Notes under the pieces: model-generated | What the model was told of the DNA's origin: nothing | Database searches by the model: none | The model's input: the letters and a program-made list of their open reading frames with translations, nothing else | Position numbers and translations under genes: made by a program | NCBI GenBank assembly: GCA_008373095.1 | Contig: RQOP01000051.1 | Coordinates: 18,047-82,046 of the forward strand | Direction: 5' to 3' | Length of the DNA stretch: 64,000 nucleotides | Source of the DNA: SAR202 cluster bacterium | GTDB lineage: Bacteria; Chloroflexota; Dehalococcoidia; Lucifugimonadales; UBA826 | Shown: one piece after another, positions 1-64,000 of the stretch | How positions within the stretch are numbered: the stretch's first letter is position 1 | How the letters are laid out: the number at the start of each line of letters is the position of its first letter

Positions 1-1101
1 GTCCGATATTTTGAGGATATTCCACATCAGAACAGTGACGTACTTGATGTTCCAGAATCAGTTTTTATGATGACGAAAACTTTCTTGGTGTTTGATCATG
101 TTCGTCATGTAATCCAAGTGGTAAGTCATGTTAAATTGGATGGACTGATAGAGGATGAATACACAAAAGCGGTAGCGAGAATTGATGAGATTATAGACAG
201 ACTTAATTCTCCTTTAGACCCCTCTGAAATCCCTGCTAAATCTGGGTTTGAGTCTAGCGGTAGGGCTTCCAATATGACACCTGAATATCATCAATCGATG
301 GTAGAGGATAGTCAAAAATATGTGGTGGATGGTGATGTTATTCAAGTGGTGGTGTCCCAGCGTTTTTCGAGACCTTCTTCGGCCCATCCTTTTCATATAT
401 ATAGGTCTCTGAGAGCCATAAATCCATCCCCATATATGTATTATCTCAACATGAATGATTTCCAAATCGTAGGGGCTTCTCCTGAAATGTTGGTGCAAGT
501 TGAAGATGGCACGGTGTCTACACATCCAATTGCTGGAACCAGGCCGAGGTCAGATAATCCAGCAGAGGACATAAGATTAGAAAAAGAGTTGCAATCTGAC
601 GAAAAAGAAAGGGCCGAGCATTTGATGCTTTTGGATCTTGGCAGAAATGATATTGGAAGAGTAAGTGAACCAGGAACGGTTCAAGCCACTGAAATAATGG
701 AAATTGAAAGATATTCCCATGTTATGCACTTGGTTTCACATGTGGAAGGCAAATTGAAATCAGAATATAGCAACTATGATGCCCTCAGAGCTTGTTTTCC
801 TGCTGGGACCGTGTCGGGGGCACCCAAAATAAGGGCCATGGAAATCATATCTGAACTAGAAGAAGATGCCCGTGGCCCCTATGCCGGTGCAGTAGGATAT
901 TTTGATTTTGCTGGAAACATGGATACAGCTATAACTATAAGGACTCTAGTGTTTAAGGACGGCGTTGCCCATTTTCAAGCAGGCGGAGGTATAGTTTATG
1001 ATAGCGTTCCCGAAACTGAATTTTTTGAAACCGTTCACAAAGCAGGCGCCCTGATGAGGGCAATAGACGACGCCGAAAATAAATTAGGTGAACTCGTATG
1101 A
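1..1101 (+). CDS. trpE: anthranilate synthase component I (5' end outside window)
   Basis: Frame 1 is open from base 1, so the track Met at 67 is internal. Chorismate-binding motifs LLDLGRNDIGRV, GTVSGAPKIRAME and GPYAGAVGYF are present. It heads a trpE-G-D-C-F run. Confidence 0.9.
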   Translation, partial: VRYFEDIPHQNSDVLDVPESVFMMTKTFLVFDHVRHVIQVVSHVKLDGLIEDEYTKAVARIDEIIDRLNSPLDPSEIPAKSGFESSGRASNMTPEYHQSMVEDSQKYVVDGDVIQVVVSQRFSRPSSAHPFHIYRSLRAINPSPYMYYLNMNDFQIVGASPEMLVQVEDGTVSTHPIAGTRPRSDNPAEDIRLEKELQSDEKERAEHLMLLDLGRNDIGRVSEPGTVQATEIMEIERYSHVMHLVSHVEGKLKSEYSNYDALRACFPAGTVSGAPKIRAMEIISELEEDARGPYAGAVGYFDFAGNMDTAITIRTLVFKDGVAHFQAGGGIVYDSVPETEFFETVHKAGALMRAIDDAENKLGELV

Positions 1102-1661
1102 TTTTACTCTTGGATAATTACGACAGCTTTACCTATAACCTGTATCAATATCTTGCTGAATTGGGAGCAGAAGTCCTTGTGGTGAGGAACGATAAAATTT
1201 CACTAGAAGAGATATCTGAAATGAAACCCGATAAGATAGTTATTTCCCCAGGGCCATGTACGCCGGATAAAGCAGGTATTTCGAATGATGTTATAAAGCA
1301 TTTTGGGCGAACCACCCCGATGCTCGGGGTGTGTTTAGGCCACCAATGTGTCGGAGAGTCATATGGTGGAATAGTTGGTAATGCTGGCGAGATTATGCAT
1401 GGTAAAACCTCCGCAGTGCATCACGACGGGAAAGGTGTGTTTCAAGGGCTTCCTAATCCATTCAACGCGGTTCGCTATCATTCCCTTGCAATATTTAGGG
1501 AAAATCTGCCACAGGAATTGGAAGTTACGGCTTGGACGGAAAACGGGCTGATTATGGGTGTAAGGCATAAGGAAAATCCTGTGGAAGGAATACAGTTCCA
1601 TCCCGAATCCATAATGACTGAAAATGGAAAGGAACTTTTGTCAAATTTTCTTAAGTACTAA
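1098..1661 (+). CDS. trpG: anthranilate synthase component II (glutamine amidotransferase)
   Basis: Class I GATase motifs GVCLGHQ and QFHPES are present. ATGA overlap with trpE. Confidence 0.9.
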   Translation: MILLLDNYDSFTYNLYQYLAELGAEVLVVRNDKISLEEISEMKPDKIVISPGPCTPDKAGISNDVIKHFGRTTPMLGVCLGHQCVGESYGGIVGNAGEIMHGKTSAVHHDGKGVFQGLPNPFNAVRYHSLAIFRENLPQELEVTAWTENGLIMGVRHKENPVEGIQFHPESIMTENGKELLSNFLKY

Positions 1662-1682
1662 TCAGGGATAAATTCTAAAATT

Positions 1683-2702
1683 ATGATAGTTGATCTGATA
1701 GATAAGCTGGTTCAAAAAGAAAACCTTACCTTTGACGAGTCTAAATCTGCCATGACGCTAATAATGGAAGGGGAGGCTACGCCTTCACAATTTGGATCAT
1801 TGATAACCGCCCTTCGTATGAAGGGAGAAACGGTAGATGAAGTATCAGGGATGGCTTCTGTGATGCGCTCAATGTCCCTACATGTGCAGGCTGGAAGTGA
1901 TTTGATAGATACATGTGGTACCGGTGGCGATGGATTCGGAACATTTAATATTTCTACAGCCGCTGCCTTTGTTGCTGCTGGCGCCGGTCAGAAGATTGCT
2001 AAACATGGGAATAGAGCTATGTCCAGCAAAAGTGGGAGTGCGGATGTGTTGGAGGCATTGGGAGTAAATATTCAGTTGTCTCCCGAACAAATATCAAATT
2101 GTATTGAGGAAACCGGATTCGGGTTCATGTTTGCTCAGTCATTTCATCCTTCAATGAAATACGCAGCTGGGCCTAGAAGGGAAATAGGTATAAGAACGGT
2201 ATTTAATTTACTGGGCCCTCTTACTAATCCAGCTGGTGCAGCTCGACAAGTTATTGGTGTTGCAGATTCTTCTGTTGGAGAACTCATGGCAAAGGCTTTA
2301 GGTCGATTAGGCAGTGACAGAGCGTTAGTGGTTCACGGTGACGACGGTCTGGATGAAATAACGATATCTACCAGTAGCACGGTGTGGGAACTCGAAGGTG
2401 GCAATGTAAAAAAATACCAGATAAAACCCCAAGACTTTGGTTTATCAGTATCCTCCCTTGATCAAATAAAAGCTGACAATGCTGTTGAGAGTGCTACTTT
2501 GATTCGAACAGTACTAGCTGGGGAAAGTAGCGCTGCTAGGGATATTGTTCTCTTAAATGTAGGGGCAAGCCTTTTCGTTGCAGGCATGTCAAATAAATTT
2601 GACGAATGCATCTCTATTGGGGCTGATGCTATAGATTCTGGTAAAGCTATGAAATCTTTGGATGAGCACATAAAACTAAGTAATTCGATTGCAGCATCAT
2701 GA
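1683..2702 (+). CDS. trpD: anthranilate phosphoribosyltransferase
   Basis: DTCGTGGDG and KHGNRAMSSKSGSADVLEALG motifs, plus operon context. Confidence 0.92.
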   Translation: MIVDLIDKLVQKENLTFDESKSAMTLIMEGEATPSQFGSLITALRMKGETVDEVSGMASVMRSMSLHVQAGSDLIDTCGTGGDGFGTFNISTAAAFVAAGAGQKIAKHGNRAMSSKSGSADVLEALGVNIQLSPEQISNCIEETGFGFMFAQSFHPSMKYAAGPRREIGIRTVFNLLGPLTNPAGAARQVIGVADSSVGELMAKALGRLGSDRALVVHGDDGLDEITISTSSTVWELEGGNVKKYQIKPQDFGLSVSSLDQIKADNAVESATLIRTVLAGESSAARDIVLLNVGASLFVAGMSNKFDECISIGADAIDSGKAMKSLDEHIKLSNSIAAS

Positions 2703-3496
2703 TAAATTCAGACACTCCTGATATTTTAAAGGAAATCGTAGAAGTCAAAAAAGAAAGATTAGATGTTCGCAAAAAAGATTTGCCTATCGCAAGCTTAGAA
2801 GGGCTAATACCAGAACGCAAAAGACCGTTAAATTTTTCAGGCTGCCTAATGGGAGAATCAGTCAGAATAATAGCCGAAGTGAAAAGGGGATCTCCATCGA
2901 AAGGTATTTTTTCAAAAGACATTAAAACTGCAGAATTGGCAAAGATATATGCTGAAAATGGAGCCGCAGCCGTTTCTATCCTTACCAACGAAGATTTCTT
3001 TTATGGAAGTATAGATGATCTGCTTGAAGGGCATAACACAATATATGAACTTGGAGTTCCTGTACTGAGGAAAGAATTTATATTCGATCCATATCAAATA
3101 TATGAAGCTCGAGCATATGGCGCTGATGCCATTCTGCTGATAGTTTCTATGTTGGATAAGAGTCAATTAGTGGATTTTAAGAACCTAGCGACTTCATTGT
3201 GGATGCAATGCTTGGTCGAAGTGCACGACGAGGGAGAACTGGAATTAGCCTTGGAATCTGATGCCGAAATAATTGGAATAAATAATAGGAACCTGAGAAC
3301 TTTTGATACTACTCTTGAAACGACTGAAATTTTGGCACCACAGGTTCCAAATGAGAGGATTGTAGTAAGTGAAAGTGGTATATCGAGTAGGGGCGATGTT
3401 GAAAGAGTTGTAGAGGCAGGTGCCGGTGCTGTGTTGATTGGCGAGTCGTTAGTAACTTCAGATGATCCAGGCTTTGCACTTAGGAACTTTCTGTGA
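2699..3496 (+). CDS. trpC: indole-3-glycerol-phosphate synthase
   Basis: IIAEVKRGSPSKG, LRKEFIFDPYQI and IGINNRNL motifs. 4-nt overlap with trpD. Confidence 0.9.
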   Translation: MINSDTPDILKEIVEVKKERLDVRKKDLPIASLEGLIPERKRPLNFSGCLMGESVRIIAEVKRGSPSKGIFSKDIKTAELAKIYAENGAAAVSILTNEDFFYGSIDDLLEGHNTIYELGVPVLRKEFIFDPYQIYEARAYGADAILLIVSMLDKSQLVDFKNLATSLWMQCLVEVHDEGELELALESDAEIIGINNRNLRTFDTTLETTEILAPQVPNERIVVSESGISSRGDVERVVEAGAGAVLIGESLVTSDDPGFALRNFL

Positions 3497-4140
3497 CTCT
3501 GTTCAAGATTTGTGGATTAAGAGACTCATCAAACGCCATTTTGGCCCGAGAAAACGGGGCTTCTTTTCTTGGCTTCGTATTTGTGCCCGGTGTAAGACGT
3601 CAGATAAGTTTGGAATTGGCTCTTGCAATAATAAATGACTATAGGTCCGAGTTTGGTCCAGGGGGACCAGCTTTGGTAGGGTTGTTTGCCAATCAAAATG
3701 TCGAAGAGGTAAACGAAATAATTAATGCATGTGATTTGGATTATGCTCAACTTTGTGGGAGTGAACCTGAATCATATTGGAACAAAGTAGATGTTGACGT
3801 GATTAAGCAGGTCAAAATCGGAGCATCGAATACCAGTGAAACAATTAATGCGGAATTAGAAAAGATATATCGAGCTGGGTGTTTGCCATTATTGGATAAG
3901 TACGAGAAGGGCGCTCTGGGAGGTACGGGGTTGAGTTTTGATTGGAAGCTGATCCCTGACTTTAATCTAAGCGAAAAATTTTTATTGGCTGGTGGACTAA
4001 ATCCCGAAAATGTAAATGATGCTATAAGAATTTCACATCCATGGACGGTAGACGTCTCCTCCGGAGTGGAGACAGCAGGTGATAAGGACCCGCAGAAAAT
4101 AATTTCATTTGCGAATGCTGTTAAAACAGCCTCCGTGTAA
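3493..4140 (+). CDS. trpF: phosphoribosylanthranilate isomerase
   Basis: N-terminal FKICGL and C-terminal DVSSGVE motifs. GTG start overlapping the trpC stop. Confidence 0.85.
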   Translation: MTLFKICGLRDSSNAILARENGASFLGFVFVPGVRRQISLELALAIINDYRSEFGPGGPALVGLFANQNVEEVNEIINACDLDYAQLCGSEPESYWNKVDVDVIKQVKIGASNTSETINAELEKIYRAGCLPLLDKYEKGALGGTGLSFDWKLIPDFNLSEKFLLAGGLNPENVNDAIRISHPWTVDVSSGVETAGDKDPQKIISFANAVKTASV

Positions 4141-4195
4141 GGTAAAGAATATTGACAGAGTTTGCCCCCTAATTTAATCTGCCCTCTGAATACAA

Positions 4196-4603
4196 ATGGA
4201 GGAACCCTTAATGTCTTATTCATTTAACCATGTTCATTTAAAAGCTCCCGACCCTGGTGCGACGGCAGATTGGTATGTCAAAGCCTTTGAATTTGAAATA
4301 CTTAATGATGAAAATCCCCGACCTCAAGGAGATAGGTTTATTAGATGTCGAACTAAAGATGGCATAGCGGTAAACATATCGAGTGACAGGACAGGAGAGA
4401 CTATGGGAGGAGGAGATGCTTCAGCTCACTGGGGGTTAGAACATTTCGGTATCGAAGTAGATGATATAGACGCTGAATTTAAAAGGTTGGAAGGTTTGGG
4501 TGCCAAAATATTGGATGGCCCAACGAAAACTCCCACTGGACTTATTATTGGCTTCATACAAGCCCCCGATGATGTTCGTATAGAAGTGATGCAACTACCT
4601 TAG
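4196..4603 (+). CDS. VOC/glyoxalase-family protein
   Basis: FNHVHLKAPD and GLEHFGIEVDDID resemble the paired beta-alpha-beta-beta-beta VOC module. The start may be the ATG at 4211. Confidence 0.6.
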   Translation: MEEPLMSYSFNHVHLKAPDPGATADWYVKAFEFEILNDENPRPQGDRFIRCRTKDGIAVNISSDRTGETMGGGDASAHWGLEHFGIEVDDIDAEFKRLEGLGAKILDGPTKTPTGLIIGFIQAPDDVRIEVMQLP

Positions 4604-4625
4604 TTAATTTTAGGTTGAATAAAAA

Positions 4626-5009
4626 ATGCCAAGAGAAACTTTTTTCCCAAATCCTTCGAACAAGCCATCTGGCTTTTCTCCGATCACTAAATCTGGCAAC
4701 CTCCTCTTCGTGTCAGGCCAAGTCCCTGTAAATCCCACGGGGAACCTTGTAGGAGAGGATGATTGTTATGTTCAAGCTAAACAGTGCTTTTCAAATATAG
4801 AAGCTGCTCTGAAATCTGCCGGTTCGACTTTTGATGATTTAGTAAAAATCACTGCTTTCATTGTTAGGCCAGAGGATTATTCTCATTACGCAAAAGTGAG
4901 GCTTGAGTTATTTCCAGAAAATGGTCCTGCAAGTAGTACGGTTTTCATTAGCGGCTTGGTTAGCCCTAAATTTCTCATTGAGATAGAAGCTATTGCTGCG
5001 TTGGATTAA
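4626..5009 (+). CDS. ridA: RidA/YjgF-family reactive-intermediate deaminase
   Basis: GNLLFVSGQVPV and C-terminal IEIEAIA motifs; 127 aa is typical for the family. Confidence 0.8.
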   Translation: MPRETFFPNPSNKPSGFSPITKSGNLLFVSGQVPVNPTGNLVGEDDCYVQAKQCFSNIEAALKSAGSTFDDLVKITAFIVRPEDYSHYAKVRLELFPENGPASSTVFISGLVSPKFLIEIEAIAALD

Positions 5010-5014
5010 AGAGG

Positions 5015-5356
5015 GTGGACGACTGTCTTTTTTGTAATTTATTCCAGGGCAAAATACCAACTACAATTTTGTATAGAGATGACGATTGCTTTGTTATAAA
5101 TGATATAAACCCTGTTGCTCCGACACATTTGCTAGTGATTCCGATTAATCATATGACATATATAGAACCTTTTTCAGACGAAGAGTTCAAAGTTATTACT
5201 TCGATGTTCAAGGTTGCAAGAAATTTCGCGATTTCAGAAGGGATTTCTGATAGTGGATACAGGTTAACCATAAATCAGAAAGAAGATGCAGGACAACAGG
5301 TGCCCCATTTACATTTGCACCTTATAGGTGGGGATAATTTATCAGGGATTGGTTGA
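5015..5356 (+). CDS. HIT-family nucleotide hydrolase
   Basis: Histidine triad HLHLHLIGG near the C-terminus and N-terminal CLFC. GTG start. Confidence 0.8.
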   Translation: MDDCLFCNLFQGKIPTTILYRDDDCFVINDINPVAPTHLLVIPINHMTYIEPFSDEEFKVITSMFKVARNFAISEGISDSGYRLTINQKEDAGQQVPHLHLHLIGGDNLSGIG

Positions 5357-5949
5357 GAAATTTGGATACAGGTTTTGACAAAGTGTATCGGCGTATAGAA
5401 TCTCGAGTATCGGAACTCCCAGATTCATTGATTGCCCATATTGAGCGTACGCGCGATTTAGCAGAAAGGCTTGCAGACATTCATGGCGTTAACCCTCAAA
5501 GATGTTCGATGGGGGCCATTGCGCATGATTTGGCGAGACATTTAACAGAATCTCAATTATTAGTTGAGTCTCAATCGAGTAATATTACTGTTAATAGCTA
5601 TGAGTATAAGGCCCCTGTTTTGCTTCACGGGCCTTTGGCAGCCCACTGGTTAAAGTCAGATTTGAATTGTCAGGATGAAGAAGTAATAAATTCAGTTAAA
5701 TATCATACAACTGGTCATCCTGAAATGACGGATATAGAGAAGATAGTATTTATAGCAGATAAGGTTGAGCCAGATAAAGTCCAACGGAATCCAGAATTGG
5801 AATTAGTGGTTTCGAGAATGGAGGCCAATTTGGATGCAACAGTTTTGGAATATTTAAAATTAAGAATAGGATCTATTTTGGATAAAAAAGGTGTTGTTCA
5901 TCCGCTTGCCATAGACACCTGGAACTACTTTCTTCAAAAAAACAGTTAG
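5353..5949 (+). CDS. HD-domain phosphohydrolase (YqeK-like)
   Basis: AIAHDLARH (HD motif), KYHTTG and FIADKVEP are present; size is about 200 aa. Confidence 0.6.
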   Translation: MRNLDTGFDKVYRRIESRVSELPDSLIAHIERTRDLAERLADIHGVNPQRCSMGAIAHDLARHLTESQLLVESQSSNITVNSYEYKAPVLLHGPLAAHWLKSDLNCQDEEVINSVKYHTTGHPEMTDIEKIVFIADKVEPDKVQRNPELELVVSRMEANLDATVLEYLKLRIGSILDKKGVVHPLAIDTWNYFLQKNS

Positions 5950-5954
5950 TTTTG

Positions 5955-6458
5955 CTAACGACCTGGTTCTATAACCAAAATCTCCGCTTCAACGATGCCA
6001 CTATCAATGGTTATTACAGCCATTGTTCCATCCACCATAAATGACTTATACCCTTGCCCTGGGTTAATAAATAATGTCCCACTAATATCTTCTTTTAATG
6101 GTTCGTGAGTGTGTCCAAACAGAATGATATCTAGTTCTTCATCAAAGTCTTTGAATAACTCTGACGGTGGGAATTCAGGACCTCCCCAAGCCGGGTGAGT
6201 AATGCCTATTTTCACTTGCTCAACTTCAATAACTTCTATGTATGGAAGAGTCTCCCGTAAATCTACTGGATCCGAATTTCCATGTACTATGATGCCCTTT
6301 TGCGCTGATTTTAAGAAACCGTCGACTACGGGTTGACGTACTATGTCTCCACAATGGATCGCTATATCGCATTCGGCAACAATGTCTCTCATCTTTGGGT
6401 GTACTTCTTCCCATTCGTGACAATGCGTGTCAGAGATGACCGCTATCTTGGTAGTCAT
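5955..6458 (-). CDS. YfcE/MJ0936-family metallophosphoesterase
   Basis: ISDTHCH, HCGDI, HGNSD and FGHTHEP motifs. Confidence 0.75.
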   Translation of the reverse strand: MTTKIAVISDTHCHEWEEVHPKMRDIVAECDIAIHCGDIVRQPVVDGFLKSAQKGIIVHGNSDPVDLRETLPYIEVIEVEQVKIGITHPAWGGPEFPPSELFKDFDEELDIILFGHTHEPLKEDISGTLFINPGQGYKSFMVDGTMAVITIDSGIVEAEILVIEPGR

Positions 6459-6483
6459 TTTTAGTGGTTATCCATATATGTGA

Positions 6484-7680
6484 TTAAAACCCAGATTTAA
6501 CTCGGTCTAAGATTGAGTGGGCTACGTCATATTTAGACATAAGTGGAAGAACTTCTGTAGTACCGTCTGGGTGGATGATAGTAACCCTATTCGTGTCAAC
6601 AGAAAAACCACTATCAGCTGCAGTTATGTCGTTGGCTACAATAAAATCTAGGTTTTTTGATTCAATCTTTGTTTTACTGTTTTCTACAAGGTTCTCACTT
6701 TCTGCTGCGAAACCAACTTTTATTAGTTTACTGGAATTTATACCTGCTACTATGTCCGGGTTTTTGACAAGTTCTAAGGACCAATGATCTGATTTATCCT
6801 TTTTTGCTTTGGAATCTAATTTTTCCAAGGGTCTCCAGTCAGCTACCGCCGCTGCCATAATCAATGCGTCTGCTTCAAGACACTCATCTTCGATTGCCTT
6901 TTTCATATCCTCTGCGCTCTGTATGTTTGTAACTGATATACCAATAGGCTTGGCCAAGTGGTTAGGGGCAGCAACCAGGCTTACCATAGCACCACGATCC
7001 CTCGCTGCTTCTGCTATGGCATAGCCCATTTTTCCAGACGAGCGGTTTGTTATATTTCTTACGGGATCTATTGCTTCTTCTGTTCCGCCAGCACTGACTA
7101 CAATTTTCTTGCCCGACAAGTCACCATCCTTCCCTAACAACATACTTGCAGCGCCCATTATGTCAAAAGGTTCAATCATTCTACCTTTTCCCATAAGGCC
7201 CGACGCGAGTCTTCCTTCAGCTGGGCCTGCTATGAAAAATCCTCTGCCAATAAGAGTTGTTACATTGGCCTCAGTGGCTGGATTATCAAACATGTTAGCG
7301 TCCATTGCCGGGGCTATTATGATTGGTGCTGTGGTAGCCAAAATAGTAGTTGTTAAAACATCGTCTGATATTCCATTAGCGATCTTAGCAATTGTGTTGG
7401 CTGTGGCTGGTGCCACAATAATAAGATCAGCTGATTCAGCCAGAGCTACATGGTTTATAGATAGATTTGAATTGGGGGAATATAAACTTGTATGCACTTC
7501 CCTGTGCGTAAGGCTTTTGAAGGTTAGTTCTGATACAAATTCCCTGGCTGCTTCAGTTAAAACGGTGTCTACAAGGGCGCCTGACTGAACTAATTTGCTA
7601 GCTAGGTCGGCTGCTTTATAGCAGGCAATACTGCCTGTCACCCCTAGAACGATTCTTTTATTTTGGATTGGAGATGGCAT
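6484..7680 (-). CDS. coaBC: bifunctional phosphopantothenoylcysteine decarboxylase / phosphopantothenate-cysteine ligase
   Basis: N-terminal flavoprotein motif GVTGSIACYKA, and a C-terminal DFP domain (VSAGGTEEAIDPVRNITNRSSGKMG). Confidence 0.9.
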   Translation of the reverse strand: MPSPIQNKRIVLGVTGSIACYKAADLASKLVQSGALVDTVLTEAAREFVSELTFKSLTHREVHTSLYSPNSNLSINHVALAESADLIIVAPATANTIAKIANGISDDVLTTTILATTAPIIIAPAMDANMFDNPATEANVTTLIGRGFFIAGPAEGRLASGLMGKGRMIEPFDIMGAASMLLGKDGDLSGKKIVVSAGGTEEAIDPVRNITNRSSGKMGYAIAEAARDRGAMVSLVAAPNHLAKPIGISVTNIQSAEDMKKAIEDECLEADALIMAAAVADWRPLEKLDSKAKKDKSDHWSLELVKNPDIVAGINSSKLIKVGFAAESENLVENSKTKIESKNLDFIVANDITAADSGFSVDTNRVTIIHPDGTTEVLPLMSKYDVAHSILDRVKSGF

Positions 7681-7690
7681 CTCATTATCC

Positions 7691-8458
7691 TTAATTACTG
7701 TTGAGAGAATGCACTATGCGCAAACCTTTTAGAGTTAAGTCAGGATCGATATGATTAAATTCACCAACTTGGTCTTTTACAATGTCAGCTTGCCCTCCGG
7801 TGGCAATTACAGTGGCATTAGTACCGATTTCTTTTTTGAATCTGACTATCATACCTTTTATCAATTCAGAATATCCAAATACGAGGCCTGACTGAATGGA
7901 ATGAGTGGTGTTTGTCCCAATTACTTTTTCGGGGGCATTTAATTCCACCCTTCTAAGCTGGGAGGTCGCTCTATATAGAGAGTCCGCTGACACCGTCATT
8001 CCAGGTGCTATTGCACCGCCAAGATATTCACCATGCTCATTTACGGCATCGAAAACTGTGGCAGTACCTAAATCAACTACGATGCACGGACCACCATATA
8101 TATGTAGAGCTGCTGCCGCATCAACTATTCGATCAGCACCTACATCTCTTGGACTATCGTATAAGATTTTTATACCTGTTTTGGTTTCAGCCATTACCGT
8201 CAATGGCTGTACTTTTAGATACCTTTGGCACAACAGTTCAAATGTAGGAGTCAGAGGAGGAACAACACTACAAATTGCAGCGGAGTCAATTTCGTCAGCG
8301 TTTAAGTTGTTTGATGACATGACTTGCTGTAGAAGTAATCCATATTCATCCGATGTCTTTCGGGAGTCAGTTGAGAATCTCCAAGTAGAGATTAGTTCAG
8401 AATCTAGGAATAAACCTATAGTTATGTTGGTATTACCAATATCAATTGCGATAAGCAT
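7691..8458 (-). CDS. coaX: type III pantothenate kinase
   Basis: LIAIDIGNTNITIGLF, VVDLGTATVFD and ATGGQA motifs. Confidence 0.9.
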   Translation of the reverse strand: MLIAIDIGNTNITIGLFLDSELISTWRFSTDSRKTSDEYGLLLQQVMSSNNLNADEIDSAAICSVVPPLTPTFELLCQRYLKVQPLTVMAETKTGIKILYDSPRDVGADRIVDAAAALHIYGGPCIVVDLGTATVFDAVNEHGEYLGGAIAPGMTVSADSLYRATSQLRRVELNAPEKVIGTNTTHSIQSGLVFGYSELIKGMIVRFKKEIGTNATVIATGGQADIVKDQVGEFNHIDPDLTLKGLRIVHSLNSN

Positions 8459-8477
8459 GATGCCAGCATGGTTCCTG

Positions 8478-9566
8478 TTATTTTTTGCGGGTCACGTAAT
8501 TTTTATTTCTGGCCCAGTTTTCTTTCAACAGGATACTTGCATCTAGTAGTTTGTCTATAGTTGGATACAGGGAGTCTCGTAACCTTTGGAATCCCATTAT
8601 TTTCGCCGCCTGATTAGCCGCAGCTTGGCCTGATAACTGGTCTTTTTCCTTACTCTCCCAAGCAGTATTAACTTTTTCTTCCCAGTTGTCAGGAAGGCTA
8701 TCTGAATCTTGGTCAGACGGGTTCTTGTCGAAACTAATTATTCTCGGGCTAACTGAAGGTTTTCTAGCCGGCGCCAATTTTTCTTTTTCATTAACTGTAT
8801 TTGAATCACTATTTTTGATAGATACGGTGAAATCGGTTCCTTCTCGAAAGGTCACTTCTATTTCATCTCTGGAAGTCAAAAATTCTCTAAAAGATCGAAA
8901 TCCCAATTCCTTATAATCAAATCCGGGATCTATCCTGGTCATAGTTTGGGCCAACCGAGTCCCTAGTGAATTACCGTCATCTCCAACTGTCGCCTCAACT
9001 GCCTTTATCAATAATTGTTCTACTGATCTCTCACTATCTTGTCTATCGTGTTGAGGATGAGCTTGCCTGCGATCCCTGTAAGGTGTAGTTCTTCTGGTGT
9101 TATTTCTAGCAGTTGAATTAGGCTTTTGCAGACCAATTGTATGAGGGTCTAAGAAAATGTATCTGTCACACGATTTCACCATGGTTGTAGATGTGACTGC
9201 TTTTCGACCTGCACCGACCACACTTTTTCCTGAACCTCTTAGATGGTTAACAAGAGGTACAAAGTCGCTGTCTGAAGAAACAATAACAAAAGTATCTACC
9301 TGTGCACTGTGAAGTAGTTCTACGGCATCTATTGTTAGTTTAATGTCACAGGAGTTTTTCCCCGATCTAGGGGTCCTGTAGTTATGGACAGCCTCCACTC
9401 CGAGTTCAATTAATCGTTCTTGTCCCTTTCTTTCTGAGGACCAATCAGCATAAGCCCTCTTTACTATTATCCGGCCCATGCCTGATATTTGTTCCACAAG
9501 GTACTGAAGAGAATCTATGCCTACATTCTCGTAATCTATTAATAATGCAATGTTTGAGTCAGTCAC
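8478..9566 (-). CDS. NYN (LabA-like) domain protein with OST-HTH/LOTUS-like domain
   Basis: The N-terminal part LLIDYENV...VIVSSDSDFVPLVNHLR is a PIN-like NYN signature. The central LGTRLAQTMTRIDPGFDYKELGFRSFREFL resembles OST-HTH. Confidence 0.65.
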   Translation of the reverse strand: MTDSNIALLIDYENVGIDSLQYLVEQISGMGRIIVKRAYADWSSERKGQERLIELGVEAVHNYRTPRSGKNSCDIKLTIDAVELLHSAQVDTFVIVSSDSDFVPLVNHLRGSGKSVVGAGRKAVTSTTMVKSCDRYIFLDPHTIGLQKPNSTARNNTRRTTPYRDRRQAHPQHDRQDSERSVEQLLIKAVEATVGDDGNSLGTRLAQTMTRIDPGFDYKELGFRSFREFLTSRDEIEVTFREGTDFTVSIKNSDSNTVNEKEKLAPARKPSVSPRIISFDKNPSDQDSDSLPDNWEEKVNTAWESKEKDQLSGQAAANQAAKIMGFQRLRDSLYPTIDKLLDASILLKENWARNKNYVTRKK

Positions 9567-9691
9567 TGAAATCCTGCCATACGGCTTAATGTAAAAGTGG
9601 TTGGAGTTAAGGTCAATTATACCATCGTAAAATAATGCTACTTGCTGTTTAATTTTGAAGGAAAAGGTTAATTTGTTGATATTCGCATCTG

Positions 9692-9720
9692 TTGATGACT
9701 AAATTTGGTGGTGCTATAAT
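9692..9720 (+). promoter_or_regulatory. sigma70-like promoter (TTGATG-17 nt-TGcTATAAT)
   Basis: -35 TTGATG at 9692-9697, a 17-nt spacer, and an extended -10 TGCTATAAT at 9712-9720. Confidence 0.55.
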
Positions 9721-9727
9721 TTCGCAG

Positions 9728-9784
9728 ATGATGAATATTATGTACAAAAAGGTATTGAAATTAACCTGTTCCTGTAGGAACTAG
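9728..9784 (+). CDS. hypothetical 18-codon leader ORF (MMNIMYKKVLKLTCSCRN)
   Basis: The ATG lies 7 nt after the -10 box, so the ORF would be essentially leaderless. It ends inside the GTTCC-TGTA-GGAAC hairpin. There is no homology evidence. Confidence 0.2.
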   Translation: MMNIMYKKVLKLTCSCRN

Positions 9785-9830
9785 AATAAAGGCTGTCAAC
9801 GCTGTAAAACTAGGCCGCAGGTGAATATAG

Positions 9831-9876
9831 AGCCCCGCCCAAAGCTTTCAAGCGTTGGTAGCGGGGCTATTTTTAT
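9831..9876 (+). terminator. intrinsic terminator / attenuator hairpin upstream of the E1 gene
   Basis: AGCCCCGC (9831-9838) pairs with GCGGGGCT (9861-9868). Inner CCAA/TTGG and GCTT/AAGC pairs extend the stem, which is followed by TATTTTTAT. Confidence 0.6.
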
Positions 9877-9900
9877 ACTTAGAATTAACGGAGGAAAGTT

Positions 9901-10731
9901 TTGGCAACAAAAACACCGTCTTTAGCGTTGACCCCATATCAAGTCAATAGATACAGTCGTCATATAATAATGCCTCAGGTGGGAAGTGTCGGCCAGAGAA
10001 AATTGATTGATGCCAAAGTGTTAATGGTAGGTGCTGGCGGTTTAGGCTCTCCGATAGCTATATATTTAACACTCGCAGGAGTAGGCACGGTCGGATTGGT
10101 GGACTTTGATGATGTGGATGTTACCAACTTGCAGAGGCAAATACTCCATTTCAATGACGACATTGGAAGACCTAAAGTGGAATCGGCTGTTGAGACTCTC
10201 AAAGCCTATAATCCTGATACTAATGTTAACGTTCATGAAGAACCTATTACCTCGCATAATGCGATGGAAATAATGAAAGATTACGACATAATTGTTAATG
10301 GTGCTGATAATTTCCCCACTAGATACCTGGTCAACGATGCTGCTTACTTACTAGAGAAACCCTTAGTTGATGGAAGTATTTTATTATTTGACGGTCAAGC
10401 CACAACCTATTTACCTGGGAATGGATGCTACCGCTGTTTATTTCCCACCCCTCCGCCTCCTGGAGAAGTTCCAAGCTGTGCAGAAGCAGGGGTATTGGGG
10501 ATGTTGCCGGGGATGATAGGAACTATTCAAGCAACTGAGGTGGTGAAATTGATCCTAGGCCAGGGAGATTCTTTAAGCGGGCGTCTTCTACTGGTGGATG
10601 CTCTGAGTATGGAGTTTAGAACCGTAAAGCTCAGGAGAAATCCGGATTGTCCTTTATGTGGAGATAATCCAACAGTCACTGAGTTGATTGATTACGTAGC
10701 TTTTTGCGGTGGCGCACCTTTAACTGGGTAG
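9901..10731 (+). CDS. ThiF/MoeB-family adenylyltransferase (E1-like, no rhodanese domain)
   Basis: YSRHIIMPQVGSVGQRKL, VGAGGLGSP and two CxxC pairs (CYRC, CPLC) are present. The TTG start lies 6 nt after GGAGGAAA. Confidence 0.8.
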   Translation: MATKTPSLALTPYQVNRYSRHIIMPQVGSVGQRKLIDAKVLMVGAGGLGSPIAIYLTLAGVGTVGLVDFDDVDVTNLQRQILHFNDDIGRPKVESAVETLKAYNPDTNVNVHEEPITSHNAMEIMKDYDIIVNGADNFPTRYLVNDAAYLLEKPLVDGSILLFDGQATTYLPGNGCYRCLFPTPPPPGEVPSCAEAGVLGMLPGMIGTIQATEVVKLILGQGDSLSGRLLLVDALSMEFRTVKLRRNPDCPLCGDNPTVTELIDYVAFCGGAPLTG

Positions 10732-10896
10732 ACGGGTATTCCTCATCTGCTTTTTTTAGTATAGAAATGCAATTGCGGAATTATAGGATTCCGATGCTCC
10801 TAGTATGCTAGAAAAATGCCGTTTACTGAATGATGCTTAAACAGATATCATATTCTCCCAGACTTAGTAGCATCTTAAACGTTAGGAATTTATACC

Positions 10897-11460
10897 TTGA
10901 AAATATATACCAGGACAGGTGATGAGGGAGAGACAGGGCTGTTTTTTGGTGGCAGGGTTCCCAAAAATGATCCAAGATGTGAGGCATACGGTGCAGTGGA
11001 TCACGTTGTCTCAGCTATGGGAGTTGCTAGGGCTTTCTGCCAAGATGAGAATGTAAAAAACGTAATACTCGATATTCAAAACCAATTGTTTACGGTTGGG
11101 GCTGAACTCGCCACTTTACCCGAAAACTACGAGACTATGAAGAATTCTTACAAGGTTATTATCCCTGAAATGGTAACCCAACTTGAAAACAAACTTGATG
11201 AATTGGACGCAGAAGTTAATTTGCCACCGAGTTTTATTTTGCCTGGGGCTTCACCAGGTTCGGCAATTTTAGATCTGGCAAGAACTACATTGCGTGAGGC
11301 TGAGAGAAGGATATTGGACCTTCAAGAACTAGGGCAACTTGTCAATAAAGAGATCTTGCCTTATATAAATAGACTTTCAGATCTTCTATTTATGTTGGCG
11401 AGGTATGAAGATAGAAATTTGCCTGACGAACTGATTACAGGTCAAAAAATTAATGAATGA
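10897..11460 (+). CDS. PduO-type ATP:cob(I)alamin adenosyltransferase
   Basis: MKIYTRTGDEGETGL N-terminus and about 187 aa. TTG start. Confidence 0.8.
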   Translation: MKIYTRTGDEGETGLFFGGRVPKNDPRCEAYGAVDHVVSAMGVARAFCQDENVKNVILDIQNQLFTVGAELATLPENYETMKNSYKVIIPEMVTQLENKLDELDAEVNLPPSFILPGASPGSAILDLARTTLREAERRILDLQELGQLVNKEILPYINRLSDLLFMLARYEDRNLPDELITGQKINE

Positions 11461-12103
11461 TCTTGGAACCGCAAAGCCCAAAATAGCGGTTATCGATTAC
11501 CAGGCCGGAAATATAAGGAGTGTAGAGAAGGCTCTAACTCAAAGTGGAGCCGACGCTGTGGTCTCTTCCGTACCTGGCGTAATAGAATCGTGCGACGGGG
11601 TTGTGTTTCCCGGTCAAGGAGCCTGTGACAGCTCTATGCTAAATTTGCGATCTCACTCCTTGGATCATCTCATATTGCGATTAATCTCAAACGAAAAACC
11701 ATTTCTCGGTGTTTGTTTGGGATTACAACTGCTTTTGCAACATTCTGAAGAAGGAGATGAAGACTGTTTGGGTTTGATAGAGGGTACCGTAAAGAGGTTT
11801 CCCCAAGGTCATAAGATTCCTCACATGGGTTGGAATGAAGTTAACATAAGATCGGACCATCCAGTACTTTCAGGTGTGCCAAACAATTCTTATTTTTATT
11901 TTGTGCATAGCTATTATGCTGATCCGACTGACAAAAACGTTATTGCTGGAACTACCACATATGGCATTGAATTTTGTAGTGCAGTGGCTTTTGATAATGT
12001 GGTGGCAGTTCAGTTCCATCCTGAGAAAAGTGGGGATGTAGGTCTCAAAATATATGAAAATTTCGTCCAATTCACCAAGATGTCTAGGGGTGTGTTGTCA
12101 TGA
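11453..12103 (+). CDS. hisH: imidazole glycerol phosphate synthase, glutaminase subunit
   Basis: IAVIDYQAGNIRSV, GVCLGLQ and QFHPEKS motifs. 8-nt overlap with the upstream gene. Confidence 0.9.
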   Translation: MNDLGTAKPKIAVIDYQAGNIRSVEKALTQSGADAVVSSVPGVIESCDGVVFPGQGACDSSMLNLRSHSLDHLILRLISNEKPFLGVCLGLQLLLQHSEEGDEDCLGLIEGTVKRFPQGHKIPHMGWNEVNIRSDHPVLSGVPNNSYFYFVHSYYADPTDKNVIAGTTTYGIEFCSAVAFDNVVAVQFHPEKSGDVGLKIYENFVQFTKMSRGVLS

Positions 12104-12819
12104 TGGAAGTTATACCAGCCATAGATATTAGAGCAGGCAGATGTGTCAGATTGATTCAAGGGGATTATTCTAAAGAGACGATATTTGCTGATAATCCGAT
12201 GGAAATGGCAATAAAATGGGAAAGTGAGGGTGCAGAATACTTACATATCATTGATCTTGATGGGGCTAAAGAGGGTTCTGCTGTGAATATGGATGTCATT
12301 TCGAAAATCTGCGCAGATTCAGCGGCTAGAATTCAGGTTGGTGGTGGTATTCGGGATTATGAAACAGCAGCTCGGTATATGGATGTGGGAGTGTCCCGCG
12401 TTATTATGGGAACGTCGGCGGTAGATAGAACTGATGAACTGGAACGGATACTGAAATCTATTGGTGCGGAATCTTTGGTCGTGAGCGTAGATGCTAGGGA
12501 AGGAATAGTAGCATTGGATGGATGGACTCGGGAAAGTAGAATGACAGTAGAAACAGTTGTAAAAAATATAGAGGCCTTAGGTGTGAAAAGGTGTATGTAC
12601 ACAGACATATTGAAGGACGGTACCTTGAGTGAACCAAATTACGCTGGTGTTGAAAATGTTGTGTCTTCAACTAATATGAAAATAATGGCTGCAGGTGGTA
12701 TAGCAGCTCTTTCTCAGCTTAAACGCATGTCAATCGTAGGGGTTGAAGCAACCATAGTAGGTAGAGCCCTGTACACTGGTGATATTCGACTCCGACAAGC
12801 CATCGATGAGTTAAAATAA
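12100..12819 (+). CDS. hisA: ProFAR isomerase
   Basis: VIPAIDIRAGRCVRLIQGDY and VGGGIR motifs. ATGA overlap with hisH. Confidence 0.9.
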   Translation: MMEVIPAIDIRAGRCVRLIQGDYSKETIFADNPMEMAIKWESEGAEYLHIIDLDGAKEGSAVNMDVISKICADSAARIQVGGGIRDYETAARYMDVGVSRVIMGTSAVDRTDELERILKSIGAESLVVSVDAREGIVALDGWTRESRMTVETVVKNIEALGVKRCMYTDILKDGTLSEPNYAGVENVVSSTNMKIMAAGGIAALSQLKRMSIVGVEATIVGRALYTGDIRLRQAIDELK

Positions 12820-12835
12820 TTCAAAAATCAAAGAA

Positions 12836-13402
12836 TTGGTGTTATCTATGCCATCAAAATCAAACAAAGATTCCTTAGCAGCAGCTAAAAAGCTTGATAT
12901 ATATCACATAACCTCTCTCCTGCCAGCTATGCCTTACCATCAGATTGCAGATGTTGGGTGCGGAGAAGGGGCTCTTTCAGTTCCTCTGGGTAAATTGGTG
13001 TATAGAGGGAATGTGGTCGCCCTTGACCCAGTCAAAAAAAATCTTACAAACACCAGAAAAGAATTGAAAAAGGCCAGACTTACTAACGTAAAGGCAAGCC
13101 ACATTTCCGAGGAACCAATATTACCTCTCAAGGATGAAACGGTGGATGGTGCAATGGCAGTTTTTCCATTTCAGTTATTTAGCAAACCTCAGCAAACATT
13201 GAAAGATACTAACAGGTGTATGAAGAAGGGGGGGTGGCTGTCAGTTATAGAGTGGCAGCCGGCTTTTGAGGAATACGGGCCGGCAAGTAAGCAAAGATTG
13301 GAACCGGGTGTTCTAAGAGGAGAATTAGAAAAAGCCGGGTTTAAATTTTATATCAGGCATGATCTTTCAGATATGGCCTATATGATGATTTTTTCTAAGT
13401 AA
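12836..13402 (+). CDS. class I SAM-dependent methyltransferase
   Basis: Motif [13 protein letters not shown]. The start may be the ATG at 12848. Confidence 0.65.
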
Positions 13403-13418
13403 CTCTGCGAAAAATCAC

Positions 13419-14249
13419 ATGCTTACGAAAAGGATTATTCCTTGTTTAGATGTTGATAACGGAAGAGTGGTAAAAGGCGTCAGTTTTGTAAACTTGAGAG
13501 ATGCTGGAGATCCGGCAGAGCTAGCCAAATTTTACGACAAGGAAGGGGCGGACGAACTTGTATTTCTCGACATAACTGCTACATCAGATAATAGAGACAC
13601 AATGGTGGAAGTTGTCCGAGATGTATCGGAGGAAGTTTTTATTCCGCTGACTGTGGGTGGTGGGATTAGACAGATTTCAGATGTTAGGAGGATGCTTGAA
13701 GCAGGGGCAGATAAAGTATCTCTAAATACCGCTGCCTTGCATAATCCCAAATTGATAAAAGAAGCATCAGAGTTTTTTGGTTCACAATGCATCGTGGTAG
13801 CTATAGATGCAAAGAAATACAATGCCAAATTGACGGATCAACAAGATCAAAGCATGACTGTTTGCGAAGAATTAAAGGTTGATTTAGATACTGGATGGGT
13901 AGTCTATACACATGGGGGTAGAAACATCACCGGGGTGGACGTTGTAAAGTGGGCACAAAAAGTGGCTGATTTAGGGGCAGGGGAGATACTTTTGACTAGT
14001 ATGGATTCAGATGGCCATGAATCTGGATATGATTTGCAACTGCTAAGATTAGTGAGCAGCTCAGTATCCATACCGGTAATAGCAAGCGGTGGAGCAGGCA
14101 CCTTGGAGCATCTCCAACAAGCCATAGAAGTAGGAAAGGCAGATGCAGTATTGGCCGCAAGTATTTTTCATTTTGGTACCTATTCAATTGGGGATGCTAA
14201 AACTTATTTGGCAAATCGAAATATTGCTATAAGGCCACTGGGAAAATAA
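13419..14249 (+). CDS. hisF: imidazole glycerol phosphate synthase, cyclase subunit
   Basis: [24 protein letters not shown] and ASGGAG motifs. Contains an insertion of about 22 aa after AIDAK. Confidence 0.9.
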
Positions 14250-14282
14250 ATGAAATGTATCGAGAAATATAAGGTGATCTAG

Positions 14283-14918
14283 ATGACCGTTATACGTTTT
14301 GGCGAAAAAGGTTTACTTCCTGCTGTTGTTCAAGACTATGAGACTCATGAACTTCTTATGGTTGCCTACATGAATAAAGAATCGCTTACTCGAACATTGG
14401 AAACTAAAGAAGCCTGGTTTTATAGTAGGAGCAGACAAGAACTATGGCACAAAGGGGAGACATCAGGAAACTTTCTCGTGGTCAAATCCATAAAAAGTGA
14501 TTGTGACGGAGACACACTTCTTTTAGAAGTTGATCCAAAAGGCCCTGCTTGTCATACGGGGGATCAGACCTGTTTTAATACGGTTTTATCAGATATTGAC
14601 CAATGCGAATTTGACGAATTAGTTGAAGATAAAGACATTTTTAAAGATCTTTTTTCTGTTATTGACGATCGTAAAAAAAATCCGAAAGATGGTAGTTACA
14701 CGAACAAATTACTTAATGATGGGATTGCTCGAATAGCACAAAAAGTTGTGGAAGAGGCAGGAGAAACGGCCATTGCTGGAGTGTTAGGTCATACACAGGA
14801 ATTGTCAGAGGAGATTTCTGATTTAATCTATCATATTTTCGTGTTAATGTCGGCTAATGAAGTGACCCTTGCGGCAGTGGTAAACGAATTATCACAGAGG
14901 CGAGACTCGGTTAAATAG
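14283..14918 (+). CDS. hisIE: bifunctional phosphoribosyl-AMP cyclohydrolase / phosphoribosyl-ATP pyrophosphatase
   Basis: [23 protein letters not shown] and DCDGD for HisI; a C-terminal MazG-like HisE part. Confidence 0.88.
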
Positions 14919-14921
14919 ATT

Positions 14922-15845
14922 TCATTCCAAATCGCGGTCTGCATCTATCGCTGATTCCATAGCATTTATGGCCACTTCAATTTGGTCATCATCCGGGATT
15001 TTTGTAGTTAAGGATTGTAGAAGTAAACTCGGGACTGACATCTTGGAAACAAATTTGTTTGTCTCATATTTACTGTTGAATCGTATAAACTCATAACTCA
15101 AACTCGCTATAAGTGGAATTAACACAATCCTAGATCCAACAACCAACCATAAAGGTTCTCTGGGTATTAAAGTGAATACTATTATGGCGATCACCATGAT
15201 AGTTAGGAGGAAAGCTGTGCCACATCTTGGATGTGCTGTTGGGTATTTTCGTATTTCCTGGATAGTTAAAGGGTCGCCTTTTTCTTGAGCGTGAACTGCC
15301 ATATGCTCAGCCCCGTGGTACATATAAACTCTACGAATATCCGGCATTAGGCTAATTACAGTTACATATATAAGAAATACAGCGAGCCGAATTATCCCTT
15401 CAGCCACGTTGCTTACGACATCAGATCCCAACAATCCTTCAAATGGTTTACTTACTACCAATGGCAAAATGAAGAATAGCCCAATTGCTATACTCAATGA
15501 AATTAAAATCATGATTGCAGATGAGAATTTTCCAGGAGGGGTGTCTTCTTCATCATTAGCCACTTGGGAAGAGTAGTTTAGGGCTTCCATGCCAAGAGAT
15601 AGGGTTTCTGCTAAGGCAATAACACCTCTAATTATTGGAATGGATCGTAATTTTCCAGTGAATAAAGTATTTATTTTTTTGACTCTGGTGACTATATTAC
15701 CCGAGGGGGCCCTGACAGCAATTGCAACGTTGTTTTGGCCTCTTATCATTATTCCCTCAATAACAGCCTGGCCGCCATATCGAGGTGTTGATTGCCCTAC
15801 GCCAAAAAAAAAGGGTGAGATACATCTCACCCTTTCGCTAATCAA
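14922..15845 (-). CDS. DUF1385-family membrane protein
   Basis: YGGQAVIEGIMIRG N-terminal motif, YHGAEHM, and multiple TM segments. The start region overlaps the rpmE terminator, so the start is uncertain. Confidence 0.7.
   Translation of the reverse strand: MISERVRCISPFFFGVGQSTPRYGGQAVIEGIMIRGQNNVAIAVRAPSGNIVTRVKKINTLFTGKLRSIPIIRGVIALAETLSLGMEALNYSSQVANDEEDTPPGKFSSAIMILISLSIAIGLFFILPLVVSKPFEGLLGSDVVSNVAEGIIRLAVFLIYVTVISLMPDIRRVYMYHGAEHMAVHAQEKGDPLTIQEIRKYPTAHPRCGTAFLLTIMVIAIIVFTLIPREPLWLVVGSRIVLIPLIASLSYEFIRFNSKYETNKFVSKMSVPSLLLQSLTTKIPDDDQIEVAINAMESAIDADRDLE
15801..15836 (-). terminator. rho-independent terminator after rpmE
   Basis: Perfect 10-11 bp stem AAGGGTGAGA / TCTCACCCTT (15811-15834) with a 4-nt loop, followed on the minus strand by a run of about 7 T. 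Confidence 0.75.
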
Positions 15846-15855
15846 GAAGAGCCTC

Positions 15856-16059
15856 TCATTGCAAATTGTACCTACGCCTTAGTCTTTCAACCCTTCCTTC
15901 CGTGTCAACTATTCTTTGCTCTCCGGTAAAAAAAGGATGACATGATGAGCAAATTTCTACGCGTAACTCTGGCTGAGTGGCTCCAGTAATAAAAGTAGAG
16001 CCACACGAACAGGTTACAGTGGCTTCAGTGTAATATTCTGGATGTATTTCAGACTTCAT
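15856..16059 (-). CDS. rpmE: 50S ribosomal protein L31 (Zn-binding type)
   Basis: [14 protein letters not shown]...[10 protein letters not shown]. Confidence 0.95.
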
Positions 16060-16071
16060 TGCAATTATTTC

Positions 16072-16326
16072 CTAAATTGGGTAGACACTAGCATGTTTTT
16101 TTCCGTTAGGAAAAAATTCAAATTTAACTGAACCATCAATTAATGAAAACAGAGTATGGTCTTTACCCAACCCTACATTATTTCCAGGGTGTATTTTGGT
16201 TCCTCGTTGCCGTACTAGAATAGAACCTGCAGTTACCAATTGGGTGTCGTATCTTTTAACACCAAGTCTTTTAGATTTACTATCTCTTCCGTTTCTAGTA
16301 CTTCCGCCACCTTTTTTATGTGCCAT
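16072..16326 (-). CDS. rpmA: 50S ribosomal protein L27
   Basis: [17 protein letters not shown]-terminus. Confidence 0.95.
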
Positions 16327-16349
16327 TGGTATTGCTCCTGCTTTGGTAA

Positions 16350-16670
16350 TTAACCAACCGATATGTCGGTAATTCTTAGGTCAGTGAAGTTTTGGCGGTG
16401 GCCATTTTTTCGTCTGTAGCGGGTTTTCGCTTTATATTTAAATACTACGATTTTTTTCCCCTTACCTTTGTTAACCACTTCAGCCTGAACTTTAGCACCC
16501 TCTACATTAGGGGTTCCAACTGATGTCTCACCATTCAAGGACACCAGCTTTACCAAATCCAAACTGACAGTATCACCCTCATCCCCGTCTAACGACTCAA
16601 CACGGATAGTGTCGCCTTCATGCACCCTATATTGTTTTCCGCCGGTTTCTACTATTGCAAAACTGTTCAC
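16350..16670 (-). CDS. rplU: 50S ribosomal protein L21
   Basis: [16 protein letters not shown] start. Confidence 0.93.
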
Positions 16671-16718
16671 TTTATCACCTTCACGAACAAAAATTATATA
16701 TATCGGTAATGGTTATCG

Positions 16719-17642
16719 TCAATTAATATTTTGCATCTGATCGTGGAATACCTTTTCAGGATGCCATATTGATTCCTGTTGATTTAATCTCATGATAGCC
16801 AGCATGCTCCCATCAGTCCGTAGAGCCATTGAAATTGGTTCCATTGTTTCTAAATTAGAATGATTTTCAATAGGTATAGAGATTCCATTTTGCACTTTTG
16901 CTGTTTCATCATCAGTTAAATGTAATTTCTGGATAGGATCTAGAGCTGTTTCCATATTTTGAACCACTGTCTCCCATCGGTTGTCTCTTAATTTTTCTTC
17001 CACTAAATCTAGGCATGAAGAATCTACAATATTGAATTCCCCTATGGAGGTTCTGACCAATTTTTTGAGGTAAGCTCCAGTTCCCAAATGAATTCCTAGG
17101 TCGTTGGCAAATGTTCGCACGTAGAAGCCTTTACTACATTTAATATCAAGTTTAATGTCGGGCAATTCAAAATTGGAAATAGCTGCGTCATATAAAACAA
17201 CTGGCCTTGGAGTGCGATCTATTGAGATGCCTTTCCTTGCCAGTTCATATAATCTTACCCCTTTTACTTTGATGGCGCTGTGCATCGGGGGTATTTGTGA
17301 CTGATAGCCTTTCAATGCCTCAATGGATGATTTTATATCAAATGCATCTACAGATAGGTCTGATACTACATCAGTAACAATACCCTCGCCATCGTAAGTG
17401 TCGGTTGTTTTACCTATTTCAATTGTAGCGCTGTATGTTTTGTCGGCATCGGTAATATATTCCAATAATCTTGTTGCTGACCCCATAGCTACTACCATGA
17501 CCCCACTTGCTAGAGGATCCAAAGTACCGCTATGTCCGACCCGTCTCAATCCTGCTGCTTTTCTGATGCGGCGAATTATGTCCATGGATGTTATTCCAGG
17601 CGGTTTGTCGACATTTATTATTCCATTAATGTTTTTAGACAT
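16719..17642 (-). CDS. truB: tRNA pseudouridine(55) synthase
   Basis: GIINVDKPPGITS and GHSGTLDPLASG motifs. Confidence 0.9.
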   Translation of the reverse strand: MSKNINGIINVDKPPGITSMDIIRRIRKAAGLRRVGHSGTLDPLASGVMVVAMGSATRLLEYITDADKTYSATIEIGKTTDTYDGEGIVTDVVSDLSVDAFDIKSSIEALKGYQSQIPPMHSAIKVKGVRLYELARKGISIDRTPRPVVLYDAAISNFELPDIKLDIKCSKGFYVRTFANDLGIHLGTGAYLKKLVRTSIGEFNIVDSSCLDLVEEKLRDNRWETVVQNMETALDPIQKLHLTDDETAKVQNGISIPIENHSNLETMEPISMALRTDGSMLAIMRLNQQESIWHPEKVFHDQMQNIN

Positions 17643-17650
17643 CGAACATT

Positions 17651-18010
17651 CTATTCATTGTTATCGTGATCTTTTGATATCGAATCCATGATATTCGTGA
17701 TTTTGTGTGCTTCATCCAGAGATTCATCTAAAACAAATCTGATGCTGGGTATATGTTTTAGATCCAAGTTTTTTCTGAGTATTCTTTGTATAAATCTGGA
17801 TGCAGAATTGAGCCCAATGATGGTATCTTTCTTGGTATCAGTGGTTCCAAATACGGTCACGTAGGCAGTTGCGTTTTGCAAATTTCTGGAGGTTACTACT
17901 GACACGACCGAGACAATTTTTGCGAGTCTGTGGTCTTTTACTTCTGAAGATATAACCCCGCTAATCTCTCTTTTGAGCAGGGAATTAATGCCATCCATAC
18001 GGTCATACAT
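17651..18010 (-). CDS. rbfA: ribosome-binding factor A
   Basis: Size, the REISGVISSEVKDHRL motif, and position between infB and truB. Confidence 0.85.
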   Translation of the reverse strand: MYDRMDGINSLLKREISGVISSEVKDHRLAKIVSVVSVVTSRNLQNATAYVTVFGTTDTKKDTIIGLNSASRFIQRILRKNLDLKHIPSIRFVLDESLDEAHKITNIMDSISKDHDNNE

Positions 18011-18048
18011 ACTTGCTCCAATATATTAAACAGAGACTCTATCTGCAA

Positions 18049-19824
18049 TTAGACCGTTTCTGTATTGTAGGCTTCAAGGATGTCATCTTCTTCAAATTCA
18101 TTAAATCCTTCCACACTTACACCACCTTCGAAGCCGTTCGCAACTTCTCTCACGTCGTCTTTGAAGTGTTTCAGACTGGAAACCTCCCCCATGAATATTT
18201 CAGATCCTTCTCGCATCACTCGTATCTTTGATTCACGGGTTATTTTGCCATCGTTAACAAATATTCCCGCAACTTTGACACGCCTTCCCACATTGAAAAT
18301 AGCTCTAACTGAAGCTCGCCCGACGTAGACGTCCTCATATGTAGGTTCAAGCATTCCATCCAATGCTTTTTCCACGTCTTCAATCAAGTGGTAAATAACG
18401 TCGTATTCCCTGATTTCTACACCTTCTTGTTTGGCCAATGACTCGGCCCCTGCTTCTGCAGGAGTTCTGAAACCGATTACAACGGCGTCTGAAGCTACTG
18501 CCAAGAGAACATCGCGTTCGCTAATTCCACCGCTGGCAATATGTATTAGGTTAACTCTACTGTCAACGTCGTTGAGATTCTCTAAGGCAGCTTTTACAGG
18601 TTCAATTGTTCCTTGTACATCGGTTTTAATAATCAGGTCAACTTGCCTTAATTCCCCTGGGGTATTACGGGTATGAGCGTCCTGGAGTTTAGTTGTTTCT
18701 GCCCTAGCTTGCCTTTCATATTCTTCTGTTATTGCTTTTGCAGACTTATCGTTTTCTGCGACTTTAAAAATGGATCCTGCTTCAGGAACGTCGTTCAGAC
18801 CCATAACTTCCACCGGGGTTGATGGTGGGGCGGACTGAATACGATCTCCTTGATCGTTGAACATAGCTCTTATCTTTCCATAGGTGCCGCCTATGACTAA
18901 AATATCTCCCTGGTTCAAAGTTCCTGTTTGGACTAGTATCGTGGCAATATTTCCTTTGCTTTTATCTTTCCTCGCCTCTACAACTACTCCCATGGCTTCC
19001 CTTTCTGGGTTTGCCTTTAGTTCGCTTATTTCTGCTACCAACTGGATGTTTTCCAAAAGTTCTGGGACGCCCTCTCCTGTTATTCCTGAAAGTGGTATGG
19101 CTATTACGTCACCTCCCCAGTCTTCTATCAGGAGATCTCTTTCTGACAACTGTCTATAAACTTTATCTAGATCTGCGTTGGGCAGATCTTTTTTGGTTAT
19201 GGCTACGATGATGGGAACATCCGCTGCCCTGACATGATCTATTGCTTCAATAGTCTGGGGCATCACACCGTCGTCTGCTGCGACAACTAATATAGCTACA
19301 TCGGTCACCTGAGCTCCTCTAGCTCTCATCGCTGTAAACGCCTCATGTCCTGGAGTGTCAAAAAAAGTTATTGGGTTATCGTTGTGTTCAATTTGGTATG
19401 CAGCAATGTGTTGGGTTATACCTCCTGATTCTCCATCAACAACATTAGTTTTCCTGATGTTGTCAAGTAAGGTGGTTTTCCCGTGGTCTACGTGACCTAA
19501 GATGGTAATAATTGGAGGTCTAGCGGTCAGTTTTTCAGGGTCTTCATCTTTGTTGTCCACAGAAATTGAGGTGGCCTCTGACCCAGATTCCGGAGCGGAT
19601 GCTGCTCTGAACCCAAACAATTGGCATACAACTGATGCGATTTCATGTTCTATCACATCGTTGACTGAAAACATATATCCGCCTCTCATAAGAGCTTTTA
19701 CAACCTCCACAGCTCCAACATCCAGTTGGTCTGCTAAGTCGCTAACCATGATGGCAGCTGGAATATCGATAACAGCGTCAACAGCGTCATCTTCATTGTC
19801 GATTTGATCTATTTCACTGCTCAT
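18049..19824 (-). CDS. infB: translation initiation factor IF-2 (short form, 591 aa)
   Basis: [20 protein letters not shown] and the TKKD G-domain, plus nusA-infB-rbfA synteny. Confidence 0.93.
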
Positions 19825-19998
19825 TTATTACCTTTGGATCAGACAAAATCACTTTTCCGTGTGATCCACCTGTCTTTATAAGTTTTCTCTCTATTAGGTT
19901 TGTTACAGCTTGAAACATCTCAATCTGATCTACGAGCTATCTTTTTTAAGTTTAGGTCTTCGGGAAGTTTTTTCTGATCGACCACAAAAAGTCCACGG

Positions 19999-21591
19999 CT
20001 AGCGTCTTTTCTTGGTATTCCCAGGCCCCTTTCTGGTGCTTTGGTTTCTTCCCGATCCTCGTCTTTCTCTTCGTCCTGTCACTCCACCCCTTAGTTCATC
20101 TATATCTTCAGCAAATCTGATTGCTGCCCCTGCTTGTGGTGATCCTGCCCCAGCCCTGTGGACGGACCATATGTCTTCTGGTAGTTCCGATATGGATGCA
20201 GCAGTTTCTGTTACTTGTTCCTTTTTAGCTTGTTCTTCCTCTTCCATTTCAAGAAGCAGTAATTCTTCTTCTGCGGTTAGTGGGTCTTCGTCGACGTCTT
20301 TTTCTATTTCATCGTTAGGCTGTGATATTTCCGAAGGTTCTTGCTCAACATTGTCCTTTTGGCTGGCATCAGGATGTTGGTCAGTTTTAGTTTCATCTAC
20401 AACTTTTTCTTCAATAATAGGATTTGCTGTGGTCAAGCTACCTTCTATTAGTTGATAAAGCTCTTCGTCAGTTAATGACTTTTCGAGTATTTCCTCGGAT
20501 ACAGATACTTCCGCTTTTGTGTCAGGTTTCTGGACTTCCAAAGCTGCTAGGTCAACGTCCATGTCACTCTTTATGTCTACTGCCCATCCGCAAAGTTTTG
20601 CTGCTAGTCTTGCATTTTGACCTTCTTTGCCAATGGCCAATGAAAGGTGTCGGTTAGGAACTACAGCAACAGCCGTACTGTTGTCTTGGTCTACGTCTAC
20701 CCTGAGTACCTCTGATGGACTAAGAGCATTTTGAATGTACCGATTAGGGTCTTTGTTCCATTCTAGAATGTCTATTTTTTCTCCCTGTAGTTCGTTAACA
20801 ATACTCTGAATTCTGACACCTCTTAAGCCTACGCATGATCCAACTGGATCTACACCATCTTGCTTGGCTCTAACTGCTACCTTGCTTCTGGAACCGCTTT
20901 CTCGAGCTATTCCCACTATTTCAACCGCACCGTTGTAAATTTCAGGAACTTCTTGCTCGAATAATCTGCGCAATAAAATTTCATCCGCTCTTGATACGAT
21001 TAGCTCCGGTCCTCTAATCGACTCTTTGTCGATTGCTTGAAGCAAAACTTTTATTTTTGAACCTTGTCTATACCTTTCAGAGGATACCTGTTGACTCACG
21101 GGCAAAACAGCTTCTGTCCTGCCAGTATCAACAATGATTTTGTTTGGCTCTATCCTTTGGATCGTTACAGTGATTATCTCTCCTTCCCTGCCTTCATACT
21201 CAGATAGGACAATTTCCCTTTCAGCTTCTCTCAGCCTTTGAAGCACTACCTGCTTTGCAGTTTGCGCAGCTATCCTTCCTGCACTGTTTGGGATGTTTTG
21301 AGTCTTGATTACATCCCCAATGTCGGCTTTTGGATTGTAATGTTCCCTTGCTTCTTCCTTGGTAAGTTCTTGTAGCGGGTCTTCTACGGTGTCGACCACT
21401 GTCTTCACAATATCTACTTCAATATCTCCTGAACCTGGGTCAAGACTTACTGAGATGTTGTGGCCTTCAGTGACACTGTCCTTTTTAAAGGCGGACACTA
21501 GTGCCGCCTCAATAGCACCCATAACTTTATCGCGTGGGAGATTTCTTTCGGCAGCCAATTGAGTCAAAGCAATGAGGAAATCACTTTTCAT
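19999..21591 (-). CDS. nusA: transcription termination/antitermination factor NusA with long C-terminal extension
   Basis: N-terminal NusA, S1 and two KH regions (IGKEGQNARLAAKL), followed by an acidic-then-basic tail of about 187 aa. Confidence 0.9.
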   Translation of the reverse strand: MKSDFLIALTQLAAERNLPRDKVMGAIEAALVSAFKKDSVTEGHNISVSLDPGSGDIEVDIVKTVVDTVEDPLQELTKEEAREHYNPKADIGDVIKTQNIPNSAGRIAAQTAKQVVLQRLREAEREIVLSEYEGREGEIITVTIQRIEPNKIIVDTGRTEAVLPVSQQVSSERYRQGSKIKVLLQAIDKESIRGPELIVSRADEILLRRLFEQEVPEIYNGAVEIVGIARESGSRSKVAVRAKQDGVDPVGSCVGLRGVRIQSIVNELQGEKIDILEWNKDPNRYIQNALSPSEVLRVDVDQDNSTAVAVVPNRHLSLAIGKEGQNARLAAKLCGWAVDIKSDMDVDLAALEVQKPDTKAEVSVSEEILEKSLTDEELYQLIEGSLTTANPIIEEKVVDETKTDQHPDASQKDNVEQEPSEISQPNDEIEKDVDEDPLTAEEELLLLEMEEEEQAKKEQVTETAASISELPEDIWSVHRAGAGSPQAGAAIRFAEDIDELRGGVTGRRERRGSGRNQSTRKGPGNTKKRR

Positions 21592-21618
21592 AGCTAAACT
21601 GCCCCCTTTTTTTTCTCT

Positions 21619-21651
21619 AAATACGAAAGAAAGTGGGACAGGCCCACTTTC
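21619..21651 (-). terminator. terminator-like hairpin in the nusA 5' leader (candidate attenuator)
   Basis: Perfect 9-bp stem GAAAGTGGG / CCCACTTTC (21629-21651) with a 5-nt loop. On the minus strand it is followed by TTTCGTATTT, and it lies about 37 nt upstream of the nusA ATG. Confidence 0.5.
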
Positions 21652-21678
21652 AAATTACTACTCTTAAACTAGGCTGTT

Positions 21679-21708
21679 ATTATAGCATTGTCACGCCTAA
21701 TGGAACAA
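21679..21708 (-). promoter_or_regulatory. sigma70-like promoter for nusA operon
   Basis: On the minus strand: TTGTTC (21703-21708), an 18-nt spacer, then TGcTATAAT (TATAAT = 21679-21684). Confidence 0.45.
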
Positions 21709-21798
21709 CCTAGGATCCGTAATGCTGAAGGTAGTTAAATCTACTTGTAAGCACAAAATCTTTCAAAAAATATTTAAGCAAAAGGAAAAAAGGAAAAT

Positions 21799-22557
21799 TT
21801 GATTCCTTTAAAGAGCATAACCGCTCCGGTTTTTTGGGTGTTATTTATTATCACAATTGGTTTGTCGTCCTCTTGTGGATCCAGTGATGAGCAGGTAGTT
21901 GTATTTGCGGCAGCAAGTCTCACCGATGTTTTGAATGATGTGAAAAAAAGATATGAGTTGGAACATGAAAGTACTGTTCAATTTAATTTTGGAGGTTCTC
22001 AGGCCTTGGCAATTGAATTATCAAAAGGTTCGCCAGGAGATGTTTTTATCTCAGCCGGAAACCCACCAATGAAATTTTTGACCGAAGAAGCCGATATTGA
22101 AATTTCAAGTACATCTGTGGTTGCCCATAATTCTCTCATAGTGGTAACAAAATCGGAGGAAATTGAATTAGACGGTTATAGCAATTTGTTGGACTTGGAT
22201 TTAATAGCGATAGCTGATCCAAGCCTTGCTCCAGCAGGGTTTTATTCCCAACAATTTTTGATAAATACTGAGTTGTGGATGGATCTCCAAGATAAACTCG
22301 TTTTTGCGGCAGATGTAAGGGCCGCCTTAAATTATGTGAAGTCAGGTAATGTAGACGCTGCTATCGTTTATATGACAGACGGCATGACAGAACCTCAATT
22401 GCAGATAAGAAAAATTGTTCCTTCGACCTCTTACTCCAATATTTCTTATCCAATCGCTGTGATTCGAAACAAAAAAACGAGCCTTAGTGATATTTTCGTT
22501 GATTTCCTACTGTCCTCTGAAATTGAGCAGCTTTTCCTCTCGTATGGTTTTAAGTGA
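21799..22557 (+). CDS. modA: molybdate ABC transporter substrate-binding protein
   Basis: Signal/lipobox-like N-terminus (LSSSCGS). VFAAASLTDV and FNFGGSQALAIEL motifs. Confidence 0.85.
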   Translation: MIPLKSITAPVFWVLFIITIGLSSSCGSSDEQVVVFAAASLTDVLNDVKKRYELEHESTVQFNFGGSQALAIELSKGSPGDVFISAGNPPMKFLTEEADIEISSTSVVAHNSLIVVTKSEEIELDGYSNLLDLDLIAIADPSLAPAGFYSQQFLINTELWMDLQDKLVFAADVRAALNYVKSGNVDAAIVYMTDGMTEPQLQIRKIVPSTSYSNISYPIAVIRNKKTSLSDIFVDFLLSSEIEQLFLSYGFK

Positions 22558-22564
22558 ATAAATA

Positions 22565-23233
22565 TTGGTTGAATTAATCCTGCTATCCATAAAAGTTGCG
22601 GCTGTTGCCACTCTAATTAATATTCCGATCGCTGTGTATATAGGGTGGTTGATTGGGAGAAGAAATATCAGGGGGAAATTAATTTTGGAGACTGTCATTT
22701 CTTTGCCATTGGCTTTACCGCCTGTTGTGACAGGATATTTTCTACTCATTTTGGTAGGTAGAGAATCTGCTATAGGCCAGATTTCTCAATTTTTGTTTGG
22801 CAACGATATTGTTTTTACTTGGGTAGCCTCTGCAATAGCTGCATCCGTTGTTTCCTTTCCTTTGATGGTTCGGGCAATCATCGTTGCCATGCAAGGCGTT
22901 GATACTACCTTAGAAAGATCGGCTCGTTCCCTCGGAGCCGGGCCAATTCGGACATTTTTACAAATAACTTTGCCCTTGTGTTACAACGGTTTAGTGGCAG
23001 GAATACTGCTTGGATTTGTTAGGGCCATTGGGGAATTTGGTGCAACCATAGTTGTGGCTGGTAACATTCCTGGTAGAACTCAAACAATCCCATTGGCTAT
23101 ATACAGCAAAGTCCAGCTGGGGAAAGATTCAGAAGCCATAAATTTGATAATAATATCTACAGTATTGGCCATTATTACCCTGATAATTCACCATTGGTTA
23201 ATTGTCAGAGGAACTAGGAAATCTCAAAGGTAA
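22565..23233 (+). CDS. modB: molybdate ABC transporter permease
   Basis: Five TM segments and an EAA-like loop (ERSARSLGAGPIRTFLQITLP). Confidence 0.85.
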   Translation: MVELILLSIKVAAVATLINIPIAVYIGWLIGRRNIRGKLILETVISLPLALPPVVTGYFLLILVGRESAIGQISQFLFGNDIVFTWVASAIAASVVSFPLMVRAIIVAMQGVDTTLERSARSLGAGPIRTFLQITLPLCYNGLVAGILLGFVRAIGEFGATIVVAGNIPGRTQTIPLAIYSKVQLGKDSEAINLIIISTVLAIITLIIHHWLIVRGTRKSQR

Positions 23234-23239
23234 TGCCTA

Positions 23240-24319
23240 ATGGTTCTTGAAATAGATATCAAAAAGGAATATAACGAATTTCAATTACTTATAGACGCGG
23301 TCACGGAAGAAGGGATAACTGGTATTTTTGGACCTTCGGCTAGCGGCAAGTCAACTCTTTTGAACTGTATTGCTGGTTTCGAAAAACCTGATTGCGGACT
23401 GATAGCCCTAAATTCCGAAATTTTGTTTTCATCAACAGGTAGAATCAGCATTCCCACAGAAAGGCGAAGGATCGGATATGTGCATCAGCATTCTGCACTT
23501 TTTCCTCATTTAACAGTAAGGAGGAATGTGGAATTTGGATTCAATTTAACTGAAAACTCTAGAAAGGTGGTAAATTTTCAAGAACTGATCAGCTTATTTC
23601 GGTTGCAAAATATCATGGATCGTGGCGTCACGAATTTGTCAGGCGGAGAACGTCAGAGGGTCGCTTTGGCTAGAAGTTTGGCAGCAGCTCCAGAGTTATT
23701 GCTTTTAGACGAACCATTAGCTTCGTTGGATTTACCTTTTAGAGGATTCATATTGGAAAAGTTAAAAGAGGTTTCTCGGACCTTGGGATTGAACATGATT
23801 TATGTTTCCCATTCGATTTCAGAAATGATGGCTTTGGTTGATTCCGTAATTGTCATCAGTGACGGGAAGAAACTAGCTGAAGGGAATCCGTCATTGCTGC
23901 TGAATAACGGCGAGGTTGCAGATTACGTAGATTACAGTTCTTTGGAAAATATTCTCCAAGGTACAGTGGAGGAGCACTTAAGTTCCACATTATCAGCAGT
24001 ATCCGTTGGGGCCGCAAAGCTTGTCACCCCTAAACTGACGTTGGATATCGGAGACCCAATAAATGTTTCAATAAAAGCAGCTGATATTATCGTCAGCAAG
24101 TATCTTCCTAGTGGTATAAGCGCTAGAAACGTACTAAAAGGGTTTGTTTCGCGAACTAATAAGTCGACTAATTTCACATTTTTGGATTGCGATATTGGTG
24201 GTGTAAGTCTTATAGCAGCGCTTACTAATCATTCTCTAGTGGAACTTGGAATTGAGAACGGTGACGATATTTTTTTGATCCTAAAGGCGACGAGCATTAC
24301 CCCTATGGAATCGTTGTGA
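23240..24319 (+). CDS. modC: molybdate ABC transporter ATP-binding protein with C-terminal TOBE-like domain
   Basis: Walker A GPSASGKST, signature LSGGERQR, Walker B LLLLDEP, and a C-terminal extension of about 120 aa. Confidence 0.85.
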   Translation: MVLEIDIKKEYNEFQLLIDAVTEEGITGIFGPSASGKSTLLNCIAGFEKPDCGLIALNSEILFSSTGRISIPTERRRIGYVHQHSALFPHLTVRRNVEFGFNLTENSRKVVNFQELISLFRLQNIMDRGVTNLSGGERQRVALARSLAAAPELLLLDEPLASLDLPFRGFILEKLKEVSRTLGLNMIYVSHSISEMMALVDSVIVISDGKKLAEGNPSLLLNNGEVADYVDYSSLENILQGTVEEHLSSTLSAVSVGAAKLVTPKLTLDIGDPINVSIKAADIIVSKYLPSGISARNVLKGFVSRTNKSTNFTFLDCDIGGVSLIAALTNHSLVELGIENGDDIFLILKATSITPMESL

Positions 24320-24341
24320 GTACGACAATGCTACCTGAAGG

Positions 24342-25574
24342 TTATATGAGCAAGTTGTTTTCAGATTTAACTAGGTTACCCTGAGATAGTATTGTATTAA
24401 CGTCGTGAAGGGTGCTTATGTCGGTGGAAGGGTCTCCATTTACAACCACAATATCTGCAGATTTCTCTTTTTCAATCGTTCCTATTTGATCTTCCATGCC
24501 AAGGCATTCCGCTGAAGTTTTGGTTGAACAAGTTATCGCCTCTAGAGGGGATATATTCATGTCGTTTACCATGACCTCTGGGATGTAGGCGAAATCGTCA
24601 AAATGAGCATTTGTCATCCCTGAATCCATTCCAGTAACGAATCTAACGCCTCGATCCCACATATCTCTCAAGATTTCAAATCGCTTCTCAGGGTCTCTCA
24701 TTGCACCAGAGTCGGGTTTGATTGGTCTTCCACGTAGGCTGTTGAGGTGCGATAGGGCTAAAGTTGGATCTACGTAGATACCCTTTTCCGCTATCTGGTC
24801 TGCCACATCTGGATCGTAGTCGTATTGTTCAGAGGGATCGCTCGATAACCATGAGCAATGTATGAGATTGTGTATCCCAGCTTCCACACAATTTTTCACA
24901 CCTTCAGTAGCGTGGCAATGGGCCGCAACTTTAAGTCCAAGTCGATCTGCATCATGTACGGCATTTTTAAGAACGTCTGCCGTGTACTGGGGGGCCCTCA
25001 CATTGGTACCTGGGGTAAATCCTCCTCCAGTTGACATTATTTTTATGCAATCAGCTCCTAGTTTAAATTGTTGTCGGATGGCTTTAACTACTTCTGCAGA
25101 GGTGTTCGCCTCCGTTCCAAACATATTGCAGTGCCCACCTGTTGTGGTTATTGGCGTTCCAGCGACGAGTAATCTAGGACCGGGAATGATTCCGTCACTA
25201 ATTCCTTGCCGGAGAGGGAACACAACTTCATTTCTACTTCCTAGATCCCTCATTGTGGTGACACCTGAAGAAAGTGCTGCTCTAACAGCTTGAGTGCCTC
25301 GTAGTAGGAAAGTTTCGTTGCTTTCTGTTGTTATGTGTTCATAGGCATCTGCTTCAGAACTACAATGTATGTGTGAGTGCATTTCGATAAATCCGGGAAG
25401 AATAGAACCTCCTGGAACTGTAAGTATTTCAGCGTTACTTTTATCAGATTGCGTTAGCTGGTCAGAGGTACAGACTTTTATGATTTTTCCTTCCTCAGTT
25501 ACTACAGCACCATTCTTTAAAGGTTCTGACCCTGATCCATCTATTAGTCTGTCTGCTTGAATAATATATTTCAT
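24342..25574 (-). CDS. metal-dependent amidohydrolase-family protein
   Basis: PGFIEMHSHIH (HxH), AAHCH and a C-terminal ADIVVV motif, all typical of Amidohydro_1. Confidence 0.75.
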   Translation of the reverse strand: MKYIIQADRLIDGSGSEPLKNGAVVTEEGKIIKVCTSDQLTQSDKSNAEILTVPGGSILPGFIEMHSHIHCSSEADAYEHITTESNETFLLRGTQAVRAALSSGVTTMRDLGSRNEVVFPLRQGISDGIIPGPRLLVAGTPITTTGGHCNMFGTEANTSAEVVKAIRQQFKLGADCIKIMSTGGGFTPGTNVRAPQYTADVLKNAVHDADRLGLKVAAHCHATEGVKNCVEAGIHNLIHCSWLSSDPSEQYDYDPDVADQIAEKGIYVDPTLALSHLNSLRGRPIKPDSGAMRDPEKRFEILRDMWDRGVRFVTGMDSGMTNAHFDDFAYIPEVMVNDMNISPLEAITCSTKTSAECLGMEDQIGTIEKEKSADIVVVNGDPSTDISTLHDVNTILSQGNLVKSENNLLI

Positions 25575-25703
25575 GAATTGTGTTCCATCTCTTGTAAAGT
25601 TGCGGGCATTATATAGGAAGTAAGCATGGTGAAGAGTCCGAGGTCAGTTGCTCTGCCTGAGGCTCCGCAATATACTTCTTTTTGCTTAACAATTGGAGGA
25701 AAC

Positions 25704-26456
25704 ATGAGTGAATTAATTTGGTCAGTAAATCCATTCGGCGGAGCGGTCATTGATCCGAATTCAGTGTCATCTACAGTTACTGAATTTGCTTCATCCTTAT
25801 TGGAATCTGTACCCAAATGGCGTGATGAGAACATAAAAGTGGCATGGTTGGAGATACCAAAAGGTTCTTTTAGTGCTATTGCGACAGCATCGGAAGAGGG
25901 GTTTGTATTTCACCATGCTACAGAAGACTATGCCATGATGACATTGCAAGTTGAAGAAGACGCCTTCGTACCACCTTATGCAACCCATTACATAGGAATT
26001 GGTGGAGTTGTTATAAATCAAAATAGAGAATTATTGGTAGTGTCGGAGAGGTATCGGGCAGCAGGTCGGGGTCCCGGATATAAATTGCCAGGTGGAGCCT
26101 TGCAACCCGGAGAACATTTAGCGGAGGCTGCGGTAAGAGAAGTCTACGAAGAAACCGGTATTTCTACTACATTTGAGGCCCTTACATTTTTTAGACATTG
26201 GCATGGGTATCGGTATGGTAAGTCTGATATTTATTTCGTAGCTAGGTTGTCTCCGCTTGATAACGATATAACAATGCAAGAAGAAGAAATCGCCGAATGT
26301 CTATGGATGCCTGTAGATCAGTTCCTAAATGAAGAATCTGTTCATTTGTTCAACAAAACAATAGTGAGATCTGCCACAGAGAACGAAGGTTTAAAAGTTA
26401 CGCCGATTAATGGCTACGAGCCTGCAGATAAATTCGAATTTTTTATGCCTCATTAA
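25704..26456 (+). CDS. Nudix hydrolase
   Basis: Nudix box GGALQPGEHLAEAAVREVYEETGI. I prefer the ATG at 25704 after GGAGGA over the track start at 25626. Confidence 0.8.
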   Translation: MSELIWSVNPFGGAVIDPNSVSSTVTEFASSLLESVPKWRDENIKVAWLEIPKGSFSAIATASEEGFVFHHATEDYAMMTLQVEEDAFVPPYATHYIGIGGVVINQNRELLVVSERYRAAGRGPGYKLPGGALQPGEHLAEAAVREVYEETGISTTFEALTFFRHWHGYRYGKSDIYFVARLSPLDNDITMQEEEIAECLWMPVDQFLNEESVHLFNKTIVRSATENEGLKVTPINGYEPADKFEFFMPH

Positions 26457-26538
26457 TGGCAAAATAATAAATTTTGTGGGCTGGACGTCTTGAGGAGTCA
26501 ACAACGGTCTAAATGATTGCTGGAAAAGGAGTGAAAAA

Positions 26539-27255
26539 ATGGAAACGAACCTAAAACAGAGAATTAGGTCTGGGGAAATATTGATCGGTGTTTCGGTGCC
26601 TTTGGACGCCACTGAATCTGAAATGGAGACGATCATTAGTAAAGACGACTACGCTTTTGTTTTTACAGATAGCCAACACGGTCCTTTCAATGAAGAAACC
26701 TTGGTGAACTTTTGTCAATTTGCTAGTAACTTAGGAATTCCTTCGCAATTTCGTATTAAGCATACAAGGCATACCTATTTGATCGGTAACATACTTGATC
26801 TAGGCCCGACGGGAATTGAGGTTCCTCAAGTTGAAACTCTAGAAACTGTCCAAGAGGCCGTTCATTATTTCTATTATCCGCAGAAGGGTGGTAGGAGCGT
26901 TGGTGGGGCCGCCAGATATATGGTCGAAGGAAGGTCAGAGAGAATCGAATACGGTAATTGGTGGAATTCAACCGGATTTTTATCTATACAGATGGAATCA
27001 TTAAGGGCCGTAACTACTGCAAGTAAATTAGCTATTGACGGCGTCGATTGTCTTACTTGGGGGCCTAATGATTTGCTCTACGACATGGAGGCTCATCCTA
27101 ATCATCCAATCCAGACTGTAGATGACTGTGTCAAGCATGCCCTTGATCAGCTGCAAGGTACTCAAACGCGGATCAGTTTCCGGAGTTACGATCATAATCT
27201 GAGAAATAAATACATAGATATGGGAGTAACGGTTCTCATGGAGCACCCTAAATAA
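26539..27255 (+). CDS. HpcH/HpaI-family aldolase
   Basis: FTDSQHGP (the DxEH-like motif), LDLGPTGIEVPQVET and YPQKGGRSVGG motifs. Confidence 0.65.
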   Translation: METNLKQRIRSGEILIGVSVPLDATESEMETIISKDDYAFVFTDSQHGPFNEETLVNFCQFASNLGIPSQFRIKHTRHTYLIGNILDLGPTGIEVPQVETLETVQEAVHYFYYPQKGGRSVGGAARYMVEGRSERIEYGNWWNSTGFLSIQMESLRAVTTASKLAIDGVDCLTWGPNDLLYDMEAHPNHPIQTVDDCVKHALDQLQGTQTRISFRSYDHNLRNKYIDMGVTVLMEHPK

Positions 27256-27296
27256 GTGCAGCTTAGTTGAAGATAGCAAATCAACTACTAAACAAA

Positions 27297-27326
27297 TTGA
27301 CACTCTTCCGGTGATGTAAGTAGAAT
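27297..27326 (+). promoter_or_regulatory. sigma70-like promoter for rpmH operon
   Basis: TTGACA (27297-27302), an 18-nt spacer, TAGAAT (27321-27326). Confidence 0.55.
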
Positions 27327-27352
27327 TTGTAGGTTAATTTAAGGGAATACCA

Positions 27353-27490
27353 ATGCCAAAAAGAACCTATCAACCCAAAAACAGAAGACGCATGAGAGTG
27401 CACGGTTTCAGATCACGTATGAGTACCAAGGCTGGCAGAAATGTCCTCAAGAGAAGGATGTTCAAAGGGCGACATAAATTAACTGTTTAA
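27353..27490 (+). CDS. rpmH: 50S ribosomal protein L34
   Basis: Missing from the ORF track because it is under 60 aa. Hand translation gives [45 protein letters not shown], and it sits upstream of rnpA. Confidence 0.95.
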
Positions 27491-27552
27491 ATTTATTTTT
27501 ACAGTTTGAGCGCTTTAATACCGCAAGGGATAAACATATACAGAGTGGTTGC

Positions 27553-27900
27553 ATGCGAAAATATCAGAAATTGCGTAGGGCCTCTGAATTTGATTCTGTC
27601 AAAAAGTATGGCGATGGGTTTTCTGATTCCAATATTGTGATGTTGGTCATGAACAGAGACGTAGTAGGGGAGAGTGGCGAATCTCGGCTCGGGTTTGTTG
27701 TCTCAAAAAGAATTGGAGGCGCTGTTGTAAGGAATAAATTTAAAAGGAGACTCAGAGAATCTGCTGTTTCAATATCCCTTGTTGATGGAATGGATATTGT
27801 TTTTATAGCAAAACAGGGTATTTTGAAGTCTGATTTCAACCAAATATCTTCTTCAGTGCATAAACTACTAGACAATGCCAACCTTATATCCATCGAGTAG
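27553..27900 (+). CDS. rnpA: ribonuclease P protein component
   Basis: LRRASEFDSV and GFVVSKRIGGAVVRNKFKRRLRE motifs. Confidence 0.9.
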   Translation: MRKYQKLRRASEFDSVKKYGDGFSDSNIVMLVMNRDVVGESGESRLGFVVSKRIGGAVVRNKFKRRLRESAVSISLVDGMDIVFIAKQGILKSDFNQISSSVHKLLDNANLISIE

Positions 27901-28147
27901 ACGTGAATATAGAGTGAATCCAATTACAATCAATCCCGCTAGGCCCATTACGCTATCCCTGTTAAAGTTCTATAAGCGTTTTGTTTCACCTTTTTTACCT
28001 GTCTCTTGCAGGCATCTGCCGACGTGTTCAGAGTATGCTTACTTAGCAATAGAAAAACATGGGGTGTTTCGAGGTGCAGTTATCACTGCAAAAAGATTAC
28101 TTAGGTGCAGACCCTATGGAACCAAGGGTTATGATCCTGTTCCATAG
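27875..28147 (+). CDS. yidD: membrane protein insertion efficiency factor YidD
   Basis: YKRFVSPFLPVSCRHLPTCSEYA...RCRPYGTKGYDPVP. The start may instead be the in-frame GTG at 27914. Confidence 0.88.
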   Translation: MPTLYPSSRREYRVNPITINPARPITLSLLKFYKRFVSPFLPVSCRHLPTCSEYAYLAIEKHGVFRGAVITAKRLLRCRPYGTKGYDPVP

Positions 28148-28190
28148 TCACATTCGACATATACCATGAGAGACTGGACATTATTGAAGT

Positions 28191-29354
28191 ATGTTTTTTA
28201 GAAACAAAAAATTAGCCGTTTGCCTAATTTTGCTGTTCCTTGTCAGTATTGGTTGTACAAGAATTAATAGTGCCCAAGGTTGGTCAGGTGCTTTGATTAA
28301 CGGAAGTCATCTCATTCTTACAAGTATGGATGGTCATATTATGGTGTTGGATAAACAGACTGGGAAACACCATTGGAAACCAGACTTGATAAGGGTGAAC
28401 GAAAAAGAAGAAGACAAGCGGGCATCATACGGAATCCCCGTTGTATCCAAAGGAATTGTTTTTGTAGGTGTTTACGACGGTAAAATCCAGGCTATAGAAG
28501 AGGACACCGGCAGAATTGTGGAAACCGAAGTGGTTAGTGATGACTTTGAGATAATTGGCGGTCCTTTGATCAGTAATAACAAACTGTATATTGGTTCTAG
28601 TGATGGGGTGCTTAGGTCTTACATTCTGGATTTTTCAAATGAGCAGGTTTCATTCAACGATGATTGGGAATTCAAAGTAGGTGGGGAGATATGGTCCACC
28701 CCTGTAGTATCGGATGGAATTCTAATAATCACTTCCCTTGACCATAATATATACGCTATTGAAGAGGATACGGGTGAATTAATTTGGAAATCAGCGACAG
28801 GAGGTGCGATAGCAGCAACTCCTTTGGTGTATAACGATACAGTTTATGTAGGTTCTTTCGATAGTGTATTTTATGCATTTGATTTGCCTACTGGAGAGGA
28901 AAAGTGGACTTTTGAGAAAGCATCAAATTGGTATTGGGGTAAGCCTGCTATTGGTGGAGAGACAATTTACATTCCCTCTCTGGATGGCAAACTTTATGCA
29001 TTGGATGCAAATTCAGGTAGGAAAGAATGGGAATTGGAAACTGAGGGAGCAATTGTTGGATCTCCAGCTATAGTTGCCGACATGGTGGTTATAGGGTCCA
29101 CAGATGGGGAAATACGTATAGTTGAGGCAAATTCAGGTGAACTTCTAGGTAGTTGTGACGTTGGTAAAAGTATAGAATCCCCAATAACGTCGGAAGGTTC
29201 AGATGTGTATTTTAGTGTAAGAGATCATTCTGTGAGAGCCATCACAATTAAGCCAAATGGAAACCCAGATGAAAAATGGGATGCTCCATATTTCTCCAAT
29301 CTACTGAAAGATGATAAGAGTCCACAGCCTAGTGATTGGTCGCCTGACTGTTGA
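28191..29354 (+). CDS. PQQ-like beta-propeller repeat lipoprotein (BamB-like fold)
   Basis: Lipobox LVSIGC. Repeated units of the form G.vyvGS.DG.lyAld..tGe..W occur at least 7 times. Confidence 0.75.
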   Translation: MFFRNKKLAVCLILLFLVSIGCTRINSAQGWSGALINGSHLILTSMDGHIMVLDKQTGKHHWKPDLIRVNEKEEDKRASYGIPVVSKGIVFVGVYDGKIQAIEEDTGRIVETEVVSDDFEIIGGPLISNNKLYIGSSDGVLRSYILDFSNEQVSFNDDWEFKVGGEIWSTPVVSDGILIITSLDHNIYAIEEDTGELIWKSATGGAIAATPLVYNDTVYVGSFDSVFYAFDLPTGEEKWTFEKASNWYWGKPAIGGETIYIPSLDGKLYALDANSGRKEWELETEGAIVGSPAIVADMVVIGSTDGEIRIVEANSGELLGSCDVGKSIESPITSEGSDVYFSVRDHSVRAITIKPNGNPDEKWDAPYFSNLLKDDKSPQPSDWSPDC

Positions 29355-29376
29355 TCAAATATAGAGGACAATAATT

Positions 29377-30294
29377 TTGGAAATATTCTCTCAATTATGG
29401 AATAGCGTAATCATCCAGCCGATGATAAACAGCTTATTGATTCTCTATAGCATAGCTATCAGTAATTTTGGGTTAGCCATCATTCTTTTCACTGTGATAA
29501 TTCGGGCAGCCATGATGCCTTTGACAGTGAAGCAAAGCAAGCAAATGAAGTCTATGACCGCTCTTCAGCCCAAGATAAAAGAAATTCAAAATAAGTATAA
29601 GAATGATAAGCAGAGACAATCCCAAGAGACGATGAAGTTGTATAAAGAGCAAGGAGTTAATCCGATAGGGTGTTTAGGGCCAATGTTTATACAATTCCCG
29701 ATATGGATCGGGCTGTATCAGGCAATTTTGCAAACGGTGCCTACCACTCCTGAAAGCCTGGTTAACTTATCTGGTCATTTATATGAGTGGCTACCTTTAG
29801 TTCATGATGTAGTGCCAATAAATAGTAATTTTATGTGGTTAAATTTAGCTAACCCAGATCCACTGCCTGTTTTTCCGATTCTGGTTGGGGTATCTATGTG
29901 GTTTATGCAAAAAATGACCACTATGCCTGCCATGGATGATAGGCAAGCCTCAACCAATAGAATGATGCTATGGATGATGCCGATCATGTTTGGGTTTTTT
30001 ACGATGCAATTCCCAAGTGGGTTAGCTTTATATTGGGTAGTGTCGAACGTAGTAGGAATTGTTATTCAAGGTTTCATCACTGGGTGGGACCCAATTAAGA
30101 ATTTAGTCAATTTTGCCAGTAACCGGACACCACAACCTACGGCAGCCCTTGCCGGGGGACCAACTCCGGACCTGGAGGAGGAACAAATAGATGAAGTCGA
30201 TAGAGATGACCGCCAAGACAGTGGAAGAAGCGATCGAAATCGCCCTAAAAGAACTAGACGCCGACCGCGTAGAGGTAGAAATAGACGTCATTAG
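29377..30294 (+). CDS. yidC: YidC/Oxa1-family membrane insertase (short form) with basic C-terminal tail
   Basis: FGLAIILFTVIIRAAMMPLT, LQPKIKEIQNKYKND and MKLYKEQGVNP motifs. The tail is RPKRTRRRPRRGRNRRH. TTG start. Confidence 0.9.
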   Translation: MEIFSQLWNSVIIQPMINSLLILYSIAISNFGLAIILFTVIIRAAMMPLTVKQSKQMKSMTALQPKIKEIQNKYKNDKQRQSQETMKLYKEQGVNPIGCLGPMFIQFPIWIGLYQAILQTVPTTPESLVNLSGHLYEWLPLVHDVVPINSNFMWLNLANPDPLPVFPILVGVSMWFMQKMTTMPAMDDRQASTNRMMLWMMPIMFGFFTMQFPSGLALYWVVSNVVGIVIQGFITGWDPIKNLVNFASNRTPQPTAALAGGPTPDLEEEQIDEVDRDDRQDSGRSDRNRPKRTRRRPRRGRNRRH

Positions 30295-30826
30295 TCGAGG
30301 TAAGCCTGGCATATTAGGTATAGGCAGTGAATTAGCTGCCGTGAGGGTTACGAAAGTAGATGGGACCTCAGATACACTGAGTTCTGCTAGTGAAGTTATT
30401 AATAATCTTGTGTCTCATATGGATGTTGATGTTGTTGTGAATCTAAAAGAAGCGGACAATGAAGAGACTGGAGCCCCAGTATTTGAGATAGAAGGTGACG
30501 ATTCTGGCTTGTTGATAGGCCGAAAAGGGGAAACTCTACGGTCTTTACAATTCCTAACTAGATTTATTGTGAGCAGGCAAACAGGAGAAAGAGCAAATAT
30601 TTCTCTTGATGTTGAAGGGTATGATGAGAGGAGAAAGCAATCTTTGGCTAATTTGGCTAGTCGGGTTGCTCAGAGGGTTGTAAAAACTGGACGGTCAATT
30701 GAGCTGGAACCCATGTCAGCCAGAGAGCGAAGGCTGGTCCATGTGGCTTTGGCTGAAAACACGGATGTCTACACAGAAAGCTCAGGAGAGGGGCGAGACA
30801 GAAGGGTGGTGGTAATTCCTTCTTAA
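30191..30826 (+). CDS. jag: Jag/KhpB RNA-binding protein (Jag_N-KH-R3H)
   Basis: AKTVEEAIEIALKEL (Jag_N), GRKGETLRSLQ (KH), ERRLVHVAL (R3H). An SD (GGAGGAGGA) lies 9 nt upstream of the ATG at 30191. Confidence 0.85.
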   Translation: MKSIEMTAKTVEEAIEIALKELDADRVEVEIDVISRGKPGILGIGSELAAVRVTKVDGTSDTLSSASEVINNLVSHMDVDVVVNLKEADNEETGAPVFEIEGDDSGLLIGRKGETLRSLQFLTRFIVSRQTGERANISLDVEGYDERRKQSLANLASRVAQRVVKTGRSIELEPMSARERRLVHVALAENTDVYTESSGEGRDRRVVVIPS

Positions 30827-30901
30827 AACTTTGAGCGGTTACGTGATGGCGATTAACATGTTGGAGGTTTACAATCTTGTTCCACTGTTAATACGCTGCC
30901 C

Positions 30902-30930
30902 TTGCTTCAACTGATATCTAATAACATAAT
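30902..30930 (+). promoter_or_regulatory. candidate sigma70-like promoter
   Basis: TTGCTT (30902-30907), a 17-nt spacer, CATAAT (30925-30930), upstream of the permease gene. Confidence 0.35.
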
Positions 30931-30962
30931 GGGCCAAAGATTCAACATTCGGACCCCTAAGT

Positions 30963-32099
30963 ATGCAACAGCCAGGTAACTTCAACGCTTCACTGGAAAA
31001 AGTGGCCAAAGTGTCACTTTATGTATTTATTGGGGTTGTTGTTTGCTTCGCTCTTTATCTGGTGAGAGGAGCCTTGTTTCCTTTTGTACTAGGTATAGTT
31101 CTCACCTATATTCTTAATCCATTTGTCAATTTTTTTGAGAAATTTATTCCTCTTAGAAACACAAAACCTAAATTGACCCGAGCGATATCTATTGCAATCG
31201 TAACATTGAGTTCTTTTCTTATCATTGCTGGGGGGCTTCTATTGGTTATACCGCCAATGTTTAAGCAATCAAGCGAGTTAGTTGCTGATATACCCAATTT
31301 GATCAGAGATGCAAGGACAACCGTGGAAAGTTGGAATTCCGAATATGCCTCCAACATCCCAGAAGAGATACGTGTGGAAATTGATAGATTATTGGAAAAT
31401 GGTGGGGAGATACTACTAAGTGCATTTCGAGGTGTTTTAAGTAGAACGGCAGTGGCTGCTGTTCATGCTTTAACTCTGGTTGTCGGTTTGGTAGTGCTGC
31501 CTTTGTTTGTGTTTTATTTTTTGAAGGATAGAGAAGCTGTCCGGGAATCTTTTGTAGAAGTGTTCCCAACAGATGCTCAGATTCACGTCGTGTATGTTCT
31601 TAGAATTCTTAATCGCATTATTGGTGCTTACGTTCGGGCTCAATTTACATTAGCTGCTGTGGTATGGGTTTTAATTTCCATCGGCCTAATGCTAATGAGT
31701 GTAAAATACGCCGTGCTGCTGGGAGCAGTTGCAGGTATATTTGAATTGGTCCCAATTGTGGGGGCCTGGCTTGCGGTTATTCCTACTATTATCGTAGTTC
31801 TTTCTACATCTCCCGAAAAAATTCTTTGGGTGTTACTTTTATATTTAGGAGTTCAGCTATTTCAAGGCGCTATCCTAGTGCCTAGGGTTCAAAGTTTTGC
31901 TATGAAACTTCATCCATTGATGATATTGATATCTATAGTTGTTGGTAGTGAAATAGCTGGTCTTTGGGGCGTTGTATTGGGACCTCCAATCGCTGCTGCC
32001 GCTAAAGAGCTAATAATATACTTCAATAATCCTCCTCAATATGGCATTTTGGCAGAGGAAAATGAAATACTAGAACCGGATGAAAGTGGTATTGCCTAA
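30963..32099 (+). CDS. AI-2E family transporter (PerM-like permease)
   Basis: About 8 TM segments and family-typical length and layout. Confidence 0.7.
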   Translation: MQQPGNFNASLEKVAKVSLYVFIGVVVCFALYLVRGALFPFVLGIVLTYILNPFVNFFEKFIPLRNTKPKLTRAISIAIVTLSSFLIIAGGLLLVIPPMFKQSSELVADIPNLIRDARTTVESWNSEYASNIPEEIRVEIDRLLENGGEILLSAFRGVLSRTAVAAVHALTLVVGLVVLPLFVFYFLKDREAVRESFVEVFPTDAQIHVVYVLRILNRIIGAYVRAQFTLAAVVWVLISIGLMLMSVKYAVLLGAVAGIFELVPIVGAWLAVIPTIIVVLSTSPEKILWVLLLYLGVQLFQGAILVPRVQSFAMKLHPLMILISIVVGSEIAGLWGVVLGPPIAAAAKELIIYFNNPPQYGILAEENEILEPDESGIA

Positions 32100-32129
32100 A
32101 GAATATAGGTTTAGAAAGCTGATTTAATT

Positions 32130-32861
32130 ATGGTAAATGTACAGAGTTTTGAAGAAGACAAAATTCAATTAATTTCTATTCATCCATTGGATGTTGAGAA
32201 TGATTCATATATGAACCTTTTTTGGGCCTTGGAAGATGCGATACAGGAAATAAACAGCAATGTATCATCGGCTGTAGTATTAGTGGACTTAAGCGATGTT
32301 ATATTGAAACCTAAATCCTTAGGTGTTGGGTATGAATCTTATTTTATTAGCGATCTGATTTCAGGCATAAAATTTCCCACCATTGGCATTGTTGATTCTG
32401 AAGCGCATCTCGCATTACTTGAGTTGTTCTTATGTTTTGATATAAGGATTACAAACAGAAAAAGTAGATTCTCTATGTCACATATTTTGGAAGGTTTTAC
32501 TCCAACAGATGGAGGAACCCAAAGGCTTCCACGAATAGTAGGTGTTGGTAGAGCAATGGATTTGTTATTGACGGGCAGGTGTTTTTCTGCCGAAGAAGCT
32601 ATGGAAATAGGTGTTGTGCAATATCTTTTTCCGAAAGATGTAGTTGGTGAAGCGATAGCTTTGGGGTCTCAAATAGCTGCCCATGGACCTATTGCCGCGC
32701 AATATCTGAAAGAGGCGATAATGAATGGAGCTGATATGACATTGAGTCAAGGTTTGAGCTTGGAAACGGATCTAAATGTGATTTTGCAGAGTACATTTGA
32801 TAGAGCTGAAGGGATTCAGTCTTTTTTGAACAAGAAGTCTCCTAAATTCCTAGGTCGGTGA
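32130..32861 (+). CDS. crotonase-fold protein with degenerate active-site motifs
   Basis: The C-terminal half aligns with enoyl-CoA hydratases (GGTQRLPRIVGVGRAMDLLLTGR). The oxyanion-hole motifs seen in the neighbouring paralogue are missing. Confidence 0.65.
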   Translation: MVNVQSFEEDKIQLISIHPLDVENDSYMNLFWALEDAIQEINSNVSSAVVLVDLSDVILKPKSLGVGYESYFISDLISGIKFPTIGIVDSEAHLALLELFLCFDIRITNRKSRFSMSHILEGFTPTDGGTQRLPRIVGVGRAMDLLLTGRCFSAEEAMEIGVVQYLFPKDVVGEAIALGSQIAAHGPIAAQYLKEAIMNGADMTLSQGLSLETDLNVILQSTFDRAEGIQSFLNKKSPKFLGR

Positions 32862-32871
32862 AAAAGGTGAT

Positions 32872-33600
32872 ATGGAATTAGTTGCACCAAAAGATGAAGT
32901 AGTGCTGTATCAGGTCACTGACGGTGTAGCTCATATAAAGTTGAATAGGCCAGACCAAATAAATGCTTTCAACATTGAAATGAGAGATATGCTTTTTCAA
33001 ACTTTGGAACTTTATAGAGACGACAATGAAGCGAAGGTCGCGATTATTAGTGGAGAGGGGGGAAGAGGATTTTGTGCCGGGGCTGATCTAACAGAATTTG
33101 GGACCACTCCATCTCAGGTTATTTCCAGGGATGTTAGATGGGAAAGAGATTTATGGGGACTATTCATAGCTCTTAGAAAACCGATTATAGCTAAATTACA
33201 TGGATATGTTATTGGGTCTGGAATTGAAATAGCTGCTCTTTGTGACATCAGAGTTGCTGCTGATAGTTCGGTGTTCAGGATGCCGGAGGTTGCCTTGGGT
33301 ATGATACCTGCGGCAGGTGGGACACAAACGTTGCGTAATATGGTCGGGGCCAGCAAGGCTCTCGAAATAATTATGACTAACAGAATGATAGATGCTTCAG
33401 AGGCACTTAAAATTCGGCTGATCGACCGCATTGCTACTGAAGATAATCTTGATCGTGCAGTCCTAAATGTTGCGAGAAGTCTGGCTGAGCTGAACCCCAA
33501 ATTGTTGTCATCTTTGAAGTCAACTGTGATTAAAGGCTTGGACCTGACCATGGCTCAGGGGATTCAATATGAAAGGCGTAATTTTGTCCAAGGGAAATAA
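32872..33600 (+). CDS. enoyl-CoA hydratase/isomerase family protein
   Basis: GEGGRGFCAGADL, GYVIGSGIEIAALCDIRVA and PEVALGMIPAAGGTQ motifs. Confidence 0.85.
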   Translation: MELVAPKDEVVLYQVTDGVAHIKLNRPDQINAFNIEMRDMLFQTLELYRDDNEAKVAIISGEGGRGFCAGADLTEFGTTPSQVISRDVRWERDLWGLFIALRKPIIAKLHGYVIGSGIEIAALCDIRVAADSSVFRMPEVALGMIPAAGGTQTLRNMVGASKALEIIMTNRMIDASEALKIRLIDRIATEDNLDRAVLNVARSLAELNPKLLSSLKSTVIKGLDLTMAQGIQYERRNFVQGK

Positions 33601-33629
33601 CTTTTCTAGGAATTTTTAAGAGAGATTAT

Positions 33630-33703
33630 TGGCTGCCCGGCCAGGATTCGAACCTGGGTCGAAGGAGTCAAAGTCCTTAGTGCTACCACTACACCACCGG
33701 GCA
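33630..33703 (-). tRNA. tRNA-Gln (anticodon UUG), CCA encoded
   Basis: The reverse complement folds by hand into a cloverleaf. The acceptor stem is UGCCCGG/CCGGGCA (U1:A72), the anticodon arm AAGGA-CUUUGAC-UCCUU, the T arm CCAGG-UUCGAAU-CCUGG. Length is 74 nt. Confidence 0.9.
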
Positions 33704-33862
33704 TCAAGTTATTTGAAAACTTATGAAGATTTAGTATATCCCAATAAGTGGTGTTCTAGTTAAATTTTTTTCTGTATATACTTAGACTTTGTTTGTGGCT
33801 TGTTATGCTTTGCTTCGCGAGCCTCAATACCGCTTAACATGCGTTAATAAAGGGAGATTTCT

Positions 33863-34819
33863 TTGGTTACGGATCCTAATGAATTTAAAGGTGTCATTAA
33901 GAAAATAAAAGATAATATTCAAAAAGTTATTGTTGGCAAATCAGATGTTATCGATTCGGTCTTGATTTCCATATTGTGTAATGGTCATGTACTTGTTGAA
34001 GATGTACCTGGCTCAGGTAAAACTACCTTGGCTCGAGCGGTAGCTTCTTCTCTAGATTGTAGTTTCGGAAGAATTCAATTCACACCTGACTTAATGCCAT
34101 CTGACGTTGTTGGTGTCAACTGGTTTAATCAAAAATCAAGCGAATTTGAATTTCAGAGTGGTCCAATATTTAACCAAATAATACTGGCTGATGAAATAAA
34201 TAGAGCAACTCCAAGAACTCAATCGGCCCTGCTTGAATCTATGCAGGAAACACAAGTAACTGTAGATGGAGATAGTCGCAGTTTACCAACACCATTCATT
34301 GTGTTGGCTACTCAAAACCCTCTGGACATGGAGGGAACCTTTCCCCTTCCAGAAGCACAGTTGGATAGGTTTTTAATGAAAATTTCATTGGGTTATCCCT
34401 CTGAAAAAGAGGAATCGGACATCATTCTTAGGTTTCATAAAGAAGGTTATTCTGAAAATATACAACCGGTTGCAAACGGGGAAACAATAAAGGATATGGA
34501 GAAATTTTCGTCATCGGTTAAAGTGGAAGAGAACATTCGTGACTATATTATATCGATAGTTAGAGCAACTCGAGAAAATGATAAATTGATTGTTGGGGCT
34601 AGCCCAAGAGGATCTTTAGGTCTATATAAATGTAGCCAAGCGAACGCAGCATTACATGGTAGGGACTATGTAATACCTGATGATGTTAAAACTCTTACTA
34701 ATTCGGTGTTGTCACATAGGATCATACCTACATCTAACGCTCGGCTGAGAGGGTTTGGTGGAAATGAAATATTAGAAGAAATAGTTTCAGAAATCCCTGT
34801 GCCAATGGAAGTAAGTTAA
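33863..34819 (+). CDS. MoxR-family AAA+ ATPase
   Basis: Walker A VPGSGKTTLA, Walker B ILADEINRA, and QNPLDMEGTFPLPEAQLDRF. TTG start after AAAGGGAG. Confidence 0.88.
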   Translation: MVTDPNEFKGVIKKIKDNIQKVIVGKSDVIDSVLISILCNGHVLVEDVPGSGKTTLARAVASSLDCSFGRIQFTPDLMPSDVVGVNWFNQKSSEFEFQSGPIFNQIILADEINRATPRTQSALLESMQETQVTVDGDSRSLPTPFIVLATQNPLDMEGTFPLPEAQLDRFLMKISLGYPSEKEESDIILRFHKEGYSENIQPVANGETIKDMEKFSSSVKVEENIRDYIISIVRATRENDKLIVGASPRGSLGLYKCSQANAALHGRDYVIPDDVKTLTNSVLSHRIIPTSNARLRGFGGNEILEEIVSEIPVPMEVS

Positions 34820-34828
34820 TCTAAAGGT

Positions 34829-36064
34829 ATGGTTAAGAAGTTTTGGCATGACTTTTGGATTCTGTTAATAGTTACCTTAGTAATTATTGGAGTCTTTTCA
34901 GGTCAAGGAATGCTTATAGGCTTGTCTGTTATGAGTCTCCTTGTGGTTTGTACGGCATGGTTATGGAACAAAGTTTCACTCGAAAATCTAGACTATATCA
35001 GGGTGATACCACAGAAAAGGGTTTTTATTGGAGATACTGTCCCTTTTCGTATTGAGCTTCACAATAAAAAACCAATACCAGTGCCAAGGATCGATATAGT
35101 AGATGATATTCCCGACTGCTTGAACCTTGTTGGCCCAGACATTAAACCAAGTGCAACTTTCGACGCTGTTTCAATGACCCACTCAACCTCTGTGTCCGCC
35201 TATCAAAAGACATCATGGGATTATTCACTTAAACCCAATAAAAGAGGGTTCCACCGTTTGGGGTCTGTGAATATTTTGGGGGGCGATATCTTTGGTTTAT
35301 TTCAGAGTAAAAAAACCTCTCCTACTCGAGATTACATATTGGTTTATCCTCAGGTAATAAATTTACCTGATCTTGGCATGCCTGAATCAAGGCCATTGGG
35401 TGACAAAATTACCGGTCTAAACATATATCAAGATGTGTTTTGGAATAGAGGTATAAGGACTTATGAGAAGGGAGATCCTCTAAATACAATTGACTGGAAA
35501 TATACGGCCAAAAAATCACAATTAATGGTCAAAACATTTGAATCCACGAATAAAAATGATGTTATTTTGGCCGTCTCGGTTGAAACATCTGCAAAAGTGT
35601 GGGAAGGCTATTCTGCAATAAATTTAGAACGAGTAATAACGGCCGCAGCTTCTATTGCTAGCAATTGTAGCCTTGAAGGGTTCAGCCTTGGGTTATTTTC
35701 CAATGGTACCCCTGTACTATCGGACTTACCCATGAAAATACCTGCATCTCAATCAGAGGATCAACTAAGATTGATATTGGAAACATTAGCTACCCTAGGA
35801 CCGATTGCGTCAGGCTCTATTTCCGAAAATTTGAACACTTGGTATAAAAGTTTTCCATTAGGCTCTACGGTGGTTTTGGTTACCTCTTTTTTTACCCAAG
35901 ATTTGCTGGATTCTCTAAGGAATATTGAAAAATTTGGGTGCAAGGTAGTTCTTGTTAACGTTTCCGATGAGCTGTGTGATATCACAGAGGAAGAGTTCAT
36001 AAAATACGAGATTGGAGCTCATTTTAGTCGTATGGAGTCAGCAGGTGAATTCGTACCAGTCTAA
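34829..36064 (+). CDS. DUF58-domain protein
   Basis: Two N-terminal TM segments, and RTYEKGDPLNTIDWKYTAKKSQLMVKTFE, the DUF58 signature. Confidence 0.8.
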   Translation: MVKKFWHDFWILLIVTLVIIGVFSGQGMLIGLSVMSLLVVCTAWLWNKVSLENLDYIRVIPQKRVFIGDTVPFRIELHNKKPIPVPRIDIVDDIPDCLNLVGPDIKPSATFDAVSMTHSTSVSAYQKTSWDYSLKPNKRGFHRLGSVNILGGDIFGLFQSKKTSPTRDYILVYPQVINLPDLGMPESRPLGDKITGLNIYQDVFWNRGIRTYEKGDPLNTIDWKYTAKKSQLMVKTFESTNKNDVILAVSVETSAKVWEGYSAINLERVITAAASIASNCSLEGFSLGLFSNGTPVLSDLPMKIPASQSEDQLRLILETLATLGPIASGSISENLNTWYKSFPLGSTVVLVTSFFTQDLLDSLRNIEKFGCKVVLVNVSDELCDITEEEFIKYEIGAHFSRMESAGEFVPV

Positions 36065-37457
36065 AATTGTCGCTCTATGTTTGATATTAGCTGACTCTGT
36101 TTGGCTATATTCAATTTTTGCTGTCGTAGGAGTGATTGTTTCATTGGAGCGTAGCCCTCTAGCATATGTTGCATGTTTTGTTGCATATGCTTCCTCGCTG
36201 TATATTTCCCAGTTTTTGAATTTCCTTAATTTGAGATTTTCAATTGCAGTTGTACTCCAAATGTTATTGGGATCAGTCATTTGTTATTACTTGATCGGAG
36301 TTTCGAATATTCCGGATGAACGAGGGTTTTCTATTTTCTGGGTATTGAACATTGACCAATGGGATTACGAAAGTGGAGAAGTTGGTCTATCGATTGCTTT
36401 GGCGACTTTAATGAGCGCTTTTATGTGGGTAAAAGGAGGTCTTTCCGGGTCAAGTGACTTTCTTTTGGAAGCTATGTTTTCTACCTTTAGGATCGGCATA
36501 ATTGTCATGGCATTTACAGTTACAGTCGATATCTTTCATGTCGCCGATTTATCGATGTCGACCTTAATGTATGTCTTTTTTGCCGCAAGCTTGTCAGGTT
36601 TGGCCATTGGTAGGATTAAACCTTCTTCAGATATTGACAAACCCAATTTTGGTTGGTTCAAGATAGTATCTTTTTTGGTAGTAGCTGTAATTCTAGTTGG
36701 TGTTTTATTTGCTTCTTTGAGTAAGGATTTATTGGGGACTGTCTCTTCACCCATCACAACCCTTATAAGCTGGATAGCGATGGGAATCGTTTATTTGATT
36801 GCAATTCCAATCATTTATCTAATTCAATTTTTGATCAAAATTTTCAGTTGGGTGCTTGGCGATCCTAATCTTCCTGATCAACCTGCTCAGCAGCAGCAAC
36901 CTGTGGAAGGTATAGGAAATGTACTGGAAGGTTTGGTCAATGCCCCGGTGTCAGAAGAACCTTCTGCCGTAATGCAATATTTTGAATATGCCGCAATATT
37001 TATCCTTGTAATGGCCTTCATACTCGTTCTCGGAATTGCTTTTAGAAGAATTAATAGGCCCCAGAAGGTATCTGATGCAGGGGTTAAATCTGAGATTGAA
37101 GGATCTGAAGGTTCTTTAAGCGATTTGTTTGATATAGCTAAAAGGTTACTCCGGAGAGAAGGTTACTCTGAAAAGAAAGATTTTGTAATACCTGATCATC
37201 TTGATCATAAGAGCAAAACCATATTAGGGTCCTACTACAGATTGTTGTATTTGGGTTCGAAAAACGGTTTGGATAAATCATCCTTTGCCACTCCTAAGGA
37301 ATTTCAACCATTTCTGTCTCGTATTTTCGATGTAATCATCGTAAAAAAAGTGACAAATGCTTTCGCACGTGTTTGCTATGGTGCTCAGACTCCTTCTGTA
37401 GAAGAGGTTGAAGAAGTAACAAAATTAATGGACGATTTAGATATTAATAAAAATTAA
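36012..37457 (+). CDS. polytopic membrane protein with C-terminal DUF4129-like domain
   Basis: At least 8 TM segments, a Gln-rich linker (PDQPAQQQQP), and a C-terminal TPKEF...ARVCYGAQTPSVEE. The start may be the GTG at 36045. Confidence 0.6.
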   Translation: MELILVVWSQQVNSYQSKIVALCLILADSVWLYSIFAVVGVIVSLERSPLAYVACFVAYASSLYISQFLNFLNLRFSIAVVLQMLLGSVICYYLIGVSNIPDERGFSIFWVLNIDQWDYESGEVGLSIALATLMSAFMWVKGGLSGSSDFLLEAMFSTFRIGIIVMAFTVTVDIFHVADLSMSTLMYVFFAASLSGLAIGRIKPSSDIDKPNFGWFKIVSFLVVAVILVGVLFASLSKDLLGTVSSPITTLISWIAMGIVYLIAIPIIYLIQFLIKIFSWVLGDPNLPDQPAQQQQPVEGIGNVLEGLVNAPVSEEPSAVMQYFEYAAIFILVMAFILVLGIAFRRINRPQKVSDAGVKSEIEGSEGSLSDLFDIAKRLLRREGYSEKKDFVIPDHLDHKSKTILGSYYRLLYLGSKNGLDKSSFATPKEFQPFLSRIFDVIIVKKVTNAFARVCYGAQTPSVEEVEEVTKLMDDLDINKN

Positions 37458-37824
37458 ATGGTAGCTTTGCTAGCCATATACCGACTAGAGCTGCTATCAA
37501 TCCAATCACTACACTAGAAACCAAATAAAATATAGCTTTGGTGTAGTTACCATTAGACATAAGCTGTACGCTAGACACTGTCACAGTTGAAAAAGTGGTA
37601 AAAGATCCACAAAATCCCACTCCCAACAGTAATGAATACTCTTGATTCCAGTTAGCTTTGTTGAAAGCACAACCTACCAAAAATCCTAAAATGAGTGATC
37701 CAATAATATTTACTGAAAAAGTTCCTAATAAACTAGAACCAAGGTATGAATTCGCCATACGGTCTGCGCCGTACCTACATGCAGCTCCGGCTGCTCCTCC
37801 GAGGATCACTAATACCCAGTTCAT
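37444..37824 (-). CDS. crcB: fluoride channel CrcB/FluC
   Basis: 126 aa, 4 TM segments, GGAAGAACRY and GFCGSFTTFST motifs. Confidence 0.88.
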   Translation of the reverse strand: MNWVLVILGGAAGAACRYGADRMANSYLGSSLLGTFSVNIIGSLILGFLVGCAFNKANWNQEYSLLLGVGFCGSFTTFSTVTVSSVQLMSNGNYTKAIFYLVSSVVIGLIAALVGIWLAKLPFNFY

Positions 37825-37867
37825 CTACAGCTAACCTACCATTTTATGAATTTTTAGAATATAGGAT

Positions 37868-37900
37868 GTTTGGGGATATTAGTAAAAAATATCCCCAAAC
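37868..37900 (-). other. perfect 12-bp hairpin between trxB and crcB
   Basis: GTTTGGGGATAT / ATATCCCCAAAC with a 9-nt loop, 2 nt after the trxB stop. There is no clear U-tract. Confidence 0.5.
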
Positions 37901-37902
37901 GA

Positions 37903-38829
37903 TCAGTTGAGTTTTTGGCCAGTAAGGTATTTTTTTGCATTCACTGCAGCTGTAACTCCATCACCAGCTGAACTTATCAGTTGTGAGGCAGAATTAGCTC
38001 TTATGTCTCCTGCGGCAAAAATACCTTTTACGCATGTTTCCAGATTAATATCAGTCTGGATATGTCCTCCCTTGTCAGTATCTACTAGACCCTCTATGAA
38101 ATCAGAGTTCGGCGTAAGTCCAACAAATATGAAAACACCGTCCATGTGAACCCTAGTAGATTCTCCTGAAAGGAGGTTTATAAGCGAAATTCCTTCTACC
38201 ATCCCGTCACCATGAATCTCTTTCACTTCTACGTTCAAATGAACTTTTATCTTTTCGTGATTTGAAACCCTATCTTGCAGTATTTGCTGCCCGTGTAATG
38301 TCTCTGATTTACAAAATATATCTACTTTAGAAGCGAATTCTGTCAACGTTATGGCCTCTTGAAGTGCAGAATCACCGCCACCTATTACAGCTACATTTTG
38401 ATCAATAAAAAAAGCACCGTCACAAGTTGCGCAATATGAGACGCCGGCGCCTACCAGTTCATTTTCTCCTGGTACCCCCAGCCTATTTAGTGTCGACCCA
38501 CCTGCCAATATTATTGATTTTGCAGTTTTTTCCCCTTCGTAGGTTTCCACCACCCACTGCTTGTCCAGTTTTCTAATACCAGTCACTTCTGACATCGCAA
38601 ATTCAGTACCTGATCCGATGGCTTGCTCCTGGAGCTTACTTGAAAATTCGGCACCGCTGATCCCTTCAGGAAACCCTGGGTAATCCTCGACTTTCTCCAC
38701 ATTTATTATCTGGCCTCCAGGAATTAATCTTTCCAGAAGTAGTGTCTTCAGACCTAATCTGGAGGAGTACATTCCTGCGCTGAATCCAGCCGTTCCTCCC
38801 CCAATAACGATGACATCATATTCATCCAT
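37903..38829 (-). CDS. trxB: low-Mr thioredoxin-reductase-family flavoprotein (CATC active site)
   Basis: VIVIGGGTAG, YCATCDG, VIGGGDSALQEA and FAAGD motifs. Confidence 0.85.
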   Translation of the reverse strand: MDEYDVIVIGGGTAGFSAGMYSSRLGLKTLLLERLIPGGQIINVEKVEDYPGFPEGISGAEFSSKLQEQAIGSGTEFAMSEVTGIRKLDKQWVVETYEGEKTAKSIILAGGSTLNRLGVPGENELVGAGVSYCATCDGAFFIDQNVAVIGGGDSALQEAITLTEFASKVDIFCKSETLHGQQILQDRVSNHEKIKVHLNVEVKEIHGDGMVEGISLINLLSGESTRVHMDGVFIFVGLTPNSDFIEGLVDTDKGGHIQTDINLETCVKGIFAAGDIRANSASQLISSAGDGVTAAVNAKKYLTGQKLN

Positions 38830-38938
38830 TAGTTAATTCTCCTTCTGGGTCTACTATTTTTGGGTTTCATCAATATCATCAGTTCGCCTTCATCGTTGTA
38901 TCATACTTTGATCCGCTTATTAAGTGATTTGAAAATTA

Positions 38939-40132
38939 ATGCGCCCAAAGAGGTTATCAAATATGAGAAGCTATCTTACAAATTTAGAGTGTACATACTG
39001 TGGGGAAACATTTTCGGCAGATGAGCCAATGAGACTGTGTGACAAATGCGGTAAGGTACTCTATCCAAGGTATGACATATCAACAGCTTCTAAAAATTTC
39101 ACTAAGGACCTTTTGCGGGATAGAGCCCCAAATATGTGGAGATATTTTGAGATGATGCCCATACGCGAAGAGTCCAATATAGTGACTTTAGGTGAAGGTT
39201 TTACTCCCATATTTGAAACGAAAGCTCTCGGCGCAAAAATTGGTTCCAACGCACTATTTTTAAAAGATGAAGGATTGAATCCGACTGCTTCTTTTAAGGC
39301 TCGAGGTCTGTCTGCAGCGGTGTCAAAGGCGAAAGAACTGGGTCTCAAGAAATTGACTATGCCGTCGGCTGGAAATGCGGCTGGTGCCATGGCGTCATAT
39401 GCTGCCAGAGCCGGTTTGGAGGCCTTTGTATTTATGCCACAAGATGCCCCTGAAGCCAACCAAAAAGAAGTCATCGTATCAGGTGGGAATCTTAATTTAA
39501 TTGACGGCCTGATAAGTGACGCAGGTATTATTTCAAGAGGGAAAGCAGCTGAAATGGATCTCTTTGATGTTTCAACTTTGCAAGAGCCATACCGAGTGGA
39601 AGGGAAAAAAACGATGGGCTATGAAATCGCCGAACAATCTGATTGGCAATTGCCGGATAACATTATTTATCCGACCGGCGGGGGAACTGGGATCGTGGGG
39701 ATGTGGAAGGCTTTTCAGGAGATGGAAGATTTAGGTTGGATCTCATCGAAGCGTCCAAAAATGTTTGCAATTCAAGCTGAGAATTGTGCCCCTATAGTTA
39801 GGGCTTTTGAGAATGGCACTGAATTTGCTGAACCGTGGGAAAATGCCTCCACTATGGCTGCTGGCATGAGGGTGCCAAGTGCCATAGGAGATTATCTAAT
39901 ATTGAATGCCATAAGAGAGAGCGGAGGTTGTGCTCTTACTGTTTCGGACGCGGAAATGGCGGATATGACTAATATCATTGGGAGTCTCGAAGGTTTTTTC
40001 GTATGTCCCGAAGGAGCAGCCACAGCCTGCGGTGCTCAAAAACTGATCCAATATGGGCTGATAGATACAGAAGAAACAACTTTGTTACTGAATACAGGCT
40101 CTGGGTTGAAATATCTCGATATGCTGCCTTAG
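38939..40132 (+). CDS. thrC: threonine synthase-family PLP enzyme with N-terminal zinc ribbon
   Basis: CTYCG...CDKCG ribbon and the PLP-lysine motif NPTASFKARG. Confidence 0.75.
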   Translation: MRPKRLSNMRSYLTNLECTYCGETFSADEPMRLCDKCGKVLYPRYDISTASKNFTKDLLRDRAPNMWRYFEMMPIREESNIVTLGEGFTPIFETKALGAKIGSNALFLKDEGLNPTASFKARGLSAAVSKAKELGLKKLTMPSAGNAAGAMASYAARAGLEAFVFMPQDAPEANQKEVIVSGGNLNLIDGLISDAGIISRGKAAEMDLFDVSTLQEPYRVEGKKTMGYEIAEQSDWQLPDNIIYPTGGGTGIVGMWKAFQEMEDLGWISSKRPKMFAIQAENCAPIVRAFENGTEFAEPWENASTMAAGMRVPSAIGDYLILNAIRESGGCALTVSDAEMADMTNIIGSLEGFFVCPEGAATACGAQKLIQYGLIDTEETTLLLNTGSGLKYLDMLP

Positions 40133-40136
40133 GACG

Positions 40137-40382
40137 TTACAACAAATCGGATAGGGATATATGTGGTGCGTATATGGTGAGAGAGTTTTCAATCATCATC
40201 TTCACCATTTCATGGTCAGGCACACATTCCGGACATTCCTCATTTATTCCCTTATTGTATTTGACAACCAGTTGGCTTTCGTCAAGAGACACTATATCTA
40301 GTGACCCCCCTTCTGCAGATACTATAGTTTCCATGTTGTCTAGGACTGTTTTGACTCCAGGGTCATCAGTGTTAATTGGCAT
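40137..40382 (-). CDS. NifU C-terminal (Nfu)-like domain protein
   Basis: 81 aa, GGSLDIVSLDESQLVVKY and a CPEC motif. Confidence 0.6.
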   Translation of the reverse strand: MPINTDDPGVKTVLDNMETIVSAEGGSLDIVSLDESQLVVKYNKGINEECPECVPDHEMVKMMIENSLTIYAPHISLSDLL

Positions 40383-40396
40383 TATAAAGCCCTCTA

Positions 40397-41584
40397 CTAA
40401 TTTAATCTTTCAAAAATTGTTGCAACCCCTTGGCCGCCTCCCACACACATTGTTACCAAGCCAGTTGACGAGTCTGATCTTTCCATTTCTTCCATCAACT
40501 TTACCGTCATTATTGCCCCAGTGGCCCCGACCGGATGCCCAAGGCTTATACCGCTGCCATTTATATTTGTTCTATCTATGTCAAGGTCAAGTTCTCTTAT
40601 GCAATACAGTGCCTGAGATGCAAAAGCTTCATTAAGCTCTATGACATCGATATCATCAACCGACATGCCGGATTTCTTCATGGCCTTTTCCACTGCCGGA
40701 ACTGGTCCTGTACCCATTACGGCAGGCTCTACTCCTGCGATTCCTCTGGTGTGCCATTTCATCCTGGGTTTTAATCCTAAATCTGCAGCTTTTGTTGCAG
40801 ACATCATTACTATTGCGGCCGATCCGTCATTGATGCTTGAAGCATTTCCTGCGGTAACTGTCCCATCTTTTTTAAAGACGGGTCGTAGATTTGCTAGGCC
40901 TTCTATCGTTGTATCGGCCCTAGGTCCTTCATCTTCAGTAACAATAACGGCGTCACCTCTTCTCTGTGGAACGGATACCTCAGTGATTTGGTCGGAAAAT
41001 CTACCTTGAGTAATTGCACTGCTTGCACGGTGGTGGCTAATGAGGGCGAGTTCATCTTGGTCAGATCTAGAAACCGAAAATCGTTCTGCGACATTTTCAG
41101 CTGTCACCCCCATATGGTACCTGTTGACGGGACATCCCAAACCTTCCGTAAGGCCGTCTACCAACTGTGAATTACCCATTCTTAGTCCATCAAACCGAGC
41201 CCTGTATTCTATAAGGAACGGCACTTGGCTCATATTTTCCGTACCACCTGCAACAACTATTTCGGCCTCTCCCGTACGTACAAGCTGAGCGGCCATATTT
41301 ATAGCCTCAAGACCAGAAGAGCATTGTCGGTTCACGGCAATCGTAGGGGTTTCATGAGGTATGCCTGATTTCAATGAAGCTAGACGAGCAGCGTAACCTG
41401 CTTCAGCTGCCTGAATAGCATTACCTAATACAACCTCATCTACCATGTCCGGTGATATTCCAGCTCTTTCAATGGCAGCTTTTATTGCAATGGCTCCGAG
41501 ATCTGGAGCACTAACGTCTTTGAAAGCTCCACCAAACCTACCTACAGGAGTTCTAGCTCCTGAAACGATTACCGCGTCATTCAT
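40397..41584 (-). CDS. acetyl-CoA C-acetyltransferase (thiolase II)
   Basis: VNRQCSSGLEA (nucleophilic Cys), GHPVGATG and MCVGGGQG motifs. Confidence 0.9.
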   Translation of the reverse strand: MNDAVIVSGARTPVGRFGGAFKDVSAPDLGAIAIKAAIERAGISPDMVDEVVLGNAIQAAEAGYAARLASLKSGIPHETPTIAVNRQCSSGLEAINMAAQLVRTGEAEIVVAGGTENMSQVPFLIEYRARFDGLRMGNSQLVDGLTEGLGCPVNRYHMGVTAENVAERFSVSRSDQDELALISHHRASSAITQGRFSDQITEVSVPQRRGDAVIVTEDEGPRADTTIEGLANLRPVFKKDGTVTAGNASSINDGSAAIVMMSATKAADLGLKPRMKWHTRGIAGVEPAVMGTGPVPAVEKAMKKSGMSVDDIDVIELNEAFASQALYCIRELDLDIDRTNINGSGISLGHPVGATGAIMTVKLMEEMERSDSSTGLVTMCVGGGQGVATIFERLN

Positions 41585-41723
41585 GGTTATTCCTCCGATT
41601 TTTTGGTGCCTATAAGTTGTACCCTAGCAGAGCTAAAGCCTTGTATCAATTTAGGTTCAATTTTGTATCATGTTGTATTGTAATATTCGAGAGACACATT
41701 TGGTAGTAAATTGAGGGATTATA

Positions 41724-43583
41724 GTGTTCGTTATTGGTACAGCTGGTCACGTTGATCATGGAAAATCTACACTTGTGGAATCTTTAACCGGGATAGATCC
41801 AGACAGGTTTCAAGAAGAGAAAGATAGAGGCATGACGATTGACATAGGTTTCGCCTGGATCACTCTTCCCTCCGGCAGAGAAGTAAGCATAGTAGATGTC
41901 CCTGGCCATGAGAAATTTGTCAGCAACATGCTCGCAGGAGTTGGGGGAGTGGATATGGCGCTATTAGTAGTTGCTGCTGATGAATCTGTAATGCCTCAAA
42001 CTAAGGAACATCTTGCGATTTTAGATTTATTGGGAGTGAGTAATGGTGTTGTAGTAGTCACAAAGAAAGATTTGGTTGATGAGGATTGGCTTCAGTTGGT
42101 TCATTCTGAAATACAAGATATGTTGAGTGTGACTACCCTTAAAGATGCTGAAATAGTATCTGTTTCGGCAGCGACAAAAGTCGGACTTGTAGAACTATTG
42201 GAGACGATAGATGTTGCGCTCAATAAGACCGAAGTAAAGAAAGATCTTAATAGACCTAGATTACCTATAGATCGATCTTTCTCAATCAGTGGATTTGGAA
42301 CAGTTGTAACAGGTACCTTAATAGATGGATCTTTATCAGTTGGCCAAGAGATAGAGATCATTCCAGGAGGGTTGTCAGCCCGCATTCGAGGTCTTCAGTC
42401 TCATGGTAAATCCGAAGCCGTATTAGGGCCCGGGACCCGAGTTGCTGCCAATTTGTCAGGGATTGAAGCCACTCAAATTTCCAGAGGAGACGTTTTGAGT
42501 CTTCCTAATTCTATCAACATGTCAGAGGCCTTTGATGTCCGATTGCATGTGGTCGAGGATGCACCCAATCCTTTGAGGCACAATATGTTTGTAAATCTGC
42601 ATACAGGAAGTTCAGAAGTTGTTTCTCGTCTCCGCCTGCTAGAGGGGGAGCAAGTACAACCCGGGCAAAGTGCGTGGGCTCAACTTAAACCAGATAAGTC
42701 ACTACCTGTTTTAAGAGGTGATCACTTTATTATTAGATCGAATATGACCACCTTGGGTGGAGGCAACATTGTAGATACGAATGCCAAAAGGCATAGAAGA
42801 AGACATTCTCCGACCTTACAGAGGCTTGAGTCACTCGAGTACGGGACTCCTTCCGAAGTACTGGTCAGTTTTGTTGACTCAAACCCTTCTTGCAGTTTCG
42901 ATTTGTTACGCTCGATGTCATCTTTTGATGAAGTTGATTTGATTACTAACGTGCAAACTTTGATTGATGAAAAGTCTTTGGTTGCGACATCAAATAATTT
43001 AAAGAGGGCACATTTTTTTTCAAAAGAAGGTTGGGAGAAATTGGTTGATATAGCAACTAAAACCCTTGAATTGTTTCATAAGCAATTTCCCTTAAGGCAA
43101 GGTATTTCAAGGGAAGAATTGCGAAACAAACTAAGTTTGTCTCAGGGGAGTTTCAATTCTGTCATCGGCTTGCTTGAGGGGAAAAAGAGCCTAAGGGAAT
43201 CTAACTCTTTGATTTTGCTATATGATCACAAACCTGAACTCTCTGAGGAACAAAGTCAGTATGCTGAAAAGTTTGTTGGTGATATAACTGAAGGAAGATT
43301 CTCACCGCGAACCGATCTCGAAATAGATGATGACATTTTAAATTTTCTATTGGAAAAAGGAAGACTGGTGAAAGTTGCTGACGGGATTGTTTTTTCTAGC
43401 GAAATATTTGATGAAATGCTGTCAGGCCTTCGTGATTACATATCTCAAAATGACGAAATAACGGTGGGAGATTTCCGGGATCTTTACCAAACAAGTAGAA
43501 AATATGCATTGGCTGTACTAGATTACCTAGATCAGCAACAAATCACGAGACGTGTAGGAGATGCTAGAGTTTTGAGGGACTGA
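41724..43583 (+). CDS. selB: selenocysteine-specific elongation factor SelB
   Basis: The GTG start gives MFVIGTAGHVDHGKSTL. DVPGHEKF and TKKD are present, with an EF-Tu-like domain II/III. A winged-helix extension of about 270 aa follows, giving 619 aa in total. Confidence 0.85.
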   Translation: MFVIGTAGHVDHGKSTLVESLTGIDPDRFQEEKDRGMTIDIGFAWITLPSGREVSIVDVPGHEKFVSNMLAGVGGVDMALLVVAADESVMPQTKEHLAILDLLGVSNGVVVVTKKDLVDEDWLQLVHSEIQDMLSVTTLKDAEIVSVSAATKVGLVELLETIDVALNKTEVKKDLNRPRLPIDRSFSISGFGTVVTGTLIDGSLSVGQEIEIIPGGLSARIRGLQSHGKSEAVLGPGTRVAANLSGIEATQISRGDVLSLPNSINMSEAFDVRLHVVEDAPNPLRHNMFVNLHTGSSEVVSRLRLLEGEQVQPGQSAWAQLKPDKSLPVLRGDHFIIRSNMTTLGGGNIVDTNAKRHRRRHSPTLQRLESLEYGTPSEVLVSFVDSNPSCSFDLLRSMSSFDEVDLITNVQTLIDEKSLVATSNNLKRAHFFSKEGWEKLVDIATKTLELFHKQFPLRQGISREELRNKLSLSQGSFNSVIGLLEGKKSLRESNSLILLYDHKPELSEEQSQYAEKFVGDITEGRFSPRTDLEIDDDILNFLLEKGRLVKVADGIVFSSEIFDEMLSGLRDYISQNDEITVGDFRDLYQTSRKYALAVLDYLDQQQITRRVGDARVLRD

Positions 43584-43618
43584 CTCCATCTGATATTCAG
43601 TAAATGGTTGCGGCCTAT

Positions 43619-43960
43619 TTACAAGCTGGGCTGGTAGCCTAATTCTTCTAATAGGGTGATTGCGACTTGAGACGCTACTTCCGACTCATCTACACAAATT
43701 TTTTCTATAGCCATTTTAAAAATAGTTAATTGTCCTCTGAGGACAGAGTCTGATTGATACGTGTCTGACTTAGGGATGGTTACGAGAAGGCTCAGTAGAT
43801 CAATTTCGTCCTCAACGTCAGTGCCAAGAAGGTCAGATTTCTCAGCGATATCTGATACCACAACGTCGATTTCCTCAAGGCATGTCTTTAATTCATTGGG
43901 CAGTTCTGCCACAGCTGTATCAATGATTGATTGAAATTTTCGCCCTGTTAAAGTCACCAC
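43619..43960 (-). CDS. small acidic protein resembling the Zincin_1 (DUF1025) family but lacking any His
   Basis: The F..II..A...LP.EL...L..IDVVVSD...LLG pattern is recalled from memory of the family. The protein contains no histidine. Confidence 0.35.
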   Translation of the reverse strand: MVTLTGRKFQSIIDTAVAELPNELKTCLEEIDVVVSDIAEKSDLLGTDVEDEIDLLSLLVTIPKSDTYQSDSVLRGQLTIFKMAIEKICVDESEVASQVAITLLEELGYQPSL

Positions 43961-44089
43961 GTAAAAATATTAGCATTATTTTCAAATATTTCTATATCTA
44001 ATTGACCCACATTTTAGCTTGGGATACTGTACCGAGTATGTTTATCAACATGTTTAATATGGCTTCACTGGAAAAGGCGAGGTAGTCGA

Positions 44090-45256
44090 ATGAAAGTTAC
44101 GCAAATAAAGAATTTCCCAATATCTGACGAGGACGGCAGGGTCTATTACATTATAAAAGTCGAAACCGATGCTGGAATTTACGGATTAGGGGAAGTAGGA
44201 ATTCGAAATTGGGGTGGTGCGATTGGCAAAGCGATCGAACATTTATCTGAAATCGTGATAGGGGAGGACCCTTTTAGTACCGAAAAATTGTGGCAATACA
44301 TGTTTAGAGGAGGTTTTTTCCCTGCGGATAAGGTTTATTCCTGTGCAATCAGTGCAATTGATATAGCACTATGGGATATAAAAGCCAAGGCGTTAGAAAT
44401 GCCATTATATAAATTATTGGGAGGCCCTGTAAGAGACAAAGTGATTTGTTACCCGCATACACAAGGAGATACTGTGGCCGATCTTCTGGATAATTGCAAA
44501 AGGCATATTGAAGATGGATGGAAATTTGTACGGTGGCATCAGCCGGAAACCGGCCCTTCCAGTGTTTATGTGAATAATATGAACACTTTGGAACCAATTG
44601 ACTCTGTTAGGTTAGCGGAAGAACAAATAGCTACAATTAGGGAAGCGATTGGACCAGATATACAAATATGTTTCGATATGCATACTCGTCTAGATACTGC
44701 CCATGCGGTGGCCTTATGTAAGGCCGTTGAACCATATCGACCTTTTTTTATGGAAGATCCTCTCAGGTCTGAAAATCCGGCTAGCTATCGTACTTTAGCT
44801 AGACACGTCTCTTTGCCTATTGCAGCCGGAGAACAGTGGGCAACGAAATGGCCCTTCAGAGAAGTTATAGAGGAAGAATTGATAAATTATGCTCGCATTG
44901 ATTTGTGCATAGTTGGTGGAATTACAGAGGCTTTAAAGATAACTCACTGGGCTGAGACGCACTACATCGACATCGTACCTCATAATCCTCTGGGTCCAGT
45001 AAGTGCGGCTGCTTGCGTCGCGCTTTGTATGGCTTCAACCAACGTGGGTGTGCAGGAAATGCCTCGCAGACCAGGCTCTTATGCTACCGACCTCTTTCCC
45101 AAGCAGATCGAATGGGAAGGCGGCTACGCATGGTGTCCCGATGAACCAGGGATGGGAGTAGATTTCAACGAAGAACTGGCCCTAAATAGTATTGTAGATC
45201 CGACTGGATGGCCTCCTCAACTGAGGAGAAATGATGGCTCATTCACCAATTGGTAA
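44090..45256 (+). CDS. enolase-superfamily dehydratase (mannonate/galactonate dehydratase-like)
   Basis: The N-terminal capping domain has GLGEVG. AIDIALWDIKAK is present, with barrel acid residues in the FDMH, FMEDP and AAGE contexts. Confidence 0.8.
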   Translation: MKVTQIKNFPISDEDGRVYYIIKVETDAGIYGLGEVGIRNWGGAIGKAIEHLSEIVIGEDPFSTEKLWQYMFRGGFFPADKVYSCAISAIDIALWDIKAKALEMPLYKLLGGPVRDKVICYPHTQGDTVADLLDNCKRHIEDGWKFVRWHQPETGPSSVYVNNMNTLEPIDSVRLAEEQIATIREAIGPDIQICFDMHTRLDTAHAVALCKAVEPYRPFFMEDPLRSENPASYRTLARHVSLPIAAGEQWATKWPFREVIEEELINYARIDLCIVGGITEALKITHWAETHYIDIVPHNPLGPVSAAACVALCMASTNVGVQEMPRRPGSYATDLFPKQIEWEGGYAWCPDEPGMGVDFNEELALNSIVDPTGWPPQLRRNDGSFTNW

Positions 45257-45386
45257 ATGGATTTATATATAGGTTTGTGTATAAAGAGATTTAGATGTAT
45301 TCTTCCCTCTGGACTTTGCATAGTCAGTGATCTGATTGCAGTTGTCCCAGACAAAATGTTATCTAAACATGGAGGTACATAAATTA

Positions 45387-46529
45387 ATGACCGATTTAAG
45401 AAAAACGGTTGCAATAGTAGGTGTAGATGAATCAGATGAAATAGGCAAAGTACCTGATAAATCTAATCTTCAACACCATGCTGAAGCAGCCCACAATGCA
45501 TTGGACGATGCCGGGATGTCCATGAAAGATGTTAATGGCTTGTTTACAGCAGGGACATCTACTTTGAATTTAGCCGAATATCTTGGCATTGAACCTAGCT
45601 TTACGGACACCACAGCTGTTGGCGGGTCATCATTCATAATACATATAGCTCATGCGATGGCAGCGATAAATGCCGGCTATTGTGACGTTGCGCTGGTGAC
45701 TCATGGTGAGGCTGGAAGAAGTAGAAGAAGCCGACCAGGTGGAGATGCAGCTGATCCAGGATCTCAGTTTGAGAGTCCATATGGATTTCTAGGTGCTCCA
45801 ATCAACTACGCAATGGCTGCCAGGAGATATATGCACCAATACGGTGAAGATAAAACCCGACAGGCTATGGCAGAAGTTGCAGTTGCTACTCGTAAGTGGG
45901 CACAACTCAACCCTAAAGCCTATATGCAAGATGATATGACTTTTGACGATTATCATGATTCACGGTGGATTTCTTGGCCGTTTCATTTGCTGGACTGTTG
46001 TCTGGTGACGGATGCTGGTGGAGCTTACGTGATCACATCGGCGGAAAGGGCTCGAGATGCGAAGAAAAAGCCAGTATGGGTCTTAGGTGCGGCAGAATCC
46101 CACGACCACAATTTGATCAGCCAAATGCCAGATCTAACTAGGACTGTCGCTAAGAACACTGGACCGTCCGCCTTGGAGAGATCAGGTGTTACACATGATG
46201 ATATTGACTTGGCAATGATCTATGACTCTTTTACTTACACGGTGTTAGCCACTTTGGAGAGTCTAGGATTCTGTGGGCCTGGTGAGGCTCCGGATTTTGT
46301 AGCTAACCAGAGGACCGCCCCAGGTGGAGATTTTGCTATGAATACCTCAGGGGGAGGTTTGTCATATACCCATTCTGGAATGTATGGCATGTTCCTGGTG
46401 CTAGAGGCCGTAAGACAGCTGAGAGGTGAGTGTGGAGATCGTCAGCTGGACGATCCAAAACTTTGTCTCATAAATGGTACGGGCGGATCGCTTTCCTCGA
46501 CTGGAACTACGGTTCTAGCAGTAGATTAA
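45387..46529 (+). CDS. thiolase-fold protein lacking catalytic cysteines (SCP-x/Ltp2-like)
   Basis: Thiolase-like layout, but AVGGSSF replaces the CSS nucleophile motif and NTSGGGLSY replaces CxG. I prefer the ATG at 45387 after GGAGG over the track start at 45336. Confidence 0.75.
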   Translation: MTDLRKTVAIVGVDESDEIGKVPDKSNLQHHAEAAHNALDDAGMSMKDVNGLFTAGTSTLNLAEYLGIEPSFTDTTAVGGSSFIIHIAHAMAAINAGYCDVALVTHGEAGRSRRSRPGGDAADPGSQFESPYGFLGAPINYAMAARRYMHQYGEDKTRQAMAEVAVATRKWAQLNPKAYMQDDMTFDDYHDSRWISWPFHLLDCCLVTDAGGAYVITSAERARDAKKKPVWVLGAAESHDHNLISQMPDLTRTVAKNTGPSALERSGVTHDDIDLAMIYDSFTYTVLATLESLGFCGPGEAPDFVANQRTAPGGDFAMNTSGGGLSYTHSGMYGMFLVLEAVRQLRGECGDRQLDDPKLCLINGTGGSLSSTGTTVLAVD

Positions 46530-46545
46530 TTTAAGGAGTTTACAA

Positions 46546-46965
46546 ATGGCATATAACAAACCAATACCTGTTCCACAGGGAGAATCCGACGTTTATTGGC
46601 AAAAGGCCAAAGAAAAAGAATTGTGGCTAAGATACTGTAATGGCTGCGAAGAGGCATATTTCTACCCCACAGATTTTTGCCGCAATATAGAATGCGCTAC
46701 TCCACGAGACACCAAATGGGTAAAAGCTTCAGGCAAAGCAACATTGTTTACATACGGTATTGTTCAGAGAGCACCTCATCCTGGTTTTGTTGATGATGTT
46801 CCCTTTGTCACTGCAGTAGTGGAGCTGGAAGAAGGACCCAAAATGCCCACTAATATAGTGATAGAGGACCCCACACCAGAAAACTTGCAGATCGGTATGG
46901 CTTTGGAAGTTGTGTTTGAAGACATAACTGATGAGTTAGCCCTCCCGAAGTTCAAACCAGTATAG
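46546..46965 (+). CDS. DUF35 OB-fold / zinc-ribbon protein
   Basis: CNGCEEAYFYPTDFCRN..C ribbon followed by an OB-fold. Pairing with a thiolase-fold gene is typical for DUF35. Confidence 0.8.
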   Translation: MAYNKPIPVPQGESDVYWQKAKEKELWLRYCNGCEEAYFYPTDFCRNIECATPRDTKWVKASGKATLFTYGIVQRAPHPGFVDDVPFVTAVVELEEGPKMPTNIVIEDPTPENLQIGMALEVVFEDITDELALPKFKPV

Positions 46966-47067
46966 AAACAGACAAATATGGAAGGGGGATTGTGTGCATG
47001 ATCCCTCTTCTATGAGTCCCGTCTTATTGAATGGTCCTTAAGCTAGCTCAATTTTGGGATATGTATG

Positions 47068-47523
47068 TCAATTGCAGCTGCTACAAGGGCACATTGTTCT
47101 TAACGTATCAAAGGGGAAAATACCAGTGTAGTGGGCATCGCTCCACAAAAATTGAATCGCGTAATTGCCTATCATTAAATGGTCTTCTGCCACTAAATCA
47201 GAAGGGACACTAGCAGGGTCCAGTAATTGTCTTTTGCTCCACTCTTCAACGCATTCGGCACATTGGCAACTGATTCTAATTTCTCTAGCCCCATATGTGC
47301 TTTCGTGCCCGTCGTCCCATCGTATTAATATTTTATCGCCGTAAACACCGACTTTTTCTATTTTTATGCCTTGAGTCAAATCTCGCTCCATTTCTTCGTC
47401 TACATACAAGGATAACTTTACACAATATTTTTGGACAGGTAAAAAATCAAATAAAACTTGTTCTATAATCTCATCATGCCCGAGGTAAAAGAAATTATTA
47501 ATCGAGAGTTCATAATTTGGCAA
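47068..47523 (-). CDS. DUF971-domain protein (gamma-butyrobetaine hydroxylase N-terminal-like)
   Basis: ILIRWDDGHESTY, CQCAEC and FLWSDAHYTGIFPFDTLR motifs. Confidence 0.7.
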   Translation of the reverse strand: MPNYELSINNFFYLGHDEIIEQVLFDFLPVQKYCVKLSLYVDEEMERDLTQGIKIEKVGVYGDKILIRWDDGHESTYGAREIRISCQCAECVEEWSKRQLLDPASVPSDLVAEDHLMIGNYAIQFLWSDAHYTGIFPFDTLRTMCPCSSCN

Positions 47524-48809
47524 AGCGTAGGATAGGAAAAATTATTACGAGGCCTGGGTTAGGTTATGGCGATTCTGACATTGAAATTCCAATAGCTCAA
47601 GATCTTCTTAAAGTTGAAGGGATACCACAAAGAGACGCCGAAGTGTCCTATTACAGCAGAGAGTTTCCTCTGGAAAGTTTCGCGTTGGAGCATAGCGCAT
47701 CAGCGGAATGGGCCCAAACTGAAAGATCTGAGCACACACCGGCAACGGAAGAACTATACCGTGATTACCAAAAAAAGATGGCCCCATGGATTGAAAAGAT
47801 AAAACGGTCTGGAGATAAAACCCCAAAACCACCTGTAGATATAGGCGATCATACGGAGGACATACGGGATAAGGCAAGGCAGCTTGGATATGGGGAAATT
47901 GGGTTTACAAAGTTTGACAGAAGGTATGTCTATCAGAGTCGTAAAGAGTTTGTAAGAACTGATCTTCCTAATGCAATATGCCTTGCGTATGAACAAGGAT
48001 ACGTAGAAACCCAAGATATGCCTTCTTATGTGTCTGAAATCGCTCAGGGTGATGCATACATGTCTCAGGCGGAGCTATCCTTGAAACTTGTTGAATTCAT
48101 AAATGAAATGGGGTTTAGTGCACAGATATCGGGCCCAGCTTGGCATTTTGGTCCCATGATTCCAATGTTTGTTGAAGCTGGATTAGGGCAGTTGGGGGTG
48201 AACGGACAATTGCTTTCGCCACATTTTGGTTCACGCGCTAGGTTGCAGGTGATAATAACCAATGCTCCAATTAAATATGATTCTGCGGAAGATTATGGCA
48301 TATATAAATTTTGCGAGCTTTGCCAAGTTTGTTTCATGAGGTGCCCAGGTAAGGCGATCCAGGCTCAGAGAGTTTGGTTCAGAGGAGTAGAAAAAAATAA
48401 ACTAATTGCCAAACGCTGTAGGCCTGTGATGGCTCGATATTCAGGTTGCGGTATATGTATGAAAGTTTGTCCGATTCAAAAATACGGTATGAAACCAGTG
48501 ATGGAACATTATGTTGAAACAGGTGAGGTGTTGGGTAAAGGTACCGATGATCTTGAATCCTATGAGCTTGAAAACAAAGGATATTTTAGGAGCGGCAAAG
48601 TGCCTGTTTTTGATAGAGATTTCTTTGATATGCCTGAAGGAAGGTTGGAACATAATTTGTTGGAAAAATTGAGGAGTGATCTTAATGATTCAACGAGTCT
48701 CGATGATAAATACGAACATAAGTTACTTTTGGAATTTAAGGACCGCTTAGATACCTCATCTGAAAATAAAGGTAAGGTAGTAGACATGGGGATGGATATG
48801 GAATTTTAG
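47517..48809 (+). CDS. reductive dehalogenase / epoxyqueuosine reductase (RdhA/QueG)-superfamily Fe-S protein
   Basis: EAGLGQLGVNGQLLSPHFGSRARLQVIITN is followed by CELCQVCFMRCP and CGICMKVCP cluster motifs. The start is unresolved: the track TTG overlaps the divergent gene's start, and the first in-frame ATG is at 47778. Confidence 0.6.
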   Translation: MAKRRIGKIITRPGLGYGDSDIEIPIAQDLLKVEGIPQRDAEVSYYSREFPLESFALEHSASAEWAQTERSEHTPATEELYRDYQKKMAPWIEKIKRSGDKTPKPPVDIGDHTEDIRDKARQLGYGEIGFTKFDRRYVYQSRKEFVRTDLPNAICLAYEQGYVETQDMPSYVSEIAQGDAYMSQAELSLKLVEFINEMGFSAQISGPAWHFGPMIPMFVEAGLGQLGVNGQLLSPHFGSRARLQVIITNAPIKYDSAEDYGIYKFCELCQVCFMRCPGKAIQAQRVWFRGVEKNKLIAKRCRPVMARYSGCGICMKVCPIQKYGMKPVMEHYVETGEVLGKGTDDLESYELENKGYFRSGKVPVFDRDFFDMPEGRLEHNLLEKLRSDLNDSTSLDDKYEHKLLLEFKDRLDTSSENKGKVVDMGMDMEF

Positions 48810-48908
48810 TCTCAAGTTCGTCTTGTGAATTATTGACCCGTGGTTTCAATTTGTGGTAGCTTGAGCCCATATAAAAATGGACACCGCAACTTCGATAAGG
48901 AGGGTAAC

Positions 48909-49184
48909 ATGGCAGGTGAAGGAAAATTTGAGGTAGAAATTATTTACTGTGTGCCTTGATCACATCACAGTATGGCGGCCTGGATGGCCAACGAGTTTTT
49001 CGCAGAAGCAGGTAATGATATTGCAATAAGAATCACCCCGGGTACCGGTGGGATTTATCAGGTATTTGCTGACGGTGAAAAGATATACGATAAGGCAGAA
49101 GAGGATGGCGTATTTCCTAATTTGCCGAGAGTCAAGGAACTGAGAGCTATTATTAGGGAAAAATTAACGGCTCCGGTGGCTTAG
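48909..49184 (+). CDS. SelW/Rdx-family selenoprotein (Sec encoded by TGA at 48957-48959)
   Basis: ATG at 48909 lies 5 nt after the SD AAGGAGGG. The in-frame TGA gives IIYCVPU (CxxU). The frame is the same as the track ORF 48972..49184. GGIYQVFADGEKIY matches the Rdx pattern. Confidence 0.75.
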
Positions 49185-49209
49185 ATACAAATAGTATTTC
49201 ATTTTAAAG

Positions 49210-49253
49210 AACCCTGGGTGGGATTTCGATCAAACCCGGGGTTTTCTTTTTTT
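49210..49253 (+). terminator. rho-independent terminator after the selenoprotein gene
   Basis: AACCCTGGGT (49210-49219) pairs with ACCCGGGGTT (49234-49243), with one G:U pair. It is followed by TTCTTTTTTT. Confidence 0.75.
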
Positions 49254-49298
49254 GATGGATGGGATATGTGCAGGGTATGGAGATTATTTAGGTAATTT

Positions 49299-51587
49299 AT
49301 GCAAGTATTTGACGATATAAATGTAATTGACACGACGACCGGAAAGGCGGGCTCAATTTGTTCGATGTTTCTGGGTGATAATGGAGCTAGGATCATTAGG
49401 ATTCCTGTTGGTTCTAATTCCCTTGCTGACGATCCGGAGCTAGCAACGATACATAGAGGTAAAGAACTCCTGAATCTTGATTTAGATACCCAGTATGATT
49501 CGTTTATGAACTTTGTTCAAAAGTCGGACATCTTGATAGAAGACCTTTTACCTTCCGACCCACTTCAAGAAAAAATAGGATTTGAAGCTCTACGCAAAAA
49601 CAATCCTCAATTAATACATTGTTCGATCACTTCTTATGGGAACAAAGGGCCGCTAAAGAATGGATTCCCGATAGCGGACCTAATAAAGGCCAGAACGGGT
49701 ATTTTAGATAGTATGCCAGGGTTTGAAGAAGGATCTACTCATGTAGCCCACCCGCTGATAGAGGTGGGAGCGGGCCTACTGGCGACTCTTGGCCTTACAG
49801 CGGGCTTGTTTCAGCGTTTAAGTACTCACTCAGGCTTAAAAATAAATACTTCTTTGATGGCTGCTGGGCTTTTGTATATGCCCAAAGCTATTGGTGAAAG
49901 AATAAACCCTAGGCCTGTTAAAGCTACTCCTGTTGGAGGTGGACCCTTTTACAGTGTTTACGAGTGTGAGGATGGAGAGTGGATACAGTTGGGCTGTATC
50001 CATGCAGGTTTCGTAGATATAGCGGCTACCGTGATGGGTATAGCAGAGGTTATGACCGATCCAAAATTTGGTGATGGTCGAAGCCCGGTTAATGAAGAGG
50101 CCAGAGAGGAACTTTTCAACATAGTCAAAGAAGTAATGGAGACTAAATCATCCATTGAATGGGCTGAATTGTTTGAATCAGTTGATGTTCCCTTCGCGCA
50201 TGCAGAAAGCGCTGAGTCAGCCATGGATAATGAACAAGTTGTCCATAATGAAATGGTACAGCAGCTCAAAGATCCTATTTTTGGCCAAATGCTTCAGTAT
50301 GGATTACCAATAAAATTTTCCGAAACGCCTGGTTCAATTAAGGGACCTCGTGAATTGGATTCAAAAAGTAATGTTACGTTTATGCAATCATCGAGTTGGG
50401 AGCATAAAGGTTCCCTTGATAGATCTACAGAGCTTCCCCTTGAGGGAATTAAAGTGGCGGATATTACCAATGTCATAGCGGGCCCTACCATGGGGCGTCT
50501 TCTTGCTGATTTGGGAGCTGATGTATTAAAAATAGAACCTCCGTATGGAGATATATCTAGGCCGGCTGGCGGTCGCTATTTTCATGCATTGAATGCTAAC
50601 AAGAGATCAATATCGATTGACGCAAAAAATGAGATGGCCAAAAAAGCCTTGCAGGAAATTGTAGGGTCTTGTGACATTATGGTTGCGAATATGAGACCCG
50701 GTGCGACAGGCAGAATGGGGTTAGGCACAGAAACATTGAAAACATTAAATCCTAAAATGATAGAAGTTCATGTTACCGCATTTGGATGGGATGGACCTTT
50801 TGCCAAACGTCCTGGAGTTGATCCCTTGGCTCAAGCCTGGATGGGCCTCCAAGTGGCTCAAGGAGGAGAAGGGAACCCCCCATCTTTTCTTTCTCCGGTT
50901 GCACCAACTGACTACACAGGGGGTTGTTTGGGTGCCCTCGGGGCCGTTATGGCTCTTTACGCTAGAGAGAAAAATGGTATTGGACAGGTTGTTAATACTA
51001 ACTTACTCAATGCAGGCTGTTTACTTCTGGCTGGAGATTTCGCCCGCTATGAAAATAAGGTGCCTCGAAGACTTTCTGACAAACATCAAAATGGACTTAG
51101 TGATTTCCATCGTTTATATCAAACTCTTGATGGCTATATTTACGTCAGTGCAGAGCGCTCAGACTTAGCAGAGAGTTTTACTGGATTGCTAGGATTACAA
51201 AATTCTTTCAACAAAGGGAAAGAAAAGGAACATACTGAGTTAGGTAATCAAATTCAGGATGTCATAAAACTTAAAGAATCTGCCCATTGGGTTGAATTAA
51301 TGGGCTTAAGGAATATACCTTGTTCTATCTCCATAGAGAATTATGAACTTTCTTTTTTTCAGGATGAACAAGCTTTCCAAAACAATATGATTTCTAAAAG
51401 CGTGCTTGATGACGGGAGAGAGTATGCTTTTTCTCACAACCTTATCCAATTTCCGGAATTACCAATTCCTGTCATTAAACCGACTCCAATGTTGGGAGAA
51501 CACAGCATTGAAATACTTAGAGAGTTTGGAATAGAGGAATCCTTGATAGATTCAATGATTGAGACCGGATCTTTGATAACATCCTGA
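49299..51587 (+). CDS. tandem-fused family III (CaiB/BaiF) CoA-transferase, two complete modules
   Basis: Module 1 starts at INVIDTTTGKAGS. Module 2 starts at IKVADITNVIAGPTMGRLLADLGADVLKIEPP, around aa 385. Both are full length (about 375 aa each). Confidence 0.8.
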   Translation: MQVFDDINVIDTTTGKAGSICSMFLGDNGARIIRIPVGSNSLADDPELATIHRGKELLNLDLDTQYDSFMNFVQKSDILIEDLLPSDPLQEKIGFEALRKNNPQLIHCSITSYGNKGPLKNGFPIADLIKARTGILDSMPGFEEGSTHVAHPLIEVGAGLLATLGLTAGLFQRLSTHSGLKINTSLMAAGLLYMPKAIGERINPRPVKATPVGGGPFYSVYECEDGEWIQLGCIHAGFVDIAATVMGIAEVMTDPKFGDGRSPVNEEAREELFNIVKEVMETKSSIEWAELFESVDVPFAHAESAESAMDNEQVVHNEMVQQLKDPIFGQMLQYGLPIKFSETPGSIKGPRELDSKSNVTFMQSSSWEHKGSLDRSTELPLEGIKVADITNVIAGPTMGRLLADLGADVLKIEPPYGDISRPAGGRYFHALNANKRSISIDAKNEMAKKALQEIVGSCDIMVANMRPGATGRMGLGTETLKTLNPKMIEVHVTAFGWDGPFAKRPGVDPLAQAWMGLQVAQGGEGNPPSFLSPVAPTDYTGGCLGALGAVMALYAREKNGIGQVVNTNLLNAGCLLLAGDFARYENKVPRRLSDKHQNGLSDFHRLYQTLDGYIYVSAERSDLAESFTGLLGLQNSFNKGKEKEHTELGNQIQDVIKLKESAHWVELMGLRNIPCSISIENYELSFFQDEQAFQNNMISKSVLDDGREYAFSHNLIQFPELPIPVIKPTPMLGEHSIEILREFGIEESLIDSMIETGSLITS

Positions 51588-51605
51588 TCCAAAGAGATAT
51601 TCTGC

Positions 51606-54392
51606 ATGGATAGATTAAACGAGAGAAACGTTCGCTTATTGTCGCTTTTAAGTGGTTTTCTACTGATATATATCACTATTCAGATTTGGGATCATGGATT
51701 TTATATTTTTTCTGTACCAACCTTTCTCGTTGGGTGTCTAGCTACATTAATTGCTGTAAATGGAATCAACCATTGTATTTTCACTAGGTATGATGATTCT
51801 GGCTTTGACGGTGAAGTTTTCAATCTTAATGAGTCATCCTCAAAGATTTTATGGATAAGGGTTATTGAAAAAGTAGCTGCTGGTTTATTTTTAGTGGCTT
51901 CTACAGTTTTTGGAATAGTTGGAGTAGTGTTTTTTGATAAGTCCGAATTCGGATTGGGGTGGTTTTTTTACCTGCTGTCCATCTTGATGATTTTGTTGGT
52001 ACCTTTTTTGATTCGTGGCCTCAATATGGAAAGATCTAGGCAGCTGCGTAGTATTAAAGTAAGTTTTCCGTTGTTTGTTACATTATTTCTCACGGTCATA
52101 GTAATAATGGCTGTTTTTATTCGGATATATAACGTTTCAGAATTACCCGCTGGGCTTTGGTACGACGAGGCGGACAATATCGTGAGGGCTGGCCAGATCC
52201 ATGCATCACCATTTGACACACCAGTTTTTGTACCATCCACCCATCTCCCGTCTGCTTTTCTGATTCCCATAGCAATATTGCAGGAAATAACAGGATCATT
52301 GTGGTGGAATGGCAGGCTGGTGGCCATGGGGTTTTCTGTGTTTCTCGTCCTAGGGATGTTTTATTTTTCGAGAGAAGTTTTTGAAGCCAAATGGGGACTC
52401 GCTGCAGCCTTTTTAGCCTCGGTGATGAGTTGGAGCCTAAATTGGGGGCGTATAGGTATGCACGGGATAACTGCCGCGGCATTTTCTGCTTTTACCGGAT
52501 TCCTACTGTGGAAAAGCTTAATTAGATGGAGCCCTTTTTGGTTTTTTTGGACAGGATTTATTCTTGGCGTTGGGATGTGGTTTTACGCACCATTTCGTCT
52601 ATTTCCATTGGTTATATTAGTGAGTGTATTGTTAAGGCTGATTTCTGATTATCCAGGGTGGCGAAAGCTTCTTACCTGTCTTGTTGCTATGGGTGTTGCA
52701 ACAATAATTACTACGTCACCATTGATACATTATGCGTACACAAATTCAGACATATTTTTCAAACGTACTGACGAAACTTTCATAATGAATCATCTGTCCG
52801 GAGGCAATCCCGGTAGAGCGATATTGGAAAACTTTACAGAGCACATTTCAATGTTTCATATATCTGGAGATCCAAATCCCAGGCATAATTTGCCTTTAGA
52901 ACCAATGCTGGACGATGTGACTGGCTCTTTGTTAATAGTTGGGCTCATTATTGTTTTGGCAAAATGTCGGCAACCTCTTTACTTATTATTTGTGTTTTGG
53001 CTTTTCATTATGTTACTGCCTGGAATACTGTCAGTTCCCTGGGAATCTCCACAATCCCTTAGGTCAATAGGAGTCATCCCAGCGGTAATAATCATAGCTC
53101 TTTTTCCGGTGGTGCTATTTTGGAACTTATTGAAATCTCATTCCTATTTAATTATTAGGAGAATCGCTGTTTTCGCAATATTGTTTTTATTTGGATTTAT
53201 CGGTTATCTAAATCTGAGTATCTATTTTGGGAAACAGGCTGGTCATCCTGAAGTCTTTTCCGATTTTTCAACGTCTGAGACTATTATGGCTAAAGAGATG
53301 GTTAAACAGTCTCAGAATGCTTATACCCTCTACTCCTCGAGACAATTTCTTTACAGTCTTACAGCGTCAGTTGTTTCAGGTAATGTTCACTATGAGCCTT
53401 TGTTTGCACCAAGAGATTTGCCTATATCTCCTGAAAGAGTTCTAAATGGGGCTGCTATTTATCTCGAACCTCGAGATAGTGGAATGTACGAACTATTGGC
53501 AGAATATTACCCTTCAGCCAAATTTCGGGTAATCACTGCTCCGAATGGAAAGGATCCAATTCTCTATGAGGTTTTGATAAGTAAAGATCAATTGAAAAAT
53601 ACAACTGGTGTTGAGCTAACATTCCATCATGGAGATCTACTTGTTAAGAAGAAAAGGATAGACCTATTTTCCTCACAATGGGTCAAAGATCTTGCCGGGA
53701 TAGACTTTCCAGCTGAGTTTATGCTGGAAAGTAATTTACATGTTCGTCAATCGGGGAAATATCAATTTGAAGTGCTTGGGAAAGGACAACTGTATATCGA
53801 TGATCTTCCTTATTCTGAATTTGAAGACGGTATTAGATTAGGACCTGGACTGCATACTATTCGAGTGGAGGGAACTGCTTTAGCAGAATCTGGATTTTCT
53901 GAATTGCTATGGGGCGAATATGGAGGGACACTGGACCCTGTCCCGGCTTCCGTACTTTTTAGGGGACAAGTACGCCCAATAGGGCTGTCTGGTGTGATTT
54001 ACAAGGAATCTCAACCATTATCCTCTCATATTGGGATTACCCCAGATGCATTTTATTATGACCCACCATTCAAAGGAATTCACGAAGCTTATTGGTTTGG
54101 ATTACTAGAAGTATCGATTCCCAGTACATACCAATTCAATTTAATTGGGAATGACGAAATGGAACTGTATGTCAACGGAGTTTTAGTGTCTGTGGCAGGA
54201 AATGAGTTTTCAGCAAAGGAGGGTTCGAAAATAGATCTCAGTAAGGGGGAAGCTCGTATAGAGGTGCGATACATTTCCTCAGGGGAGGCGCCAAGCTTTA
54301 AGATATTTTGGACCTCAGAAACCATTAATAATGAACAATTAATTCCGGTTGGTTTGATTGAACCGGATTATTCTTTTATGAAGGTGCCTTAA
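51606..54392 (+). CDS. GT-C (ArnT/PMT-like) membrane glycosyltransferase with two C-terminal PA14-like modules
   Basis: At least 12 TM segments, with the LPAGLWYDEADN first-loop motif. The C-terminal modules show SGKYQFEVLGKGQLYIDD and STYQFNLIGNDEMELYVNG. Confidence 0.7.
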   Translation: MDRLNERNVRLLSLLSGFLLIYITIQIWDHGFYIFSVPTFLVGCLATLIAVNGINHCIFTRYDDSGFDGEVFNLNESSSKILWIRVIEKVAAGLFLVASTVFGIVGVVFFDKSEFGLGWFFYLLSILMILLVPFLIRGLNMERSRQLRSIKVSFPLFVTLFLTVIVIMAVFIRIYNVSELPAGLWYDEADNIVRAGQIHASPFDTPVFVPSTHLPSAFLIPIAILQEITGSLWWNGRLVAMGFSVFLVLGMFYFSREVFEAKWGLAAAFLASVMSWSLNWGRIGMHGITAAAFSAFTGFLLWKSLIRWSPFWFFWTGFILGVGMWFYAPFRLFPLVILVSVLLRLISDYPGWRKLLTCLVAMGVATIITTSPLIHYAYTNSDIFFKRTDETFIMNHLSGGNPGRAILENFTEHISMFHISGDPNPRHNLPLEPMLDDVTGSLLIVGLIIVLAKCRQPLYLLFVFWLFIMLLPGILSVPWESPQSLRSIGVIPAVIIIALFPVVLFWNLLKSHSYLIIRRIAVFAILFLFGFIGYLNLSIYFGKQAGHPEVFSDFSTSETIMAKEMVKQSQNAYTLYSSRQFLYSLTASVVSGNVHYEPLFAPRDLPISPERVLNGAAIYLEPRDSGMYELLAEYYPSAKFRVITAPNGKDPILYEVLISKDQLKNTTGVELTFHHGDLLVKKKRIDLFSSQWVKDLAGIDFPAEFMLESNLHVRQSGKYQFEVLGKGQLYIDDLPYSEFEDGIRLGPGLHTIRVEGTALAESGFSELLWGEYGGTLDPVPASVLFRGQVRPIGLSGVIYKESQPLSSHIGITPDAFYYDPPFKGIHEAYWFGLLEVSIPSTYQFNLIGNDEMELYVNGVLVSVAGNEFSAKEGSKIDLSKGEARIEVRYISSGEAPSFKIFWTSETINNEQLIPVGLIEPDYSFMKVP

Positions 54393-54397
54393 TTTAT

Positions 54398-55138
54398 ATG
54401 GGGGCCTTGCTTGTAGATATTTTGCTTACGGCTCTAGCCATATTTGTTGGGAGCCTTGTTCTAGTAACGGCGGGATTTGGCATTGCTATTGGTTCTTCTC
54501 CCATCATGTTGCTCACTGTAGACCCGCAATCTACGGTTATCGTAATTAATACCGTATCACTATTGATATTTGTTCTTATGATCTACCAGAACAAAAATCA
54601 TATAAATTATAGGGAAATGACGGTTCCGGTAATTTTTGGATTGATAGGGGTGCCTGTAGGGATATATATTCTTGCTAACTCTAATGCCGCCGCTCTCAGA
54701 GTTTCCATTGCCTTGTTAATAATATTTTTGGGGATATTACTCGCATTTAATCCGTCTATATCAGCAATTAGGCATAAATATACTCTGTGGGGCGCAGCTT
54801 TTTTGGTTAGCGTAATGATTACCTCAACAGGAATCGGTGGTCCAATAATGGCAGTCGCAGTTCTCGCTCGAAACTGGGATAGAGATTCCATTCGTGGGTC
54901 CCTTCCATATTATTATATTTTTATAGAAACTGCGGCAGTAATAGGCTATGTGATAACCGATTTATTTGATTCGGAAAGACTGATATTGACAGGTATAAGC
55001 GTTTTCCCCGCCTTGCTAGGTTTCTGGCTTGCTTCTATTCTAGTTAACAAAATTAATCAGACCTACTATCGGAACTTGATCCTAGGTATAGTTATATGTG
55101 CTGGTACAGCCATTTTGGTCAAAGAGATTTTCATTTGA
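54398..55138 (+). CDS. TauE/SafE-family anion exporter
   Basis: 246 aa and 7-8 TM segments, with a Gly-rich internally repeated architecture. Confidence 0.6.
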   Translation: MGALLVDILLTALAIFVGSLVLVTAGFGIAIGSSPIMLLTVDPQSTVIVINTVSLLIFVLMIYQNKNHINYREMTVPVIFGLIGVPVGIYILANSNAAALRVSIALLIIFLGILLAFNPSISAIRHKYTLWGAAFLVSVMITSTGIGGPIMAVAVLARNWDRDSIRGSLPYYYIFIETAAVIGYVITDLFDSERLILTGISVFPALLGFWLASILVNKINQTYYRNLILGIVICAGTAILVKEIFI

Positions 55139-55184
55139 ACCAAATTTAAATGTATCAATTCATGGAATTTTTTCAGGTGAATAA

Positions 55185-56921
55185 ATGGTTACTGACGAGC
55201 TAAAAGATTTGAGAGAAAGGATTCGGCATTCAACTGCACATGTGATGGCTGATGTGGTCAAGCAATTGTATCCAGATGTAAAACTTGCTATTGGTCCCCC
55301 TACCGAAGACGGGTTTTACTATGACTTTATGACTGATACACCTTTTTCTGAAGAAGATCTTGAAAAGATAGAAAAAGCAATGCGAAAAGTTATATCCAAT
55401 GATCTGCCTTTTATATATTCCGAATATAGCAGAGGCGAGATAGTGGATATGAATCAATCGGAGCCTCTGAAATTGGAGGTTATCTCAGATATTCCGGACG
55501 GTGAGGTGATTAGTACTTACAGTCATGGGGAATTTGAAGACTTATGTGCGGGACCTCATGTTGGATCTACAGGGGATATTCTAGCCTTTAAGCTTTTGAA
55601 TGTAGCTGGGGCCTACTGGAGAGGTGACGAGAACAGGCAGATGCTGCAAAGGATCTATGGCACAGCATTTGAGAGTAAAGATGCCTTGGATGAGCATCTT
55701 ACAAGACTTGAAGAGGCCCAGCGTCGCGATCACCGGGTATTGGGAAGAGAATTAGATTTGTTCTCAATCCACGAAGAAACAGGTCCGGGCTTGATAATTT
55801 GGCACCCAAAAGGAGCGCGGGTCCGAAGTATTTTTGAAGATTTCTGGCGCGACGAGCACTATAAACGAGGATATGATCTTATCTATACTCCCAACATTGG
55901 GAGGGAAAATTTATGGCGGACCAGTGGGCACTTAGATTTCTTCCAGGAGAATATGTTTTCACCCTCGGAAACAGACGGACAAAATTACTATTTGAAGCCT
56001 ATGAATTGTCCTTTCCACATTATGTATTACAAATCTTCTTTACGTAGTTACCGAGAACTCCCAATGAAAATAGGAGAACTGGGGACGGTTTATCGATATG
56101 AGAGGGGAGGAACTCTTCATGGGATGTTGAGGGTTAGAGGATTTACGCAAGACGACGCTCATATATTTTGCATGCCTGATCAGATTGAAGCCGAGATAGA
56201 CAGTGTGTTAGACCTTACCTTCTACTTGTTGGAGGCATTTGGGTTCGACGATTTTACGATGAATTTATCAACTAAACCAGGTAAAGCCGTTGGTTCGGAC
56301 GAGCAATGGGAATTGGCTCAAAATTCGCTGAAGAAAACCTTAGATGCTAGAGGGTTGGAATATGAAGTGGAAGAAGGAGGCGGAGCCTTCTATGGGCCCA
56401 AGATTGACGTCAATATTAGAGATGCAATTGGTAGATCTTGGCAATGTACGACTGTGCAATTTGACTTTAATTTGCCACAGAGATTTGGTTTAAGTTATAT
56501 AGGTGAAGATGGAAATTCGCATCAACCATACATGGTTCATAGGGCAATATTTGGTTCCTTAGAAAGATTCATGGGCATCTTGATTGAACATTACGGAGGT
56601 TCTTTCCCAACTTGGTTGGCACCAACCCAAGTTCAAATCATTCCGATAGCTGATAGGCACATAGAATATGGATTGGATCTGCAAAATAAGATGCAGGATA
56701 GAAAAATAAGGTCAGAAATAGATACAAGAAGTGAAAGGATGAATGCTAAGGTTCGTGATGCTCAATTGGCCAAGATTCCATATATGTTCATAGTCGGAGA
56801 CAGAGAATTGGAATCAGAAACCGTTGGTGTGAGGTTGCGATCTGGTGAGGATTTGGGAGCAATCGCAGTAGGTGATGTTTTGGATAGAATAACTACTGAG
56901 GTCGAGACTAAGCTAACTTAG
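55185..56921 (+). CDS. thrS: threonine--tRNA ligase lacking the N-terminal TGS domain
   Basis: Begins in the editing domain (HSTAHVMA). Class II motifs FRDEHY-like, YRYERGG and GGGAFYGPKID are present. A stop codon lies immediately upstream of the ATG. Confidence 0.9.
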   Translation: MVTDELKDLRERIRHSTAHVMADVVKQLYPDVKLAIGPPTEDGFYYDFMTDTPFSEEDLEKIEKAMRKVISNDLPFIYSEYSRGEIVDMNQSEPLKLEVISDIPDGEVISTYSHGEFEDLCAGPHVGSTGDILAFKLLNVAGAYWRGDENRQMLQRIYGTAFESKDALDEHLTRLEEAQRRDHRVLGRELDLFSIHEETGPGLIIWHPKGARVRSIFEDFWRDEHYKRGYDLIYTPNIGRENLWRTSGHLDFFQENMFSPSETDGQNYYLKPMNCPFHIMYYKSSLRSYRELPMKIGELGTVYRYERGGTLHGMLRVRGFTQDDAHIFCMPDQIEAEIDSVLDLTFYLLEAFGFDDFTMNLSTKPGKAVGSDEQWELAQNSLKKTLDARGLEYEVEEGGGAFYGPKIDVNIRDAIGRSWQCTTVQFDFNLPQRFGLSYIGEDGNSHQPYMVHRAIFGSLERFMGILIEHYGGSFPTWLAPTQVQIIPIADRHIEYGLDLQNKMQDRKIRSEIDTRSERMNAKVRDAQLAKIPYMFIVGDRELESETVGVRLRSGEDLGAIAVGDVLDRITTEVETKLT

Positions 56922-56975
56922 CTATTCAAAGGATTATTTTGTTGATCACCTAGTCACGGTGTGCTATATTCATAG

Positions 56976-56999
56976 TGGTCCAGTGTTTTCGCTGGACTA
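56976..56999 (+). terminator. hairpin between thrS and infC (weak terminator or operator)
   Basis: GTCCAG (56978-56983) / CTGGAC (56992-56997) with an 8-nt loop, followed by TATTTGCTTT. Confidence 0.35.
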
Positions 57000-57005
57000 T
57001 TTGCT

Positions 57006-57602
57006 TTGGATTATATTGTAAGAGGGAGAGATAACATACCTAAAAGCTATAGAGTAAATGACCAGATAACGGCGCAGTCGGTATTACTCGTTGATGACGA
57101 AGGGAATCAATTAGGTGAATTGACTACTGAAAAGGCGTTGGAGATGGCTGTCGAGAAAGGGTTAGACCTTGTTGAAGTGGCGCCTGCTGCAAAACCTCCT
57201 GTGTGTAGATTACTGAACTATGGAAAATTCAGGTATGAGGCTACCCGAAAAGAACGTGAAGCCAGAAAGGCATCTAAGTCTAAATCCAACAATGCTGTCA
57301 GGGAAGTTAGGATGAAGACACGGATTGGGGATCATGACAGAGAAGCTAAAACCAGGTTAGTAAAAAGATTGTTGGGAGAAGGTTCAAAAGTTCGAGTGTC
57401 AGTTATGTTTAGAGGCCGCGAAGTTCAACACCCGCAAATTGGGATGGCCCTTTTGAAAAATGTAGCAGAGGACCTTCAGGAGGATGCATTGCTTGAAAAG
57501 GCTCCGTCCTTTGAAGGCAGATTTCTGGCGATGATCTTGGCTCCTAGTCCATCACTAAAAAACAACAAAAATAGTAGGGAAACAGAAAGTGCCAAAACTT
57601 AA
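57006..57602 (+). CDS. infC: translation initiation factor IF-3
   Basis: RVNDQITAQSVLLVDDEGNQLG and PPVCRLLNYGKFRYE motifs. The maximal ORF is given here. The likely start is the non-canonical ATA at 57036, 7 nt after GGGAG. Confidence 0.88.
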   Translation: MDYIVRGRDNIPKSYRVNDQITAQSVLLVDDEGNQLGELTTEKALEMAVEKGLDLVEVAPAAKPPVCRLLNYGKFRYEATRKEREARKASKSKSNNAVREVRMKTRIGDHDREAKTRLVKRLLGEGSKVRVSVMFRGREVQHPQIGMALLKNVAEDLQEDALLEKAPSFEGRFLAMILAPSPSLKNNKNSRETESAKT

Positions 57603-57780
57603 GACTCACAAAGGCGCAAAAAAACGTTTCAAAGTAACAGGTTCTGGGAAGTTGATGAGGATGAAAGGAATGAGAAGTCACTTGCGCAGGAAAAAACCCA
57701 AAAAAGTAAAAAGACTATACACGGGTAGACTTCTTGTTAGCGAGGCAGATGTACCTCGGATTAAGAAATTACTTCCATAA
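57589..57780 (+). CDS. rpmI: 50S ribosomal protein L35
   Basis: MPKLKTHKGAKKRFKVTGSGK. GTG start overlapping the infC end. Confidence 0.95.
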   Translation: MPKLKTHKGAKKRFKVTGSGKLMRMKGMRSHLRRKKPKKVKRLYTGRLLVSEADVPRIKKLLP

Positions 57781-57812
57781 AGTAATTATAGATAAAGACA
57801 GGAGATACTTAG

Positions 57813-58175
57813 GTGACTAGAGTTAGAAGCGGTGTCACGAGACGCCGGAGACATAAGAAAATATTAAATATGACCAAAGGCCATCAAGGTGTACGTCATA
57901 CTCTTTACAGGCGCGCTCATGAATCGATGATACATGCTTTGCAATACTCATACGATCATAGGAAGCAGAAAAAGAGTGATATGAGACGGCTGTGGAATAT
58001 TAGAATAAATGCAGCTGCCCGATCCAACGAAATCACTTACAGTAAACTCATATACGGCCTCAAGTTGGCTGGTGTGGATATAAACAGAAAGATGCTCTCA
58101 GAGATGGCAGTTAGTAATCCTGAAGCCTTCACTGAAGTAGTGGAAAGTGCTAAAACTGCTCTCAAGGCCGCCTAG
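57813..58175 (+). CDS. rplT: 50S ribosomal protein L20
   Basis: TRVRSGVTRRRRHKKIL. GTG start after AGGAGA. Confidence 0.95.
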   Translation: MTRVRSGVTRRRRHKKILNMTKGHQGVRHTLYRRAHESMIHALQYSYDHRKQKKSDMRRLWNIRINAAARSNEITYSKLIYGLKLAGVDINRKMLSEMAVSNPEAFTEVVESAKTALKAA

Positions 58176-58195
58176 AGCCACAAAGAAACAGCTGA

Positions 58196-58777
58196 CTATC
58201 GGGCCGATATTGTAAGAATGTCCTTATAAAGATGAGTAGGCTGAATTGGATTGGTGTGCACGGCAGCTGGTCTCCCGTCTTTAGCCACCACGAACACTGG
58301 AGAAGTGTGGATCACGTCATACTTTCTATTACTCTCCCCGGCGAGTGTCTCTAATGCAGATTGATGCGGATTTACGTAAAAGTCTGACCATATGGATTGA
58401 AGTGCTTTTTCGGAACCGTTGAGATAGCTCCAATTTGGATTCAGTTCCCATCGGTCTTTAAATGCCAATCTAGATTCCATGCTATCTCCCTCTGGATCAA
58501 CTGAGATAATCAGAATGGGAATGTTTTTTGTAGATTCCGATTTCTCAATGGCCTGTTTGATGTTAGAAGTAACTATTGGACACAGACTAGTGCAATTGGT
58601 GAACAGAAAAGTAATTAAATGAACCTTACCCATGTGGGTTTGATTGGTGACTTCTAGTTTATTTTCGTCTTGGAGGCTGAAAATTGAACCATTATGGTTT
58701 TGCAGAATTGTACCGTATAGATCTGAATTACTTGTGGGCATGCAAGATGCTAGGAGTAAAATCACACAGATGAACAC
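58196..58777 (-). CDS. SCO1/SenC-family copper chaperone (lipoprotein)
   Basis: HLITFLFTNCTSLCP (CxxxC) and the lipobox LLLASC. I chose the GTG at 58777. The track ORF extends to 59125 but overlaps two better-supported genes. Confidence 0.65.
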   Translation of the reverse strand: MFICVILLLASCMPTSNSDLYGTILQNHNGSIFSLQDENKLEVTNQTHMGKVHLITFLFTNCTSLCPIVTSNIKQAIEKSESTKNIPILIISVDPEGDSMESRLAFKDRWELNPNWSYLNGSEKALQSIWSDFYVNPHQSALETLAGESNRKYDVIHTSPVFVVAKDGRPAAVHTNPIQPTHLYKDILTISAR

Positions 58778-58854
58778 CGGAACGAAGTACAGACATGCTC
58801 TGCTAACCGGGGTGGGTTTGGTGGTAAGGTTATTTTTAGGTACGGCCGGCGTCC

Positions 58855-59058
58855 CTATGGAGAGGTCTTTTTTTCCAGAAGGAACGCTATTAGAGGAGTC
58901 AAGATCAATAGCGCCATTCCGATAATAATTACTCCGATGGTACCTAAACTGGTATTGTGATGTATTTGATAAAAGGTGTACCCCAGCGCAATAGCGAATG
59001 CAGCAATCATGGCAAATGAAGCCAATGGTACGACTAGGGATAATATTACTTTGTTCAC
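58855..59058 (-). CDS. small two-TM membrane protein in the oxidase cluster
   Basis: 67 aa with two clear hydrophobic helices. The GTG start lies 5 nt after GGGAG. I recognise no family. Confidence 0.5.
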   Translation of the reverse strand: MNKVILSLVVPLASFAMIAAFAIALGYTFYQIHHNTSLGTIGVIIIGMALLILTPLIAFLLEKKTSP

Positions 59059-59069
59059 GACAACTCCCG

Positions 59070-59903
59070 TTATGTAGAATCTTTCCTATTATACCTTGTT
59101 TCTGTTGAATTAGAATCTTCTTCAAACCATTTAAAGAAAACGATAATTATCAAGAACAAGAAAAGAAACCCACTGCCTACTTTCATTATAATTCCACCAA
59201 GTTGCTGGTCAACCAAAGGGGTGATATTCCAAATTCTTGGCGCATCAATGTAATGTTGGTATATCGGTTCCCTTGCGAATGTGACTATCCCAAATACGAT
59301 TATTTGGGCTAAGGACATTACAAATAAGTACAACATTTGTATCGGATATATTAATTTCGGAATCGATTGCACTTGACTACATATAGGCCACCACATAATG
59401 AGGGACGCTAGGATGAAAAGAGAATGTTCCAGTATGTGGACCCAGTGATATGCGACGGAAAGGCCATATAGTACTGGCAAATGCCATATGGAAAATATTA
59501 TGTTGAATATTACCACCGCCCCAATTGGGTGGAAGATTCTTTTGAAAATCGCAAGAGACCATTTTTTTTGGAAAAGCTTGGAAGCTAGCCAGCCTGGGGT
59601 TCCGAGTATTAGAAGAGGAGGTGATATAAGGGTTATCAGAACGTGTTGGATCATGTGCGCACTGAACAGATAATGATCACTCAGTATGTGAAGCGGAGAG
59701 GTAAGTGACAGGAAGATAATTAAAGTTCCCATCGTAAACATGATTGTTTGACGATGGTTAACCGTCGCAAGCGTCGCTTGCTTTTTTCTGTAGGATCCTA
59801 TTCCGTACATATAGGCGCTCTGTACTAGAATCAAGCCGGCCACCACTTCTAAGTGAGGGTGCCAGTGTAGCCAGATAGAGTCAGAAAACCCGAAAAACGA
59901 CAT
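59070..59903 (-). CDS. ctaG: cytochrome c oxidase assembly factor CtaG (caa3 type)
   Basis: Polytopic, with HMIQHVLITLISPPLLILGTP and WHLP motifs. Confidence 0.75.
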   Translation of the reverse strand: MSFFGFSDSIWLHWHPHLEVVAGLILVQSAYMYGIGSYRKKQATLATVNHRQTIMFTMGTLIIFLSLTSPLHILSDHYLFSAHMIQHVLITLISPPLLILGTPGWLASKLFQKKWSLAIFKRIFHPIGAVVIFNIIFSIWHLPVLYGLSVAYHWVHILEHSLFILASLIMWWPICSQVQSIPKLIYPIQMLYLFVMSLAQIIVFGIVTFAREPIYQHYIDAPRIWNITPLVDQQLGGIIMKVGSGFLFLFLIIIVFFKWFEEDSNSTETRYNRKDST

Positions 59904-59945
59904 ATGTAGTTTCTGCTGATTGACTTAGATTTAGGTTATGTGCCC

Positions 59946-60251
59946 TTATGTGTACACCCCGAAGAGGATTAGGAGAAACCCTATAACAAAGGCGGCTAAG
60001 ACAAAGCCGGCTACAAACATATATGTGAAAAGTTTGTGATCAAATTTCAAATGCATGTAGTACATTGCAACTAGTGCGAATTTTCCAGTGGACAATACGA
60101 ACAAGATTGGAATCATCCAATGCCCAAGGAACTCAAGATAAAATATTCCGACTTCTACCGCTGTAATGACACACAATATCACGGCTATGCGGAAATACTG
60201 TCCCGCCGTTGGGTGTCCTGTGTGCGCGTCTCCTGAAAGGTCCTGGCTCAT
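59946..60251 (-). CDS. ctaF: cytochrome c oxidase subunit IV (prokaryotic COX4 family)
   Basis: Three TM segments and the ALVAMYYMHLKFD motif. I prefer the ATG at 60251 after GGGAGA over the track start at 60305. Confidence 0.75.
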   Translation of the reverse strand: MSQDLSGDAHTGHPTAGQYFRIAVILCVITAVEVGIFYLEFLGHWMIPILFVLSTGKFALVAMYYMHLKFDHKLFTYMFVAGFVLAAFVIGFLLILFGVYT

Positions 60252-60270
60252 GTTATCTCCCAATACGTAG

Positions 60271-61038
60271 TTAGAATCCCGGGAATACTCCGAATAGGTA
60301 TACAACTGTGAATATGACTATCCAAACGACGTCGACAAAATGCCAGTACAATGCGGCTAAATCCACGTCCAAGTTCTTTTCAGGAGTTATCATACCCTTC
60401 TTGAATGACAATAATAGTAATGAAAGAAGCCACACTATTCCTAAGGTAACATGGGCACCATGAAAACCTGTAAGGGTGTAGAAAGTGGTCCCAAACAAAT
60501 TTGTTTGGGGTTTCAGCCCTTCATGACTCTCTGCGTGTGCCTCTCCATTCGAACATCCTTCATCGAAAATATGTTGTTCATAATCGGTTAGTTCCCCAGG
60601 GCTTGAGCAATTAATGTCTACATGATGATGCGCAAAACTGCTAAATTCGTAGACTTGAAAGCCTATAAATGTAGCTCCCATTATTGCTGTGGAAATCATC
60701 CAAATCCTGAAGCCTTTGAGGTTGTTTTTGGTAAGAGCAGCGTATGCCAAAACCATACTCATACTACTCATTAATAATACAAAAGTGCTTACTGAGGTTA
60801 CTGGTATGTCAAATACATCCACTGGCATAGGGCCAGCCAGGCTTTTTCCTTGGTAAACTAGATAGGTAGCAATTAGCGCACCAAAGAACATACAGTCTGA
60901 ACCAAGGAATGCCCACATGAGCATTTTCCTATGGTTAAGGCCTGTTGTTGTATCTTCATGCTCGCCGTGTATTTGAGCTGCGTGTTCCTGTGCCAATTGA
61001 CAACCTTCCTTAATGAGTAGAGTCTTCTTCTGGATCAT
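60271..61038 (-). CDS. ctaE: cytochrome c oxidase subunit III
   Basis: MWAFLGSDCMFFG, FYTLTGFHGAHV and YWHFVDVVW motifs. An alternative TTG start lies at 60996, downstream of the ctaD stop. Confidence 0.88.
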   Translation of the reverse strand: MIQKKTLLIKEGCQLAQEHAAQIHGEHEDTTTGLNHRKMLMWAFLGSDCMFFGALIATYLVYQGKSLAGPMPVDVFDIPVTSVSTFVLLMSSMSMVLAYAALTKNNLKGFRIWMISTAIMGATFIGFQVYEFSSFAHHHVDINCSSPGELTDYEQHIFDEGCSNGEAHAESHEGLKPQTNLFGTTFYTLTGFHGAHVTLGIVWLLSLLLLSFKKGMITPEKNLDVDLAALYWHFVDVVWIVIFTVVYLFGVFPGF

Positions 61039-62866
61039 TCACAGGTTCGAAGGACCATGCGTATACCCCAACGAATCCTATTACCAATCCAATTGCGGCT
61101 ATTCCCCACGGTACTATGAGGTCGTTGAAAACCACGCCGTAGGCTGCTATAAACAAGCCAATTGCCGTAACCATTGGCCAATATGAAGGTTGTGGTAGAT
61201 GAATGCCATGACCTTCATCGCCTGAGCCTCCGCTAGCAGGAATCTCCTTGTGGGCTCCACCTTGTTTAGTAGCCCACCAATCATCGAGTGATCTAACAAC
61301 AGGTATTTCTTCGAAATTATATTCCGGTGGTGGTGAGGCTATTGACCATTCCAGGGTTCGTGCGTCCCATGGATCTGCAGGGGCAGGTTTACCGTTTCGC
61401 CAATTCCTGCCTATGTTATCAATAACAAGTAAAAATCCTATTATTAGGATGAATACCCCACCCGTAGCTACTCCATTCCAAAATTCCCAGCCCATACCTT
61501 CTACGTATGTATAAATTCTTCGTGGCATTCCGTCTAGGCCAACAAAATGCATAGGGAAAAATGTAACGTTCTGTCCCAGCATGATCAGCCAGAAAGAAAT
61601 CTTACCCTGCTTTTCGCTATACATTTTTCCTGAATACTTAGGAAACCAATAAAATATACCTGATAATATTGCCATTATCGCACCACCAAACAGCACATAA
61701 TGAATGTGAGCTGGCACAAAGTAAGTGTCTTGTTGCTGAGCATCATGAGCTGACACTGCGTGCATCACCCCGCTAATTCCACCAAGCAAAAACATTGCGA
61801 TAAACCCTAAGGAATATAGCATCGGGGTAGTGAATCTAATTGATCCACCCCATATGGTACCTATCCAGTTAAAAACTTTAATCCCTGTGGGTACTGCAAT
61901 CAGCATTGTGGTGACTGTGAAAACAGCGTTGGCTACAGCCCCAAGTCCAACGGTGAACATATGGTGGCTCCAAACCATCCATCCCATAAAGGCGATGATA
62001 GCTCCGGCCAAGACAACCGTCTTGTAACCAAACAGTGGTTTTTTGGCGAACACGGGTAGAACTTCAGAAACAATGCCCATAGCAGGGAGTATTAGGATGT
62101 AGACCTCGGGATGACCGAATACCCAGAACAAATGCTGCCACAATACAACGCTTCCTCCATTGGCAACGTTGAAGAAGTTGAACATAAAATACCTGTCAAA
62201 GGTAAGTTCAATTAGTGCGACAGTTATGACAGGGAACGCTAATACCAATAATATGGCGGTTATAAAGCTCATCCAGGTAAATAATGGGAGCCGCATCATT
62301 GTCATTCCTGGAGCTCTCATATTAATGATTGTCACAATGAAATTAAATGAGGCTGCTAGGGAAGCTACACCCAGAACCTGTAAGCTTATAATCCAAAAGT
62401 CTATTCCTGTACCTGGGTTTTGGGCTACAGAAGTAAGCGGTGCATATCCGAACCATCCTGCATCTGTTGCGCCGCCTATCCAACTCAGTTTCAGCATCAA
62501 CGCTCCGCCGAGGAAAGTCCAATAGCTGAAGGCGTTAAGTCTAGGGAAAGCTACATCACGGGCACCTATCTGCAGTGGTATAACAAAATTAAAGAACGCT
62601 GCCGATAATGGCATGATGGCCAAAAATATCATTGTGGTGCCATGCATAGTAAATAGCTGGTTGTAAACTGCCGCGCTCACTATGTCTAGTTCCGGGCCCG
62701 CTAGTTGAATTCTCATTAGGGTCGCTTCAATACCACCCGATATGAACATTATGAATGCGGTTATTCCATAAAGAATACCAATGCGTTTGTGATCGATGGT
62801 TGTGATCCAACCCCATACCCCTGTTGGGTGGACTGGTCTTGGTATCGATATTGGAAATGTACTCAC
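61010..62866 (-). CDS. ctaD: cytochrome c oxidase subunit I
   Basis: WFFGHPEVYILILP-like (VFGHPEVYILILP), the HHMF motif, and 12 or more TM segments. Confidence 0.95.
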   Translation of the reverse strand: MSTFPISIPRPVHPTGVWGWITTIDHKRIGILYGITAFIMFISGGIEATLMRIQLAGPELDIVSAAVYNQLFTMHGTTMIFLAIMPLSAAFFNFVIPLQIGARDVAFPRLNAFSYWTFLGGALMLKLSWIGGATDAGWFGYAPLTSVAQNPGTGIDFWIISLQVLGVASLAASFNFIVTIINMRAPGMTMMRLPLFTWMSFITAILLVLAFPVITVALIELTFDRYFMFNFFNVANGGSVVLWQHLFWVFGHPEVYILILPAMGIVSEVLPVFAKKPLFGYKTVVLAGAIIAFMGWMVWSHHMFTVGLGAVANAVFTVTTMLIAVPTGIKVFNWIGTIWGGSIRFTTPMLYSLGFIAMFLLGGISGVMHAVSAHDAQQQDTYFVPAHIHYVLFGGAIMAILSGIFYWFPKYSGKMYSEKQGKISFWLIMLGQNVTFFPMHFVGLDGMPRRIYTYVEGMGWEFWNGVATGGVFILIIGFLLVIDNIGRNWRNGKPAPADPWDARTLEWSIASPPPEYNFEEIPVVRSLDDWWATKQGGAHKEIPASGGSGDEGHGIHLPQPSYWPMVTAIGLFIAAYGVVFNDLIVPWGIAAIGLVIGFVGVYAWSFEPVNDPEEDSTH

Positions 62867-62913
62867 TTAGTGTCCTCCGACTGGATTCAACATAATAGTA
62901 TTTTAGCCACCCG

Positions 62914-64000
62914 CTACTTCAGTGATGACAGATAATGCACTAGTTGCGATATCTGCTCTTCTGTTAGCTTCTTATCTGGATCAGTATAAACTTGGGCACC
63001 TTTTGACATAAGGTTACCTGGTTTGACTTGTTCTGGGTCTTCTATCCATATGCGCAAATTCTCTTGCAATAATGCGTCATTGAGAGAACCATTTTCATTG
63101 GCATTTCTCATCATACCAGCGGCAAGGTCTCTACGTGAGGCTACATGAGCTAGGTTTGGACCAACTCTACCTTTTGAGCCTTTGTTTACGATGGTTTTGG
63201 TAGCATGACATCCTGTACATCCTGCGCTTTTGAACACTCCAGCCCCTTCTTTCACTAATGGATCGGAGGATTCCATCGCTGGATTTGATTGCGCCAATAA
63301 CCATGCATTGAATTCATTTTCAGGAACCGCAACTACTTTAAATTTCATATTTGCATGAGATGTCCCGCAATACTCTGCGCATTGGCCGTAGTATTCGCCG
63401 GGTTCATCGGCCTCAAACCACATGAAATTTCCTTCTGATGGAACCATATCTGTTTTACCAGCCAATTTGGGCACCCAAAAACTATGGATAACGTCCACAG
63501 ATTCCAAGTTAATAGCTACCGGGTATCCCACCGGTATATAGACTTCATTGGCGGTTACTATTTCTTTCTCTGGATTGGAAGGATCTGGGTATCTGAATTC
63601 AAACCACCATTGATGTCCAATCGCTTCCAAAGTATGTTCCGGTTTAGTTGTCTTTGGGGCCTCATACATATAAAAGAGTGTCTGAATCGTGGGCACCATG
63701 AGAATTATCAAAAGTACAGCAGGTATTGCTGTCCAAATTATTTCCAGTGTGTGATTACCATGAGTTTGAACTGGGATATCTGATTCATTTTTAACTCTAA
63801 ATTTAAAAATGGCATATATGAGAGCTGCCTCTACCAGTACAAAAACTATAAATCCACCGATTAGAATCCACCAGAAAACTTCTAGCTGCTCAGCGGCTAC
63901 AGGTCCTCTTGGGTCAAACGTTGATTGGTTATGGTCGGGGTAGCATCCCGTTATCAGAAGAGCAAACAGCGCTATCGATAGTAGGAAAACAGTCTTGGGG
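62914..64000 (-). CDS. ctaC: cytochrome c oxidase subunit II with fused cytochrome c domain (5' end outside window)
   Basis: The frame stays open upstream of the track start (63711) to the window edge. That upstream part encodes the lipobox LLITGC and two TM helices. The CuA motif CAEYCGTSHANM and the haem c motif CTGCH are both present. Confidence 0.9.
   Translation of the reverse strand, partial: PKTVFLLSIALFALLITGCYPDHNQSTFDPRGPVAAEQLEVFWWILIGGFIVFVLVEAALIYAIFKFRVKNESDIPVQTHGNHTLEIIWTAIPAVLLIILMVPTIQTLFYMYEAPKTTKPEHTLEAIGHQWWFEFRYPDPSNPEKEIVTANEVYIPVGYPVAINLESVDVIHSFWVPKLAGKTDMVPSEGNFMWFEADEPGEYYGQCAEYCGTSHANMKFKVVAVPENEFNAWLLAQSNPAMESSDPLVKEGAGVFKSAGCTGCHATKTIVNKGSKGRVGPNLAHVASRRDLAAGMMRNANENGSLNDALLQENLRIWIEDPEQVKPGNLMSKGAQVYTDPDKKLTEEQISQLVHYLSSLK

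Follow-up and report, generated by a model that had tools for sequence, protein, structure and literature searches.

An in-frame UGA and a minimal candidate SECIS hairpin in a predicted Rdx/SelW-like selenoprotein gene of a SAR202 bacterium

SelW-like proteins with a CxxU motif were reported in 2005 and 2008 as the most abundant selenoprotein family of marine prokaryotes (PMC1088965, PMC2398784). In the Global Ocean Sampling (GOS) data they again came out first, with 427 forms carrying selenocysteine (Sec) and 56 carrying Cys (PMC2398784). The redox role of the bacterial members of the Rdx family has been deduced from the CxxU motif and from a report that SelW interacts with glutathione (PMC1088965). 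Metagenome-assembled genomes (MAGs) of Dehalococcoidia, with 46-49 selenoprotein genes, rank among the first ten in BSepDB (PMC13326102). Our literature search for SAR202 together with selenocysteine returned nothing specific, only three incidental mentions. Earlier publications cover this family with its CxxU motif and its marine abundance, as well as the wealth of selenoproteins in Dehalococcoidia.

We analyzed a 64-kb stretch of DNA from a SAR202 cluster bacterium (hereafter the window) and found that positions 48909-49184 of its forward strand hold one gene, which encodes a Rdx/SelW-like protein of 91 aa with the motif C14-V-P-U17. The protein has in common with the marine SelW-like family the CxxU motif, a length of about 90 aa, a marine setting, and a majority of Sec over Cys forms (427:56 in GOS, 130:5 among the loci scored here). 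Compared with the marine surveys, the clade represented by the window is that of the Dehalococcoidia/SAR202. The first codon, ATG at 48909-48911, stands 4 nt behind a Shine-Dalgarno (SD) sequence (AAGGAGGG, 48897-48904, read directly). Sixteen sense codons (MAGEGKFEVEIIYCVP) then precede a TGA at 48957-48959, which is residue 17 of the product and occupies a codon position shared across relatives. Past this TGA the frame stays open through Met 48972 up to a TAG at 49182-49184, and the protein reads MAGEGKFEVEIIYCVPUSHH... from its start. The only output of mechanical ORF calling at this place was a 70-aa ORF at 48972-49184, which is also the piece that the ORF track had offered to the first-pass annotation. 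That annotation had nevertheless proposed that the UGA is read as Sec, and its positions for the SD, the ATG, the 16 codons, the TGA, Met 48972, and the hairpin downstream were all correct on re-reading. On the comparative evidence given below, we consider it very likely that 48909-49184 is a selenoprotein gene of the Rdx family (SelW/SelT/SelH), in which the UGA is read as Sec by means of SelB and this hairpin.

Membership in the family is observed directly. With U written as C, the 91-aa translation matched the Pfam Rdx family (PF10262) at 58.6 bits (cut-off 22.6) over positions 1-73 of the 74 in the profile, and the 70-aa ORF alone scored 36.8 bits over positions 16-73. With the 16 N-terminal codons the match gains 22 bits and reaches the start of the profile; hence, the extension is the missing N-terminus of the domain. 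The protein also scored 37.5 bits against TIGR02174 (CXXU_selWTH; curated cut-off 34.2; profile positions 1-72 of 74), and the assignment to the Rdx family made in the first-pass annotation thus holds with two profiles above their cut-offs. Against the NF041051 (SelTWH_Campy) model the score was 39.6 bits, below the equivalog cut-off of 88 bits, and the protein is not a member of this Campylobacter-type subfamily.

Among proteins of known structure, the sequence relatives are the bacterial Rdx proteins 2oka, 2ojl, 2obk, 2fa8, 2p0g, and 3dex (E-values from 1e-8 to 1e-10), which are 27-35% identical to the window protein and have the PGTGG...DG...FP motifs in common with it. The CxxC of these relatives, 2oka and 2ojl among them, aligns to C14/U17, in line with the CxxU redox motif proposed earlier. 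The solved bacterial proteins carry Cys at the position of U17, whereas the window protein is predicted to carry Sec. We approached the fold through an AlphaFold model of a natural Cys orthologue, P0001 (82% identical, pLDDT 85.7). The model has the topology beta1(7-14), CxxC, alpha1(20-37), beta2, beta3, beta4, alpha2. Its best Foldseek matches were SelW-related structures and mouse SelW (2npb), with TM-scores of 0.73-0.76 and, for the solved bacterial Rdx structures, an rmsd of 1.5-2 A; generic thioredoxins scored well behind. The window protein is therefore predicted, from this model of its orthologue, to have a thioredoxin-like fold with the CxxU between beta1 and alpha1. The similarity to mouse SelW concerns the order of elements, beta1-CxxU-alpha1-beta2-beta3-beta4-alpha2 (TMq 0.76 for the P0001 model), and the position of the CxxU, whereas the sequences are only 16% identical. 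The two also differ in the place of the signal: mammalian SelW has a eukaryotic SECIS in the 3' UTR, whereas the candidate SECIS described here lies inside the coding region, after the UGA.

To see how the codon behaves among relatives, we collected related loci from GTDB genomes and JGI/ENA metagenomes, 141 in all, and could score 135 of them at the Sec codon. Every genome record among the 141 bears the name Dehalococcoidia, Chloroflexota, or SAR202; of the metagenome contigs, those with a descriptive name are marine. Codon 17 is TGA in 130 of the 135 scorable loci, TGC in three, and TGT in two. The candidate reading of the UGA as Sec proposed at the outset thus finds, at the very same codon, TGA in 130/135 loci and a Cys codon in 5/135, and in the alignment the Cys orthologues read straight through the UGA site. 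The TGA-bearing loci span 55-99% protein identity and come from many MAGs and metagenomes. The recurrence of the in-frame TGA, together with the completion of the profile, is far beyond chance. Conservation of the protein covers codons 1-16 before the UGA as well as codons 18-61 after it. In codons 2-16 the amino acids are kept and the synonymous sites are free (entropies of 1.6-1.9 bits at Gly3, Gly5, and Val15), and therefore the part upstream of the UGA is translated and under purifying selection. Among 99 unique Sec-type loci, codon 1 is ATG in 96 and has an SD-like motif at -17 to -4 in 97. An SD-like motif precedes the first internal ATG in only 22 of the 99, where it arises from Gly-Val codons. 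Conservation upstream of the internal Met is thus evident in the start codon, in the SD, and in the amino acids. As to the end of the gene, the terminal stop of these 99 orthologues is TAG in 48, TAA in 45, and TGA in 6, and TGA appears to be avoided as a terminator.

These data allow other explanations of the TGA to be weighed. One is that it is a true stop, that the gene begins at Met 48972 and yields 70 aa, and that the codons upstream are untranslated or encode a separate micropeptide. Mechanical ORF calling takes this side, and so do most public gene calls: our protein search returned a short class of more than 40 clusters of 63-72 aa, cut at the UGA, next to a full-length class of 91-95 aa with Cys, Trp, or (singleton P0003) Leu at the critical position. 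The 70-aa product would, however, lose beta1 and the whole redox motif; codons 1-16 are conserved as protein, with free synonymous variation, in 130 loci; the ATG and the SD mark codon 1 instead of Met22; and the orthologues with a Cys codon are read without interruption. We give this explanation very little weight. It is also highly improbable that the UGA is decoded as another amino acid, be it by reassignment to Trp or Gly or by near-cognate read-through as Cys or Trp, with a full-length product that is no selenoprotein. Four public calls (P0002, P0004, P0006, and P0012) do give W at this position, but they are artefacts of an alternative genetic code used in gene calling. In the window TGA is the normal stop of SelB (43581) and of a CoA-transferase (51585); therefore, the codon is not reassigned. 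Moreover, the sense codons found at the site are Cys only, bar one TTA singleton, a pattern characteristic of a Sec/Cys pair; the window encodes a dedicated SelB; and the hairpin downstream is under selection at the RNA level. That the TGA is a sequencing error or marks a pseudogene in a single assembly has next to no probability: only the general possibility of such events and one singleton with TTA (L143) speak for it, and the same TGA occurs in 130 independent loci of 55-99% protein identity. Taken together, the evidence on orthologues, codons, start, and stop use rules out that the UGA is a true stop, is reassigned, or stems from a pseudogene or a sequencing error, and we retain its reading as a probable Sec codon. 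A crude window-wide scan for an ORF continued past a TGA gave 39 candidates. A Cys placed as in C..U or U..C occurs at the Rdx locus only, and the scan revealed no further selenoprotein in the 64 kb.

The Cys forms number six in total, namely the five in the scored set and L142, which is the locus of P0001. At L142 (site 1501-1779) the codon is TGC, and in a comparison of 66 nt around it the sequence matches that of the TGA-bearing L007 at every other base, which indicates that this one-base switch from Sec to Cys is very recent. The hairpin is intact at L142 and is also retained in two other Cys forms, L016 and L124. It is broken in the remaining three of the six, L126-L128, where Ala-Ile replaces Ala-Ala. 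Earlier work has described remnants of SECIS structures in Cys forms (PMC1794560). The TTA (Leu) at the Sec site of L143:26-307 occurs on a singleton contig of 585 nt, and this locus probably reflects an error or a defunct gene copy.

The first-pass annotation had also pointed to a small hairpin after the UGA, GGCC-UGGAU-GGCC at 48977-48989. This forward-strand element is our candidate for a minimal SECIS on the basis of comparative RNA evidence, and it consists of a 4-bp stem (GGCC at 48977-80 with GGCC at 48986-89) and the loop UGGAU (48981-85), which starts 21 nt past the UGA (spacer 48960-48980). We ran RNAalifold on 76 distinct Sec-type sequences, and this hairpin was the only structure predicted. 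Its four stem pairs are formed in 99.7% of the cells across the 76 sequences, and when the 3' partners were slid by 1-3 columns as a control, pairing fell to 0-53%. Two of the four pairs change on both sides, from G-C to A-U and from C-G to U-A, with the compensatory changes confined to a few lineages (L060/L134/L136 and L121). The outermost pair is that between the third codon positions of Ala23 and Ala/Val27 and is formed in 76 of the 76 sequences (GC in 71, AU in 4, GU in 1). Both positions are synonymous and free of coding constraint, which makes this pair, in our reading of the alignment, the strongest single argument for the hairpin. The other three stem pairs and the loop are mostly fixed by the conserved Ala-Trp-Met-Ala peptide.

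The codons of the two arms are nearly frozen at their synonymous sites: Ala23 is GCG in 91/96 cases, Ala24 is GCC in 91/92, and Ala27 is GCC in 48/53. In contrast, all four Ala codons occur at Ala32 and Ala39 of this gene (1.7-1.9 bits). A conserved stem-loop 3' of the UGA is thus visible both in two covarying pairs and in frozen synonymous sites, and these patterns argue that the hairpin is under selection at the RNA level, tied to the Sec state. Some sites outside the stem are frozen as well: Pro16 (48954-56) is CCU in 97/100, Gln18 (48960-62), where present, is CAG in 47/47, and Asn28 (48990-92) is AAC in 61/61. The frozen codons 16, 18, and 28 suggest selection on the context of the UGA and on the base just 3' of the hairpin. 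A closing pair G48975-C48992 (G28-C45) may form across a small internal loop; it is compatible with 69/76 sequences and without covariation.

We compared the hairpin with the bacterial SECIS model of bSECISearch, whose criteria we took from Fig. 2 of PMC13188914. The model has an apical loop of 3-9 nt on an upper stem of 4-16 bp, a G as the first or second base of the loop, as a rule with G or U after it, a spacing between UGA and loop, and a minimum free energy (MFE) of at most -7.5 kcal/mol. The candidate agrees with it in three of these four respects. Its 5-nt loop and its 4-bp stem, the smallest allowed, lie within the size range, the loop UGGAU, with G at position 2 and then G, is invariant in 76/76 distinct sequences, and the spacing of 21 nt fits. 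Compared with the commonest loop pattern of the consensus, the loop ends in U...U without an N1-N2 pair. The energy falls short: the stem-loop of the window sequence has -6.4 kcal/mol and does not reach the threshold of -7.5 kcal/mol. In 64/76 orthologues this threshold is reached only with enclosing helices whose register is not conserved, and we found no conserved lower stem. The single-sequence fold of 48950-49020 has an MFE of -14.1 kcal/mol, no better than shuffles (z = +1.14); hence, this test by itself cannot establish a SECIS. Searches of Rfam gave no family match at gathering thresholds in the whole window, apart from one tRNA, and none but noise at E <= 10 in 48880-49260. The caution of the first-pass annotation, which had called the SECIS not established, was right in view of this fold and of an element at the minimum of the model.

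Two other structures were considered and discarded. A longer hairpin that appears in some MFE folds, with CAUC at the His codons pairing with GAUG of Trp-Met, is paired in 75.6%, and its 5' arm is free at synonymous sites. An extension of the stem to 6 bp fails since no more than 17-20 of the 76 sequences can form the two pairs it adds on the outside, so that only the 4-bp core is general.

One could thus accept the selenoprotein and still regard the 4-bp hairpin as chiefly a by-product of the Ala-Ala-Trp-Met-Ala codons, with SelB using another or a larger element. Several of the above observations go in this direction, namely the energy of -6.4 instead of -7.5 kcal/mol and a single-sequence fold without significance, a loop fixed by Trp-Met in all 76 sequences, the stem retained in three Cys forms, and the enclosing helices of differing registers in 64/76 orthologues. 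In addition, 12.6% of bacterial selenoprotein genes are without a canonical SECIS according to BSepDB (PMC13326102). Yet coding constraint leaves the two third positions of the outermost pair free, and they are paired in every one of the 76 sequences; the Ala codons are frozen in the arms and free elsewhere in the gene; and the alternative longer hairpin, paired in only three quarters of cases, has a 5' arm that varies freely. We consider the by-product explanation unlikely, if clearly more worthy of attention than the ones concerning the TGA itself. Hence, we retain the GGCC-UGGAU-GGCC hairpin as the best SECIS candidate of the locus, at the lower limit of the model, and we infer its function from its conservation.

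Part of the machinery that such a gene needs is present in the window. The gene selB (41724-43583, forward strand) encodes a complete Sec-specific elongation factor of 619 aa with the domains GTP_EFTU, GTP_EFTU_D2, Beta-barrel_SelB, SelB-wing_2, and SelB-wing_3, all above the Pfam cut-offs. It lies 5.3 kb upstream of the Rdx gene, as had been noticed at the outset (about 5 kb). The gene stands alone, flanked by genes for a thiolase (40397-41584) and a Zincin_1 protein (43619-43960), both on the reverse strand. Pfam scans of 39 ORFs found neither selA nor selD within the 64-kb window, and ARAGORN and Rfam found no tRNA-Sec (selC) there, their only tRNA being a tRNA-Gln.

On these grounds, expression of the gene most likely proceeds as follows. 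Translation starts at ATG 48909 behind the strong SD. SelB, loaded with GTP and Sec-tRNA(Sec), would bind the hairpin through its C-terminal winged helices and deliver Sec to UGA 48957 in the ribosomal A site, 21 nt before the loop, so that termination would not take place. In the product, the C14/U17 pair would cycle between a reduced selenol/thiol state and a selenenylsulfide, and the protein would act as a thiol-dependent oxidoreductase. The binding of the hairpin by SelB, the insertion of Sec, and the redox chemistry with its substrate are the parts of this scheme that we infer.

We also looked at the surroundings of the gene. Directly upstream, on the same strand, lies a gene for a 430-aa 4Fe-4S protein similar to reductive dehalogenases and QueG (RDH/QueG-like; 47517-48809), with matches to Fer4_16 and to TIGR02486 RDH, the latter at 106 bits and under the cut-off of 160. 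A promoter scan found no sigma-70 promoter on the forward strand upstream of the Rdx gene, and we found no terminator between this neighbor and the Rdx gene. As there is no sigma-70-like promoter or terminator between them, co-transcription of the two genes is possible. Downstream of the Rdx gene, 49210-49253 on the forward strand form an intrinsic terminator with a 9-bp stem (AACCCUGGG/CCCGGGGUU) followed by a U-run. The fold of 49185-49256 has -23.6 kcal/mol (z = -3.55), with none of 200 shuffles as good, and a simple pattern scanner missed it because of its long loop. The next gene (49299-51587) encodes a two-domain family III CoA-transferase (CaiB-like, tandem) of 762 aa and ends in TGA. 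On the other side, the RDH/QueG-like gene is divergent from a gene for a DUF971/GBBH-like_N protein (47068-47523, reverse strand), which ends in ...CPCSSCN and whose start overlaps that of the RDH-like gene by 7 nt in mechanical ORF calling. Elsewhere in the window, a 481-aa ORF at 36012-37457 matches no Pfam family, and its only NCBIfam hit is below threshold; it adjoins the genes for a MoxR-type AAA ATPase (33863-34819) and a DUF58 protein (34829-36064).

Of the 112 loci with enough flank, 38 have an RDH/QueG-like homologue immediately upstream in the same orientation, and the two-domain CoA-transferase lies downstream in 29/106. Both linkages are limited to certain clades and indicate at most a possible redox partner. 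The RDH/QueG-like protein may be a co-transcribed or redox partner of the selenoprotein, or its position may simply reflect synteny within a clade. A bolder combination of the above, which we offer tentatively and think more likely wrong than right, is that the SelB of SAR202/Dehalococcoidia uses a lineage-specific class of minimal SECIS (4-bp GC stem and the invariant UGGAU loop), formed by the conserved Ala-Trp-Met-Ala codons of the family and below the standard energy threshold, and that the selenoprotein is a dedicated redox partner of the RDH/QueG-like protein in a third of the loci.

The gene is a further member of the best-known selenoprotein family of marine bacteria, and it leaves selenoprotein biology unchanged. 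Since this is the commonest such family in the sea, our result is a correct identification and not a discovery. Public pipelines already label orthologues as "predicted Rdx family selenoprotein" (JGI) or "Rdx family protein, partial" (NCBI). Its practical value lies in annotation. As the first-pass annotation had expected, standard gene callers shorten the gene, and dozens of public metagenome records have it with 63-72 aa or with the UGA as Trp. The Trp calls (P0002, P0004, P0006, and P0012, all from ENA metagenomes) and the calls of 63-72 aa look like a systematic annotation error. Because of it, the catalytic residue and the first beta-strand are absent from databases for a widespread lineage of the deep ocean. 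Besides the annotation, what remains of interest is an unusually small and very well sampled SECIS candidate: the orthologue set, in which 130 forms carry Sec, 6 carry Cys, and two loci are just one base apart, provides clean natural data on a minimal in-frame bacterial SECIS.
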